NCBI GenBank assembly: GCA_010093995.1
Contig: ML992509.1
Location: 604,178 to 668,177 of the forward strand
DNA from: Elsinoe ampelina
Lineage: Eukaryota
Length of the DNA stretch: 64,000 bases
Direction: 5' to 3'
Position 1 is the first letter of the stretch. Each line of letters starts with the position of its first letter. Both the position numbers and the translations under genes were made by a program. The notes under the pieces are model-generated. The model was not told the DNA's origin and did no database searches. It saw nothing but the letters and a program-made list of their open reading frames with translations. Of the stretch, positions 1-64,000 are shown piece by piece.

Positions 1-365
1 GCAGTCCCATCGTCCGTCAATCAGACGTCCAACTTGCGCCCGAATCAGCGCACGATCGCAATATCGACATGGCGCCTACGCCTCGCACCTGGAACGGTCC
101 TATACGTCCTCCACAATCTGACACTTCAGGCTACGCTCAGCCGCCGCCCGGGTCCGCTCAAGCCATGTTTGCCCAGAGCAGGCAGCAAGCTCTTGACGCA
201 GCTCGCACCTCCAATGCGGCCGATGGAATGGGCTACTACTATCAGCCATACCCTATCTCCACCGACATGTTTCAGAGCACCGACCTGGAGTCCCTCCTCG
301 CCTCGATGGACCCCAATCAATTCTTCCCTGGTACCATGAACAATTTTGAGCCCCCTGAAACCTGA
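1..365 (+). CDS. 3' end of a gene running in from the left edge; C-terminus resembles a fungal transcription-factor activation tail
   Basis: Frame is open from position 3 to TGA at 363-365. It ends ...STDMFQSTDLESLLASMDPNQFFPGTMNNFEPPET. The function is inferred from composition only. Confidence 0.55.
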   Translation, partial: SPIVRQSDVQLAPESAHDRNIDMAPTPRTWNGPIRPPQSDTSGYAQPPPGSAQAMFAQSRQQALDAARTSNAADGMGYYYQPYPISTDMFQSTDLESLLASMDPNQFFPGTMNNFEPPET

Positions 366-522
366 GATCGCTTTGAGCGCCCGCGCAGAACAACAGCATC
401 CCTGCTCGGGCTTTCTCAGGTCTACAGCAGTTACCAGGCCCTGCCGTCGGCAATGTAACAAATTCGATTCTTGACCGCGGCATGTCGAGAGAACGACTAT
501 ACACCGACACCAGCCGTCGAGC

Positions 523-1355
523 TCACCAGAAGACATCCTGATCTAGCTCGCGCTCGCCAGAACGTCCTCCGCGATGAGTCTGCACTCGCTTGGCTGGGCG
601 TTCCTCGGTCAATCGTCGTGTAAGAGTGCTAGGTCCGGAACTAGGAGTACTGCCACTATAGCCGCCACTAGGCATCTCCGGCTCCGGCATCCTCTCGATC
701 GAGTCCCTTCTTCGTTTGTCAACGTCATCGACAGATCCGAAGGCAGCACGTGGCAAGATACCACCACTATGCGACCTCGAAGGACGACGAATGCCTTGCC
801 GAACGACACTTCCGGACTTGGCATGCCACCAGCGGCGAATGTCCTCTGGCGTGTCCAGAGGATAGTCACTCCAGTATCTCGGGTCCGGACGCTCGAAAGT
901 GATACCCCCAGCTTGGCCCTGATTCATGACAGAGGAACCATACACGACAGAGGTGACTTGGGCATCGTCCAGTAGCGCAAGAGCGCGGATAAGCAATTCT
1001 TCGGTTCTTATGAGTCTGCTTTCCAGCATTTCAGCGTATCCCTTCAGCGGACCCCTAGCACACAGTCAGCGTTTCTGTCCCTGTAGCCAACAGACTATAG
1101 CGTCTTACCTCTTCTGCTGCTGCGGCCACTCGCACTTTCTCCTCGTCGCTTGACATTGCTGGCACTGCGGCTTGACGCCATTACACTGCGATGTTAAGCA
1201 ACTGTATATATCTTAATGTGAATACTTGATGCTACCTTTTGCTTCCTCGAACGACACGCCAAACACGCCAAAGGTATCCTTGTCGCGGGTTTTGCATTAG
1301 TCGACGACTCCGCCGGGCTCTGCGACGTCGGCGATGCTTGGCTCTCGGCCTGCAT
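523..1355 (-). CDS. Small Zn(II)2Cys6 binuclear-cluster transcription factor, 3 exons
   Basis: Exons ~1355-1236, 1185-1109 and 1054-523, joined at GT-AG introns, give MQAESQ...IPLACLACRSRKQK|CNGVKPQCQQCQATRRKCEWPQQQKR|GPLKGYAEMLESRL, a canonical C6 zinc cluster followed by a coiled coil. Confidence 0.9.
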
Positions 1356-1918
1356 TGCTGGAGATGTATCGACTGTCTCTCTATCCTGCGTCCGGGGCCT
1401 CTAATCTGCACTCAGTGTATTGTGCTTGAATGGCCGGATGGATGCGCCAGAACCTTGAGGCGACTTCTGTCGAGGTTCGGGCACGGGCGGAGTGCTGGAG
1501 AAATTGAGGTTGAACCCCGCTTTTCCCCAGACGGCGCTAGTGGAGCTGGTGGTGGCAAGTCGTGCCAGATGTAGAGAAATGAGCCACAGACTTCTTGCCA
1601 CGCCGTTGGTCAATCAAGCTCGCCGGCTGGTTGGCGCATGATTTTCGGCCCGCTGTGGCTCAGGCTTCGTGGGGATCAGATCCTCCTTCCGACAGCCAGC
1701 CATGCCGAGACACGGTTAATTATTTAGCCCCAGCGTTGGTCCGAAAATGCTTGGATCGGCTCTGCTGCAGACATCGTTATTCGATTCTAGAGTTCTGCGG
1801 AGCAAAGCTGCATTTACGTGACCGCATCCAGGGACCGAGGCGGCCGATCACGCCTCAAAGGTAAAGACAACCGGCAATGAAAACGAAGGCCAGAAGCATG
1901 TTTCTTCACCCCCTCTCG

Positions 1919-1930
1919 GTTATATATATA
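1919..1930 (+). promoter_or_regulatory. TATA-like element of the tartrate dehydrogenase gene
   Basis: TTATATATATA about 135 bp upstream of ATG 2060, followed by a C/A-rich leader. Confidence 0.5.
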
Positions 1931-2059
1931 CAAGTACCATTCCACACATCATCTTTTCCTAACTAAAACATAAAATAAACTAGCAGCAACCCATTTGACA
2001 CCACCATCATCCATCCACCAAGCACAACAACCAATAACCCCCCGCCCCCACCACCCACC

Positions 2060-3223
2060 ATGTCCCCCGCCCTCTCCACCCCCCCAAACTACAGCATAGC
2101 CTGCATGCCCGGCGACGGCATCGGCACCGAAGTCATCTCCGCGGGCGTGGCGGTCCTCAAAGCCATCGCCTCCACCAGCGGGAACTTCACCCTCTCCTTC
2201 ACGGACTTCGACTGGTCGTCGGAGACCTACAAACGCACAGGCGCCTACATCCCCGAAGGCGGCCTGGACGAGCTGCGCAAACACGACGCCATCCTCTTCG
2301 GCGCGGTCGGCGCCCCCGACGTACCGGACCACATCTCCCTCTGGGGACTGCGACTAGCGATCTGCCAACCGCTGCAGCAGTACGCCAACGTGCGGCCCAC
2401 GCGCGTGTTCCGCGGCACGCAGTCGCCGCTGCGCAACTGCAAGGACGGCGACCTCGACTGGGTCATCATCCGCGAGAACTCGGAGGGCGAGTACGCGGGC
2501 CAAGGGGGCAGGTCGCACAGGGGTCAAGCGTGGGAGACGGCGACCGAGGTGAGTATTTTCTCGCGCCACGGGACGGAGAGGATTTTCCGGTTCGCGTTCG
2601 AGACGGCGAGGGCGAGGCCGCGCAAGACGTTGACGATCGTCACCAAGAGTAATGCCCAGCGCAATGGCATGGTCATGTGGGATGAGGTCGGGGCTATGGT
2701 GGGCAAGGAGTTCCCTGATGTGAAGGTGGATAAGATGTTGGTTGATGCTATGACGGTTAGGATGGTGAATCATCCCGAGAGTTTGGACACGATTGTCGCG
2801 ACGAATTTGGTGAGTTGTTAACACGTCACAAGGGTCTTGATCGAGGATGGTACTGATGACTGGCAGCATGCGGATATCTTGTCGGATTTGGCGGCCGCGT
2901 TGGCCGGGTCGATCGGCATCGCACCGACGTCGAATTTGGATCCGTCGAGGAAGAACCCTTCCATGTTTGAGCCGATTCATGGTTCTGCGTTTGATATTGC
3001 GGGCAAGGGCGTGGCCAACCCGGTGGGCACGTTCTGGACTGCTTCGGAGATGTTGAAGTGGTTGGGCGAGGAGACTGCCGCGAATGAGCTGCTCGATGCG
3101 GTCGAGAGCGTGTGCGAGGCTGGCGTTGTCACGGGTGATTTGGGTGGCAAGGCTACTACGCAGCAAGTAACGGATGCGGTGTGCAAGGCGATACAGGAGA
3201 GGGCGAGCAAGTTGAAGCAGTAG
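2060..3223 (+). CDS. Tartrate dehydrogenase/decarboxylase (D-malate dehydrogenase; isocitrate/isopropylmalate dehydrogenase family)
   Basis: Motifs MPGDGIGTEV, PDHISLWGL, YANVRP, IRENSEGEY, TKSNAQ, EPIHGSAFDI. An intron ~2810-2867 (GTGAGT...CAG) joins ATNL|HADILSDLAAALAGSIG. Confidence 0.93.
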
Positions 3224-3521
3224 GAGGGATATCAAAGTTGTAGTGTTGCATATATACTTACGAATCTAATGTCCGGGTCTCATCACAATTAGTTCACTGC
3301 TTCGTGGTTGGAGATGCACATTCTTCCCGCACGAAGTTGACAGTGAGATTGGGAACTTGACTAGCAAGTTTCTGAAAGTTGACGCAGAATACTGCACACG
3401 CCGACACTCAAGCAGATCTGGGAGTCACGATTGCCCGCAAGACACAGAACATCAGCGATACCGAAAAGGATAATCCATTCATTAATCATCACCCCTCCCT
3501 CCCCCCCCTCCATCCCCATCC

Positions 3522-5109
3522 CTAAGCCTTCACAATCCAGCCACTCCAACACCAAAAATCAAACAACCTCCCGGCCTTTGTCGTATCAATCCTCACCACA
3601 TCCCTCACGGCCTTCTTCTTCAACCCGCCCCCCGTCTTCAGCGCCTCCCTCATCACCGCATCCTTCATCACGATGTACGCTTTCGGCTGGATCTTCAGCC
3701 CCTTACACACCTCCTGCTCGTTCTTCGTCAGCAGGTGGAAGTCCGGGTTGTCGGCTGTGATTTCCGGCCCGCGGTTCTTCTCCAATGGCACGAGTTCGAA
3801 TTTGGGCTCTGCTTGCGCGGCGAGCTGGTCTGCGGGGAGAGGGTGTGGGGAGGTGCCATTGACTTTGGTGGTGGGTGGTTTGGGTGAGGTGGACAAGAAG
3901 GGGGATTTGATGGGGAGGTCGGGCGCGAGGAGTAGCGTGGCGGCGCTCTGGGGTTCTTGGGCTTGGCTGGGTCGAGGCCGGCCAGAGATGGCGAAACGGT
4001 CCATGCCTGTGGTGGTGGCGATGCGGGCGAGGCGGGCGGCTTTGTCTGCTTCGTAGCGCTCGCCGGCTTTGAGGTCGGTGATTTGCATCTTGCGCCATTC
4101 TTGGAGCTGGGCGATGGCGCCGCGTAGGTTGTGTTCGTATTCGATGCCACCGGCGAAGAGGTCAAAGTCTTTTTGACCCATCATACGGGCGAACGGTTTC
4201 AATTTGTTGGAGAGATCTCGTTCGTCTTTTGTGCGTTTCTTGTCCAGTGCGGTGTTCTTCCGATACTCTAGTAGGTTGTGTTCGAAAATGATCTTTTTCC
4301 GTTCAAGGCGCATGGTCAGGCGGTGGTTGTAGATATCCATAACCGTCATCTTGAGTTCCATCTCGGGCTCCATCTCGCCTGTCTTTGGATTGATGCCGTC
4401 GCCCGGCTCGAACTGCATGTGCTGTACCGCCTCCTCTGCTTCGTTCCAATGTTCCGTCTCAAACTCTCTCCGACCAGGCATGTATCCCTGTACCTCGTGA
4501 CAACTCGGCACACTGCTTGTCGGCTTCTGCTTCGGATCCATAGGCGGCGCATTCTTCGCCGCATCCTTCCTCTCCTCTATCCTTCTCTTTTTCCTAGCCT
4601 GGAACTCATCCCTCGGCACGCGCTCCGATAGCTCTGTATCATGCGGACTCGCCCTCTCCGGCAGGGGAAACTTGCTGCTATTCACGAATGTCGAGATGTA
4701 ATGATCCCGGACCTCGTCTTTGTATCGGTACCCGCCGATGTGATCTGCAATATCCGCCCATGACCCTAGCCCATACGTCTCTGCGCCCTCGAGCAGAAGC
4801 AGTTCTTCGTCAGCGCCCCAGTCCTCCACGAAGATGGGGATTGAATGCTGCTCAATGACCTGGTAGGCGTGTGTCGCAGGGTCGTGTTTGCCGCTCGTTT
4901 TGCCTTCGGAGAAACATGGAACACATAGGTCGTAGTCGTTACAGGCGTCGTCAGCGCAACGAATGCGAACCTAGGAAGGTCAGTACCGGGGAGAGTGCGG
5001 CGCGGGAGTAGCTTACAGTCGCTGTTATATCGGCGGAGCAGATGTCGCATATGTATTTGATCCCGCCTTCGGTCGTGCGGACCGCGGTCTTTTTCTTGAT
5101 TAGACCCAT
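3522..5109 (-). CDS. ADA2: Transcriptional adapter 2 (SAGA/ADA subunit)
   Basis: ZZ finger ([18 protein letters not shown]...DYDLCVPCF), SANT domain ([29 protein letters not shown]), [10 protein letters not shown] and a C-terminal SWIRM domain. Intron 4971-5016. Confidence 0.95.
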
Positions 5110-5815
5110 GTTCCGTGTTCAGCGCGCCATCAACGAGAGGTGAGGAGGGTCGAGAGACCGACTACGCGGCCAGGTCCTGAGGGGCTCAGCCGCACAGCTA
5201 GGCGCACAGATCCGCTGTTAGTATTTCAGAGATGTCGTTGCAGGCCATTCGCCTCTCCAAGATGGCTTTTCGATGATCCAGAACTTGTAAAGCGTACTGT
5301 TTGATGAAACTCACCCGAGGAGTCAGCGCGAGAACGTGTGGAGTTGATGCCAAGACCATCTGGGGGAGGCAGAAAAGTGGGGCCAGCATCTGACAATGAG
5401 CTTCACTTCGGAGCATGAGGCGACACATGCCAACAGCTGTGGTAGTCTGGATACTTATAGAACTATCAGTAATCGTGCATAGCATCGGGCTCAACAATAG
5501 TGCACCAGTGGGCATCACAGCACGAGCATTAAGATTGTATAGAGTAGCTCCATTGGACTATTAAATCAGCCGTTACTACCAGGAAAAGTTAGGAGAGTGT
5601 AAAGCAAGGAAACCCATATCACTAGCAGCCTTGTTTCTTGCTGCTCAAGCAAAGCGGCGTACCGCTGTTGCTCTCAGTGTACCGAAAACTTCTCGAACTG
5701 CTCTCAGCAATCTGATCCAAAGTGGCTCTTTCTGCTTGTCGTCTTTCTAAATCTTACACACCTACTGCTTCGCGCGGTCCATACCTTCTCAAGTCAAGTG
5801 GCGGCAGTGGGAAAC

Positions 5816-8800
5816 CTAGAGGCTGGCGACGGTTTCATCATCGCTGGCATCCAGAATGTCGTACTCCTCATCAGTCAAGAATCCATCATCCTCGCTCATG
5901 CTGTCGACGGCGCTGAGGATCTCGATCTCCGAGGAAATGTCCTCGAACACCTCATCCGCGTCCTCCTCGGGCTGGCTCTCGTCGACTGTGGTAGAGATCT
6001 CGCTAGGCGCGACAGAAGGCTTCTCGGCAGAAGTGATGGATCCAGTCTCCTCGTCCTCAACAGTGGCGGCCTTGCCCTTGGAAATGGTGGATTGATGGAT
6101 AGAGCTGGCGGGACTCTCCTTGTCGAGGGTGGGGAACACCATCTGACTCTCCGACATCTGCTCCTCTTGCTTCGTGACCTCATTCTTGGGCTCCTCGGCC
6201 TTGGCTGCCTCAGGCTTGGAGACTTCGACTTTGGGGTCGGCGGTCTTCTGAGAAGCCATCTCCTGACCGGCGAGGTTCATCTCTTGGACCTTGCGCTGGA
6301 AGTACGCCTGGCGGGCAGCAGCATGTTCACTGAGCCTACGACTAAGAGCCTGCTCGCGCTCAGACATGGCACGTGACTGAAGCTCCTTCAGGTTTGCAAA
6401 TCGGGCAGCCTGGTCTCGCAACTCCTGCTGACGAGCTGTGAATTCACGGATGCGCTCAGCGTTACGGGTAGCCTGTTGCTGGGCACGGAGGACTCTGCAG
6501 CGGACCTCGGTGTTGCGGGCCTCAACAGTGGCGGCGACCGGTGTAGTCTCTGCTGGCATCCTGATGTTGATATCGCACCAAAGACGGTGACCGAAAGGCA
6601 TGCCTTCGGCGGTCTTGAGGCGCCAGTAGCTGATGGCCTTGCCAGATCGCTTTGGAGCTTTGAGGACAACCTTGAAGGCTACCTCCTCGCCGGGCTTGAC
6701 CTCGCGGCCAATGACGTTGCTCTCAGTGGCCTCGGCCATGGCAGTAGCGGAGCAAGGGTCGACATGACCGACGTTCAGCATGTTATCACCACCGACGAAG
6801 CGGACACTGCAGCCAGCTGGCCAGGCCTTGGTACCAGTGTTGCGCATGGTCCAGACCTGAGTGAAGCGGGTATCGCTACGGACAACGATTCCATCGGGAA
6901 TAGTATCGTTGACGAAACTTGCCTGAAGATCCTCAGCAGCAAGGGCGGCCTTCTTGATGTCCTCGACCTTGGCGACTTCGATAGGAGTTGGCAGTGCCGG
7001 AGTGGGTTCGATGTGCGCCACAGTCTTGACCGAGCTGGCGGAGCTGGCAGGAAAGACGGGCTTCGAGACAGGGACGACGTGCTTGGGGACAATTGGAGTC
7101 TGCTTCATCTCCTTGCGAACGTCATCCATGGTGGTAATCTCCAAGCTGCGGATTGGTGTGTTGATCTTGAGCATGGGGTGGCTCTTGTCGTGAGGGTTGT
7201 TGGGAGAGGCCTCGCAGCTCGCGCAGTAGTCTCTGTCATGGCACACAGCGCACTTGTATCGAACGCCTTGAAGGTAGCACTGGCGAGGATTGGAGGAGCA
7301 GGCGGGTCCATCGCAGTAGATACCACCGTGTGTCACGATAGGCTTGTTGACGGCCTCGATTGGCTCGTAAAGGGCAGCGAAGCGATGACCGGCGTGAGTC
7401 AAGTGGGCAGAGCGGCGGCAGTCGTTGCAGTAGTCGAAGTCGGGGCATTCGAAACACTTGTGACGAACACCAGTGATGGGCTGTCAAGTTGTCAGCATAC
7501 TATCGGAAGGTGACAATATGAAACATACCTTATCACAACCGTCGCACAGAGCAGCATGCCGCACACTACAGCCAGGTGCAGCGAGGCTCTGCTGTGATGG
7601 ACTCAACATGCGGCTGGGGACAGCAGCAGCGAAAGCGTGGGCGGGATGGTGACCGTGCTTGTTCTTGCTGTGGCACTTGAAGCACAAGTCGTAGTCCTCG
7701 CAGTCCTTGCAGGTGACGAACATGTGTTCATCCAAGACTGTTGGTACGTTAGCGATGTGGAGGTGGGCAGGCCTGGTCGGCTTACCATCGACGCAGCAGT
7801 TGCAGGTGCGAGTGGGCGAGATGGACTCTTCCTTTAAAGTCTTGGTCTCGTCGGTAAAGGCACCAGGAATAGGAGCCATAGGGGCAAACGACGTGTATGA
7901 AGTACGTTCGACCGGCTGCTTGACCTCGGGCGCAATCGAGACGCTGTTCATGAGAGCGCTGAGTGCAGGAATCTCGCGAGCATGGCTTGGCTTTGTTGCC
8001 GTTGGCACAGCAGGCTTGCTCTTGTTCTTGGGGGGCAGGCGCTCAGTTGTGCTGCTGATCATCTGACCATCCTTGATGAAGCGCTTGACAAGCCAGTGAC
8101 CCTGTCCGGGGCACAGCTTGCCATCGTCGACGCAGTTCTGGCAAAGATCGTAGTCACCTCCGTCGCAGACACTGCAGTGGAAGTGCTCATTGTGCATGAT
8201 TGCGTCGCAGTTGTTGCAGTAGACGGACCATGTTGGGTTCATAAGTGGCACGGCTGAAGACTTGGGGCGGATCGACAGCTTCTCGTTCATGACTGGACAG
8301 ACCGCTAGTGGAAGTCAGTGGGGAGCTTATAGGATCGCAATGCGCATCTCGACTTACCTGTCTTGGGCATGGTGAATGGGCGTGGCAGTGGGGCCTCACC
8401 CATACGGGCAGCGTGGAAGTCCCTAACCTTCTGTTGCTGACTGGAGCGGATGTCCTTGAATTCAAAGATACCAGCTCCGACGTTCTTGCGCTCGGAAGCC
8501 GGGCCAGCGGCGACAATTGTGGGCACGACAGGCGCACCAATCTTCTGGACTGCAGGAGCTGGCATCTCTGTATCCATACCCTCTACAGTGGCTCTAAGTC
8601 TCAACTTGAGTTTAGCCTTGGCTGCTCTGACAAGAGTCTTGTAAACGGCGGAATTGGCGGGGTCAAGGGTGATGTAGCCACCGGCAGAGTCGGAAAAGCG
8701 CTCGTAAGTGACCTTTTTATTCGTAGGCAGGTTGAGGAGGGCTGTGAGCTAGAAATGTATTAGTAGTTGACTTGTGAAAGTGCCTGAGAGAGCTGCCGAT

Positions 8801-8959
8801 GGCGGACACCTCAGGTACGGTGAAAGGCGGACTCACCTTGGCAGGCAGGACCTCGGCAGTGAGGTCTTTGAGTGGCAGCTTGAGCTTCTTGACAGTCTCA
8901 CCGTAGGAGATCTTGATGGTGATGGGTGTTTCGCCCGTGACTGGGACTTGTGTGGCCAT
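5816..8959 (-). CDS. NBR1-like autophagy receptor: PB1-like N-terminus, four ZZ zinc fingers, FW/NBR1 domain, acidic C-terminus
   Basis: Multi-exon. ZZ motifs CNNC..CSVC..YDLC, CNCC..CKDC..YDLC, CDGC..CFEC..DYC and CDGPAC..CAVC..DYC. FW domain ASFVNDTIPDG...FTQVWTMRNTG..WP...SYWRL....FGHRLWCDI. Ends ...DEEYDILDASD. Confidence 0.9.
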
Positions 8960-9821
8960 GTTGGAGCTTGTGTAGCTATGACCTTGTGATAAGTGGTGAA
9001 GGTGAGATAGCGATCACGACGTCACGGCAAGCGTTTGCCGACGGTTGGAGTAGCGACGGAGTTTGAAAGGCAGCCGACGCCGTATAGATTCGACAGCTGA
9101 GCCTCTTCACAGCCGTCAACTTGTGTAATGAGATGAAAGAGACGAGGATGTTGGGGAAGAGATGAGGCAAGAGAGGAAGCTCAGGCAAAGAGGTGTGGAA
9201 GAGAGGGGTTGCCTTCCATTTAGTAAAGGCGCTGGCTGGCGAGGGCGCAACGACGGGAGAACGAGAGACGCTCGGCGCGGATCTTGGGAGCACAGACCTC
9301 TGATTGGCTAGCGACGGGAGTATGACTATGACTACTGCAGATGGCGAGTTTGCGCATGTGCTGGAGCCTGGCTTTCACTTTCGATGGGCCATGGCTGATC
9401 CAGCATGTTCCATGAGATGCACAAGAAGATGCCACATATACCGCTGCTGGAGTGCTGAGGTTTGATGGGTGGCATTCATGCATCCTCGATCTACATGCCT
9501 CATCACCTCATGTAAAACAAGACGAGCAGCGTATATGCATGCAAGTGCCGGCACTCTCGAATTGCACTGTAGCAGTGACTTTCTTACTTATTTTGATTTC
9601 AAAGTCTGTACTACCAGAGGTAACTCGTTCCAACAGATCCACAAACTGTTACAAGTGCAACTAGTGGATGAGCATAAAAGCTGCATGGCTACTATCCGAG
9701 CGAAGGGTTAAGACCATGTATACGCGGTGAAGTCTGTATGACCAACTCAATCACGACCACCTCTTATTCAAAGCTACCGCCGCCCACCGAACAAAACGCC
9801 GCTGCGGAACTCGTGAATGCA

Positions 9822-11899
9822 TTATTGGCCTTGTGGGTAGTAGACAGGTCCGGAATTTTGGGTATAGTAATTCCATCCGCCGCTTTCGGGGCTCGGTGTC
9901 ATCATACCACCCATGCCAGGAACGGTATAGCTTGGAGGCTGCAGGTAACCTTGTTGCCCAGTGTAGCCCACTTGAGGATAGTTCTGCATCTGCGAAGGAT
10001 CCATGTAGTACACCATACCGTTGCTCTCCACTTGTGTAAGCATGCCTTGTTGTCCCGTGGCATGGTCTTGCTGCTCAGCCTGTGGCTGAGGTGCCGCAGA
10101 GTGTGGTGCCTGAGGTACAAAGACCGGTACTTGTGGGGAATAGTAATAGCCCGGCTGCGCTTGGTACTGGCCGTAGAAAGGTTGTGGATATCCTGAAGGC
10201 GGCGGCTGGAATGGCTGCGCATGGATGGCTCGTTCAGGGATGTGGGAGAGAGGGGTACCTTGCGGCTGATATGGGTAGTAAGGGGGAGGTGGACCTTCGG
10301 GAAGCGCAGACGAGCCGAAGCTGCTCTCCGCTACGTGATGAGGAAGCTGATTCTCGAATGGCTGCTGCTCTTGTTGCATTGGAGCGTGCATCGATAGAGC
10401 AGCAGGGGAGTCGATACCACTAACCGAGATAGCCTTTTGAGGTTTTGGTTGATGCATCATAGCCGCATCCCGGTAATGCTCGATCTGAGGTGTTTGTGGT
10501 AGCGGGAATGCATGTGGGATCTGCGGTACCACAGATCCAGACGGAGAAATGACACTTGGTGGCCCAGACAAACCTTGCGGTAGTCTGACCACAGGTCGTC
10601 CCATCTGTGGAGGAGGCATCCTGGCACTGATAGATCCCGCTGGTGAAAACATGTGCTCGCGAGCGACATCGCGAGCAATGGATGACCGTCTGCTCATGGC
10701 GGCAATACTGGGGCTGTAGATACTGCCTCCATAAGCACTTGTCCGACGACTGGATGGACCGTAGCCACTCCGAGCACGACCGTAGCCTTGTTGATTGGGT
10801 CGCATTGCTCGAGGAATAAAAATGAAAGAACGATCTTGCGAAGGAAAAATGTAGCGAGGAGGCTGATCTGGTAAAGATATTCGTACTGGCTTGTCTCGTC
10901 GGAGAGGTGGTCGATGATCGGGTAGTCGTGTATACTGCTTCACTGGCACACCGGTGAAAGGAACAGGGGCTTTCATGCCTGGCAGCGACACTTTGGTCTG
11001 CACCTTTCCGAGAAGTTTGCTGGTGGAGAAGCTGACGGGTCGGTAGTCATTGATCGGCAAGGCTCGAGCGGCTGCTGCTGGATTGTGCTGGAAATTAGGC
11101 AGTCTCCCGGCAGGACCTGGTCGACACGGAAGTCGATTATCTGGCTGATTGACTGAGTCGTGCAGATCATGCGTCCATGGAGATTCTGCAACCCTGGGTT
11201 CCTGTCCAAAACTGTGATCTCGTCAGCCAGCATTCAAAGAAGCGCAGCTTCAACGTACCCTTGAGGAGCGAATGGACCACCAGCAAATCCCCTGCCGCGG
11301 CCCCTTCCTCGACCCGGCGGCCCAAACCCGCGTTGATCAGGACCACGAGGATCGTGCATGAAGAAATTGCCTCTGCTCGGTATGAACGTCGGATCCGCTT
11401 CCCGCTTTTGCTTGTAGTCGTCCTGCCCTCCCCGTCGTCTGTCCGGAAGCGCCTCTGCCTTTGGCCGGGTTTGCAATTCGTCCTGCGTGCCGAGGTCTTC
11501 GAAGGAGACAGGCGCCTCACCAGTGGCGGCCGAAGGGGTGTTGACGCCGTTCATCATGATCTGTGTGTCCGTACTGGCCGAGAAAGTCTGTCCCGTGGCA
11601 GTGGTTGAGGTAGCATGCTTCTTCGGGGACGAATCGGCAGATTTGGAGAGCGGCTTGGTAGTCGGCGCCAGCGAATGTGACCCATTCGCGAGTGGAGGCG
11701 AGGTTTGCTGATCGCGCTTGCTCGTGCTTACTCCAGGGTCACTTGCATTGCTCGCATCTGCCACATCATCCTCTGCCCCCGTGATCACCGAGACCTCACT
11801 CTGGGCATCCATGTCCCCATCCAATGACTCCTCATCCTCTTCATCCCCGATTCTTCTCCTCCTACTAAGAAGACTCCTCGATTGCTGGCCTGCAGCCAT
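9822..11899 (-). CDS. CASC3/Barentsz (Btz) eIF4AIII-binding-domain protein
   Basis: YKQKREADPTFIPSRGNFFMHD followed by RGRG matches the Btz domain. Intron ~11212-11258. Long Pro/Gln-rich C-terminal exon containing HRPPLRRDKPVRISLP. Confidence 0.8.
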
Positions 11900-12429
11900 G
11901 ATGATCGCCTGTTGCAGCCGAAGTTGCTCTGCCAGTCGCAAAGCAAGCTATCGGCACTTGATGCCCGGTCCGAGAGGGAGGTATGGTTGGCAGGCGATCT
12001 GTTTGGCGGTCGATCAGGTCACCATCACGTTCAATGCGATGCCCGAGCCATTCGCATTGAGGTATGAGAGGCGCCAGTCGCAGTTTGAGAGTCCTGAGGC
12101 GATGGCCGGCAAAGAGCAGGTTCTGTTGGAAGCTCCGAAGCGTCCCCAAATTCTTCGTCACAATCCACAAATCGAGCCAAGAAACTGGAAACGATGCGAT
12201 TGGTTGATGGATGCTGTACTTTAGCACTCCACCAGACATCGCCTCTTATTCTCCGTGTATCTAGCTTAGTCGATGTATAGCTAGTCATTTTTATCCATTC
12301 TACCATCATGTTTGCGGCTCGTGGTAGGTTGGGTGAAGTGTACAATTTGGTCTGTCCCGAGCGTGCCATGCAATGTTCAGTCACGAGGTGGATTAATTGT
12401 ATGTGGTGAGTTGGCATTGCTGCGCTCTA

Positions 12430-14718
12430 TCAATTCTCATCACCAAGCTTTTTGAGTTCTGCTATAAAGTCCTCGGCATTGACAAGCTCTGTGCTGCCGT
12501 AGATGATTCTCTTCTTCGCCCCTACCGCAGCCCCTTGCTGGCCATTCTTTGCCCAATCTTGAAGATTGCCGTACTCATCCATGCTTCCACCGCCTACTGT
12601 GAACACAATGGCCTCGTTGAAGCCCTGCCGTCGCTGCCCAAAACTGGCCTCGATACCTCGAGACACTTCTTTGCTCTGCGCTCCTGATTGCGGCATTGTG
12701 CCTCGCGCATTTGCACTTCGTGGGTCGAAGTAGAGGTAACCTTCAGTCTTTTGAAGTGCACTGGTACTTGCATTGGTTGGGTCCATGAGCGACTCGGCGA
12801 TCTTGGTGAGTGTCAGATCCTTGTTCGCAGGTAGAAAGTTCTTCACACCCGATATAAGATTCTCGAAATTGGAGCCTATACCAGCGTCTTTGAAACGATC
12901 TGTAAGTCCTTTTGAGAGAGAGCTGAAGCCGCGGAAAAGATCGTTGGATGCGGATTGTTGTTGCTGTGGTTGTGAAGGTGCCGAAGAGATCATGGTCATT
13001 CGTGTTATCTCGCGCACTCTTTGTGATCGTCAGTAAAGACATCGCTCAACAAATCCCGCCATCATACCTTTTGATATAGGCCAGAGGAGCAGTGTCGATA
13101 CCCGTCCTTTTTAACGACTCCTCATATCTCTCCATATCAGCTCTCGATACCTCTTGTTCAGTGGTCAAGAACCAGATGATGAAAATGCGGAGCTTGTCCA
13201 AAGGTTCTGTACCCTTGGCTGGGTCGTTCAGCAATTCGGTCATCTGCTGTTTGGTCTGCTTGGTTATGTTCTCCTCTAGCTGGAAGTAATTGTCGAGCTG
13301 GCGATCCTTGATACCCTGCAACAGAGCAGAAGCAATGTTCATGTGCATATCCAGTATACCCTTTCGTTCGCGAAGTTCTGGCAGGAGCGTTATTGCGGCT
13401 TTCAGATGTTGCGCCGAGGCATTGGTATCATTCTGTAGATCCTCGATCGAGTTGACGCCAGTCTTCTTTGTCACTTCTGACGCATCGTCTTTGTATCGTG
13501 TCAACTCCGCATCAATATCCTCTGCCACCTGTGGAAATGGTACTGGTGCGTTTCTCGCCCAGAAAAAGTCGTTTGACGTCAGATCGTAAGCGCGCTTGGT
13601 AGTTGACCCAGGTGCAGCTGCATCACCAGGCAACTCAACAGTGATCCTGTTCAATCTCATCTTCAGAACATCGTGAACAAGCGACTGATAGGTCCAGGAA
13701 TGTGAAAGCATCGGCACGAGGTCCACATTGCGATCGACGATGATGAGAATTGGCCGAGATGCTGGTGTGCCTGCACTCGTCCCTGACCGCGCATTCGCCC
13801 CTGAGAATAGGTTGTCTTTTGAATTGAGAATATGGTCACGTAGCTTGCGGTCCAACTTCGCAGCGATCATTTCAGCAGCACCACCTTTGGGACACCTGAT
13901 GATTGGTATTGACCCTGCCCGAAATTCAGCAGGAGACCTGTAAATTGACATCAGTATCCTTACCCATTGTTACTGCAACGCTGAACAGTCCGCTGACAAT
14001 GCGATCAATCTTTGCATCGAGCTCCTCATCACTCGTTTGCGCGCTGTTCATGGCCCAGTAGACATCTTTTCCCATGCCCAAACTGAACAAATTCGGCTCG
14101 CTGACGATGAAGTTCAAGTACTGGTCGTAGACTTGAGCAACGCTTTCTGCTGTACCACTGGTTGCGATTTGAGTCGCGAAGTCTTCGAGTAGAGGCCGAG
14201 GTATTGAAGAGAGGAAATTCACATATGCCGGCGAGTAGAGATTCTTGGATAGGTCGGAATTGATGAGACTAAGGTTCTCAGCGGTCGGCTCGAGCAGATA
14301 TACCACAGGTACGTCCGGGATGGCATGGCGCTGCGAATTGATATTGCTAGACAAATCAGCGATCGCACCCACGGGTTCCAGTGGCTACTCCTCACAGGTG
14401 GATGGTGACCCCCCAGGACCTCAGATCACTGACTCGTAGGACGCTGCTTATGACATCTCTTCCTAGGTTGTCGAACACCAAGACCTTCCAAATCGGCTCC
14501 CCGTCAGCGTTGAGGATCGGTGTAGTCTTGTGCGGTAGTCCATTGGTCTGGTTGTCCTGGACGGAGAGGGAATCTTGTTCGGGTACTTGATTTAGATTGA
14601 GTACTTTCTCGATGGAGACTGGGCGGACGAGGTCAGCTTCTAGCTACTTGCTGCTTGCGACAAGCATAGCTCGTGTACCTATCTGGCGGTCCCGCAGAGT
14701 CTGAGGGGGGTTGGACAT
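12430..14718 (-). CDS. SLY1: Sec1/Munc18-family vesicle-trafficking protein Sly1
   Basis: Multi-exon. [89 protein letters not shown]. Confidence 0.95.
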
Positions 14719-15722
14719 GCTGGTGGCTGCAGCTCAGCCGGGCTGCTTATTTCACCGCATGCGAGACGAACTGCAGGGTTATGGTTGCATTCGGAGCGTC
14801 GTTTTCTGGAAGAGTAGCTGCCTAGTATCTTCGACTGTTAAGCCCAGTATAAATTATTCGTGGACAAGTTTCTTCAACCTGTTTGGTGCCTGTCTTGCCC
14901 TGGCAAGCCTGGCTGGATGCGGTCGAAGCTCTCGGTCTTGGCAATCCGGTCCTTCAAATTCAAGCTTCACACTTCATTCACTTCTTCCCTTCCAAACAAT
15001 TCCCCTCTCTTCGTCTCACCAAGTTCACGTCATCAACAACACTTTACGTTCATCGGAAATCAAGTTTATAATATGACTCGTCCATGAGATGATCTAAATT
15101 GTGATGGAAGGCTCCATTGGGGCATCTTGAGTGGATGATCTACAAAGGACACAGCATTGCGACCGTGATTGTGGGCAGAGGCGTTGTTTGGGCTGTGAAA
15201 AGGCCGTCGACAACGTACCTGAGCTCCTATTGACTGCTCGTAATTTGTCTCTATTCTAAAGGCCATTGGGCATTACAGAGAAGACAGAGCTGTTGAGGCC
15301 TATCACAACCTCAAGGTTGTCGTGCCTTTACACTGCGAGCCACATTGTCGTGTGGCAGAACAGGAGCAAAGTCCTCAAAGGCAACTCCAACTAGCATACT
15401 CTCATTCTGTCCGCAAGGATAAACCAGAACACAAACTGTGTCGCGAAACACAGAGACTCGACACTGCCGGACAGTACACACAAACGACGTCGGCATAAGC
15501 AAAATCCTTTTGAATCATCATCTCGGGCGTGGTGGACAGGCTGAGGGTGACACAGTCTCGGCCAAGGAGCTCTCATTCTCGCTGCACCTCCATTTCGCGT
15601 CCCGCGAGCCTTCGTTGCTTTTCTTCTCTCCACGTACGCTTTCGGAATAGCTTCTCGCACGGGCCACATCACATCCGTCCGCGCCCGCGGCCCAACTTGT
15701 GTGATTTTGGACCCCTGAAATC

Positions 15723-18700
15723 ATGGAAGGGCATCAAAATGCTCACGCTGCGAATGCGGTGCAGCAACAGTCTGCACAAAATTTAGATGGCATCTCAAAT
15801 GGATTGAATTGGACCAATTACCTCGACTATCCTGTCGATCAATCAAATAATGGCTACGATCCAAATTGGGCATTTAACCAGCCCGAACATGCTGCCACTT
15901 CCACCTCCCAGTCTATGCCGGTGTACAACAATTGGCAGCAGTCATCCGTCACGGATCCCATGCTGGATCCATACAGTCGCCAGTATTCGAGGAGCCCCGC
16001 GGCACAACAATCGTCCACATATTCTTCTGATTTCCACGACCCACGACGCACTCAGACCTCTTCCGTGTACGACCCGGCCTTGACCACCTCTACCTTTCAA
16101 AATCAACAACAACTTTATCCAAGTGCATCAACGTACCCACAACAGGTCTCGAGCAGTGCGACGATTGCACCGAATGCTCTCGACAATGGTGCTCAACGCG
16201 CCGTCACGCCACAGCGATCATTCGCCTCACAGCCACCAATTGACCAGAAAGCTTTGCTGGCAAGGTTACCACCGGGCAAAGATGCCGGACTGTTCAGCGT
16301 CGTGGATTATAAGCAATTGTCACAGCTCACTGGCTCAACACGTCTCCAAGGATTCGTCAATATCGGCCAGCAAGACTTCGAGTACCCCATCAACAGAACA
16401 GTCATACCATCAGTGACGGTACGTAGATCAAGAAACGAGTTGAGAAAATTGGCCGCCGAAGATCCCAGATTGTTGGCGAAGCTTGGTAGCAAGATTCTCA
16501 AAAAGTCCGCCGGCATTCCGAAGGTTAAAAGAGAAATCAAGCTACAAGCCAGCTCCACAAAGCTTGTGCAAACTCCAGCTGGCCTCAAGACTGAAGTCGT
16601 CTCCTCTGATGAGGAGTCAAGTTCGGAGACTGACTCGTCGGATTATGACTCGGATGATGAACCGGATGAGCCAAGTCCTCTCCCTGCAAAGAGAGATGAC
16701 GAAGACATGAAGGCATGCATCCGGTATGACTCGATCAAAGCCCTCTGGCGTCCCAAACGTCGAGTGTTGCACACGAACTCTATCAAAGCTGGTCTGAAGG
16801 ATTATTGGGAAATCGTTCGTACAATCCGTGATAGATGGAAGGCCGACACAGCAGCGCTGAAAGAAGCGGAGGAGAAAGGAAGAAACAGTGAGCTGCCACT
16901 CCTCAAGAGCAGAGTCAAAGATCAACGCGACATGATGCAAGTCGCCTTCAAAGCAGCTGTCGAACATGGCCATCGCAGCATATTGGAATTGTCCAGCGAG
17001 AATCTCCCATTCTTGTTGCTGTGCATGCAGTTCTTGCAAGACAGGTCCGCGAAAGACGATGCCAACGGACCGCTCGCCAGATCCATCTTGGAAATATTGT
17101 CCATGTGCATCACTCTTACTGAGGAGAAGGTGGTCAAGACCCACTTGCGCAAGATGCTCCCACGATACGCCAAGAAGGGTGACACCAATACTCAAGCACT
17201 GGTCACGAAGATAGAAAACGCCATCAAAGATGGTACCAAGCAAGCTGCCGAGGAGCAAAAGGCAAGCACACCTGGGAAAGATTCAAAACCACAATCTCCA
17301 GTGGCTGAAAAGCCGATACCTGTGGCAAAGACGGCACCGCCAGTCGCCGGCGTGAAGCGCTCATTGCCTGCCGGATCATCGACAAGTCAACCTGCGAAGA
17401 GAGTCGCTAGCGGGGGATCATCGACAATGGCGACAAAAGTTGAGCCCGCAAAAGCTGGTCTGTTGGCAAAGAAACCTGTTATCGCCGCCAATGGAACTGC
17501 GAAATCTGCAACTCCCGCGGCCGCACCAGTCGTCAAGACTAAGATGACCGTCTCAAAGCCGTCCAGCTTCTTCAACGCGATGCAATCAACAGCAAAGAAG
17601 CCGGCTCCTGCCGCCAAGCCTGCTGCGACTTCAGTTCTTGCCAATGCCCTCAAGCAGGTCGAGAAGAAGACTGCACCAACCGTGACCGGCGCAGTCGCTC
17701 AAGCCAAGGCGGAGCAAGCAGCGAAATCGGCCTTCTCTTTTGCTGGAACCATGGCCAATTTGTCCAAGCCAAAGGACAAAGCGCCGTCGCCCAAACCCGA
17801 ACAGGAGTCTGCACCTGAAACACCTGAGCAGAGGAAAAAGAGGTTACGCAAGGAGGCCCGCCGTGGCTTGAGAGTCACATTTAAGCCTGATAGCTCCATT
17901 GAGGAAGTACGAATCTTCACCCACGATCCAGATGAAGAGCTCGGACATGATGCCAGCATGACTCGCGACGTTGGTGACGTTGGTGGTGAAGGTCGTATGT
18001 TCAAGCAACACAAGGACATGATGGACATGGATGAAGAAGAGGATGGACCTGGAGAAGAAGATCTCAAGCCCTGGAGAGAGCCTGGCAGGATTGAGCTGGT
18101 CGACGTGCCCGACGACAACTACGAGCAGTATGGAGGAGCGCAGAAGGTGGACTCGCCCGAGAAGAAAGCTCGCGAGGATCATGACGCCAACGTTCTCTTG
18201 GTCTTTTACGCTGACCGCAACGACATACCACCAAGTCCCAAGGAGCCTGTTGAAGACATTGACATGACTGATACCGCGGAGATCAAGGAGTTCGGAAAGG
18301 CTTCGGGGAACGTTGCTGACCGTGATCAGAAATTGAGATCAAGCTCAAGATCGTCACAGCAGAGCAACGGCGGTCAGGCTGTCAGCTCCGACGTTGCCTC
18401 AATCCTGGCTGCTCTAACTCCCCAAGCTCAGCAACCACAGCCGGCCCCTGCAGCTAGTAACAATCTGCAGCAACTCTTGGCGCAGCTCACGCAGTCACAA
18501 CAGCAACCAGCACAAGCAGCAGCACTGCCACCTCCGCCTCAGCCAGTGGCACTTCCACCGAATTTTGCCAACATATTTGCGGGGCTTGGCCAGACTCAAC
18601 CGCAGCAAGCTGCCGCCCCTCCACCTCCGCCACAGGGACAGAATCCGGCAGACTTTGCAGCACTGTTTGCTGCGCTGCAGCAGAATCCTGGTGGACCGCC

Positions 18701-19037
18701 ACCTCCACCAAACTTCGCGGCACTAGGCAATGGATTCCCAGTCCCGCCCCCGGGCTTTCCCTTTCCAATTCCGCCGCCACAGCAGCAAGCCCAACAGCAA
18801 GGCCAGCAATATCCTTTCGAGAATGAGGAGCGCCGACGCTGGCGGGAGCAGCAGGAACAGGGTGGCGAGCAGCCAGGGAACCAGCAGCAGGGCGGCCAGC
18901 AGCAGTGGAACCAGAACCAGAGCCAGAATCAGAACAAGAAAAAAGGTGTGTCAGATAGGAGATTTACCCAAGCATGCAGGTTCTGGCCGTTAGGCAAGTG
19001 CCACAAAGGAACCGCATGTACGTACCGTCACGAGTAG
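15723..19037 (+). CDS. PNUTS/Ppn1-like nuclear PP1-regulatory protein (TFIIS-N-like region, RVxF motif, C-terminal CCCH zinc finger)
   Basis: 1104-aa single ORF. LRVTFKPDSSIEEVRIF is an RVxF PP1-docking motif with downstream hydrophobic residues. Terminal CRFWPLGKCHKGTACTYRH is a CCCH finger. The orthology is an inference. Confidence 0.75.
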   Translation: MEGHQNAHAANAVQQQSAQNLDGISNGLNWTNYLDYPVDQSNNGYDPNWAFNQPEHAATSTSQSMPVYNNWQQSSVTDPMLDPYSRQYSRSPAAQQSSTYSSDFHDPRRTQTSSVYDPALTTSTFQNQQQLYPSASTYPQQVSSSATIAPNALDNGAQRAVTPQRSFASQPPIDQKALLARLPPGKDAGLFSVVDYKQLSQLTGSTRLQGFVNIGQQDFEYPINRTVIPSVTVRRSRNELRKLAAEDPRLLAKLGSKILKKSAGIPKVKREIKLQASSTKLVQTPAGLKTEVVSSDEESSSETDSSDYDSDDEPDEPSPLPAKRDDEDMKACIRYDSIKALWRPKRRVLHTNSIKAGLKDYWEIVRTIRDRWKADTAALKEAEEKGRNSELPLLKSRVKDQRDMMQVAFKAAVEHGHRSILELSSENLPFLLLCMQFLQDRSAKDDANGPLARSILEILSMCITLTEEKVVKTHLRKMLPRYAKKGDTNTQALVTKIENAIKDGTKQAAEEQKASTPGKDSKPQSPVAEKPIPVAKTAPPVAGVKRSLPAGSSTSQPAKRVASGGSSTMATKVEPAKAGLLAKKPVIAANGTAKSATPAAAPVVKTKMTVSKPSSFFNAMQSTAKKPAPAAKPAATSVLANALKQVEKKTAPTVTGAVAQAKAEQAAKSAFSFAGTMANLSKPKDKAPSPKPEQESAPETPEQRKKRLRKEARRGLRVTFKPDSSIEEVRIFTHDPDEELGHDASMTRDVGDVGGEGRMFKQHKDMMDMDEEEDGPGEEDLKPWREPGRIELVDVPDDNYEQYGGAQKVDSPEKKAREDHDANVLLVFYADRNDIPPSPKEPVEDIDMTDTAEIKEFGKASGNVADRDQKLRSSSRSSQQSNGGQAVSSDVASILAALTPQAQQPQPAPAASNNLQQLLAQLTQSQQQPAQAAALPPPPQPVALPPNFANIFAGLGQTQPQQAAAPPPPPQGQNPADFAALFAALQQNPGGPPPPPNFAALGNGFPVPPPGFPFPIPPPQQQAQQQGQQYPFENEERRRWREQQEQGGEQPGNQQQGGQQQWNQNQSQNQNKKKGVSDRRFTQACRFWPLGKCHKGTACTYRHE

Positions 19038-19713
19038 GGATCTGACATGGCCTAGATAAGGCGAAGAAGAAGAAAGGCAAAAAGGTATGCTTTCGCTGGC
19101 GAGAGAAGGGGAAGTGTTCGTTTGGTAGCGATTGTACATATGCACACGACAATGGCAATGTGGGGCTGGAGTATTAGCATCGAGTCGATTTCGGCGAAGA
19201 GCAGTAATCGGCATGGATTTCATGGCATATTGTAGCGTACTCGCATCGCTTCGCATCAGGGAGGTCGCAGAGCCGCTGAGCTCGTTTCGGGGGGCCAGGT
19301 GCCTCATAGTTACAACGAATAGCAAGACCGGCAGAGAATACTAGCTTTTGCACACCTAATATCTTCACATCTCCATCTGATCTTTGTCGTCGAGTCATGC
19401 CCCGCCTCTCCTGTCCCTCGCCCAGCCGCAACATCAGCCGAACTGTGGACTCTGGCCCAGCGTGCGAAAGTTGCCATTGGAGATTTTCCGAAGCAACAAC
19501 ATGTGGCCGCCCGCCGCCCGCTGGGTATGGCGGCACCAATGGCATGATCGACACTCAGCAATTCGATAGCTCGATGGGAAGCAACTAGCACGTGGCCGCG
19601 GGTAGTATATAATAATATCTGAATCACCTCACCTCCCTTCCCAGCACAGCTTTATTCCCAACTCCTCCTACCCCTCCATACACTCCAAGCCACAGCGCCC
19701 CTCCCCAACCAGC

Positions 19714-21249
19714 ATGGCCGACTTCACCACCCACGACGCCAAACAAGTCCTCCCCATCATCATCTCGGACGTCCCCCAGCCCATCGACGCCACCACCCGC
19801 ATAATCCCCGTGCACAACTCGCTCCGCGCAGACCCAGTGCACTACTTCGCCACCACCACACCAGAACAATGCACCTCAGCCGTGACCGCCGCATGGACGG
19901 CCTTCCAACACGGCACGCCCTCGACGGGGCCCTGGAAACGCGCCCCAGCCTCCTCGCGACGCACCATCCTCCTCCGCGCCGCCGACCTCTTCGAAGCCCG
20001 CCGGACGGACCTCGTCGCGCTGCAACGCCTCGAGACCTCGTGCGACGAGACATGGGCCAACATGAACGTGACCCTCGCGGTCGCGTACGTGCGGGAGATC
20101 GCGGCGTGTGTCTCCCACGTCGTCGGCAGTATCCCGCCCATCGACAAGCCCGATACCATGGCGTTTGTGTACAGAGATCCCGTGGGGCCGGTGCTGGTCA
20201 TACCGCCTTGGAACGGGGCGTTGGTGCTCGCGGGTCGGGCGGTGAGTAGTGCCATTGCGGCGGGGTGTACGGTTGTTATGAAGGCTAGTGAGTTGAGCCC
20301 CGGGTGTCATGCGGCGATTTGGAAGGTTTATAGAGATGCGGGGTTGCCTGCGGGCGTGTTGAATGTGGTGTGTTCGAGGAGGGAGGGCGCGGCGGAGGTC
20401 ACGGAACGCATGATTGCGGATGAGAGGGTGAGGAAGATTGAGTTTATTGGGTCTGCCGCCGTGGGGAGGGTGATTGGTGCGACGGCCGCGAAGTATCTCA
20501 AGCCTGTGTTGATGGAGTTGGGGGGCAAGTGTCCGGCTGTGGTGTTGGATGATGCGGATGTGGGGAGGGCGGCCGTGTTGTGTGCCAAGGGCGCGGTGAT
20601 GAATCATGGGCAGATTTGCTTCTCGACCGAGAGGATTATTGTTATGAGGAAGGTGGCGGACGAGTTTTTGGCGAAGATCAAAGGGGTGGTGGAGAGTACG
20701 GATGCTGGGTCGGCGGTGAGTGAGGGGATTGCGAAGCATGCGGTGGAGGTGCTGGAGGATGCAAAGGGGAAGGGGTGTGAGTTCTTGACTGGAGGACCGG
20801 AGTTGGGGAAGGATAACAGGATGACGCCTAGTTTGGTGATTGTGGATCCGAAGGCTGGGAAGGAGGAGGTGAGGATCGTGGATGAGGAGACCTTTGGACC
20901 GTCTGCGAGTATCTACATCGTGGATACTGAGGAAGAGGCGATTGAGCTGGCAAACAGATCTGCATATGGTCTAAACGCCACTATACACACGACCAACTTG
21001 GAACGAGGTATCAAGGTTGGTCGGGAGCTAGAGTACGGTCAGGTGCACATCAACAGCATCACGGTCTTTACGAGTGGTAAGTCAAGACTGTCTCCGAACG
21101 ATCACACAGACTGACTTCGTACAGCCACTGGACCACAAGGTGGGAGATCAGGCAAGTCTTCTGGCTGGGGGAGGCAGAATGCCATGTGGGGCCTGAACGA
21201 ATATCTGGATGAGAAGTTTATTACCTACCACGGCAAGAACTCTGGCTAA
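19714..21249 (+). CDS. Aldehyde dehydrogenase (aromatic aldehyde/vanillin dehydrogenase-like)
   Basis: PWN, KASE, FIGS, MELGGK, GQICFSTERI (catalytic Cys), EETFGP, YGL. Intron ~21077-21124. Last exon SSGWGRQNAMWGLNEYL ends at TAA 21247-21249. Confidence 0.93.
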
Positions 21250-21333
21250 ACGATATGAAATCTCATTATGTTGTACATATCTCCACAAGAAATAGATTAC
21301 GTGCTCATTACCTTCGTGCTTCCTTCCCCTTCT

Positions 21334-23028
21334 TTATGCATCTTCCATTACCAATCCTGCCTCCCTCAGTGCCCCCAGATCCCCCTCCCTGACTGCCTTG
21401 ACAGCTGCTTGGCTCAATCGCCTTCTCTTCTCCATCGCTTCCTTTTCCCTCCTTGCTTTCGTCTTGCTACTCCCGCTAGGCGCGACCCCTGTCAACAACT
21501 TCTTGCTGTCATCAGGCGTGAAATTCACGAACCCGGCAAGCTGACCAGACTTGCCTTCCTTGCGTCTAGAAGCTCGTGACCCAGATGACGACGACTCGTT
21601 TGATGGACCTGGCCCTGACTTGGTACGACGATGATGCTTTCCTGTACCTCCCCGCGAGGCCGATCGCATGCGGCGAGCTGTGAGGTCCTCTCCATGTTGC
21701 GTCGGCAGTTCGGACGCTGCCCGATGATGAGAAGGACGGATTGGCTGAGGGCGTGTTTCTCGTTTAGGACTCACTGAGCGACCTGAGCGGTAAGGTAGAC
21801 TAAAGTTCGGCACAGTACTCGTAAACGTGTTCGTGCGAGGCGAGACATTGGCGCCGGTCATCAAGGGTGTCTGTGATGACATGATCGCATTCGTCGTGTA
21901 GTCTGTTGGAAAGCCAAATCCCAATTGTGGCTTGAGCAGTGGAGCGCTCATAACTGCCTGTGGTGGTACACTACGTAGTGCAGCTGCATTCAATGCCAGA
22001 GGTGGAGGCGGCGTGGCGTTTGCTTTGGTCCAGGGATTGAAGCTTGGTGGCGTTGGAATATCAAAATCAGTCAAGCTCCTTCGCCGATCGTATATGGACC
22101 GCTGCAGGTTTCCGTGAAGGGTATTCGTGTTGAAAGCTATGGCTTCGTCGTTGTAGCCACTTATCCAGCCGTCTCCCAGTGGCTGACCGAAATAATTATC
22201 CTCAAGCGGGGAAGAAAATGGCGAATGGGCTGCTCCGTTCGGTACAAGGAAAGGATCTGCAAAGTCTTGAGAATGCGAAAAGGTCTGTCGTTCAGCCACG
22301 TCAAGTCCGAGACCTTGAGGCGGCACGAAAGAATCGTTGGTCTCCGTGGATGTTGGTGGTGATGGCGGATGCCGCATATTCCACCTCTTCCCAATGACAG
22401 GAACAGGGGGAACATTGGCCTGCGCTTGACTCAACATCTCTTCGAAACTGGGCCTGTATCTTGACTGATTCATCATGTTTGGAGTTGACTTGGTATGTCT
22501 GAGTGATTTTCGTACTCCGGATGGATTTCTGCTCCTACGAACGCTTCCCTGTTGTGCTCCAGTCTTTGTTCGTCCTCTCACTTCTTCAATGAATACTGGA
22601 GAAGCTGGAGCGTATGGAGGCGATGGGAAGCCAAAATGGTCAAAGTGTCGATAAGTTTCGGGAATGCTTTTGCTGGTGGGTAATCGTGGCTCAGCAGATT
22701 GCAATGTTTGCGATTCGGTATCCTCCAGAGATGTCAGGGCCCTCTTCCAGAATTCATCGGCGTCCAGAAAGGCAGGGTGAGGTTCCGTCAGAAGCTTGAT
22801 TTCAGATGTTCCAGAAGAGTGCGTCCGCTGACTTGCACTATCAAGGAGATCCTCGAAGAGTTCGTCAAAGCTTGATGTCGGATGAATTGAGTCGTCCCAG
22901 GGGTTGACATTCTCAAGAGACCCTCCGTCTGGACAGCTTTGAAAGCCGTCGTCATGTTTGCTGGCCCACGATGTTCCTTTGTCCCTAGTCCGGATCGGGA
23001 AATTCATGAGTGCTCCTTGTGAGGCCAT
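21334..23028 (-). CDS. wetA: Developmental regulator WetA
   Basis: C-terminal FVNFTPDDSKKLLTGVAPSGSSKTKARREKEAMEKRRRLSQAA is the conserved ESC1/WetA domain. The remainder is Ser/Pro-rich. Confidence 0.88.
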   Translation of the reverse strand: MASQGALMNFPIRTRDKGTSWASKHDDGFQSCPDGGSLENVNPWDDSIHPTSSFDELFEDLLDSASQRTHSSGTSEIKLLTEPHPAFLDADEFWKRALTSLEDTESQTLQSAEPRLPTSKSIPETYRHFDHFGFPSPPYAPASPVFIEEVRGRTKTGAQQGSVRRSRNPSGVRKSLRHTKSTPNMMNQSRYRPSFEEMLSQAQANVPPVPVIGKRWNMRHPPSPPTSTETNDSFVPPQGLGLDVAERQTFSHSQDFADPFLVPNGAAHSPFSSPLEDNYFGQPLGDGWISGYNDEAIAFNTNTLHGNLQRSIYDRRRSLTDFDIPTPPSFNPWTKANATPPPPLALNAAALRSVPPQAVMSAPLLKPQLGFGFPTDYTTNAIMSSQTPLMTGANVSPRTNTFTSTVPNFSLPYRSGRSVSPKRETRPQPIRPSHHRAASELPTQHGEDLTARRMRSASRGGTGKHHRRTKSGPGPSNESSSSGSRASRRKEGKSGQLAGFVNFTPDDSKKLLTGVAPSGSSKTKARREKEAMEKRRRLSQAAVKAVREGDLGALREAGLVMEDA

Positions 23029-23189
23029 GGTTCTTGCTGTGAGGAGAATATTGGGCAGCGACAAAGAGCAAAAGAAGTGTGCTCCGAACCTCTTTGCGAC
23101 TTGCGACAGGCCGAGGGATTGCGATGCAGTAGAGTAATCTATCTGTATGAGTTTGCAAACACGGGCGTCTCGTTGCTCAGCAGTGCAAA

Positions 23190-23213
23190 GGAATGCGGAT
23201 GGTGCCTGGAATG
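23190..23213 (-). promoter_or_regulatory. Two CATTCC (AbaA/TEA-type CATTCY) sites upstream of wetA
   Basis: GGAATG at 23190-23195 and 23208-23213 on +, i.e. CATTCC on the wetA strand, ~160-185 bp before the ATG. Confidence 0.5.
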
Positions 23214-23683
23214 AGGACTACCACGTGCCGTCTCCATCTTGTGTGGCTCAGGACCTTCGGACCAATACCTGAGGTGTTAGCAGATGCCACCGATGCATCG
23301 AATACTCCTGTATGGAAGAGCCCCGGTCATAAGCTACGAGTGCTATACTCATCGATACCTACCGAAGTCGCCGTGGAGACGTCATGGTCTGACATCGGAC
23401 ACGCATCGCTGCAGCAGTCATCAGAAAGCGCCTTCGCGGCGCGGGCTGCACAAGTATGTAGCTAGCCACTCAACAATATGAGGTTCAAGATTTGTGATGC
23501 TCAGAGCAGGTCGATGTTGTGGTCGAGATCGCCTCGGGTGCAGAAAATGACATCATGCACGATCTGGCAAAAGCTTGAGGTCAATGATGAAGCCAACCAC
23601 GCCGATCCGATTTACATCTCGTGAGATCTCCTTACAATCTACTCCCCCTACCTTCCAAATCCCCCTCCACCAAACCAGTCAAC

Positions 23684-24690
23684 ATGGCCTCTCTACGAAT
23701 TGTTCAGCGAGCAGCGCGAGCTGTCCCTCGAATCTCGCGACCTTTATCGACCACCTCGGCGAGATGGAATGTCAACGATCGCAAGAATGATACTCAGGAA
23801 ACGTATGAGAAGATACAGAAAGAGAAGCCACTCAATCCGCACATGACCAACACCACATCGACCATCGCCAACGAGATGCCCAACATTGGCAAGGACGCGG
23901 TTCCCCCAGAGCTCATCACCAGCGTGGACCCAAACTTTGTTCCCAAAGACTCCGTCCCTGAGAACACTGAAAGGATGACGGGTGGTACTCAAGCGCCTGC
24001 ACCAACCGAGGGTGTCAATGCGGATCTCGATGTAGGTGAAATCGAAGGAGGATCTTTCCGTGTTGAGCCGTTGCGAAGAGTAGGCGAGGACGTACGGACG
24101 ATGCGGGCTAGACTTCTATGTTCGTCCACATACCGAGAAATAATCTTCCAAGTATTGGACAGACGCTGACTATCGTGCCTACAGATCAATGCCGGAAAAG
24201 GGGGACGCTAGAGAGCGATTTACTCCTCTCTACTTTTGCCGACGCCAACCTTCAACACATGTCTCAGGAGCAATTGCAGCAATTTGATCTTTTCCTTGAC
24301 GAGAACGATTGGGATATTTATTACTGGGCAACTCAAGAACCGTCTCCTACCTCTCAAGAATACGCCGAAGGCGCAGGACCTGATCTTGCCACAAAAGCGG
24401 CTCAAGGTAAAGCACCTCCTGAGTTTGCAGACCAACGCAAGCGAGAGCCTGCAACTGGCGAGTGGGCTCAGACTGTGGGTACCTTCAAGCCTGCATACCG
24501 ACCCGTACCAAAGAGATGGAAGGAGTCGGAGATTCTCAAGTTATTACGACAGCACGTGGTCGATCGCAGCGCAGGTGGCGTTTTGAATGAGGGTGTCAAG
24601 GACACAGAACGCACAAGAAACCAGGCTGGCCAGAGCAGTAGCGGTGGGGGTCTTGGTCGCATGCCAGACCTGAAGAACTTTGATGCGTAG
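23684..24690 (+). CDS. SDH5: Succinate dehydrogenase assembly factor 2 (Sdh5/Emi5)
   Basis: [24 protein letters not shown]...[12 protein letters not shown]. Intron ~24120-24185. Mitochondrial presequence-like N-terminus. Confidence 0.93.
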
Positions 24691-24914
24691 AGCGGACAGG
24701 CAAATACAATTCTGTTGTACATGAAAGCGCGAGCATGCGTATTTGTTGAGGTGGATTGGAGGTATACTAACAGAGCGTGGGTCGTGGTTTCCTCGCAGTA
24801 CTACGGGAGCAGTCTTTAATGATACCGTAAGTATATTCCTCTTCTGTTGTCAACATCGTCATTCTCATCTCAACATCTTACAATATCTTTATTCTGTCAC
24901 ATCTCATCATCAGT

Positions 24915-26413
24915 ATGTCGGCTCCTAGCAATACAACATCTGCTCCATCGCACCCAGATCCATCTGGTCCTGTACTAGCTCCGGCCCAGACCATGGCTGC
25001 TCTAGAGCGGACATCCACCCCAGCCCCAGCAGGACCGCAGACCATCGCGGGTCTTCAGCCATTAACCCCATCCATCGACAAGACGGCTCCCAAAGATGAT
25101 CATCCCATCACAGCTGCAACAGTACCCAAGATAGACCCGACTCCAGTACAAAACACGGCCACTACACCGGGCCTACCAGACCGCCATTCTGGAGCGACCC
25201 CGGCACCTCAAGTCGCCCCTGTCTCGGTGATTATTCCTGCATCGGCATCGTCAACCACGACGGTTATCACGGTTCCTCCTGAACCGGAGCACATCACCAT
25301 TGCTCCAACGATACCGCCGGTTCTTGCAGCCGCCCCCAAGGAGCAGCCACAACGTGTTACTGCCGAACCCAGTAAGGCCCACGAAGCACCTCATCATCCA
25401 GTCGAGCGAGTCGACACACTTGCCGATCTTCCTTCCCATACAGCACCACGATCCCGAAGGAACAGTGCCTCTGATTCGACACCAGCGACTAGACCGAGAC
25501 CATCAAGTCTTCCTATCCCTTCTCCTAGTCGTGCAGCAAGCAGTGGAGATCTACGCAGTGGCCAACCGAGTCCAATGATTCCGATCAATGCAGTGGAGTA
25601 GGTTCCGATACCCTGGTCTTATCAGTCGCTTACTAACCAGTTACAGAGTACTGGTGGCTTCTGTACATCTTCATCACAACGCAGCATCTCCTGCACACCA
25701 ACACGCCGATCCTTTGTCCCTGGTAAATTTATACGCTGGCAAGAACAAGAAGCTCTTCTCGATCCACCGACATTTACTAGTTACCAAGGTGCCATACTTC
25801 CACGAGATGTTCTCCCATGATGCAGCTCCTGGTGTCAGTCGGCTTACTTTTGAGAATCTGGACGAGTACGCCTTTGCTTTGTTCGTCCGCTAGCTGTACG
25901 GCGGACAGCTGCACGGCCCGAACGATTTTCATAGCTTCCAGCACTACCTTGGACTGTATGTGCTGGCCTTGAAGTTCAATGTCGAGAGTCTGCAGAACGA
26001 AGGTAAGCACAACCAACAGCGTCGATGTCATACCGATGCCCTAACACTTCACAGCGATTGACCTCTGCCGGCAATACTACCATCTGAACAGCATGACTGC
26101 ACCAGCCTACCGCATTGAGTACATTTACGCCTACACTTCGGAGCCAAATCACATGCGCAACTTTCTGGTGGCAACTGCTGCCTATCGCTCTCTCTGTGAA
26201 GCACCTTCGGCTCCTGGGGTCTATCTCAGTGACAGCATGAAGACATTGATGGCCAAGGAAGGTGATTTAGGTATTGACTTTGCAGAGTCGTTGATCAAGC
26301 TGAGCAAGAATGGGCTAGTGGATGTTCGCAAGGGAGATGCTTGCATCTTCCACGTGCACAGCGATGGAAAGGTCTGTCAGACAATTGGTCTTGAGCCGTA
26401 CCAGGATGCCTGA
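24915..26413 (+). CDS. BTB/POZ-domain protein with a Pro/Thr-rich N-terminus; one in-frame TAG at 25891-25893 (pseudogene or recoded)
   Basis: Introns ~25598-25646 and ~26002-26054. BTB region LVNLYAGKNKKLFSIHRHLLVTKVPYF...DEYAFALFVR*LYGGQL...YLGLYVLALKFNVESLQNE; the frame continues intact after the stop. Confidence 0.8.
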
Positions 26414-26629
26414 GCTGGAAGAGAAGGAAATGGCGAACGAAGGAAGCACGCATGAGGTAGTCCTTAGTACCTGAGAACCTAAGTACTTGTTCTCATACGC
26501 ATCGTTCTCCCTGTCCATTCATGGTGACACTGTCACTGATCAATATCTCCTGATGATAGATCGCTGGCATTCAAACATCGCTATCCCATATCCTATCTCC
26601 TTCCTTCCTCTCTAGCCCTCATCCACCTG

Positions 26630-27547
26630 TTAGATCAAATGCTTGGACCTGAAATACGCCCTGAGGTACACAATCTGCCACGCCCCCAGACCAACAAGCA
26701 TACCCATCGTCCCCAACGCGAACCACTTGACCCGCTCATTCGTGCTCTCATTCGTGTCCCTCAACTTCTGCTCCCTGATCTTGAGGTACTCCAGCTCCTC
26801 CACAACCTCGGCCACCATCTCCTCCATGCGCCTCAGGTCCGCCTCGACGGGCTTCAGTTTCTCCCCGGCCTGGATCGCGGACCAATCTTTCGCGTCGGCG
26901 CCGATGTCGACGTCCAGCTCGACGTGGCGGGTGGGGTCTTTGGCAATGTGTGCTGGGGGATGGTCAGTCTTGAGAGCGCAAAGGTCGTTGGGATTGGGGT
27001 CTGAGACTCGAGGGGAGGGGAAGGGGAAGGGGGTGAGAGGGGAGAGGAACTGGGGGAGGGGAATGATGGTCAGGTGTACGGGGGGGTGGGTTAGCGTACC
27101 AGCCGTGAGGATATTCTCGAAGCAGACGTCAAAGGCGCTGTCGGCGTGCGAGGTGAATGCGTAGCGGTTCTCGCCTGCCACGTCGCGGGGTTTGCCGTAC
27201 TCGTTGCCCACCGTGTCTTTGATGTGCATGTTGAGCATCATGCCGTCGCCGCGGGAGCCGGAGACGGTGGCGGTGACGACGACGAGTTGGCCGTTCTGGG
27301 AAGGGGGGAGTTAGCGTGGGAGGCGAGAGAGGGAGAGGTCGCGTGGAGGGGGTAGGGAGGCTGAGGGAGGGAGAGGAGGTAGGAGGTGGAGGAAAGGGTG
27401 ACAGGTGGAGGGGCGTACTTGGACAAAGTTCCGTATACAGCGCTCTTTCTCTTTTGATTCGTGGCCGGGGTGGGCTTGGATGTCGAATTTGAGGCCGAGG
27501 ACTGAGGGGAGGAGGGCTGAGAGCGCGAGAAGGGGGAGGAAGAACAT
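26630..27547 (-). CDS. ERV25: p24/EMP24-GP25L family cargo receptor Erv25
   Basis: Signal peptide, [41 protein letters not shown], transmembrane segment and [12 protein letters not shown] tail. Two C-rich introns ~26951-27099 and ~27296-27418. Confidence 0.93.
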
Positions 27548-28090
27548 GGTGTGGATGGGCTGCGCGCGCAGCGGTGATGGGAACAAGCAAGCGTTTGAAA
27601 GTGGTCAATCGGACTCGGATCGATGTCCTGAGATGATGGGCGTTGATGGAATTGGTTTCTGTGTCGTTATGCTTGCTCTCTTGCTTGAGCAGCTTCTTTT
27701 TGGCAACGTTGACTGACCTACAGCTGTCTCCAGAACTGAAATCCGGGGTTGCGGCTCTGCGAATTCAAGGTCACGTGCCAAGCGCCGCCACGGCAATGCC
27801 TTCGTTGTTGGCAAATGCACACTCAGTCTAATCCATTGTCAATAGACTCGGATGCTGGCCAACACCTTTGGCAATGGAAGGCAGCTCGCTTGACCCCACA
27901 CGTTCACCGCTGCGATCTACCACGGTAGAGACGTATGACAATTGCAATTCGGCGCCTCCGAGCTGTATTGTTCAGGCCCATTGATCGTTGCACAACGTGC
28001 AGGGCTCAAGCAGTCTTGGTTGTCACCTTTGTGGCTCTGAAATCCGATTGATGTATCATCCTCACGCATTTACCGACGCGTCCTTTCATT

Positions 28091-30465
28091 ATGGACGGCG
28101 AAGGCACGACACCTGGTCCAGCTACGAAGAAGCAACGACGTCACGTTTCACGAGCATGCGACATATGCAAGACAAAGCGGGCCAAATGTGATGGGACACA
28201 GCCCTGCGGAAGGTGTCAAATGAGGCAGCTGGACTGTACTTATGAATTGCCCCATCTCAGAGGTTCCAAAGTCCCTCCCATTCAACCTGCCGTCGCCGCA
28301 GGTGAAGTAGTCGCATCCTCGCCGCGAGAGCCGGAGACAATGATGACTGAGTCTGAAGCCCAAGTCACCGCAGACGTCTCGCGAGAATCGACGCCCAATA
28401 CTACAGAAGGGTTCCTAGGGCAGAGCAGCAATCTAGCATACTCCCAGGCCGCGCGATTCGAGTTGACCTCTCGTCCGTCTTCGCTGCCCAACGATGGCAG
28501 CGGTGCACCTGTAGCAGCTGGTAGCAATGGTGCAGCAAGTCAGTCTGAACTGCCAGGACGGAAGCGAGGACGAATGCCCTATCTCGAGAAGAAGGGAATC
28601 GTAAGCAGTCAGAGCTATCCCGCATTTCAGGATCCCCCGTTCCCACCTCTCAACATCGCACGATACTCCATTCTCACGGTTGAGCGAGGATTGGAAATGG
28701 CTTCATGGTATTTTGACATCGCTGTTCCGACCTACCGCATACTTCACCGGCCATCAGTCGAGCGACTCATCACGACTATGTGTCGATCGAACGACTGGCT
28801 AGGTGGCGGAACAGCCGGTGAGGCGATTGAAGATGGGGAACCACTTGACTCGACAGATGAGTGCCTGGTACTCATGGTCTGGGCCCTTTCATGTCAGTAT
28901 GCTGTCTTTCCTCAAGGACGTAAGATACCATCCACAGCTCGAGAATGGCTTCATCGAAAAGGCATGGAATACTATCAGGTGGCGGAGCTGACACTGGAGA
29001 AGAACAACACTACATTGGATAAGATGTCAGCACTACAAGTCCGGTTCCTCATGACACACTATCTGCTGACGACATCCCGACTCAAGGCAGCTTGGGATTT
29101 ATTCGCCATTGTCAAGAACATGGCAAACAATCTTGATCTTGGTCGACTGCACTCCACGACCAGCTCGTTCAAATCAGATCTCTCGCCACTAAATCTCGAA
29201 TTGAGGAAGCGAGCTTTCTGGTCGATCTATACCCTGGACACTTATCTTTGCGTCATGCTCGGAAAGTCGCTTATGTTTGACGAAGTCGGCATTTACACAG
29301 CGCATCCAACGGCGGACGACGAGCTAATTGATGCACACACTACCTACCAGGAATACAGCACTGGTCTGGCTCAGACTGCAGGCATGTCTCTCATGTTGTG
29401 TCCAATGGCTCATGCACACCTCGCTCGCATCGTACGGAAGAGTCTCAAAAGCCTATACCTTGGACCCCGAAACGATACCGATCAGCTTATCATCGAGTCA
29501 CTGGGCAGCGAGATGCGAGACTGGGAGGCCACGCTTCCAGATTTTTTATCCATGAAGAGCACTATCGGGCTCCGCGATGTCTATGCTCGACAGAATACAG
29601 TGATGAGATTGGCGACCCAGCATGCCTTGATAATGATCTACCGGCCTTCACTACCACTTTCTGGACTTGCTGCTCGCACTTCTTCAGCATCATCTGCTGA
29701 GCTGCATGGATTTCTGGATGCGACAAGCCTCCGGATTTGCCAGGATAGATGTCTGCAAGCTGCTTTGGAAGTACACAGCATCTGCACGTCACTGTTCAAG
29801 AAAGGCGACGTCAATGACCACTACTGGTATACTTTGTATATCCTCTTCTGCGCAGCCACAGTGATGCTTGTACATATTGCTCACCATCCAGGTGGCGTAC
29901 AGGCTCAATCAGCTTGGACGGCTGCTCAAGAGTGCTGTCAGATGGAACGTCGGGTGTCTCAGTCGAACAGATTGGCCCGCAGATACGTTGCTGCTCTAGA
30001 AGTAGGTGAACTACCAGCAATGTCTAATTCAATAGATTCTGTTGCGCTCCAGACTGGACTTTGGGGCTCAATGAGTCGAAGCGTGATGCATCGCACTACG
30101 ACGGCCTGGCCCACTAGCAGAACTAGTGATGAAGCTGACACACCTCACAGGACATCTCCAAGCAGCCCAGGAAGCGCTTCCCAGGAGCGATTGGCCGCAC
30201 ACAAGACGCCGGAACTAGCACAGTACGGCCCATGACGCCAGACCGGACAAAGTCGACAGACACGAGCTTCCAGGATTCACTATCAGGACAACTACCATCA
30301 TTCTCCTTCCCAGAGAACGAAGTGGATCTAGGATTTGGGACAAACACTTCACCCGCGGGTCAATGGAAGCACTTCCTCGACCCTTTCCTCTCCAACGAAG
30401 AGAACGCTTCGTTTTATCAGTTCGATTCCCTCGTCTCGGGTGGTATGGACTTTGGCTTCTACTAG
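28091..30465 (+). CDS. Zn(II)2Cys6 transcription factor with fungal-specific TF (middle homology) domain
   Basis: ACDICKTKRAKCDGTQPCGRCQMRQLDCTY and ELRKRAFWSIYTLDTYLCVMLGK. An intron ~30002-30150 (GTAGGT...GCTGAC..CAG) links to the last exon ending FDSLVSGGMDFGFY. Confidence 0.9.
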
Positions 30466-30624
30466 AATCACTTCATATCGTGCGTCCTCGAGCATCTCCA
30501 GCACGTAAAAGCTTACAACACCAAAGAAACAACAGCCGCTGCTGGTAAGTTCCACCGCGAGTCGTACCAGCATTGCCCCTCCCCGGCATTCCTTCCACGT
30601 TCCCCTTCCTCCCCCTAGGGACGC

Positions 30625-31983
30625 TCACTCCCTCCCCTCCAACATCCCCACCAACCTCCCCACCAACCCATTCAACCCCGTCACAAACACCGCATTCATC
30701 ACCACCCCCTCCCCCGCATCAGCAGCAATACAAGCCTCGTTCACCCTCCCATCCACAATCTTCACCAACATCTTGATCAACCTCACCGTCGCGCCCGCCC
30801 CCCCTGCGCCGCCAGCGAGCTGCTCCCTCGCGCGAATGGCGTCGACACGCAGAATCTGCGTTTCGAGGTCGTTGAGGAAAGAGGACGAGGCCCATGGTGT
30901 TTCGGGGGAGTAGATGGGTTGGCGGGCGGAGGTGAGGTATGATAGGGCGTGGGAGATTGCGGTGCGGAAGAAGGCGTCTTGGGGCGTGGGGCTGGTGTGG
31001 ATGGCGAGAGAGGTTGGAGCCTGCTGCTGTTTCAGGGGAGGGGGCTGGCGTGGGATGAACAGGTCCTGGTTTGAAACTACCACGGCGCTGTCACTGGTAG
31101 GGAACTCAGTCGGTGCCACTTTGGTGTACGCTATCCCTGGTAGGATCTCTGGGAGCTGGTTGTGGTCTTCGTGCGTGTGACGTGGCTTCGGGTAGTCTCC
31201 ACGCTCCTGATGCGCTTCCTGGTAGTTTCTCTTCTGTCCGGCTGGGCCTTCCTGATGCGCTTCCTGGTAGTTCCCTTTCTGTCCGGTTGGAGTCTTGGGT
31301 ACGTCACTCTTGGACACGACAGCCTGCTCGTCCGAGGGTTTAGAGCTCTGCGCTCGCTTACGCTTGCGCGGATCAGTGAAACGCTTGCTGGTCTTCGCCG
31401 CCAGTACGGGCGGAGCGTGTGGTCCCTTCTCAATCTTAGTCCTGATGTTCTCATACCAGCGCGAAGCTCGAGTCGCAGGGGTTGTCAAGCTATCTCCAGC
31501 ATCGCGAACAGAGCCGAAGAAGAAGACCTGGTGCCTGCTCACTCTCCTGAGCTCGTAGTACTGTGGCGAAGCAGGCGATTGCACCATTGCATACGTCATG
31601 ATCGTCTTGAGCTCTTTCTGCCAGGGCGGGATCACGACTGGAAAGGCTCTGGCGGTATGCGTGATGAGAGTATGAGCGCTCATGTCGGAGATGGGGCGCT
31701 GGACAGTACGCCAGTGGTCGTTCGGTTCTCCGACACCCATTTCTGTGCCGGGAATGTCCTCGATGATAGCCATGCCTGCCAGAAGGGCCATCCTGCCAGG
31801 TTCGCTGGAGTAGGCGGCGGCCGTGAGGTTCGAAAGCTGGTAGGGAACCTCTCCGGCCACCAGCTTGGGCGTTTTGGCGGAGTCGGGGAAGCGGATCCAA
31901 TGTCCTTGTTGTAGGGCGGGATCAATCTGGTGGTCGTAAAGCAGACCTGCCAGACAAGCGCCGTAGGACTTCACCGCAGCCAT
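30625..31983 (-). CDS. Hypothetical protein, paralogue of 32505-34178
   Basis: 452-aa ORF sharing FPV..TYA.VQS...VFFF...RDAGD.LT.P...W..NIR with its neighbour. Confidence 0.75.
   Translation of the reverse strand: MAAVKSYGACLAGLLYDHQIDPALQQGHWIRFPDSAKTPKLVAGEVPYQLSNLTAAAYSSEPGRMALLAGMAIIEDIPGTEMGVGEPNDHWRTVQRPISDMSAHTLITHTARAFPVVIPPWQKELKTIMTYAMVQSPASPQYYELRRVSRHQVFFFGSVRDAGDSLTTPATRASRWYENIRTKIEKGPHAPPVLAAKTSKRFTDPRKRKRAQSSKPSDEQAVVSKSDVPKTPTGQKGNYQEAHQEGPAGQKRNYQEAHQERGDYPKPRHTHEDHNQLPEILPGIAYTKVAPTEFPTSDSAVVVSNQDLFIPRQPPPLKQQQAPTSLAIHTSPTPQDAFFRTAISHALSYLTSARQPIYSPETPWASSSFLNDLETQILRVDAIRAREQLAGGAGGAGATVRLIKMLVKIVDGRVNEACIAADAGEGVVMNAVFVTGLNGLVGRLVGMLEGRE
31205..31290. repeat. 45-bp in-frame tandem duplication
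   Basis: TCCTGATGCGCTTCCTGGTAGTT...CTGTCCGG twice; encodes GQKGNYQEAHQE / GQKRNYQEAHQE on the - strand. Confidence 0.9.
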
Positions 31984-32504
31984 ATCGAGGGTAGGCGCAA
32001 CTTACTACCAGAATTTGGCGGCGAAAGCAACGATACCGGACTATATGACGTGGGTCTGGTAGTGTTCGGCGACGTTCTGGCAGTGAGCTCGCAGTGAGCT
32101 GGTAGTTTCACCAGTGGCTGAGGGAGGGGGCAACTGAGGCCAGTCACTCGGCGCAGTCGTTATCCCTGGACGGTCGTGGTAGTATCACTGCCTCTGTGTG
32201 GCAGTTGTAGCGGATCGACGTGGTAGCAGACCTGTTGGAAGGCAGTGGTGTTGGCAAGCAAGTATGCGGTGTAACAAGCACGATGGTGGCGAGGAATGAG
32301 AGCAATGTCAACGCCGGTGAGAAGAGAGGCTTTGCAAGTGAGGTTCGAGAGGCAATGCTCATTGTGGCTACTGCTCACGTGAATGCACTTGCCACGATCG
32401 TGGAGCACATGTGCTTCCATTTGTACATAGCAGGATTCGAGACCCACTGTTGCTCACGTGCCTAGACATGTGCCTCCACCCCTTGCTACCTCTCAATCCA
32501 CCTG

Positions 32505-34178
32505 TCACAACCCGCTCTCAAGCCTGGCCTGCCTTATATCCTTGATCTCCTCCTCAATTGCATTCAGGAATGCCTCGTTCGCCACTGGTAAGCCGTTTGC
32601 TGTCCTGCCTCGCTTTCTCGCCCTCCTAACCGTTGTCCTCAAGACGCCTTCAAAGTCGTGAGTAAACTCCACAAGCATATTGAGGTCGCTTTCGCTTCTT
32701 TGCAGCTCCATCTCCTCTACTGCCTCGTGGAAAGACTCGAGCCAGGCTGTCTCAGCCCCGGATCCTGATGATGTCGGCCCATCAGATCGCCTTACTGCCC
32801 TGATGAGTCCCCGGAGCGAGCCAATATGATCCCTTAGCATGTCTCGAAGTTTCTCTGCTTGAGAGTCAGAGCCGAGACGGTAGCTGTGGCCCAGTTGCGG
32901 GATACTAGCTGGTGGCTGGGGAGCAGATGCTGACGCTGTGGTGCTGCTTCCTGTGTTGGAAGTGCTTCCTCCCATCGGCATCCTTCCTCTCACGGGCCTG
33001 CCTCGTCGCGTCGGCCTGCTGTTATCCGCCGGTCTAGCTGCTGTAATTGGACTGACCTCTCTGACCGGAGAGCTTCCGCTTTGGGAATTGCTTGACGAAT
33101 CCGTGTCCGTGTCCAGTTCTGGTGAGTCGCGAACAAGCCTTCGTCGACTCGCTCGCAATTTCTTCCTAGGTCGCAACCACGGAGTCATCACGCGAGATGC
33201 CTCCGTCGGCCTCGAGTCGTGGTCGAGCTCTGCCTCAATAGTTCGTCGTATAGAGGCTTCTCCAGCATGGCTCTCCTCGCTGTCGTTGATTGACGCCGAC
33301 TGTAGGCTGCGAACTCCTGTGAGCTGAATATCATCGTCGTTCTCTTCGATCACATGTGGCACCTCATGTGCCTTCACCACCCTCCTGATATTCTTGAACC
33401 ACGCCTTCCGCCTGTCTGTCGGATTGGTGAGCTGGTCCCCAGCATCTCTATATGGCGTGAAGAAGAAGACGCTTTCGGGATCCACTTTGTGACCGGCGAA
33501 CCATCCTTGTTGTTCGCTCTGAACTAATGCATACGTGAAGACCCTCCATTCCTGTCGTTGTAGGCATCTAACGATGACTGGAAACACTGTGCCTTGGTCC
33601 GGACCATATATGGCTCGATCCACAAGGTCATAGATTGGCTTGTACATAGGGTGCTCGGAGTCTATATATCGACTTCGTCTGCCGAAGATGCGAGGGTATG
33701 TTGTCAACCCCACTAGAAGACAACGTTCCTCTGGAAGTGCACTCAGAGCCGGTAAAGAGAAGGATGTGACGGGCATTCTTCTCTCATCCCACCCTTGTGA
33801 TCGATGGAACGAAGAGCATGGTAGCCAAAAGTCGACTTGTTGTTCCTCTGGTATGTTGTGAAGGTATCCATCGCCCCTAAAACAGAATGCATGTGCTGCA
33901 CTTGTCAAGCGACTTGGTAATCCACTTTCCGCTTTGATCCGAGGTATTGGTGAATGGTTCATTTTCGGCGAGGCGAGACTGTGTGGTAGAGGTAGTTGTG
34001 TGGGGCGTGGGGACGGTGAATGGTTCGATGGGATGTGAAGCGGTGACAAGTGAGTCAGTAATGGGTGATCGTATTGAAGCTGCGCTGGTGAGGCTCCTGG
34101 TGCTGGTGTGACAAACAAAGGGTTATGACGTTGATATCCTCCGAACATGATATTGATTCTTTTTTGAGTCTGTGACAT
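32505..34178 (-). CDS. Hypothetical protein, paralogue of 30625-31983
   Basis: 557-aa intronless ORF with the shared N-half domain, a basic/Ser-rich linker and a helical C-terminus. Confidence 0.78.
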   Translation of the reverse strand: MSQTQKRINIMFGGYQRHNPLFVTPAPGASPAQLQYDHPLLTHLSPLHIPSNHSPSPRPTQLPLPHSLASPKMNHSPIPRIKAESGLPSRLTSAAHAFCFRGDGYLHNIPEEQQVDFWLPCSSFHRSQGWDERRMPVTSFSLPALSALPEERCLLVGLTTYPRIFGRRSRYIDSEHPMYKPIYDLVDRAIYGPDQGTVFPVIVRCLQRQEWRVFTYALVQSEQQGWFAGHKVDPESVFFFTPYRDAGDQLTNPTDRRKAWFKNIRRVVKAHEVPHVIEENDDDIQLTGVRSLQSASINDSEESHAGEASIRRTIEAELDHDSRPTEASRVMTPWLRPRKKLRASRRRLVRDSPELDTDTDSSSNSQSGSSPVREVSPITAARPADNSRPTRRGRPVRGRMPMGGSTSNTGSSTTASASAPQPPASIPQLGHSYRLGSDSQAEKLRDMLRDHIGSLRGLIRAVRRSDGPTSSGSGAETAWLESFHEAVEEMELQRSESDLNMLVEFTHDFEGVLRTTVRRARKRGRTANGLPVANEAFLNAIEEEIKDIRQARLESGL

Positions 34179-34502
34179 CGGTGAGATATTCAGTACCTTG
34201 GCCGCCTAAAGACCACCGGAAGTCCGATGCTGTGGATGCATCTCTCAATGGCGATCAGTGTGAATGTAAGTAGTCGAAAGGACTGCATTGAGGTTGTTGT
34301 ACAGTAGTGATTGCGACAATACCTATACCTTGATTGTCAGGGAAGGTGAGAAACAAGTAAGTATTGCTCGCAGAAGATTCAATCAGAAGGGCAACCATAA
34401 GTCATGAAAGTTCTATGACAGTGAGATGTTGGAATACATGGCTGTATAGCTTCTGCGGGCCTCCGTCGTGCATTCGGGGGCTTATCTGGTCGATTTATCT
34501 GC

Positions 34503-36241
34503 TCAATACGCTTGGACTGGACGCAGCTTCACCCAAAGCGGCAGCTTTTCCCAGAGATTGTACACCGTTTGCTCACCATGCCAATTGTTGCTCCGAGGAT
34601 CGAGCTCCATATCGAAGTTCAGCAGCACCGAGGACAATAGAAGACGAGACTCGTGATAGGCCAGGTTCTTGCCGATACAATTCCGAGGCCCGGTTGAGAA
34701 CGGCTGGAAGGCTCCCTTGTCGTCCGTAGCGAATTGTTCATTGTCTGGCAGCCAGCGTTCCGGATGGAACTCTTCGGGATACGCAAAGTTCTTGTCGGAC
34801 CTGTACGCAGCCCATTGGGATGTGGATACCGATGTCTATTCATGTCAGGTTCTATCGTCTAATCAATGTCTCTTTACTTACGCCGCCAGGCACGAATACG
34901 CCGTCGATGGTCATGCCTTGAGGCGGGACGATACGTGGTAGTCCAATCGGAACTGGTGGATAGATACGAAGGCCTTCTTCAATAGCGGCGTTTAGGTATG
35001 GTAACCTTTGAAGCTTCTCAATGGTGATGTCGTTGGTGGATCTGAAGGTCTCCCGGATCTCCGTGACCAGTTTGGTCATCTTGTTGGGACTCTTGAGCAA
35101 GTAGAATGACAACCCACTGAGTAACGTGGCCGTAGTCTCGGTGCCTGCAATCATAAATATGTTGCCGTTGCTCTCCATCTCACTCATACTGAGATCCAGC
35201 TTCTCACCCCGCTTAATCACTTCTGTCCACAGATCAGGATGGGATAACTCTGTCTTGGCCATACGTCTGTGGACTCGCTCGATGCTGTAGTTGAGGTGCT
35301 CAATCTGTGCTTGGCGGGCTTTAGGAATTTGCTTGACCAAGTATTTGTTGATGTTCCCGAAGCCGGGTACAAGGAAGAGGCAACGAATGCGAGTCCCGAT
35401 CTTGATGTTGTCATAAATTGTTTTGACCCATGGCGAGTATTCGCCTCCCTCGAGCATGCCCAATGACTCGGCGAACGTACTGGAGCCGAGTCAACACATA
35501 CTGATCAATGAAGCAGGCATACGTACAGATCTCCCATGACATCGAATGTTGCGCAATTCCACCGCTTAACCATGTCTGTTGACTGGTCCGGGTTCTGCTT
35601 CACATGTTCGTGCATCTTCTGAATGAGAAGGTCGGCCCATTGCTTGAGAACCGGCTCCTGCTCCTTCAGAGCTTTGTCGGAGAAAGAGTGCGACAGGATC
35701 CGTCGCATACGGGCATGATTCTCGTCGTCCGCATCGATAATTGATCTAGTCCCGGCGATAGGCTCTCCGTAAAAGTTCATGTCCTTTTGCAAAGAAGCTT
35801 TGCCAGCGATGCTTGGTAGTGTTATTAACATGAACATGAAAGTAGGGGCGAACCACCACCTGATAGTAGTGATACTCACCGATGGCCATATATGTCTCTC
35901 CAGCTGTTTGACGTGTTGAAACTGAGCTCATTTGGTCCAAATCGGACGACATGACCGTACTTGTCATGTAGTCGTCGCTTCTCCGCAACGTCCTCTCCTT
36001 GAAATTTGTGGTAGAGGTTGATGACAGGAGTCAGAGCATGAAGTTTAGGCCCCGGGAACTTTGCTAGAGGTCCTAAGTAAGCCTTGTAGAAGACGATAGC
36101 CAATTGGATGAGAATCAACTACGACATCCGTCAGCTACCGAATGAGCAAAAGGTTTCGTCCGAAGGATAGGGCAGATTTACGCTAAACACAGATCCCGCC
36201 ACCACCTTTAGCAGACCTGCTCGATCAGTCTGTGTGTCCAT
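34503..36241 (-). CDS. Cytochrome P450 monooxygenase (resembles CYP65/TRI11-like fungal secondary-metabolism P450s)
   Basis: Five exons. GPLAKFPGP, VVRFGPNELSF, AGTETTAT (I-helix), EGLRIYPP (ExxR), HPERW, PFSTGPRNCIG (heme Cys). Stop at 34503-34505. Confidence 0.93.
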
Positions 36242-37620
36242 TATTGTCAATGTAGGTCTCTATGATATCTGAAATGGAGAAGAGATGGGGGAGATAGATC
36301 ATATAAACATGTCATCGAAGGGAAAGCCGGTTCACGATCTAGCACACGCAGCCCAGCATAACGTCCGAGCTGTGGTATACGCGGGAGCGATCCCAGCCGT
36401 GACGGCAATGCCTACTTGCCTATTGGTCCCTCTGTGCATAGTTGAGATCGACAAGCATCTTGTGATGAGGAGAGAGGGGTGGATTTTCATTAATCTTGTT
36501 GAACCCTGTCGACAATATGAAACAAATCCATAATTTATGCTGCCAGTCTTCCGCGTATGTGTAAGGCATAAATTTGTGCCGTTGCATAAATTTAACCTCG
36601 TTTGCCACAACCTGATAGACATAGGAGCCACAATCGGTACGCCGACATCGTGAGCTGAACACTGCATAGTCTGGGTCTTATCACGTACTTCGTCATGATT
36701 CCACGCTGCTGTATTTGCTAGGTTCGAGTACGATAACACTCCCCATAGCCACTACCACCGGCGTGATCTCATCATTTGGCAAGCATGGACCGCTGCTCAT
36801 CTATCCGGCATAACGATGCTCCGTTCAAGAGCTTTACTTCTCTGCAGTACAAGACTCCGGCGAGATCGTGCGGTACAGTATTACTGCAGCCTGGACGAAA
36901 TGTATCCCCGAGCCATGAACCACTACCATACATGGCGATCCCACTCATCCATACTCGGACCCATGAATCAATGAACTCGTACATCGATCTGCTGATGGTG
37001 TTGGCTTCTCGTCGGAGGCACGATACAACCAACGACCCTCACAACAGGGATTGCTCGGTCGGCCCAGGATATAACAATCCCGACCAACCCTCCCCCGGCA
37101 CGTATATCGCCTCTTTTATCACCGACGTCCGGCCGGCGTCACTTGATACAGTCCCGAGGCCTATCTTGACAAAGCTGGAACTTGTGCCTTTATGCAAATA
37201 CGAACGGGGCTCGTTTGTCCTGTTGAAGGGTGGCTGGATCCGTCCACGGCCGTCAGTTCACCGGCGGCAGACTCCGAATACTCGTCCACCTAACAGTACC
37301 AGACCAGTCGGACCTACAGGAAGCTTGATCGTGTCATTGGGCACGGTGAGCGCTGGTCTAATCGCTTGTGGGAGGGACAGACTGTGGTAGGTATGCTCAT
37401 TTCTGTTCTATGCTACACGAAGATTCAAAGTCCTTTGACCTTGACTTGCTTGTCTAGCAGCGAGCTCGCTGCGAGTATTGTGCTCTCGATATGTCTACTA
37501 AATTGTACCTCAAAGAATCCTCGCTGAGGCGCACCTCAAGGCAGATTGTCGTGAGGCTGTCCGGACCCTCTTCTCTTCGTCTCGCCCAGACCGGACTCGA
37601 TAAACCTGGCTCCGGTTGTC

Positions 37621-38700
37621 TCAAATATCACCGAATTCCTCGTCGGACTCGTATTCCTCCTCGTAATACTCGCTGAGCTCCTCTTCGCCCTCGTCGTAGT
37701 CGACGTCACCCTCCTGCTCCACATCGCTCTCGTCATCTTCAAACCAGAGCTCACGTGGTCTGTGGCCCTCTTCTCCATAGACGGGCACTTCCACGATACC
37801 CAGGATCTCATCTTTATTTCCAGCACAGTCCCTGACCTCCAATACAGCCTCGATCATGGCCTGGTCCTCCTCACGGACATACAAGGCAGACCTCAGGTAC
37901 TTGACCTCGAGATGATCCACGCCTTTCTTCTTTGCAGAGTCCACAATCTCCCACAACGCCTTGATGTAGCCGCACTCGAATCCATCCAGATCTTGGACGC
38001 CGTAGCACGCAGTCGGGATGTGAATCAGAATCTCGCCAGTGGTCTTCTGCGCCACCTCGTGGATGAAATTCATCGCATCGCCAACATGAGTTTCGGCGTC
38101 CTTCGCCCGCAAGAGAGTATCGATGGTAGAATAATCTATTTTGGGATCGAGGAGGCTAATCACGATCGTCTTGGCCTCCTTGAGCACAGTTTTGTTGCCC
38201 ACACGCACCAGGGAAATGTCGGGAACGAAGATCCTATCCAGCGACTTTGGTGGGTGTGCCAAGAGGAAAACGCTGCGTAGGTGAGTGCAGACTTGCGCGA
38301 GCGGGTGTCCTCCAGGAAGAAACTTGGCCGGATCATCTTCCAGGATGGGAGTGTCTGCAGTGATGAGGCCGGAGTTCAGAGCGAAGACAATAGCGAACTT
38401 GGTGTAGGCGGAATCGTCACCGGTGAAGACGCTGATGTTGTCGTCGTCGAAATAATCGCCGACGGTGAAGACCGTAACGTTGCCGTCGTCGTCCTCCCTT
38501 TCATCGACCTTGTCGTTGTTGCTTGGGATCTCGACCTTGACTGGCCCGACGTACTTTGCAATATCGACTAGGAGCTCATTCGGAAGCCTGAGGAGTGGGA
38601 AGTATCGCTTCTTCGCAAGGCCCGATGACTTGGCTGGCGCGATGTCGCGTGACTTCTTGGCCGGCGCAGTCTTGCGCGTCTTCTTGCGAGGTGGCGCCAT
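37621..38700 (-). CDS. F-box-like hypothetical protein with basic N-terminus and acidic tail
   Basis: FPLLRLPNELLVDIAKYV is an F-box-like motif. HPLAQVCTHLRSVFL. Glu/Asp-rich end. Confidence 0.75.
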   Translation of the reverse strand: MAPPRKKTRKTAPAKKSRDIAPAKSSGLAKKRYFPLLRLPNELLVDIAKYVGPVKVEIPSNNDKVDEREDDDGNVTVFTVGDYFDDDNISVFTGDDSAYTKFAIVFALNSGLITADTPILEDDPAKFLPGGHPLAQVCTHLRSVFLLAHPPKSLDRIFVPDISLVRVGNKTVLKEAKTIVISLLDPKIDYSTIDTLLRAKDAETHVGDAMNFIHEVAQKTTGEILIHIPTACYGVQDLDGFECGYIKALWEIVDSAKKKGVDHLEVKYLRSALYVREEDQAMIEAVLEVRDCAGNKDEILGIVEVPVYGEEGHRPRELWFEDDESDVEQEGDVDYDEGEEELSEYYEEEYESDEEFGDI

Positions 38701-39934
38701 GATGATCTGCGGTTGTCAGCAAGTCTATCCTGCGATCTTATCACTCTGCCACTCACGGTGCCGGGTCTTGATGGATGAGGATTGGATAAAGGACGGGGGC
38801 GGACGACTGTACGACGATTAGCCGATGCTCTTGATATGGTCTTCTTGCAGCGACTCACGGTGGCTGTTCTTGGTTGGCTAGCTGCTACAGGGCTTATCCT
38901 CGAGTCCTCAAGGCCGGAAAAGGTTGATGAGGTACGCAAGATCCTACGTGAACGTGGAGGTGGAGGTGTGAAAGTAGAAGAGAGGAGGAGAGAGGGAGAG
39001 GAGGGTGGCTGTCGCTTTTTATGTGAAAGCGGCACGATCCATCAACTTCCCGTCGTCGGTACAAGCTGGATCTCGATCGAGGCACATGTCAAGCATGAGT
39101 ACCGCTCGCCGAGGGGTCCGGACGAGAAACTGTAGCCTCGTGAAACGACATGTATCGCTTGGGTCAGTCGTACCAGTTTACATAGGCCATTTTGTCGGTC
39201 CCGTATGGGCTACCAAGGTCATGCTGGGACAACAAAGCTGCGTGCACTATACCATCCATATCATCAATTATTCTCTACGATGAGAGGTAAACCCTTAATC
39301 TCTTAATCAATGGTACTACTGGACCAGCTCGGCGACCAACGAGAGCCTTGCAAGAATTCGAGATCACCTGTGGCACGATCTCACCAATTGGTCCTAGCGA
39401 CCCTAATCTGCAGAGGCAAGGTGCCAGCGAAACGGACATGCATCTTCATGGACGCTCTGAAGTCACGGGCGATAGCTTGACTCGGTTCATGGTTCAGGTG
39501 AAGCGTTTCGTGGTGTTGGTCAAGAGGTCAGAACATGCGTGACGCCTGCGTACGTCCTTGTTTCCGCAGCAGATCTGGTAGTAGTTCATTTCAGACACGG
39601 CTTCATTATGAGACAAATTGTATTTTGATTTGGTCTCTGCTGAGCTTTTTGATCATGGTACACAAATAGGAACTAGTCATACTCTTTGTCTAGTTAATCC
39701 CTTGTCCATGCGTGCCATTGTTTCCCTCCTGGCTCCCAACACATTTCACGGATTGTGAAATAGACTGCACAATGAGTATTACTCATGCTTTGGTATGCTT
39801 CGATGGTCTCGTGGCTTCATGTTGGGTTGGTCACGTGGCTCTGATCTGCGTTAGTCGTTTTATTGTGTATCGTGCATCACATAAGGCCATACCTCAATGT
39901 GAGTGTGGATGTTCGCTGTGTAAGTCACGGCCCA

Positions 39935-40903
39935 TCACTCGTCCTCCTCACTCTCCTCATCATCCTTGTCAAAAGTCTCGTCGTCGCCGTCATCAAAGTC
40001 GGATACAAAACCGTCATCAATCTTGAGTAAGATCTCTTCGTGCAACTTCTGATCATCGGAGATTGCGTCAATTTCCACCCTTCCCTCGACAATGTCACCT
40101 GATTTGTTAATGTAGGGTTTGCGCTCGATGTGATTGATGGAGAGATTGTGGAACCCGAGTTTCTTGTAGCGAGGGAAGTCAGAGACGACCTTCTCCAGAT
40201 AAGCCAGCGGGTCGCCGGAGCCGCCTGCAGAGTCGTAGAACTCACTCTGGTCAACGTTGACACGGTAAATTAGGTTGGCGTTCTCCTTGATTTCATCGCC
40301 GGTCACCGTGAAATCATACGTGTGATCCTCGAGCTGGTCAGCATCGTAAACCAGACGTCTGATGTATGGGATCATGGGAGAGTCGTAGAAGGGGTCCTCA
40401 TCCATATCACCTTCCGCGTCATCTGTCTCGACGTCCTGTGCGGCCTCGTATCCGACGCGAAGGAGAGGCGTGAGCAGAATGGTCTTGAGCTGTCTCTTGA
40501 TGTGCTTAGGAAGTGGTAGGTCGACGTTCAACGGCATTGGAAAGTAGATAGTGTCCCACTCCACCTTGTGAATGCTGAGGTAGACACTGCGGAGCTGCTT
40601 GCATGCCTGAGCGATCGGCTGTACCTCTGGAACAACCTCTTTGGCGCTGCGGAAGATCACAGCTGTGTTCTTGTCGATCAAGCCGCTTTTGATGGCGAGA
40701 TGAGCATAATCTGCCGCTCGGACGTCGATCTTTTCGTATACACAGTACTTGGCGATCTCCGCAAGGACCTCGATTGGCATGTCAAGCAAGCCAACGTTGG
40801 ACTTGTGACTATCGATGCCATCGCGGGCGACGACGCTGTGGGGCTTGACTTTGCGACGGGATCCTGCACCCTTAGAGGGAGGAGCACGTGAATTGCGCGC
40901 CAT
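39935..40903 (-). CDS. F-box-like hypothetical protein, paralogue of 37621-38700
   Basis: GLLDMPIEVLAEIAKYC and QPIAQACKQLRSVYL, with a basic N-terminus and acidic tail. Confidence 0.75.
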   Translation of the reverse strand: MARNSRAPPSKGAGSRRKVKPHSVVARDGIDSHKSNVGLLDMPIEVLAEIAKYCVYEKIDVRAADYAHLAIKSGLIDKNTAVIFRSAKEVVPEVQPIAQACKQLRSVYLSIHKVEWDTIYFPMPLNVDLPLPKHIKRQLKTILLTPLLRVGYEAAQDVETDDAEGDMDEDPFYDSPMIPYIRRLVYDADQLEDHTYDFTVTGDEIKENANLIYRVNVDQSEFYDSAGGSGDPLAYLEKVVSDFPRYKKLGFHNLSINHIERKPYINKSGDIVEGRVEIDAISDDQKLHEEILLKIDDGFVSDFDDGDDETFDKDDEESEEDE

Positions 40904-41238
40904 GAGCAGAGTGCTAGCTCCCTCATTAGCCTAAGCCCAGTGTAATGCTTCAGACAGCCTACCTAAACGATTGCGGCGACCACCGATTAGTTGACAGGTC
41001 GTGGAGAACAAAGAGGGTTAGAGGAGCTTTGTGAAAGGTGGAAGAGGAAAGTGAAGATGTGGAAGAGGACGTGTTGAGAATCACGACGCGTTACCTCTGA
41101 CGACACCAGCACGTGAAGAAGCATGTGCTTGCACAGGTCTATTCTCCCAGACACGTATCAGCTGGAGACTTGTCTGTATACATGAGACTCTTTCAAGGTT
41201 GCAGCTCTATACCGGAATTCCCTGTCTTTGTCAAGACT

Positions 41239-42197
41239 TCATTGTCTTCTGGACTCAAAGCCGGCATCCAGCACGGCGATCAGCTCATCCAGCCTACTAG
41301 GTCAGTCGTCAGATCTCTAGCATGGCGCTGCGACGTACCTGTCAATGACTAGATCAGTCCTCTCATCCGTCTCGAGTTCCTCCTTCCCAGGGCTGCGGAG
41401 TAGTACAGTCGCGGCACCGGCATCGTGGCCCGCGATTATATCATCAATACTGTCGCCAACCATGATCAATGGTATCTCAGCTGGTAGGCTACCATCCGTG
41501 GCTGGTTGTGCATTCTCCGCAGCTATCTTCCAGGCCTTGGCAATGTGCAATATACCTGCTGGCGAAGGCTTCGGTGGGCGGAATCCACGAGTTATGATGG
41601 GCGAGAACGGATTGATGTGACCAGGTATATGATTAGCCAGTAAGTGATTTACTGGTGTACTGCAATCTCGTTAGCCATGGTCTGGTAGTATTCGGTGCCA
41701 TACTTGCTCGAAATTTCTGGTGCAGATGCCCTTCTTAATGTCCTTGCGGTCGAGGTATTCCATGAGCGAGACAAGGCCAGCTTGAGGAATCTGCTTCTCC
41801 ATGGCCTGGCGCTCGATGGCTTCTATCTTCTCATGAGCCGCCGGTTGCTCTGAATCTGGTAGTCCATGTATGTGATCGAGGATGTCGACTGACTTTGGTA
41901 TGCCCAATGCCGATCGCATCTCACCGAACATGTAGTTCTGTGGCTCGCCTTGTCAGTGAGTGTTAGTGTGATACCCGAGTGTCTCAGAGGACGATAAATT
42001 GGAGGTATATAAAGATGCTGGTTGGAACAACGAGAACGGGACAGGTACATACAGAGTGTCCCATCCATGTCAAACACTATCCCCTGCAGTCGAGGAAGAT
42101 CGCTCTGGCCGGATCCGTCGAATGCCGCAAATTTTCTGTTTCTCTTCACAGCCATCTTGAATGAGAGTCTGTTCCTCAACACCGTTGACGGCTTCAT
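41239..42197 (-). CDS. HAD-superfamily hydrolase
   Basis: GIVFDMDGTL (DxD motif), GICTRN, KPSPAG, MVGDSIDDI.AG..AG. Multi-exon. Start at 42197 or 42155. Confidence 0.88.
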
Positions 42198-42924
42198 AAA
42201 TGTTTTAATGGAAGTGTTTGTAAGTTGGAGCGTAGGTCTCAGTGGCGGAAGTCACGACTGTGGGGCTAGCAATTCGCCCCTCAAGATGTCGAAAGTGTTG
42301 ATACGAAATGATCAAAATCGTCACAAGCATATCAGGCACGACCAGATTACCACTGGTGCTTCAACAGGGTCAAATATTTACAATTGACAGATTACTAAAG
42401 GGCTGCTGAATTGTCGTGGGTTTTCCACAAGGGTTTGTTCGTTGGCCATCACGTTACCGGCCTACCAAACCAGTCCGTACGAAGTGACAATTTGTTCTGA
42501 GCGACGACATGCGAACTAGAATCTGCCCCAGGAGCATTGGACTGCGCTGAGGCTGGATGTTCTCCGTGTCAGCACCGATGATCTACTGGGATGTCCAGCA
42601 CCATCCCTCAAGAAGTTGGATGTCAGAGCCACATAGGGAAGGAGAACTACATTCCAAGCTCGCGGAATGTCTCTTGAATACGAGTTGTTGACACCCAAGC
42701 CACGTCCAAACCCTCGGTCCCACGTGTTGCCCGGCAAAAGGAGAGGTCATGTCAAGAAGGTATGAATTCGTATAAGTTTTGATTAGAAGCTGCCTCTGAG
42801 ATGCGTCGAACATATATCCGATCGGATCAACATCAAGGAGCGCTTTGTGGTATCTGAAGGAGTGCTGCATGCAAAGATGGTAATGATACAGTTGGTACAG
42901 TGACTGAAGGTATTTGCATCATCG

Positions 42925-43576
42925 TCACCGCTCGTCTTCCGGCTCTGGGTTCAAAAGACCTATTCGCATCCGATGTAGCTGTGGTATAGTTAGCATGGTA
43001 TTGCTGTAATTCCTCATGCATGCTCTTACTGCTGGCAATTTCGGTACCACTACTGTCAAGGTCGCCAAGAAGTTAATGAGGAAATAGACCGAGTCGAAGC
43101 GTGTGTAATGTGTGCTGACCAGGAACAGTAATATCGGAACACTCAGAAGGAATTTCTTCGCTGGGGTATATTGGTCTCCGCTGTCGATCTGCTCCCACAT
43201 GTTGAGATTGTCATATGCACCTGCATTGAACTCGAACGGCACCCCTCGTACCCAGTGGAACATTAGAAACGAGCCGGCCATGTAGATTATGTTGGTGAAA
43301 GTCCAGGACATTTCTTGGGAGATATTGGGTACGATATCGAAGAGGATCTTGAGGAGAGCAATGAGGACGAAGTGAATGACCCAGGCGCCTAGTGTTGTGT
43401 CAGTCTCCCAACCTCTTGATCCCTAACAATCATGCCGTACCTTTTGCATTCACCCATTGCGAGTTGAGGTTTGGGTTCACAGCTTGATCACTGATATGCT
43501 CTAGTGATTCCGGCGGCTCCGAGTACATCAGACTGCTAGATCTTCTCCTCCTCTTGGGCACATTGCTAGAGCTCAT
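42925..43576 (-). CDS. ORM1: ORMDL family sphingolipid regulator Orm1
   Basis: DQAVNPNLNSQWVNAKG|AWVIH, FHWVRGVPFEFNAGAYDNLNMWEQID, YTPAKKFL, PKLP..HRMRI. Confidence 0.93.
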
Positions 43577-44171
43577 GACCTTCCCAGACGAGTGTCGTCG
43601 TAAGTGATTTGGGCGTAAGACTTCCCCGGCGACAGTCCCGGTCCGTTGTACGAGTAGAGAAGACAGTTTGGCGGTGTTTGAAGAGACTTCGGAAATTGTG
43701 GAATGCGTGTGACGAAGCAGTCGAGCTACTCCGAAGTCGTCAAGGCCGAGTATTTCGGGTGGTCTGATGGATCTCAAGAGGTGTTCTGACGAGGCTGCCT
43801 TGGGACTGTCGGAGAGGTCGAGACGGACACCTCGAGGTCCAGAGGTGAGTGAAGGACACAAATAGTGATGCAAACGGTTGTCTTAACGGGGTGGAGACTG
43901 ACAACGACTCTTGGTCAAGGCACTGCCAAAGGCAGTCGTGGTTCAAAGCTGCGACTCCACACTGGACCCTTTCGATGCCTGCATAAAAAATCGTCTTGGC
44001 AAAATCCGGTTGATCTATGCTTGTGATACAGTACGAAAGTATCTAAACAAAGAAGATCATTGACACAGGAACGTTTACTACCAGAATCCTTTCAAATTAT
44101 ACTATAGTACATTTGCCATGCATGCTTAAGCTGCGTTTGGTATATCACGCAAAGCTCTGGGTGATCCATTT

Positions 44172-44902
44172 TCAACCTCTCCTTGCTGCGGCGCCTGGAG
44201 TCCAGCTCTGAGGCTGCCAGCCCTCGCCGGGGGCACCTTGTTGAGGTTGATTGAAAGGGTTTGGCTTCCGATCCTTTGCTTTACCCTTGAATCTGCCTTC
44301 ATCCTTGGGCTGTCCTTTCACCGATGCCTCTACCTCGGCCTGACCACCTACAGCACTACGGACCCCTTCATTCTCTGTGGGTTCCGTTTGCTGGACATAA
44401 CCACCCGGATCCTTGACCCCAATGGCAGGTTGCGGTTGTTGTTTGGTAGGCGAATCCAGAAAGGATGGCTTGCTGGCCCATCTCGCATCTGCCTCGGCTG
44501 CTAGCTGCTTTACTCTGTCCTGGCGTAGCACGTCATATTGCTGTTCCTGAATCGTCGGCGCATCTGCGCGAGTGTGCCTTAACCACTGATGCCATTGCGC
44601 TGGGGTACGTTAGCAGGAGCTTGTATGGGCCTGCTAAAAGATGACTTACTTGAGACCTTCACATCAGCGTAATGAGTGTTACGGCTATATTTGACAATCC
44701 TTCGCAGGCGCTGCGCGTTCAATGCATCTTTGAATTCCCAAAACGTATTTCCAGCAAGGTCATATCCTACGTGTCATGAGAAATAGAAGATGAAGATTGA
44801 AGCGTTCCGCCACATACCGACGAGAGTCTGACGCCGCCATGGCAGCTTCAGGGCTTTCCATCTGAACCATAAGCGTGATAGCGTACTGGGTCCCGAGGAC
44901 AT
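44172..44902 (-). CDS. NDUFA12/mimitin-family complex I assembly factor
   Basis: WKALKLPWRRQTLV|GYDLAGNTFWEF...RRIVKY...PQWHQWLRHTR..PTIQEQ. Two introns. Confidence 0.85.
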
Positions 44903-45258
44903 TGTTATGAAAGAAAGTCCATTCTTTGGAGTGGAGATGTGTTGATCAAAATGATGATCTGCTCAACGGTCCAAAGAACTGCAAGGAAAATAACCTTGTA
45001 TGCTGTGACGTCTTTCAGCCAAGACCATTGTTGATTCCATGATCTTGACCTCTAATTTACCACATCTCCTACCATCGATACATTTCATTTCACGTCTCAC
45101 AGATATCCGACTTTCTACCTTGGGATAGTGCTAATCCGTCACAAATCACCACACCCAAATCACGAGCGCGTCCATTCGACACTATCGACTTACCCCTCCA
45201 TTTATCCACATCGAGCCGAAACAGCAGCGCGGTGTCGCCGGCCTTGCTGCACGTCAAC

Positions 45259-47277
45259 ATGGCGTCTGTGTCGTCTCTGGACTCAGACATGCGCAGTCTG
45301 CGCTTGTCTAAATACACACCGGCCGCCGCAAACCAAGTAAGATTGTGGATTGAAGAAACACTGGGAGAAAAGCTGCCGCCTGGCGATCTGTTAGATTCAC
45401 TCAAGGACGGTGTTGCGCTCTGCAGGTATGTAGTTCGCGCTTCGTCGGATGTGGGAAATCGCTGATAGATGGGAAACAGGCTCGCGAACCTCGCTCTGGG
45501 GCCTCCGGGTATCAAGTTCAAGCAATCGCACATGCCCTTTGTGCAGATGGAGAACATCTCACACTTCCTACGCGCGTGCGAGATGGCCCCGCTCAACATG
45601 CCATCTCACGACCGATTCCTGACTGTTGACCTCTATGAGAATAAGGATCCAGCGCAAGTACTGCAGTGTTTAAGCGCCTTCAGCCGAGTCGCCAATGGCC
45701 TTAACCCTTCGAGATTCCCTACATCGATAGGTGGTAAGCGAAGTGGAGCGCTCAGTCCTGTCAGCACTGGCGCTCCAAGCAGGAATGGGGCAAGCTCGAT
45801 CCGCGCAGCTCAATCCATGAACTCGATGAAGCCTTCGGCAGCCATGCCCTCCATGAGACCGATCAGTCCTACCAAGACAGGTGGTTCTGCGACATCCAGC
45901 AATGCTGAGAGTATGCGATCGCCAGGCCCGATTAGTAGCTGGAGCAAAAAGGGCCACGAGGGCAATACCGCGCCTGCATGGAACATTCATCAATATGGCT
46001 ATATGGGAGGCGCAAGTCAGGGCAATCAAGGGATCTCGTTTGGTGGGAGGAGACAAATCACAAGCGCGTCGCCAGCTGTGCCGAGTCTTGCCGAAAAGGA
46101 ACGGAAGCGGAAAGAGAAGGAGGCGGAAGAGCAGAGATTGAGGCAGGAAGCGGAGGAGGCGGAAAGGAGACGGCAGGTCGAAAGAGAGGCAGAAGAAGAA
46201 CGAGAGAGGATTGAGGAGGAGCAGAGATGGCAGAAGGAGACCAAGAGATTACGGGAAGAGGAGCGAAGGCGACTTGAGGAGCAGAAGCGGCAATGGGATG
46301 AACAGGAAAGACGTTGGAAGATAGAGGAGGAAGCGCGACAGAAAGAGGAGGCCGAGCTGAACAAGGCTAGACCCATGAGTCTGGTTGACGGCAGGCTGAA
46401 TGGACAATTCTTGAGTCAATATCAGGCCGATACGGCAGGATCACCGAATCAGGAAGAGGACACTCCGGAAGCTCGACGGGTGAAGGAACTCGAGAAGCAA
46501 CTCGAGGAGGCAAGGGAACGAGAGCGACAATATCAGTTGGAACGCGAGCAGCGATCAAGACAAGAGAAGACGCAGCCATCTTTACCTTCAAGACGAATCG
46601 ACAGCCTGGAGCGGCCATCCTCAGCAAAAGAGAGCGAAGCGTCCTGGGCTCCAGATGAAAGAGAGGTTCTCCGACAAGCAGCTCCTCAGCGGTCAGGGTT
46701 TGGGTTTGGGTCAACAAGACCCCTTCCTACCCCTGCTCGTCCGGTCAAGGAGCCGACGCCAGAACCTACACCAGAGCCAGTGCAAGAGGCGACTCCAGAG
46801 CCGGAAGAGATGTCGCCGCGACCACTACCTACTCCAGGCGACTACCAACCGAAACCACAAGCACCAAATCGTACGGATCAGTTCCTTGCCAAGAACAAGC
46901 CACCTCTCTTCCAACGGCCCGCTAGTCATCAACCGGCGGAGATGAGCTCGACTCTCGAAGAACAGGCAGACCGTGATCGGCGAGTCGCGTCGCAGCAGAA
47001 AACTAAAGCTGGCGGATGGGCGTCAAAGTCGCTTCTGGAGCGAGAAATGGAGCGCGAACGAGAAAGGCAGAAGGAGTGGGAGGCAAACCAGGAGGCTACG
47101 AAGAGCGCCGCGAGAGATACAAATCAAGGCAGTGGGCCAAATCAATCGTGGAGCTCTGCGCAATACGGCTACATGGGAGGCGACAATCAAAACAAGGGAT
47201 CGAGCACAGGCAGTGGTATAGCCATGGGAGGTCGGAGGCAGATTATCGGTCCCCGACCACAACCAGGCGCTCGCTGA
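45259..47277 (+). CDS. Calponin-homology-domain protein (Scp1/transgelin-like, long form)
   Basis: CH domain WIEETLGEKLP.GDLLDSLKDGVALC|RLAN...FVQMENISHFL...TVDLYE.KD, a central coiled coil and two QYGYMGG...GGRRQI repeats. Intron ~45426-45479. Confidence 0.9.
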
Positions 47278-47760
47278 AGGTAACGAGCAAAATTCTGACC
47301 AGACGGTCCTTCATCACTTCTAGTCCAAAGTTATATACCCCGATTTCTTCGCTTCACATTCTTCACGTGTCGAACCAGCTCGTGAACATTTAGAGTTCCG
47401 CCATTGGCTGGAAAAATGCGGAGGTGATCCAGAAGCGTGGTCGAAAATGACGTCGCGTGACCCTCGGTAGAAAGCCCACTCGGATATCAACTGAACATGT
47501 GAAGTCAACCTGAGGCCTGATCATCCAACACTTAATCACCGTCACTCTGAATCATCTGCCTCCCAGGACATGTGCTCGTTGGATCTGTGATACTAGGATA
47601 TTTATGGACGCCTATCTGTTCCACTCTCCGATACACCGCTTTCACCGCTCCACAGCTTTTCGATAACCCGACCAGACCCGCGCAACTGCGCTCTTGCCAC
47701 AAGCGTACAACAAACTCCCTTCGAAGCGCTCCACGCGCCTTACAAATCTTGGCCAACAAC

Positions 47761-49243
47761 ATGCACGATCTACGGCGTCAAGCACTCGAGAGTGGGAAGA
47801 CAGTCTCCAAGAAGGCAAAATCTCGACAGGTTTCGGGCAGCAACTCAAGAACAAACTCAAAAAATGCTTCTCCGGAGGGCTCAAAGGCCACCTCAAGAGT
47901 TGTCAGTCGGAACGCATCAGACGACGAGGACAACTTTAGCGACGAGACCAGCTTCAGCACACACTCGATCGACGAGATGATTACTTCACCCGAGGATACC
48001 GAGGCTTTCAAGGATTCATGGAAGGGTCACCTGAACCAGCAGATTGAAAATATTGTTGACAGGAAGAGATCGAGTGTCGAAGGACGCGAGATATCCCTAG
48101 GCATCTTCAACCGGATACTCATGCTACGGTTTGCCCAGGAGGAGATCTCGAACAAACTAGGAGAGCTTGTACCTGCGCTCCTCAAGAGTGCTACATCAGG
48201 TGCTTCAGACACAGAGTCTATACTGGCGCTGAAAGGTAAGGAAATCAGAGATGATGACTTACCACAGGGCGCTGACATGGCATTTAGCAATTGCTCTGAC
48301 TCTCATAACCGAGCCCTCCGAAGACCTCTACGACATGCTCGCAGGCCCCGTGAAGAGCGTCGTCCAAGACTCACAAAGTCCACAAGCCAAGGTTGCAGCG
48401 ATCCATGCACAGGGAGTCGCAGCATTCTACGGAGGAGCCAGCCCGGAAGAGATCGAAGACATTATGGCGTTCCTGTTTGAGATCATCGAGTCAGATGGTG
48501 CATCTGTCGAAGCTGAGGATGAAGCAGACGTTGTTGCAGCTGCTTTGGAAGAGTGGGGGTTTCTGGCGACACAGCTCGAGGATATGGAGGACATTTCTCC
48601 CGAGTCAATTGAAGGGTTCCTCGAGCAGCTCGATTCCTCTGATGCGGCTGTCCAAATCGCGTCCGGAGAGAACATCGCCCTACTGTACGAGAAGAGCTTC
48701 ACCGAACTCGAGGAGGACGAAGATCCGTCGGAGGCCTACGTCGATTCAGACGACTCGGACGCCCAGAAGGATACTCCGAAGATGGTAAGGCGATATAATG
48801 TCTCCCGACAAGAACACCTCCTCTTCCAGAAGCTCAAGGATCTCGCGAATCTGTCATCGAAGCGCATATCCAAGAGAGACCGCAGATCACTTCACAACAA
48901 CTTTGCAGACATCTTGAACTCGGTGGAGCATCCTACACGAGGGCCAAAATACAGAACAGCTTTGGACGATGATGGACATGCCTACGGCTCCCAAATGACA
49001 GTCAAGGTTGGTGGGTCTGGTGTGCTTCGGATACGAACTTGGGAGCAGCTACACCGTTTGAAAGCGCTGAGACGCATACTCCAAGGAGGCTTCCTAACGC
49101 ATTACACCGAGAACCAAGTCGTCTTTGAAACGATCCCGATCATACTAGATCAAGTTGAGCAGGGTCGGACGCCCAAGAAGTCAAAGCCTCGAAGAGCTCG
49201 GAGCAGCGACAGGATGGGCTACGAAAATGGCCTCTCGGATTAG
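47761..49243 (+). CDS. Interferon-related developmental regulator (IFRD) family protein
   Basis: MHDLRRQALESGKTVSKKA, DRKRSSVEGRE, AALEEWGFLAT, VQIASGENIALLYE, LQGGFLTHY. Intron ~48236-48287. Confidence 0.85.
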
Positions 49244-50019
49244 GACGCTTTAACGAACTCGCAAACATGACGATAACTTGCAGACGACCGGCACGAACAC
49301 AAGACAGCATATCCTTTCGGGAAGGTGTTTGGGGAAACCAAAAGTTGATAGAACAGGATTAGCTTTTAGAGGGAATGCACCATTCTTACCCTACCATGAC
49401 ATCTGCATGTGCTCGTGAGTGATTTACACGCCGTCGGCAACCGAGGTGTCGACACTGTATTTTCTGGCACGCTCGCTCAGGTACACCCGCCAACGTCTAT
49501 GCATATTCGCATCTACAGAAAAGTCATTCCCGCATCACCCAGCTCTCCAACTACCATACCACTTCACCATCTCATGCCAATCCCTCCCCATCCGTTCCCC
49601 GATGCTTGACAATGCTTGACCTCTCTTGACCTCATCGCCAAGTCTGTTATCGGCGACGATAGCGTCTTGGTAGTTCGATTGCGCCGCGGTCCATGTGGTC
49701 CTTTCATCATTCCGGCGTCGATCGCGCGCCCCACACTTATCCATATGCAGCAGCTCGATGGTGCTCTAAATTACCTCTGGGCTTTGACTTTCGGTGCGTC
49801 TGCGGTCTCCGCCCACCTAGCTGTTGCTGCATGCTGCGGCCAAAGGTTCGCGAGGCGACGGTGTCAGGAACCCAGGGTCGGTCGGTAAAGTTTTGGTGGT
49901 GATGGGGGTCTTTAATTGAGCTTGGGGGAGGTACAAAAGGTGCGACTCGTGCTGGTTTGTTGGCTTTTTGTGCCTCTCTGTCTTTGTCTACCACGATTTG
50001 CTTCCAGCTTTAAGTCGAG

Positions 50020-51857
50020 ATGCTTACAAAGTCGAGCTTGGTGGCCGCCCTTGTAGGGTTGGCTGCTGTCGCGAATGGCAAGGTCATGGAAGCTCTCAGG
50101 GCTGTTCCTCAGGGCTGGTCGGAGGTTGGAAAGCCGGACCCTGCTCTGAAGCTGCACTTTCGCATTGCTATGCACCAGGTGAGGAGCATTCTGAAGGAAA
50201 AGCGGTGCCTCGCTGATATCGTCAGCCCAATGAGGGACTTTTTGAGCAAAGCCTTCTTGAGGTGTCCGATCCTTTCCATCACAGATACGGCCAGCACTTG
50301 AAGAGGGAGGAGCTGAAGGAGCTCTTGCGACCATACCCCCACGCTTCAGACGCTGTGCTGGAATGGCTGCAGACCTCCGGCATCTCCTCCGAGTACATCG
50401 TCGATGATGGCGAGTGGATCAACTTCTATGCCAATGTCACGATGGCCGAGCAGCTGCTCGACACCACATTCAAGGTCTACAGGAGCGACTACAAGCAGCT
50501 TGACAAGATCCGGGCTCTCCAATACTCGGTTCCCAGCAAGCTACATGGCTATGTTGACATGATCCAGCCTACCACTCGCTTCGGTGAGGTCAGACCCATG
50601 TACAACCAGGTCTTTGAGGTCGAGGATCTTGGCCCAGCTGGCAGCAACCCGCCACCTCTCAACGCCACATTCTGCAACACAACCATCACACCTGATTGCT
50701 TGAAGGCGCTATACAAGGTCCGCGATATTCCCGGTCTCGATTTGTCCAAGACTGGTTTCCTCGGCATCAATGGCTTCTTGGAGCAGTACGCTCGCTACGA
50801 CGACTACGAGCAGTTCGCGTCCATCTATGCTCCATACCTGTTCGGCAGCAACTTCACCTATCAGCTGATCAATGGTGGTTTGAATGACCAGAACTCTCTT
50901 AACAATAGTGTCGAGGCCAACCTTGACGCTCAGTACGGTCTTGCTCTGTCCTTCCCCGTCAATGCCACCTACTACTCCACTGGTGGTCGCGGACCTCTCG
51001 TACCAGATCTTGACCAGCCAACCCTTGCAGACAACCAGAATGAGCCTTACCTCGACTTCTTGACCTACATCATCAACCAGCCAGATGACGAGCTACCGAC
51101 CACCCTCACCACCTCGTACGGTGAGAACGAGCAGTCCGTCCCAGAGGCCTACAACCGCCGTGTCTGCTCCCTCTTCGGCCAGCTCGGTGCTCGTGGTGTC
51201 TCTGTCCTCTTCTCCTCCGGCGATACTGGTCCAGGTTCAGCCTGCCAGACCAACGACGGCAAGAACACCACCCGCTTCAACCCCATCTTCCCCGCCTCTT
51301 GCCCATACCTGACCTCTGTCGGAGGCACAGTCGGCATTCCCGAGCGCGCTGTCAGCTTCTCCTCCGGTGGCTTCTCCGACCGCTTCCCGCGCCCTGACTA
51401 CCAGCGCGCCGCCGTCTCCCGCTACCTCGACATCCTCGGCGACCGCTTCTCCGGCCTCTACAACCGCAAGGGCCGTGGCTTCCCCGACGTCGCTGCACAG
51501 GGCAGAGGCTTCCGCGTCATCGACAGCGGCCGCGACATCTCCGTTGGAGGCACCAGTGCTTCCAGCCCAACCTTCGCTGGTATCATTGCTCTTTTGAACG
51601 CGGGAAGAAAGTCAAAGGGTCTCCCCACACTCGGCTTCTTGAACCCGTTCCTCTACTCCAAGGGTGTGAATGCGCTCAACGATATCGCTCTTGGTGGTAG
51701 CACGGGTTGCACAGGAAGGGACATCTTCTCTGGTCTGCCAACTCCTTTCATCCCGTTCGCTGGGTGGAATGCGACCAAGGGGTGGGATCCGGTTACTGGT
51801 TTGGGTACTCCTGATTTTGAGAAGCTGCTTAAGCTTGTCGTGCCGGGGAAGCACTAG
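50020..51857 (+). CDS. Secreted tripeptidyl peptidase (sedolisin, S53)
   Basis: Signal peptide, prodomain (SDPFHHRYGQHL), EANLDAQY, SYGENE, SSGDTG, FSSGGFS, GRGFPDVAA, GGTSASSP, GWDPVTGLGTP. Intron ~50179-50226. Confidence 0.95.
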
Positions 51858-51915
51858 CTACGACACTGTATGTTCGTAGGTGAACATATTAGATGGCCGT
51901 GATAATGTCATGATA

Positions 51916-52069
51916 ACGTATGAGATTGGGGTTTGCACACCGCCCCCCTTTGCACGCCACGTGACTTCTACACGTTCCGGTGAATTATCGGCGTCGATCG
52001 CGAAAATGTGATTGGTGAAGGACCCCGAAGTGTGCAAAGGGGCGGTGTGCAAACCCCCATCTCATACGT
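51916..52069. mobile_element. 154-bp MITE with ~40-bp terminal inverted repeats and TA target-site duplication (pogo/Fot1-type Tc1-mariner derivative)
   Basis: TA|ACGTATGAGATTGGGGTTTGCACACCGCCCCCCTTTGCAC ... GTGCAAAGGGGCGGTGTGCAAACCCCCATCTCATACGT|TA. Each TIR has two TTTGCAC direct repeats. No coding capacity. Confidence 0.85.
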
Positions 52070-52531
52070 TACATTACGACCCGTGTGCATGGACCATTGT
52101 CGTCTCGCCAAGTTCAGCCTCAAGCTTGATCTGACTTGGCGGAAATGCTTAACCGCGTTCGTGCATATACCATCAACCGCCATACACGACCTGCTTCTTC
52201 TTCCCATCCCTATCATCTCTCCAATTCACACGATGCACTACATTCTTCGTGAATCAAATTTCCCATTCCCAGTGATGTCAACCCCTCCTCACTGCCGAAC
52301 CCACCCAGGCAGAGTTACCTGCCTTCCGCATACGGACACCCGCTTATCATTCCACGGGAGCACATCTCGCAAATAGGGCCCAATCTCAAGCGCACAGATC
52401 GACGAGAAAAGCTTGAAAAAAAAAACTTCGCGCAAATTAACGATGAGTGGGTGGAAGGGTAGGTACAATAATAGGGTGAGTGCCGTGATTCTCGAGGGAC
52501 TTGGTAGGTATTCTCCTGGAAACTAGTGAAG

Positions 52532-54231
52532 ATGAAGCTCTCCTTCTCGTTGTGTCTGTTCTCTGCCGCCGTCTCGGTCGTGGCGAGGAGTTCGTTGCAT
52601 GCCAACAAGGTGCTGCCTGCTAGACGGCCCTTCGTACGACCCGTTGCGAAGACGTTGGATAGGAGGCAGGCGTATGGCAGGAATGACACTATACTGCCGC
52701 AGAATGCGAACACTACGAGTAGGTCGGCACACTTGGGAGACATGGACATGGCTGATGAGCACTGTAGAGTTCGCCGTCGACGGCACTGCGATCCCTGATG
52801 TGGACTTTGACATAGGCGAGGCTTATGCTGGTCTGCTGCCGATTTCGAATGCTCCAAATGCCTCGCAGTTGTACTTCTTCTTCCAGCCGTCGGCGAACGT
52901 CAATGCGAGCGATGAGATTATGATTTGGTTGAATGTGAGTTGGTTGGAAGAGTGCATAGGCCGAGGGCTGACAGTCTCAGGGTGGACCAGGATGCTCGTC
53001 TCTCGAAGGCTTGCTGCAAGAGAATGGACCTTTCCAGTGGCAATATGGCACCTTTAAGCCGGTCGCCAACAACTACCGGTGGAGCAACTTGACGAACATG
53101 GTCTGGGTTGAGCAGCCGGTCGGGACTGGTTTCACTCAAGGCACTCCCACTGCCACCAACGAGGATGAGGCTGCTGCTCAGTTCCTTGGTTTCTGGAAGA
53201 ACTTCATCGACACGTTCAGTCTCCACGGCCGCAAGGTTTTCATCGCCGGCGAGTCGTACGCAGGCTACTACGTCCCGTACATTGCCAACGCCATGCTGAA
53301 CACCAACGACACCACCTACTACGGCGTCGACGGTATCATGATCTACGACCCCACCCTGACCTACGATGTCGTCCAAGGAGACCTCGTCGCCACCGCCTAC
53401 GTCGACTACTTCCACACCGCCTTCAACCTCAACGCCACCTTCATGGCCGACATCCACAACCGCTCCGCAGCCTGCGGCTACGACGACTTCCTCGCCACCT
53501 ACCTCTCCGACGCCGCCTTTCCCCCCAAAGGCCCCCTCCCCACCCCTCCCAACGTCAAATACTCTGACGACTCCTGCTCCATCTGGAACGACATCTACAA
53601 AGCCGTCTCCCTCCTCAACCCAGCCTTCGACATTTACCAAATCTTCACCACCCCGCCCATCCTCTGGGACGTCCTCGGCTTCCCAGGTAGCTTCGACTAC
53701 CTGCCCACCGGCGCGGAAATCTACTTCAACCGCACAGACGTCCAACGCGCCATCAACGCGCCCGTGCAGAAATGGACCGAATGCGCCGACGGCGTTTTGG
53801 ACAGGGACACCTCCGCGGCCCCCGCCCTCTCCGTCCTCCCCTCCGTCATCGAGCGCACCTCCCGCACCATCATCGCCCACGGCAAGCTAGACTACCTCCT
53901 CATCGCCAACGGCTCGCTCATCGCGATCCAGAACATGACCTTCAACGGCGCGCAGGGGTTCAGCGTCCCGCCGAGTCAGTTCGAGGAGTTTTACGTGCCG
54001 TACCATAGTGAGCTTGGGCTGGGGAACCTGGCGGGCGCGGGCGTGATGGGCCATTTCCATACCGAGAGGGGACTGACGTATGTTGATATTGATATGGCCG
54101 GGCATATGGTGCCGCAGTATACGCCGAGTGCGGCGTACAGGCAGTTGGAGTTTTTGTTGGGGCGGATTGGGGGGTTGGGGGAGAGGGGGCCGTTTACGAC
54201 GCAGGTGGGGGAGGGGGTTTATGGGAATTGA
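52532..54231 (+). CDS. Secreted serine carboxypeptidase (S10 family)
   Basis: [30 protein letters not shown] (catalytic Ser), AGHMVPQY. Two introns. Signal peptide. Confidence 0.95.
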
Positions 54232-54311
54232 AGAGGGGAGGGAGGGAGGTTATGGTAGTTGAAGAGGGGAGGGAGGGAGATTATGGGAATTGAAGAGGGG
54301 AGGGAGGGAGA
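54219..54311. repeat. 31-bp tandem repeat x3 spanning the carboxypeptidase stop codon
   Basis: TTATGGGAATTGAAGAGGGGAGGGAGGGAG(G/A) units start at 54219, 54250 and 54281. Confidence 0.9.
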
Positions 54312-54498
54312 TTGTGAATGTATGAAGTGGCATTGCTGAATGGGTATCTTTTTGTGCCTGTATCTGTTCTCCTGTGATGTGAGGTTTCGGCATGTCCACG
54401 CTTCTTCCCATAGTAGGAGGACTCTTTCATGGCACCTCGCTTATGCCGCTCTTTCCTGTATTGAGACGTCGGAGAGCCTCCTCTGACATCGTGCACTC

Positions 54499-55533
54499 TC
54501 ATTCGTGGTCGTCCTCGGTCACACCCGGACATCCATCGAGCTCCTTGTCATCATACCTCGCCTTGCACCAAAAACAGTACCACCACTTCTCCCTCAAATA
54601 CCTCACCGTCCTATCCAACCTCTCCCCCGCTCCCAGCTCCAAAAACTCCTGCATCTCATCATCATCCTCTTCCTCCTCCCCAGCAACGCTAGGCAACTCC
54701 CCCACCGTCTCCCCCATCGCCACCTTATCCTCCTCCTCGGACCCCTCTTCCTCCCTCTCAAACCTCCTCCCCCTCTCCCTCTCCCCTTCCTTCTTCCTCT
54801 TCTCCTCCTGCTCTCTGTACAGAACAGCGCGCCACTCCACCCCCACGTCCCCGGCCTTCACTTCTCCCCCGTCCTTCCCCTCCCGCTCGAGATCCTGCTG
54901 CTTCAACGTCCAGCACACCCTCATGGCACCCCACCATTGTCCTTCGACTCTCTTGTCTGTGCTTTCCTTGACGTTACGCTCCCGGTAGCCCCCCATCTCG
55001 CTCTTGAGCCGTTTGATCCTGTCTGCTTCGCGGTCGAGGGCTTCTCGTGCGCGCTTGAGGCCCGTATCTTCGTCTGTCGCGTGCCCGAGACCGGCGTTTT
55101 TGGCGCGGGGTTGTACGCGGATGGGCTCGGTGAGGCGGGTGTCTGCTTCTGCTCCTTGCTCTTGCGTGGATTTCTCTGAGCTTGTTCCTGAACCGGCCGC
55201 TTCTGAGGGCGGGGAAGCGGCAGAGGGGGCTTTGCCGAGTGCGCCGCCTTTGTAGCCTAGCCGGGACAGCATTTGGGCTCCTTTGCTGTTCTTGCCACCG
55301 AAGCCGGTAGAGGGGGTGTCGGGGTCATCGTCGCGGGTGCTGAGGTCGGTGCGGAGGCCGCGTTCGAGGCGGAGGAGGCGATCTGATTCGAGCTCTTTCT
55401 TCGACTTCACGCGGGCGCGGTCGGCGGCGTCGCGTTGGGCGGCGGTGCGTTTGGCGAGGGAGGAGAGGGGTTTGGGGGTCGGGTCGGTGGGGAGGGCCAT
55501 GGAGAGGTAGTCGTCTTCTTCGGAGTCGGACAT
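54499..55533 (-). CDS. G-patch domain protein (GPATCH11/CCDC75-like, C-terminal Cys-rich DUF4187-like domain)
   Basis: MSDSEEDDYLSM, NSKGAQMLSRLGYKGGALG...EPI......GLG, YLREKWWYCFWCKARY......CPG.TEDDH. Confidence 0.9.
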   Translation of the reverse strand: MSDSEEDDYLSMALPTDPTPKPLSSLAKRTAAQRDAADRARVKSKKELESDRLLRLERGLRTDLSTRDDDPDTPSTGFGGKNSKGAQMLSRLGYKGGALGKAPSAASPPSEAAGSGTSSEKSTQEQGAEADTRLTEPIRVQPRAKNAGLGHATDEDTGLKRAREALDREADRIKRLKSEMGGYRERNVKESTDKRVEGQWWGAMRVCWTLKQQDLEREGKDGGEVKAGDVGVEWRAVLYREQEEKRKKEGERERGRRFEREEEGSEEEDKVAMGETVGELPSVAGEEEEDDDEMQEFLELGAGERLDRTVRYLREKWWYCFWCKARYDDKELDGCPGVTEDDHE

Positions 55534-56216
55534 GGTCGCTGCAGGAGCACGGTGGTAGGGAGGATAGGATGTCTAGAAGGGTATGATCTGTATCGTGGGT
55601 TGCGCGAGCGCGGTGAATGTCAAGCCAATGAGTTCTCACTGCTCGCTAAGAGGGTGCGGATCTAGGATATACTGTTAGCTTGATCTCGGGCGTTTTGCAG
55701 TGTGTGCGGTTTTGGTTAGGCGATGAGATGAAGCGAGCATCAGACAGCAGACGTAGCACCTAGCTTGAGAAGTGCCTACTTGATGTAAGAAGTGTGGTTC
55801 ATGTCAGGAACGTCTGCAGGAGGCGTTCAGTGCTGAGGTCAATATTCCGGCCGTGGAGCTCAAAGCTATTCAGAAATTTTCTTACGGCATCACTACCAGC
55901 AATACATGGAGTGGAGAGGACATCAAATTGAACTAGGTATTTGAATGCAATTTACATTTCTTGTGCTCTTATGATGACTATGATACATGCACTTTCAAAA
56001 AAAAGCCCAATCGTTGTTGCATAATCGTACTTGGAATCATGCGTGCGTGTGGCGTTAGGGGTTCGCCTCCTGTATACAAAATCGCCAACACACAACCCTC
56101 TAAATCACATTAGCTTCTGTGTACCAGACAGCACAACTCTATATGATATTGAATTATAGTATTCAAGAAAACTCCTCTCCAGTATCCGGCAAAAGCCAGA
56201 TCTCTGATGAAAAGAT

Positions 56217-56406
56217 GGTTCGCGTCAGCCCGAGGCAGTGCAATACGGGCGACACTGTGTCGACTGACATGAGCAAGCTCAGCGGTCAGACGGCGTGGTA
56301 GAAAAAATTGGAATAATCTTAGAAGGGGTCGTAACCCCGTTTCAGAGATTAAACTGAAAAGAACAGATACTACACTTGATCTAAGCCAAAAGGCAAAGAG
56401 AGCTGA
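56217..56406 (-). ncRNA. U2: U2 spliceosomal snRNA
   Basis: Minus strand reads CAGCTCTTTGCCTTTTGGCTTAGATCAAGTGTAGTATCTGTTCTTTTCAGTTTAATCTCTGAAA (branch-pairing GTAGTA). It has an Sm-like AATTTTTTC and a 3' stem-loop with loop TATTGCACT. Length ~190 nt; ends approximate. Confidence 0.95.
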
Positions 56407-57663
56407 AAAGAAGAAAGGAAAGATGGGAACGATGAGAGAAATGGTTTTGATCATGCAAAACCCTATACCCTAGCGGTGTGAGGCATTTAATTGCGTTGAG
56501 GACTTGTTTTTGGTTGACAGTAAGATGTCAGACGTGCCATATCTGGCGGGTCGCTCGGGCGGCTCCGCGCTTTGCACCAATGAGCATTGGCCTTGGCATG
56601 ACGTCCCCATAGGTTGAGGCTGCCAGCAGTCACAAAAGTCCATTGTTGGGTATTTGAATGAATTATTGAACGATTACCAGAGAGCCAAATAAGAGGAATG
56701 GTGTTGTGGCTGCGTCGTTTGATGCCGGCCCAGTCGATTCTTGTCCGGCTGCTACCCTCCGTCGGCCCCGATGGTGAAGTGTGCTCCAGGATTTTGAACA
56801 ATCGATGTGGTAAAATTGGAAACATGTCGCGAACAAATAGTGCTTGATAATGAGTGGTTGCTGCCAGATGATGGTGCACATGTCGATGGCAGTACCAGGA
56901 CAAAAACAACGAAACATGAGAGTGCCACGTACCTTGCATGCCAATTCCTATACTGAGTATCATTTCTATATCCCTCAGCCATATGCCGCGTACAGCTATT
57001 GCTGAGACAGGTATCTCATTACGGACATGACAAGGTTCTACTGGTACTAGCGCGTGTGATGTGCTCAAAACCGATAGCACTGTTACTTCACTACTAACTC
57101 TTCAGTACGCGAGGTCGCATTCTCATCCCTGTACTATCGGCAAACAGGAGAATGATGATAGGAAGACCACGGACTGACCTGTGGTCCACTATGATGCAGC
57201 GTGTGCGAAAGGCATGTGACGGGGATCTGGTAGCAGCTAGCAGACCACATGGGTCGCGGTCTTGGTCATTGGGTGAAGGGGCTTCCGAGCAGGTAGCAGG
57301 CAATGCCAGACGGTCAGCCTCTAAGCTGTCGCAAGACTTTTGGGGAAGAAGGACTGGTTGCCTCTTATCAAGGCTGTATCTATACGACCCAGATCTGTCA
57401 GCTCGGTGGCTGGTAAGACTTCGCAGGAGTAGTTCTTCCGATATCAGAAAGAGTGGCGCATCAGGTGGTCCTACGAGCAGCAATTAAGGTGTTACTCAAA
57501 CTCGGATTGACCCAGGACAGTGGTTGTGGTTGGACCCAGAAGGAAAAGTCTGCAGTCACATGCGCGATGGCCGACTACCGCGAAAAATCTCGCCCGCCGC
57601 GAATCACACTCACGGCTCTCGTTTCACCCACCTTCCACTTTCATTCAACATTACATCTCAAGA

Positions 57664-60281
57664 TGGCGAAGCGCAAAAACAAGTCCAAACGTATGAGAAT
57701 CAGGAAGAGACCTCAGCAGTCGGACCAGCAGGCGGACCAGCAGGCGGCGCAGCATGCACAAGCAATACCAGAAGCACACCAGCCAGAAGACGCTACAGCG
57801 CTGCCTTCAAGCTTGCCTGCCTCGAACAGCCCCTCATATTCACAGACACCATCGCGGTGCGTGATGACCCGGGATGAAATCATCCAGATACTGGACGATT
57901 CGGATCTTTGGTCGACGAACATGCGCGGATGTCTGGCTGGGTATTATGACGACCTTTACACAGTGTTGTGCGCTTTTCCTCAAGGACTCGTCATCGGCGA
58001 CATCGTCGAGCAGGTCACTCCTCTCCTGGCGGTGGACAACATCCCTATTCCTGACAACCTCGAAGAAATCATCCGTAAATACTTGGGCCTGATTGGGGCC
58101 CATGAGATACAAGACGATCATGAAGTCGAGGCTCGCTGGTTTCTCCCACAGACAATTGGGCGTGACATCCGAGTGGGTCGACTACTGGACCTGGCAACAG
58201 CACGCTTCAACAACCCCCCGCAGCTCCTTTCCGACGGTCTGATCTACGAGCATCCGGCATGTTCCCTGTTTGTGGTACTGAAACGATATGTCCCGGGCGC
58301 ACCAGTTAGTGTCCAGCAACACACCGTCAACATTGAAAGAGCCATAGCCATGATACATCATCTCTTTGGACACATCTCTCGGCCTCCCCTTCCCTATCAG
58401 GAAAATGCAGACGTCGACTACCAGTGGATCGATGTAAGGCTCTTCCCAACCAAGAGGGAAGACACTCTCCGCCTCATGCTAGAATTTGACAGTGACGTGC
58501 TCAATATCCTCGAGCGCTTCAACGAGACCGGAAGGCAGCAACAGCAACGTCAGCTCGTTACCTTCGTACAATTCAACTATGACGGCGGCTCTCTCAATAA
58601 TTCATCTTGGGAAGAACTCCGCAGTTGGTACCCTTTCATTCACTTCCGACTCCTCATTCTCCAAGACGTGGCTGATGACATTGTACATCCAGTCCGCGGT
58701 AAGGGGAATCGATGGGAGGCTTCACAAATGCTGAGTTCGTGGTTCCAGCCTCTGTGCTCACACACGGAGATGGGAAAAGGTGTAGACCATGGCTACTTCA
58801 GTATCCTCGACGTCGACGTCTTAGCTCAGCTATACCCCAGACACTCGAGCCAAGGACATGCAGAACAATCATCCGGACTGGTGGATGCGACTCTTCACAC
58901 TCTTGGGGACGTTCAGGTGAGGCTTGATATTGCGGCAAAGCAGCAAGATATCCTTCTCAAGCACGAACAATGGATTTACATGGTCGAACATATGTATCTC
59001 CGCGTCAGAGGCTCTCGTCTCGCCAGAGGGTGTCCTGAATTGATCCATCCGTCCAAGCTGGGCTCGCTGTTCGAGTCGACGCCATCACACGACAAGGGAC
59101 TCAGGGGCGAGCTCGCGGTTGACGTGGCAGAATGCTTGTCACGTAACGGCTCTCATCAATCGAAGGCCTGCAGCTGGTGCGGTCAGTCGCCAGAGAGGCA
59201 CTGGTCTCGAAGCTTGTATCTACACAGCGACTACATGCGGAATGCCCAGCTGCCAGTCTGCTGTGATCGTCCAGGATGCATCCAACTGGAGCTACGGCTT
59301 CGCGCATTACTCCAGGCTGAGCTCCCCGATCTACCACTCGATGGTATGGTACCTTTGCCTGGCCAGTATGCAAGGAGGCCTACGTCTATTATTTTGCATA
59401 GACGCAGAGCTGTATGTTCCAAATTCGAGACCCTTCTCAAGAACATCGTCAAACGTCCGCCAACCTTGCTGGGCATGCCAGATGAGATCCTTATCAACAT
59501 CATTCGACAATATGGGTGTGGACCGGATACAACTCCGGAATTCACGGCGGCAATCAAGTGGGCAGAAGACGTCGGAGCCATTACTGCGAAAGACCTACCA
59601 CTTCTGAACCACCCTACGGAATACATCCCTAAGAACAAGCCGATCACACTGACATGCAAACATCTCCGGGAATTGTACCTTGCCGAGTTCAACAAGGAAC
59701 CCTGCTTCGATAGTATCTACATCCCATTCCCTCTGGAGGTCTTCTATCCATGGCCCTCGGCTCTCGCTTCAAGAGTCAAGAAAGTGGTCATCTCTCCCTT
59801 CTGCTCATTGGAGATCGACAAAAGTGATGCAGCCAAATTCTTGAACCCGCACATAGAAGACTTCCACAATCCCGCCTCGAACGATCCCAACCATTGCCCA
59901 GCTGCAGCCCCTTTGTGGGATGCGACGTGTCACTTGGACACCCAACTCGCACTTCACACAACTGTCGCGGTGCATTTCCACAATCATTGGTACAATCGCG
60001 ACAGCATGTTCGACATCACCGAAGTCTACGAACTGGATTTGGAGGTCACTCGGGTGGAGAAGCTTATCTTCATGGATCCCGATGAGCCTTGGCAAGTGGA
60101 TGCGCTTTGCACAAAATTCCGGAAGACTCTGGGAGTCGAGAACGCCCTGTACATTCTCCAAACCATACTGGTGATCAAAAAACGCCGGGCAGAGATAGCC
60201 GCGATGGGCCCAGCAGAGGCGGATGCAGCACGGCAGGCCGACAAAAATACGTACCGAGCGATCAAGAAGTATCCTAACTGA
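57664..60281 (+). CDS. Large hypothetical protein: unknown N-terminal region, Cys cluster, C-terminal F-box-like module
   Basis: Long intronless ORF (probable start MAKRKNK at 57664; upstream ATG at 57567 possible). CSWC...CCDRPGC. PTLLGMPDEILINIIRQY...PITLTCKHLRELYL. Confidence 0.75.
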
Positions 60282-60835
60282 AGGGTAGCGGTTTTACGCT
60301 TCGAGGGGCAGCTGGCGACAACTTATTCTCACCTCATGGGTATGCGAGCAGTATTACGATTCGGCAAGTCAAGAGCTGTCTATTTCGGAGGTACTACGTT
60401 CCGGCACTCAGACTAGATGGTAGACGAATCAGCCTCCGGGTGGTTTTTAGTATGCTTGGGTCTTACAAATCAGGAGAAACGTTCGGAGAGTGTGGACAGG
60501 TCCACCTACCAGCCTTCGATTGAACGGATGGGTTTTGGGATCGAGGACATGAGAGTAATTTTCGAAAGTATGTATAGTACGTCTATATAGCAGAGGGATG
60601 CCACCCGCAAATATGAAGCTCTTCACGTCTCCCACCTCGGGCCGATCTCGGCCGACAACTCCGCCGAGGATTCCGTTCACATGCCGTCTTTCGTGTCGCT
60701 TTTTTGCAAGTGTTCCTTTCGCAATTGCTCCTCAGCGCGTGGTCACTTGTGTCATTTTGTATTTGCATAGCGTTGTTGTTACTTGGATGTGTCTTACTGC
60801 TATTATACGACCTGGTACACAACATACTTACGAGC

Positions 60836-62606
60836 ATGACTACCACCAGAGCCGCACCGCTGTTACGGGCAGCTTCAAGAGAATGGGCGAATACATACGC
60901 AAGAGCAAATGGTGGCTGGGTGTGCAGAAGTTGTCGAGGCCAGCTCATACGGATGTCATATCCAGCTCGATCTGGAGCAAAAGTGTCAAGCTCAGCGCTT
61001 AGGCCGGCTCGACAAAGAAACCCTGCCCCGGTCACCCGGACACGAGGATATGCAACCATGGCAGAGTACCGGAAAGGTGGGAAGCAAAGGACCGAACGAA
61101 AGGGACTTGGGCTGACCAGAAGAAAGATAACTACGGAGTCAAAGGGCCAATAGCGGAGTACGATGCTCGTGTGCAGTCTGGTAGATTGAGAAACGACGAG
61201 CATCAGCGAAGTATAACATATCATGGACCTTTGTCGACTAGTTCTGATAGAGTCAAACAGATTTGATAAGTGCACTGCAAGATCTTCATGTCATGCTTGC
61301 CTCGTACAATCCTCCAGAAGTAGTCCAGCCGACGATTGAATCGCTGCAACCGAGGAAAGGCCTCTTCTCCTCCTTATTCGGCACGTCTGCGCCATTGATG
61401 GATCTCTCGATCCCGGACACGCTACCAAAGGGACTCTATATGTACGGTGACGTTGGATCTGGTAAGACTATGCTTATGGATCTCTTCTACGACACGCTGC
61501 CTTCGAATATCAAGCACAAAACTCGCATCCATTTCCACAATTTCATGCAAGACGTTCACAAGCGATTGCACTCGGTCAAGTCCCAACATGGCTCCAACAT
61601 CGACGCCATCCCTTTTGTTGCCGCTCAGATTGCATCTTCAGCCAATGTTCTCTGCTTCGACGAATTCCAATGCACAGATGTAGCCGACGCCATGATTCTC
61701 CGCCGCCTGATTCAGGCTCTCATGCACCATGGTACTGTCCTTGTCACCACCTCTAATCGGCATCCGAAAGATCTCTACAAGAACGGTATCCAGCGGGAAT
61801 CCTTCATTCCCTGCATCAACCTTCTTCTTGCCCGTCTCCGCGTCCTCAACCTCGACTCCACCACCGACTACCGCAAGATCCCCCGTCCCCCATCAGGCGT
61901 CTACCATCACCCTCTTGATGAGGCCGCCAAATCCCACGCAGACCATTGGTTCCGCTTCCTAGGCGACCACGAGCACGATCCGCCCCACTCTGCCGTCCAC
62001 CAAGTCTGGGGCCGCCCCGTCCGCGTGCCCCTAGCATCAGGCAACTGCGCCCGCTTCACCTTCAAGGAACTCCTCGGCGGCGCCACGGGTGCCGCAGATT
62101 ATATCGAGCTCGTCCGCAGCTATAGCGCGTTCGTCATCACCGACGTGCCGGCCATGAATCTACGATCCCGCGATCTCGCACGCCGCTTCATCACTTTTGT
62201 CGACGCCGTGTATGAAGGACGAGGGAAACTCGTGCTCACCTCCGAGAAAGGTCTGGGCGAGCTCTTCGTCGGCCGCGACGATATCGGGGAGGCACTCCTT
62301 GCGCAAGGGAAAGGGGAGAATCAGAAGCGGAGAAATGGCCAGGACGGGAAAGGCGGCGGGAGCGATCACGGGGAGGCACTGGTCGGGGAGGATATAGAGG
62401 CGAACGTGAAGAAGTTGCAGGAGAGTCAGGCTTTTGGTGGTGGGGACGAGGAGACATTTGCTTTTGCGCGAGCGTTGAGTAGGTTGAGTGAGATGGGGAG
62501 CCAGGAGTGGGTTGAGCGGGGACTGGGGTTGGAGAAGAAGGGCGGGAGGGAGGAGGCAGAGGGATGGCAGAGAGTGAGGAGCAGATGGAGAGAAGACTCG
62601 ATGTGA
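60836..62606 (+). CDS. AFG1: AFG1/ZapE-family mitochondrial ATPase
   Basis: KGLYMYGDVGSGKTMLMDLF (Walker A), HFHNFM, LCFDEFQCTDVADAMIL, TSNRHP.DLYKNGIQR, ARRFITFVDAVY, FAFARALSRLSEM. Confidence 0.95.
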
Positions 62607-62706
62607 TGATTTGGATTTGAGATACCCCGTTGTAGAGTGTATTACAGTCGATCGCGTAGATATGAACCACCGAGATGGGAAACAGTACATCCAAGCATCA
62701 ACCCTC

Positions 62707-63627
62707 TCAGTCCTTCTTCGCCCAAGCACTATGCCTCTCCAAATACTCCCCCAACGACAACAGTCCAGGATGCTCCCTCCTCAACCCTGCAATATCAGCC
62801 TTATACCCCCCCTTCCCAATAAAATTCATCATCCGCTCCATATCGTGACTCGCCCACATCAACCCCCTACCGAAAATCCCCCACGTCTCCGGCAGCGGCA
62901 CACCTGCCTTTTCCCTAAACACCTCCCCAGCCTGCTTGAACGTCACCTCATCGCCCGCCAGACTAATCCCCTTCCCTGCCCGCGTGTCCGGGTTGCGGAA
63001 CGCTTGAGCAGCGAAATGCCCCACGTCTCTCACGGAAACAAGCTGCATGCCCTGATCCGCAGGTAAAGTGGTGCGCCATGCCGCGCCGAAGACCTTCCCG
63101 AAGAAGCTGGGGGTGAAGTTCTCCATGAACGCCACGGGGCGGAGGATGGTGTAGCGCATGTCTGTACCCTTGGCTTTCTCGACAAGGTGTTGCTCGATGT
63201 TGTGCTTCGAGAGGAAATGCGGGACGTCGGTCGAGGTGGTGGAGGAGGCGTCGCCTCCGCGGTCGACGGAGGTGTAGACGAAGTGTTTCACGCCTGCGGC
63301 GAGGGCGGCGTCGACGAGGGCTTTGCCTTGGGCTTCTTCGGTCGTGACGCCGCCTTTGCCCATGGGGGTTTGCACGGAGAAGACGCCTCAGATGTTGGGG
63401 TGGAGGGTTTTGGCGGCGGTGAGGAGGGAGGGGCCGTCGTTGAGGTCGCCGCGGACGAGTTTGATGTTGGGGGAGAGGGTGGTGAGGTGTTGTGCGGCGG
63501 GGGAGGTGGGGTTGCGGGTGACGGCGAGGATGGTGAAGTCGGGGGAGGTGGTGGGGGAGACGAGGGCGTTGATTACGGCGCCGCCTTGGTTGCCTGTGGC
63601 GCCGGTGATGAGGAGGCCTTTGGACAT
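62707..63627 (-). CDS. NmrA-like NAD(P)-binding protein with one in-frame TGA at 63388-63390 (pseudogene or recoded)
   Basis: LITGATGNQGGAV...VRGDLND...HPNI*GVFSVQTP...EEAQGKALVDAA..AGVKHFVYTSVDRGG...PHFLSKH.IE...LRPVAFMEN. The two ORFs are in the same frame, 12 nt apart. Confidence 0.88.
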
Positions 63628-64000
63628 GTTGACGGTGGTGTGCCTCCCAGATGATGTTTGGGTAATGACTCTCCGAGTGCCTTGTATGTATCTATTAATG
63701 TTGTGGTGTGTGCTTTGAGTTGAGGGTGCAGATGCAATTGACGTGCTTGCGACCGATCGAAGCTTACTCGTGAGGTCCTGTGATGATAGGAGGGGTGTTC
63801 AAATGACACAATTGGTTTCTCTTATATCATCACCTCAAATGGAGCGGACGAACAACCTCCCAGAAGCTCGGCGTGTATCAAGACAAGATGGCCGCAAGCT
63901 TTGAAAGCATCATATTGGGAGGATCGATCAGCCGTTGCATGGAAGCTCTCCCAGCAAAGCTCGGCGCCATCAAGCAGTGCGGCATGACAAAGCTGGGTGA

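Follow-up and report, generated by a model that had tools for sequence, protein, structure and literature searches.

The window, a 64,000-nucleotide stretch of the Elsinoe ampelina genome, contains a conserved BTB gene with an in-frame UAG at codon 310, at the position of a conserved Trp. The stop is real, probably genus-wide, and masked in public annotations. Comparison with related sequences makes it likely that gene callers have hidden the same stop throughout the genus and that it is sometimes translated through; support for translation through the UAG, which comes from sequence conservation, is good although indirect.

Structure of the BTB gene and its in-frame stop

The gene lies on the forward strand and was modelled with three exons, running from an ATG at 24915 to a TGA at 26411-26413 and giving 465 codons when spliced. 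Exon 1 (24915-25597, +, 227 codons) contains the ATG and encodes a Pro/Thr/Ser-rich, low-complexity N-terminus with no Pfam match. This N-terminus is identical to that of the annotated E. ampelina protein P0004, which has the same junction at intron 1 (25598-25646, +; 49 nt, GTAGGT...CTAAC...CAG). Exon 2 (25647-26002, +) encodes the BTB core and contains the stop, intron 2 (26003-26054, +; 52 nt, GTAAGC...CTAAC...CAG) is spliced in contigs from two further studies, X3 and X4, and exon 3 (26055-26413, +) encodes a conserved helical C-terminal part that ends at the TGA. A protein named for Elsinoe ampelina matches exon 3 at 100% identity, and the identities to E. australis and S. murrayae are 78-82%. 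In the relative L001 (1928-2620), intron 2 is missing and exons 2 and 3 form one frame.

The motif TTC GTC CGC TAG CTG TAC GGC occupies window positions 25882-25902, with the TAG at 25891-25893 (+) and its A at 25892. Codon 310 is the sole internal stop of the spliced model and is followed by 155 sense codons. With the stop read as X, the Pfam BTB profile PF00651 spans it in exon 2 (E 3.3e-6; 27.7 bits, cut-off 20.5). The profile match above the cut-off was accompanied by a BTB fold, modelled on the Trp-bearing relative P0007. Foldseek on the BTB model returned KBTBD4, KBTBD2, A55 and the SPOP BTB (E 1e-4 to 3e-3), and the Atlas clusters matched were all BTB. Trp76 lies within helix 67-77 of the P0007 model (pLDDT 92.8); as modelled, termination at codon 310 removes the end of the Trp helix and every later helix.

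A total of 179 proteins were gathered, 135 of which span the stop position while 44 do not. The residue at this position is Trp in 120 of the 135, Tyr in 3, Arg in 2 and Gln, Cys and Phe in 1 each; the others are 6 gaps and 1 X, the latter being the window's own sequence. The codon is TGG in 8/8 related metagenome loci, which represent 6 distinct loci (L005/L006 and L007/L008 are near-twins), and the Sdh5 and emp24 neighbours of the gene are common to these loci where they are long enough. A preliminary description of this DNA had reported a single UAG at the conserved BTB Trp and an intact frame past it. Both observations were confirmed, and the codons past the stop carry no second lesion and are under purifying selection.

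Upstream of the BTB gene is the last exon of an Sdh5 gene (24112-24690, +; Pfam PF03937), which has an ordinary TAG end and is syntenic in L001, L004, L007 and L008. The downstream neighbour, convergent with the BTB gene, is part of an emp24/p24 gene (26633-27310, -; Pfam PF01105) and is syntenic in 7/8 loci. A changed genetic code was rejected, as the TAG that closes the Sdh5 gene sits close to the ends of related genes, the difference being no more than a few codons in 2 of the 3 loci checked. As for a suppressor tRNA, no CUA anticodon was found among 9 ARAGORN calls (18 loci; 63 of 820 candidates scored, a thin check).

An assembly error, which had been raised as a possible source of the stop, is not supported: two candidate-source DNA runs hold 1.00 of 201 sampled words, and two contigs agree. 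These contigs, of X3 and X4, cover codon 310 with 0 other letters; that of X3 matches 25647-26000 without a gap or other letter, and that of X4 extends only 28 letters to the left of codon 310. Nor is the suggested RIP-like origin of the TAG indicated, the TpA/ApT ratio being 0.69 for the gene and 0.59 for the window.

The E. ampelina genome has 47 BTB matches, with tandem clusters at C12:371600-398300, C9:180100-185100, C9:906000-910600, C6:1258500-1281200 and C1:2745300-2765000. The clustered family is expanded, probably fast-turning, and distinct from the single syntenic gene. The BTB paralogue L033 (C9, match 906088-906465, +) has an in-frame TGA at 1738-1740 in the equivalent helix (ISALL*YIYG), one position ahead of the aromatic residue; this TGA probably derived from CGA and may be a nonsense allele or a readthrough case.

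A shared 18-residue gap in Elsinoe annotations

All 6 annotated Elsinoe/Sphaceloma orthologues found, from 5 species (E. ampelina, E. batatas, E. fawcettii, S. murrayae and two proteins of E. australis), are without the same 18 residues over the stop, a gap present in 0 of 129 other aligned homologues. Because the same gap occurs in all six annotations and covers the TAG in the E. ampelina DNA, the other Elsinoe species probably carry a stop at this codon as well; this is judged from protein records, the stop DNA having been read only in E. ampelina. The preliminary description had looked to orthologues for a conserved TAG with selection downstream. This comparison was borne out in that the gap is common to 6/6 annotations and selection acts downstream, in an indirect form that draws on protein records rather than on the DNA of the other species.

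The segment left out by annotators is a 54-nt 'intron', GTTCGT...TAG, at 25881-25934 (+), which behaves as coding sequence. It is unspliced in X3 and X4, both of the RNA-type contigs that cover it, and has no CTRAY branch motif, whereas the true introns 1 and 2 have CTAAC 9 bases before their ends. Removing it deletes residues 73-90 of the P0007 model, parts of two core helices. Because it is unspliced, contains no CTRAY, would cost these helices and evolves as protein-coding sequence does, the segment is not considered a working intron. Most simply read, the sequences indicate that gene prediction has skipped over a stop in each Elsinoe genome; the same 18 residues are probably missing in error from six public protein records, which come from five species. 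Annotation errors of this type, in which a false intron is placed across an editable stop, have been documented, for example in CHE1 of Fusarium (PMC11169179).

A GT..AG 54-mer is also present in 3 of the 8 TGG loci (L002, L007 and L008), and P0008, the annotated relative nearest to two of them, which shares a 90% cluster with a protein matching L008 exon 3, retains the 18 residues. A 60-nt in-frame intron proposed earlier (25834-25893, +) found no support: it is unspliced in X3, contains no CTRAY and is used by 0 annotated orthologues.

It is very unlikely that the 54-nt piece has turned into a genuine intron in Elsinoe, whether spliced constitutively or alternatively, with the annotated 447-aa protein minus 18 residues as its product. 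Such an intron would be in frame, bounded by GT..AG and called in 6/6 annotations; a minor spliced form would be masked in contigs, and FgBUD14 is described as having both editing and splicing over one stop (PMC11156358). However, intron 2 is spliced in the same two RNA-type contigs in which the 54 nt are retained, and the codons after the stop would go untranslated, yet their protein sequence is conserved. The missing CTRAY, unlike in both true introns, and the loss of parts of two core helices also argue against it.

A search for shorter proteins gave 19 hits, among which no product ended at the stop or started just after it. Production of the protein in two pieces, with termination at the UAG and re-initiation at the adjacent CUG or a later AUG, would account for conservation on both sides of the stop with unedited RNA, and a CUG does follow the stop directly. 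That CUG is the ancestral Leu codon, however, and the domain would be split inside its core helix with loss of the Trp, and we regard this possibility as extremely unlikely.

Selection beyond the stop and age of the lesion

Comparison of the piece over the stop with 6 relatives gave pS values of 0.65-0.97 and pN values of 0.05-0.15, with 13-15 of 17 residues kept. For the 14 codons after the stop within the piece, 5-9 synonymous and 2-4 replacement differences were counted against the 6 relatives. In a neutral simulation, retention of 15/17 residues had P values of 0.04, 0.004 and <0.0001 at 0.2, 0.3 and 0.5 substitutions per site, respectively. Calibration pairs (n = 3) with 80, 86 and 91% protein identity had dS values of 1.51, 1.11 and 0.65, and downstream of the piece the identity of E. 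ampelina is 80-82% to S. murrayae and E. australis and 90% to E. fawcettii. Based on the dS of calibration pairs at matching identities, these sequences suggest that roughly 0.3-0.75 neutral changes per site have accumulated on the E. ampelina line since the Elsinoe splits. If the lesion is shared, the improbability of neutral retention would mean that the codons beyond the stop are still translated in frame. Overall, some form of recoding of the stop is probable. For selection beyond the stop to be informative, the stop must have the age that the annotations imply.

In a tree from which the 18-residue piece, L002, L003, L006, L008 and P0018 were left out, the five Elsinoe species formed a clade excluding the nearest TGG locus, L004 (support 83/91; 832 of 1000 bootstrap trees), and nesting of L004 within Elsinoe was not rejected (p-AU 0.11 and 0.26). 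A first tree left Elsinoe without resolution.

The age of the stop also bears on an alternative in which the TAG is a recent nonsense allele found only in E. ampelina, the gene is a young pseudogene, and the gap in the other species was copied by homology-guided annotation. The stop codon itself has been read only in E. ampelina, and conservation relative to outgroups is uninformative if the stop is young. The BTB family is large, a TGA interrupts the same helix in paralogue L033, and the cryptic GT..AG in some TGG relatives could be forced into an intron by a protein hint. However, the six gapped models vary in their starts and lengths (174, 440, 447, 447, 475 and 510 aa), and that of E. fawcettii is without the entire N-terminus, unlike the product of a lift-over; the gap is found in no non-Elsinoe model. 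Moreover, the gene has no RIP signature and no second lesion, and the TAG is present in the data of three studies, which may share one strain. We consider a recent allele of this kind unlikely.

RNA evidence and possible readthrough

X3, X7, X9 and X10 are guessed to be RNA runs and X4 is of uncertain kind; X3 and X4 splice intron 2. Codon 310 is covered by 2 of 4 contigs, as those of X7 and X8 do not reach it. No edited RNA was found, the X3 and X4 contigs both reading TAG; contigs drop rare variants, and the tissue is unstated. The first base of exon 2 is also where the X3 contig (1732 bases; window 25647-27430) begins; this contig probably extends into the convergent emp24 gene, and its depth of 383 is not to be taken as an expression level. 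Exon 1 is barely covered in X3, from which nothing follows. The position of this contig suggests that the BTB and emp24 3′ ends overlap, which could give rise to double-stranded RNA beyond the BTB gene.

An RNA hairpin was predicted at 25885-25906 (+), with A25892 as the first base of an 8-nt loop, and was not significant. The 61-nt fold had a z of -0.59 and a P(unpaired) of 0.89 for A25892, windows of 81, 101 and 150 nt gave other folds, and L001, which has TGG, folds equally well. The U at -1 that had been put forward as fitting the editing preference is present, but it is forced by the UAG codon and so is not independent support; the +1 G is forced in the same way, and the +3 base is U rather than the preferred purine.

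The main rival to editing is ribosomal readthrough of a genus-wide stop with the RNA unchanged, in which a near-cognate tRNA would insert Tyr, Gln or Lys at UAG-C and the small share of passes would set a low dose of full-length BTB protein. It requires no enzyme new to the class and fits the unedited RNA and all of the conservation results. A stop followed by C is the leakiest readthrough context, and a C directly follows this one. The 81- and 101-nt folds place a hairpin immediately 3′ of the stop, and Tyr and Gln occur at the position in 3 and 1 of the 135 homologues, respectively. Set against this are the strong preference for Trp (120/135) and the CTG TAC after the stop, Leu-Tyr codons that are ancestral and that L001 and L002 share, with no readthrough motif gained. 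In addition, TGA is leakier than TAG, returns Trp and was equally reachable from TGG, yet the codon is TAG. Readthrough, including its proposed role in dosage, is in our estimate somewhat unlikely.

Putative A-to-I correction and candidate enzymes

TAG is the only single-change stop that A-to-I editing returns to Trp. Our best guess, which we hold tentatively, is a putative condition-specific A-to-I correction of the UAG to Trp, and as part of this explanation we infer that ribosomes cross the stop. A TGG>TAG change at the core Trp of a single-copy orthologous Myriangiales BTB gene, probably in the Elsinoe ancestor, would have left the gene off by default, with translation of the ordinary transcript ending at codon 310 to give a 309-aa product cut inside the BTB core helix. 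Under some condition (sexual stage, stress, virus infection), an adenosine deaminase would turn the UAG to UIG, which would be read as Trp, and the edited transcript would yield the 465-aa BTB protein. Candidate enzymes are Tad2-Tad3 with an extra cofactor or the genome's one OTT_1508-like deaminase.

Reports of editing across the genome are confined to Sordariomycetes and Pezizomycetes, with none detected in Aspergillus or Botrytis (PMC11156358; PMC7306014). Elsinoe ampelina is described as a Dothideomycete of the order Myriangiales (PMC8295512). Because this host is outside the reported editing classes and its DUF726 pair does not show the MV motif by a hand count, the Fusarium/Neurospora mechanism cannot simply be transferred to E. 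ampelina. Only two full DUF726 genes are present, L014 (C9:595667-599677) and L015 (C11:579235-583284). The MV motif was not seen in either (counted by hand, with no Ame1 alignment), and the shorter gene has KS in place of MV near the site on which Ame1 activity depends, ~30 residues upstream of the catalytic Ser when counted by hand with a one-residue offset. The sequences lean towards absence of a Sordariomycete-type Ame1 with the MV motif from the genome. The L014 DUF726 gene lies ~6 kb before the start of the window.

One OTT_1508 match with HAE and CxxC was found, at C5:1418228-1418404. The OTT_1508-like gene (L017:985-2367, -; C5 ~1417700-1419500) has HAE and CYLC motifs, and an apparent transposase remnant (L048:902-1294, by eye) lies ~8 kb from it. 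No C2H2 or Zn2Cys6 pattern was found in the 19 kb around the OTT_1508 gene (~9 kb on each side; an intron-split pattern would escape).

A second stop-corrected gene was not found in samples of kinase, WD40, MFS, methylase, Spo11 and BTB genes, which make up a small part of the gene set. TAG occurred in 10/137 kinase matches, and 10/10 looked intronic (20 stop-bearing kinase matches were inspected, including all 10 with TAG). A stop of any kind was found in 0/150 WD40, 0/10 MFS and 0/4 methylase matches. A gene-specific editor may act instead.

Discussion

No report of this gene, of editing in Elsinoe or of A-to-I editing in Dothideomycetes was found in the literature searched, which left subscription papers mostly outside. 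Which ascomycete classes edit mRNA is given as an open question in reviews (PMC11156358; PMC7306014). It is possible, although slightly less likely than not, that a UAG gate has been kept in at least five Elsinoe species and is opened by A-to-I editing, that this is the first case in Dothideomycetes and uses an enzyme system other than Tad2-Tad3-Ame1 or OLD-ZAO, and that more such genes lie behind false introns. Codon 310 provides a one-base test of editing in the Dothideomycetes, to which many plant pathogens belong. Editing of the codon would suggest that fungal mRNA editing has a further origin or a further cofactor; readthrough would make the site an unusual mid-domain recoding. A shared in-frame deletion among congeners over a conserved Trp could serve as a simple screen for hidden recoded genes.

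The BTB gene looks like a PSC gene. The PSC genes PUK1, AMD1, RID, AMA1 and BUD14 of Fusarium graminearum/Neurospora are described as edited by Tad2-Tad3-Ame1, and they resemble it in having a UAG at a conserved Trp with the frame intact beyond, unedited RNA outside the permissive stage and a false intron in annotations (PMC11156358; PMC5496914). In contrast to their hosts, E. ampelina is a Dothideomycete with no sign of a Sordariomycete-type Ame1, editing was not seen in two contigs, and the E. ampelina RID-like and Spo11-like genes are without such a stop (by eye). A paper describing 71 PSC genes does not use the term 'BTB' in its main text, and the BTB gene is at most a candidate member of the Tad2-Tad3-Ame1 class.

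OLD deaminases are reported to carry out site-specific UAG correction outside the sexual stage and outside Sordariomycetes. Within the OLD-ZAO module, an OTT_1508-like deaminase corrects UAG in adjacent zinc-finger genes, and the taxa named in the available commentary are Eurotiomycetes, Sordariomycetes and one basidiomycete, not Dothideomycetes (PMC12754623). OLD-ZAO and CHE1 of F. graminearum offer a likeness in their gene-specific, non-sexual UAG correction, with an annotation that hides the stop (PMC12754623; PMC11169179), and an OTT_1508 gene exists in the E. ampelina genome. By adjacency, however, the BTB gene falls outside OLD-ZAO: the target BTB gene is on C9 and the deaminase on C5, with no zinc-finger motif beside the deaminase.

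Fungal programmed readthrough includes UGA CUA contexts that give peroxisomal extensions. The E. ampelina site is alike in that the stop is followed by C-U and no change to the RNA is necessary, and differs in that the stop is UAG and cuts the core of a domain; to our knowledge, the known fungal readthrough cases extend a complete protein. With regard to the protein itself, the BTB/POZ and BTB-BACK Cullin-3 adaptors (SPOP, KBTBD) differ from it in sequence (12-19% identity) and show TM values of 0.3-0.5, and it has no kelch or MATH domain. The likeness to these adaptors is by fold, through PF00651, the Atlas clusters and the Foldseek fold.
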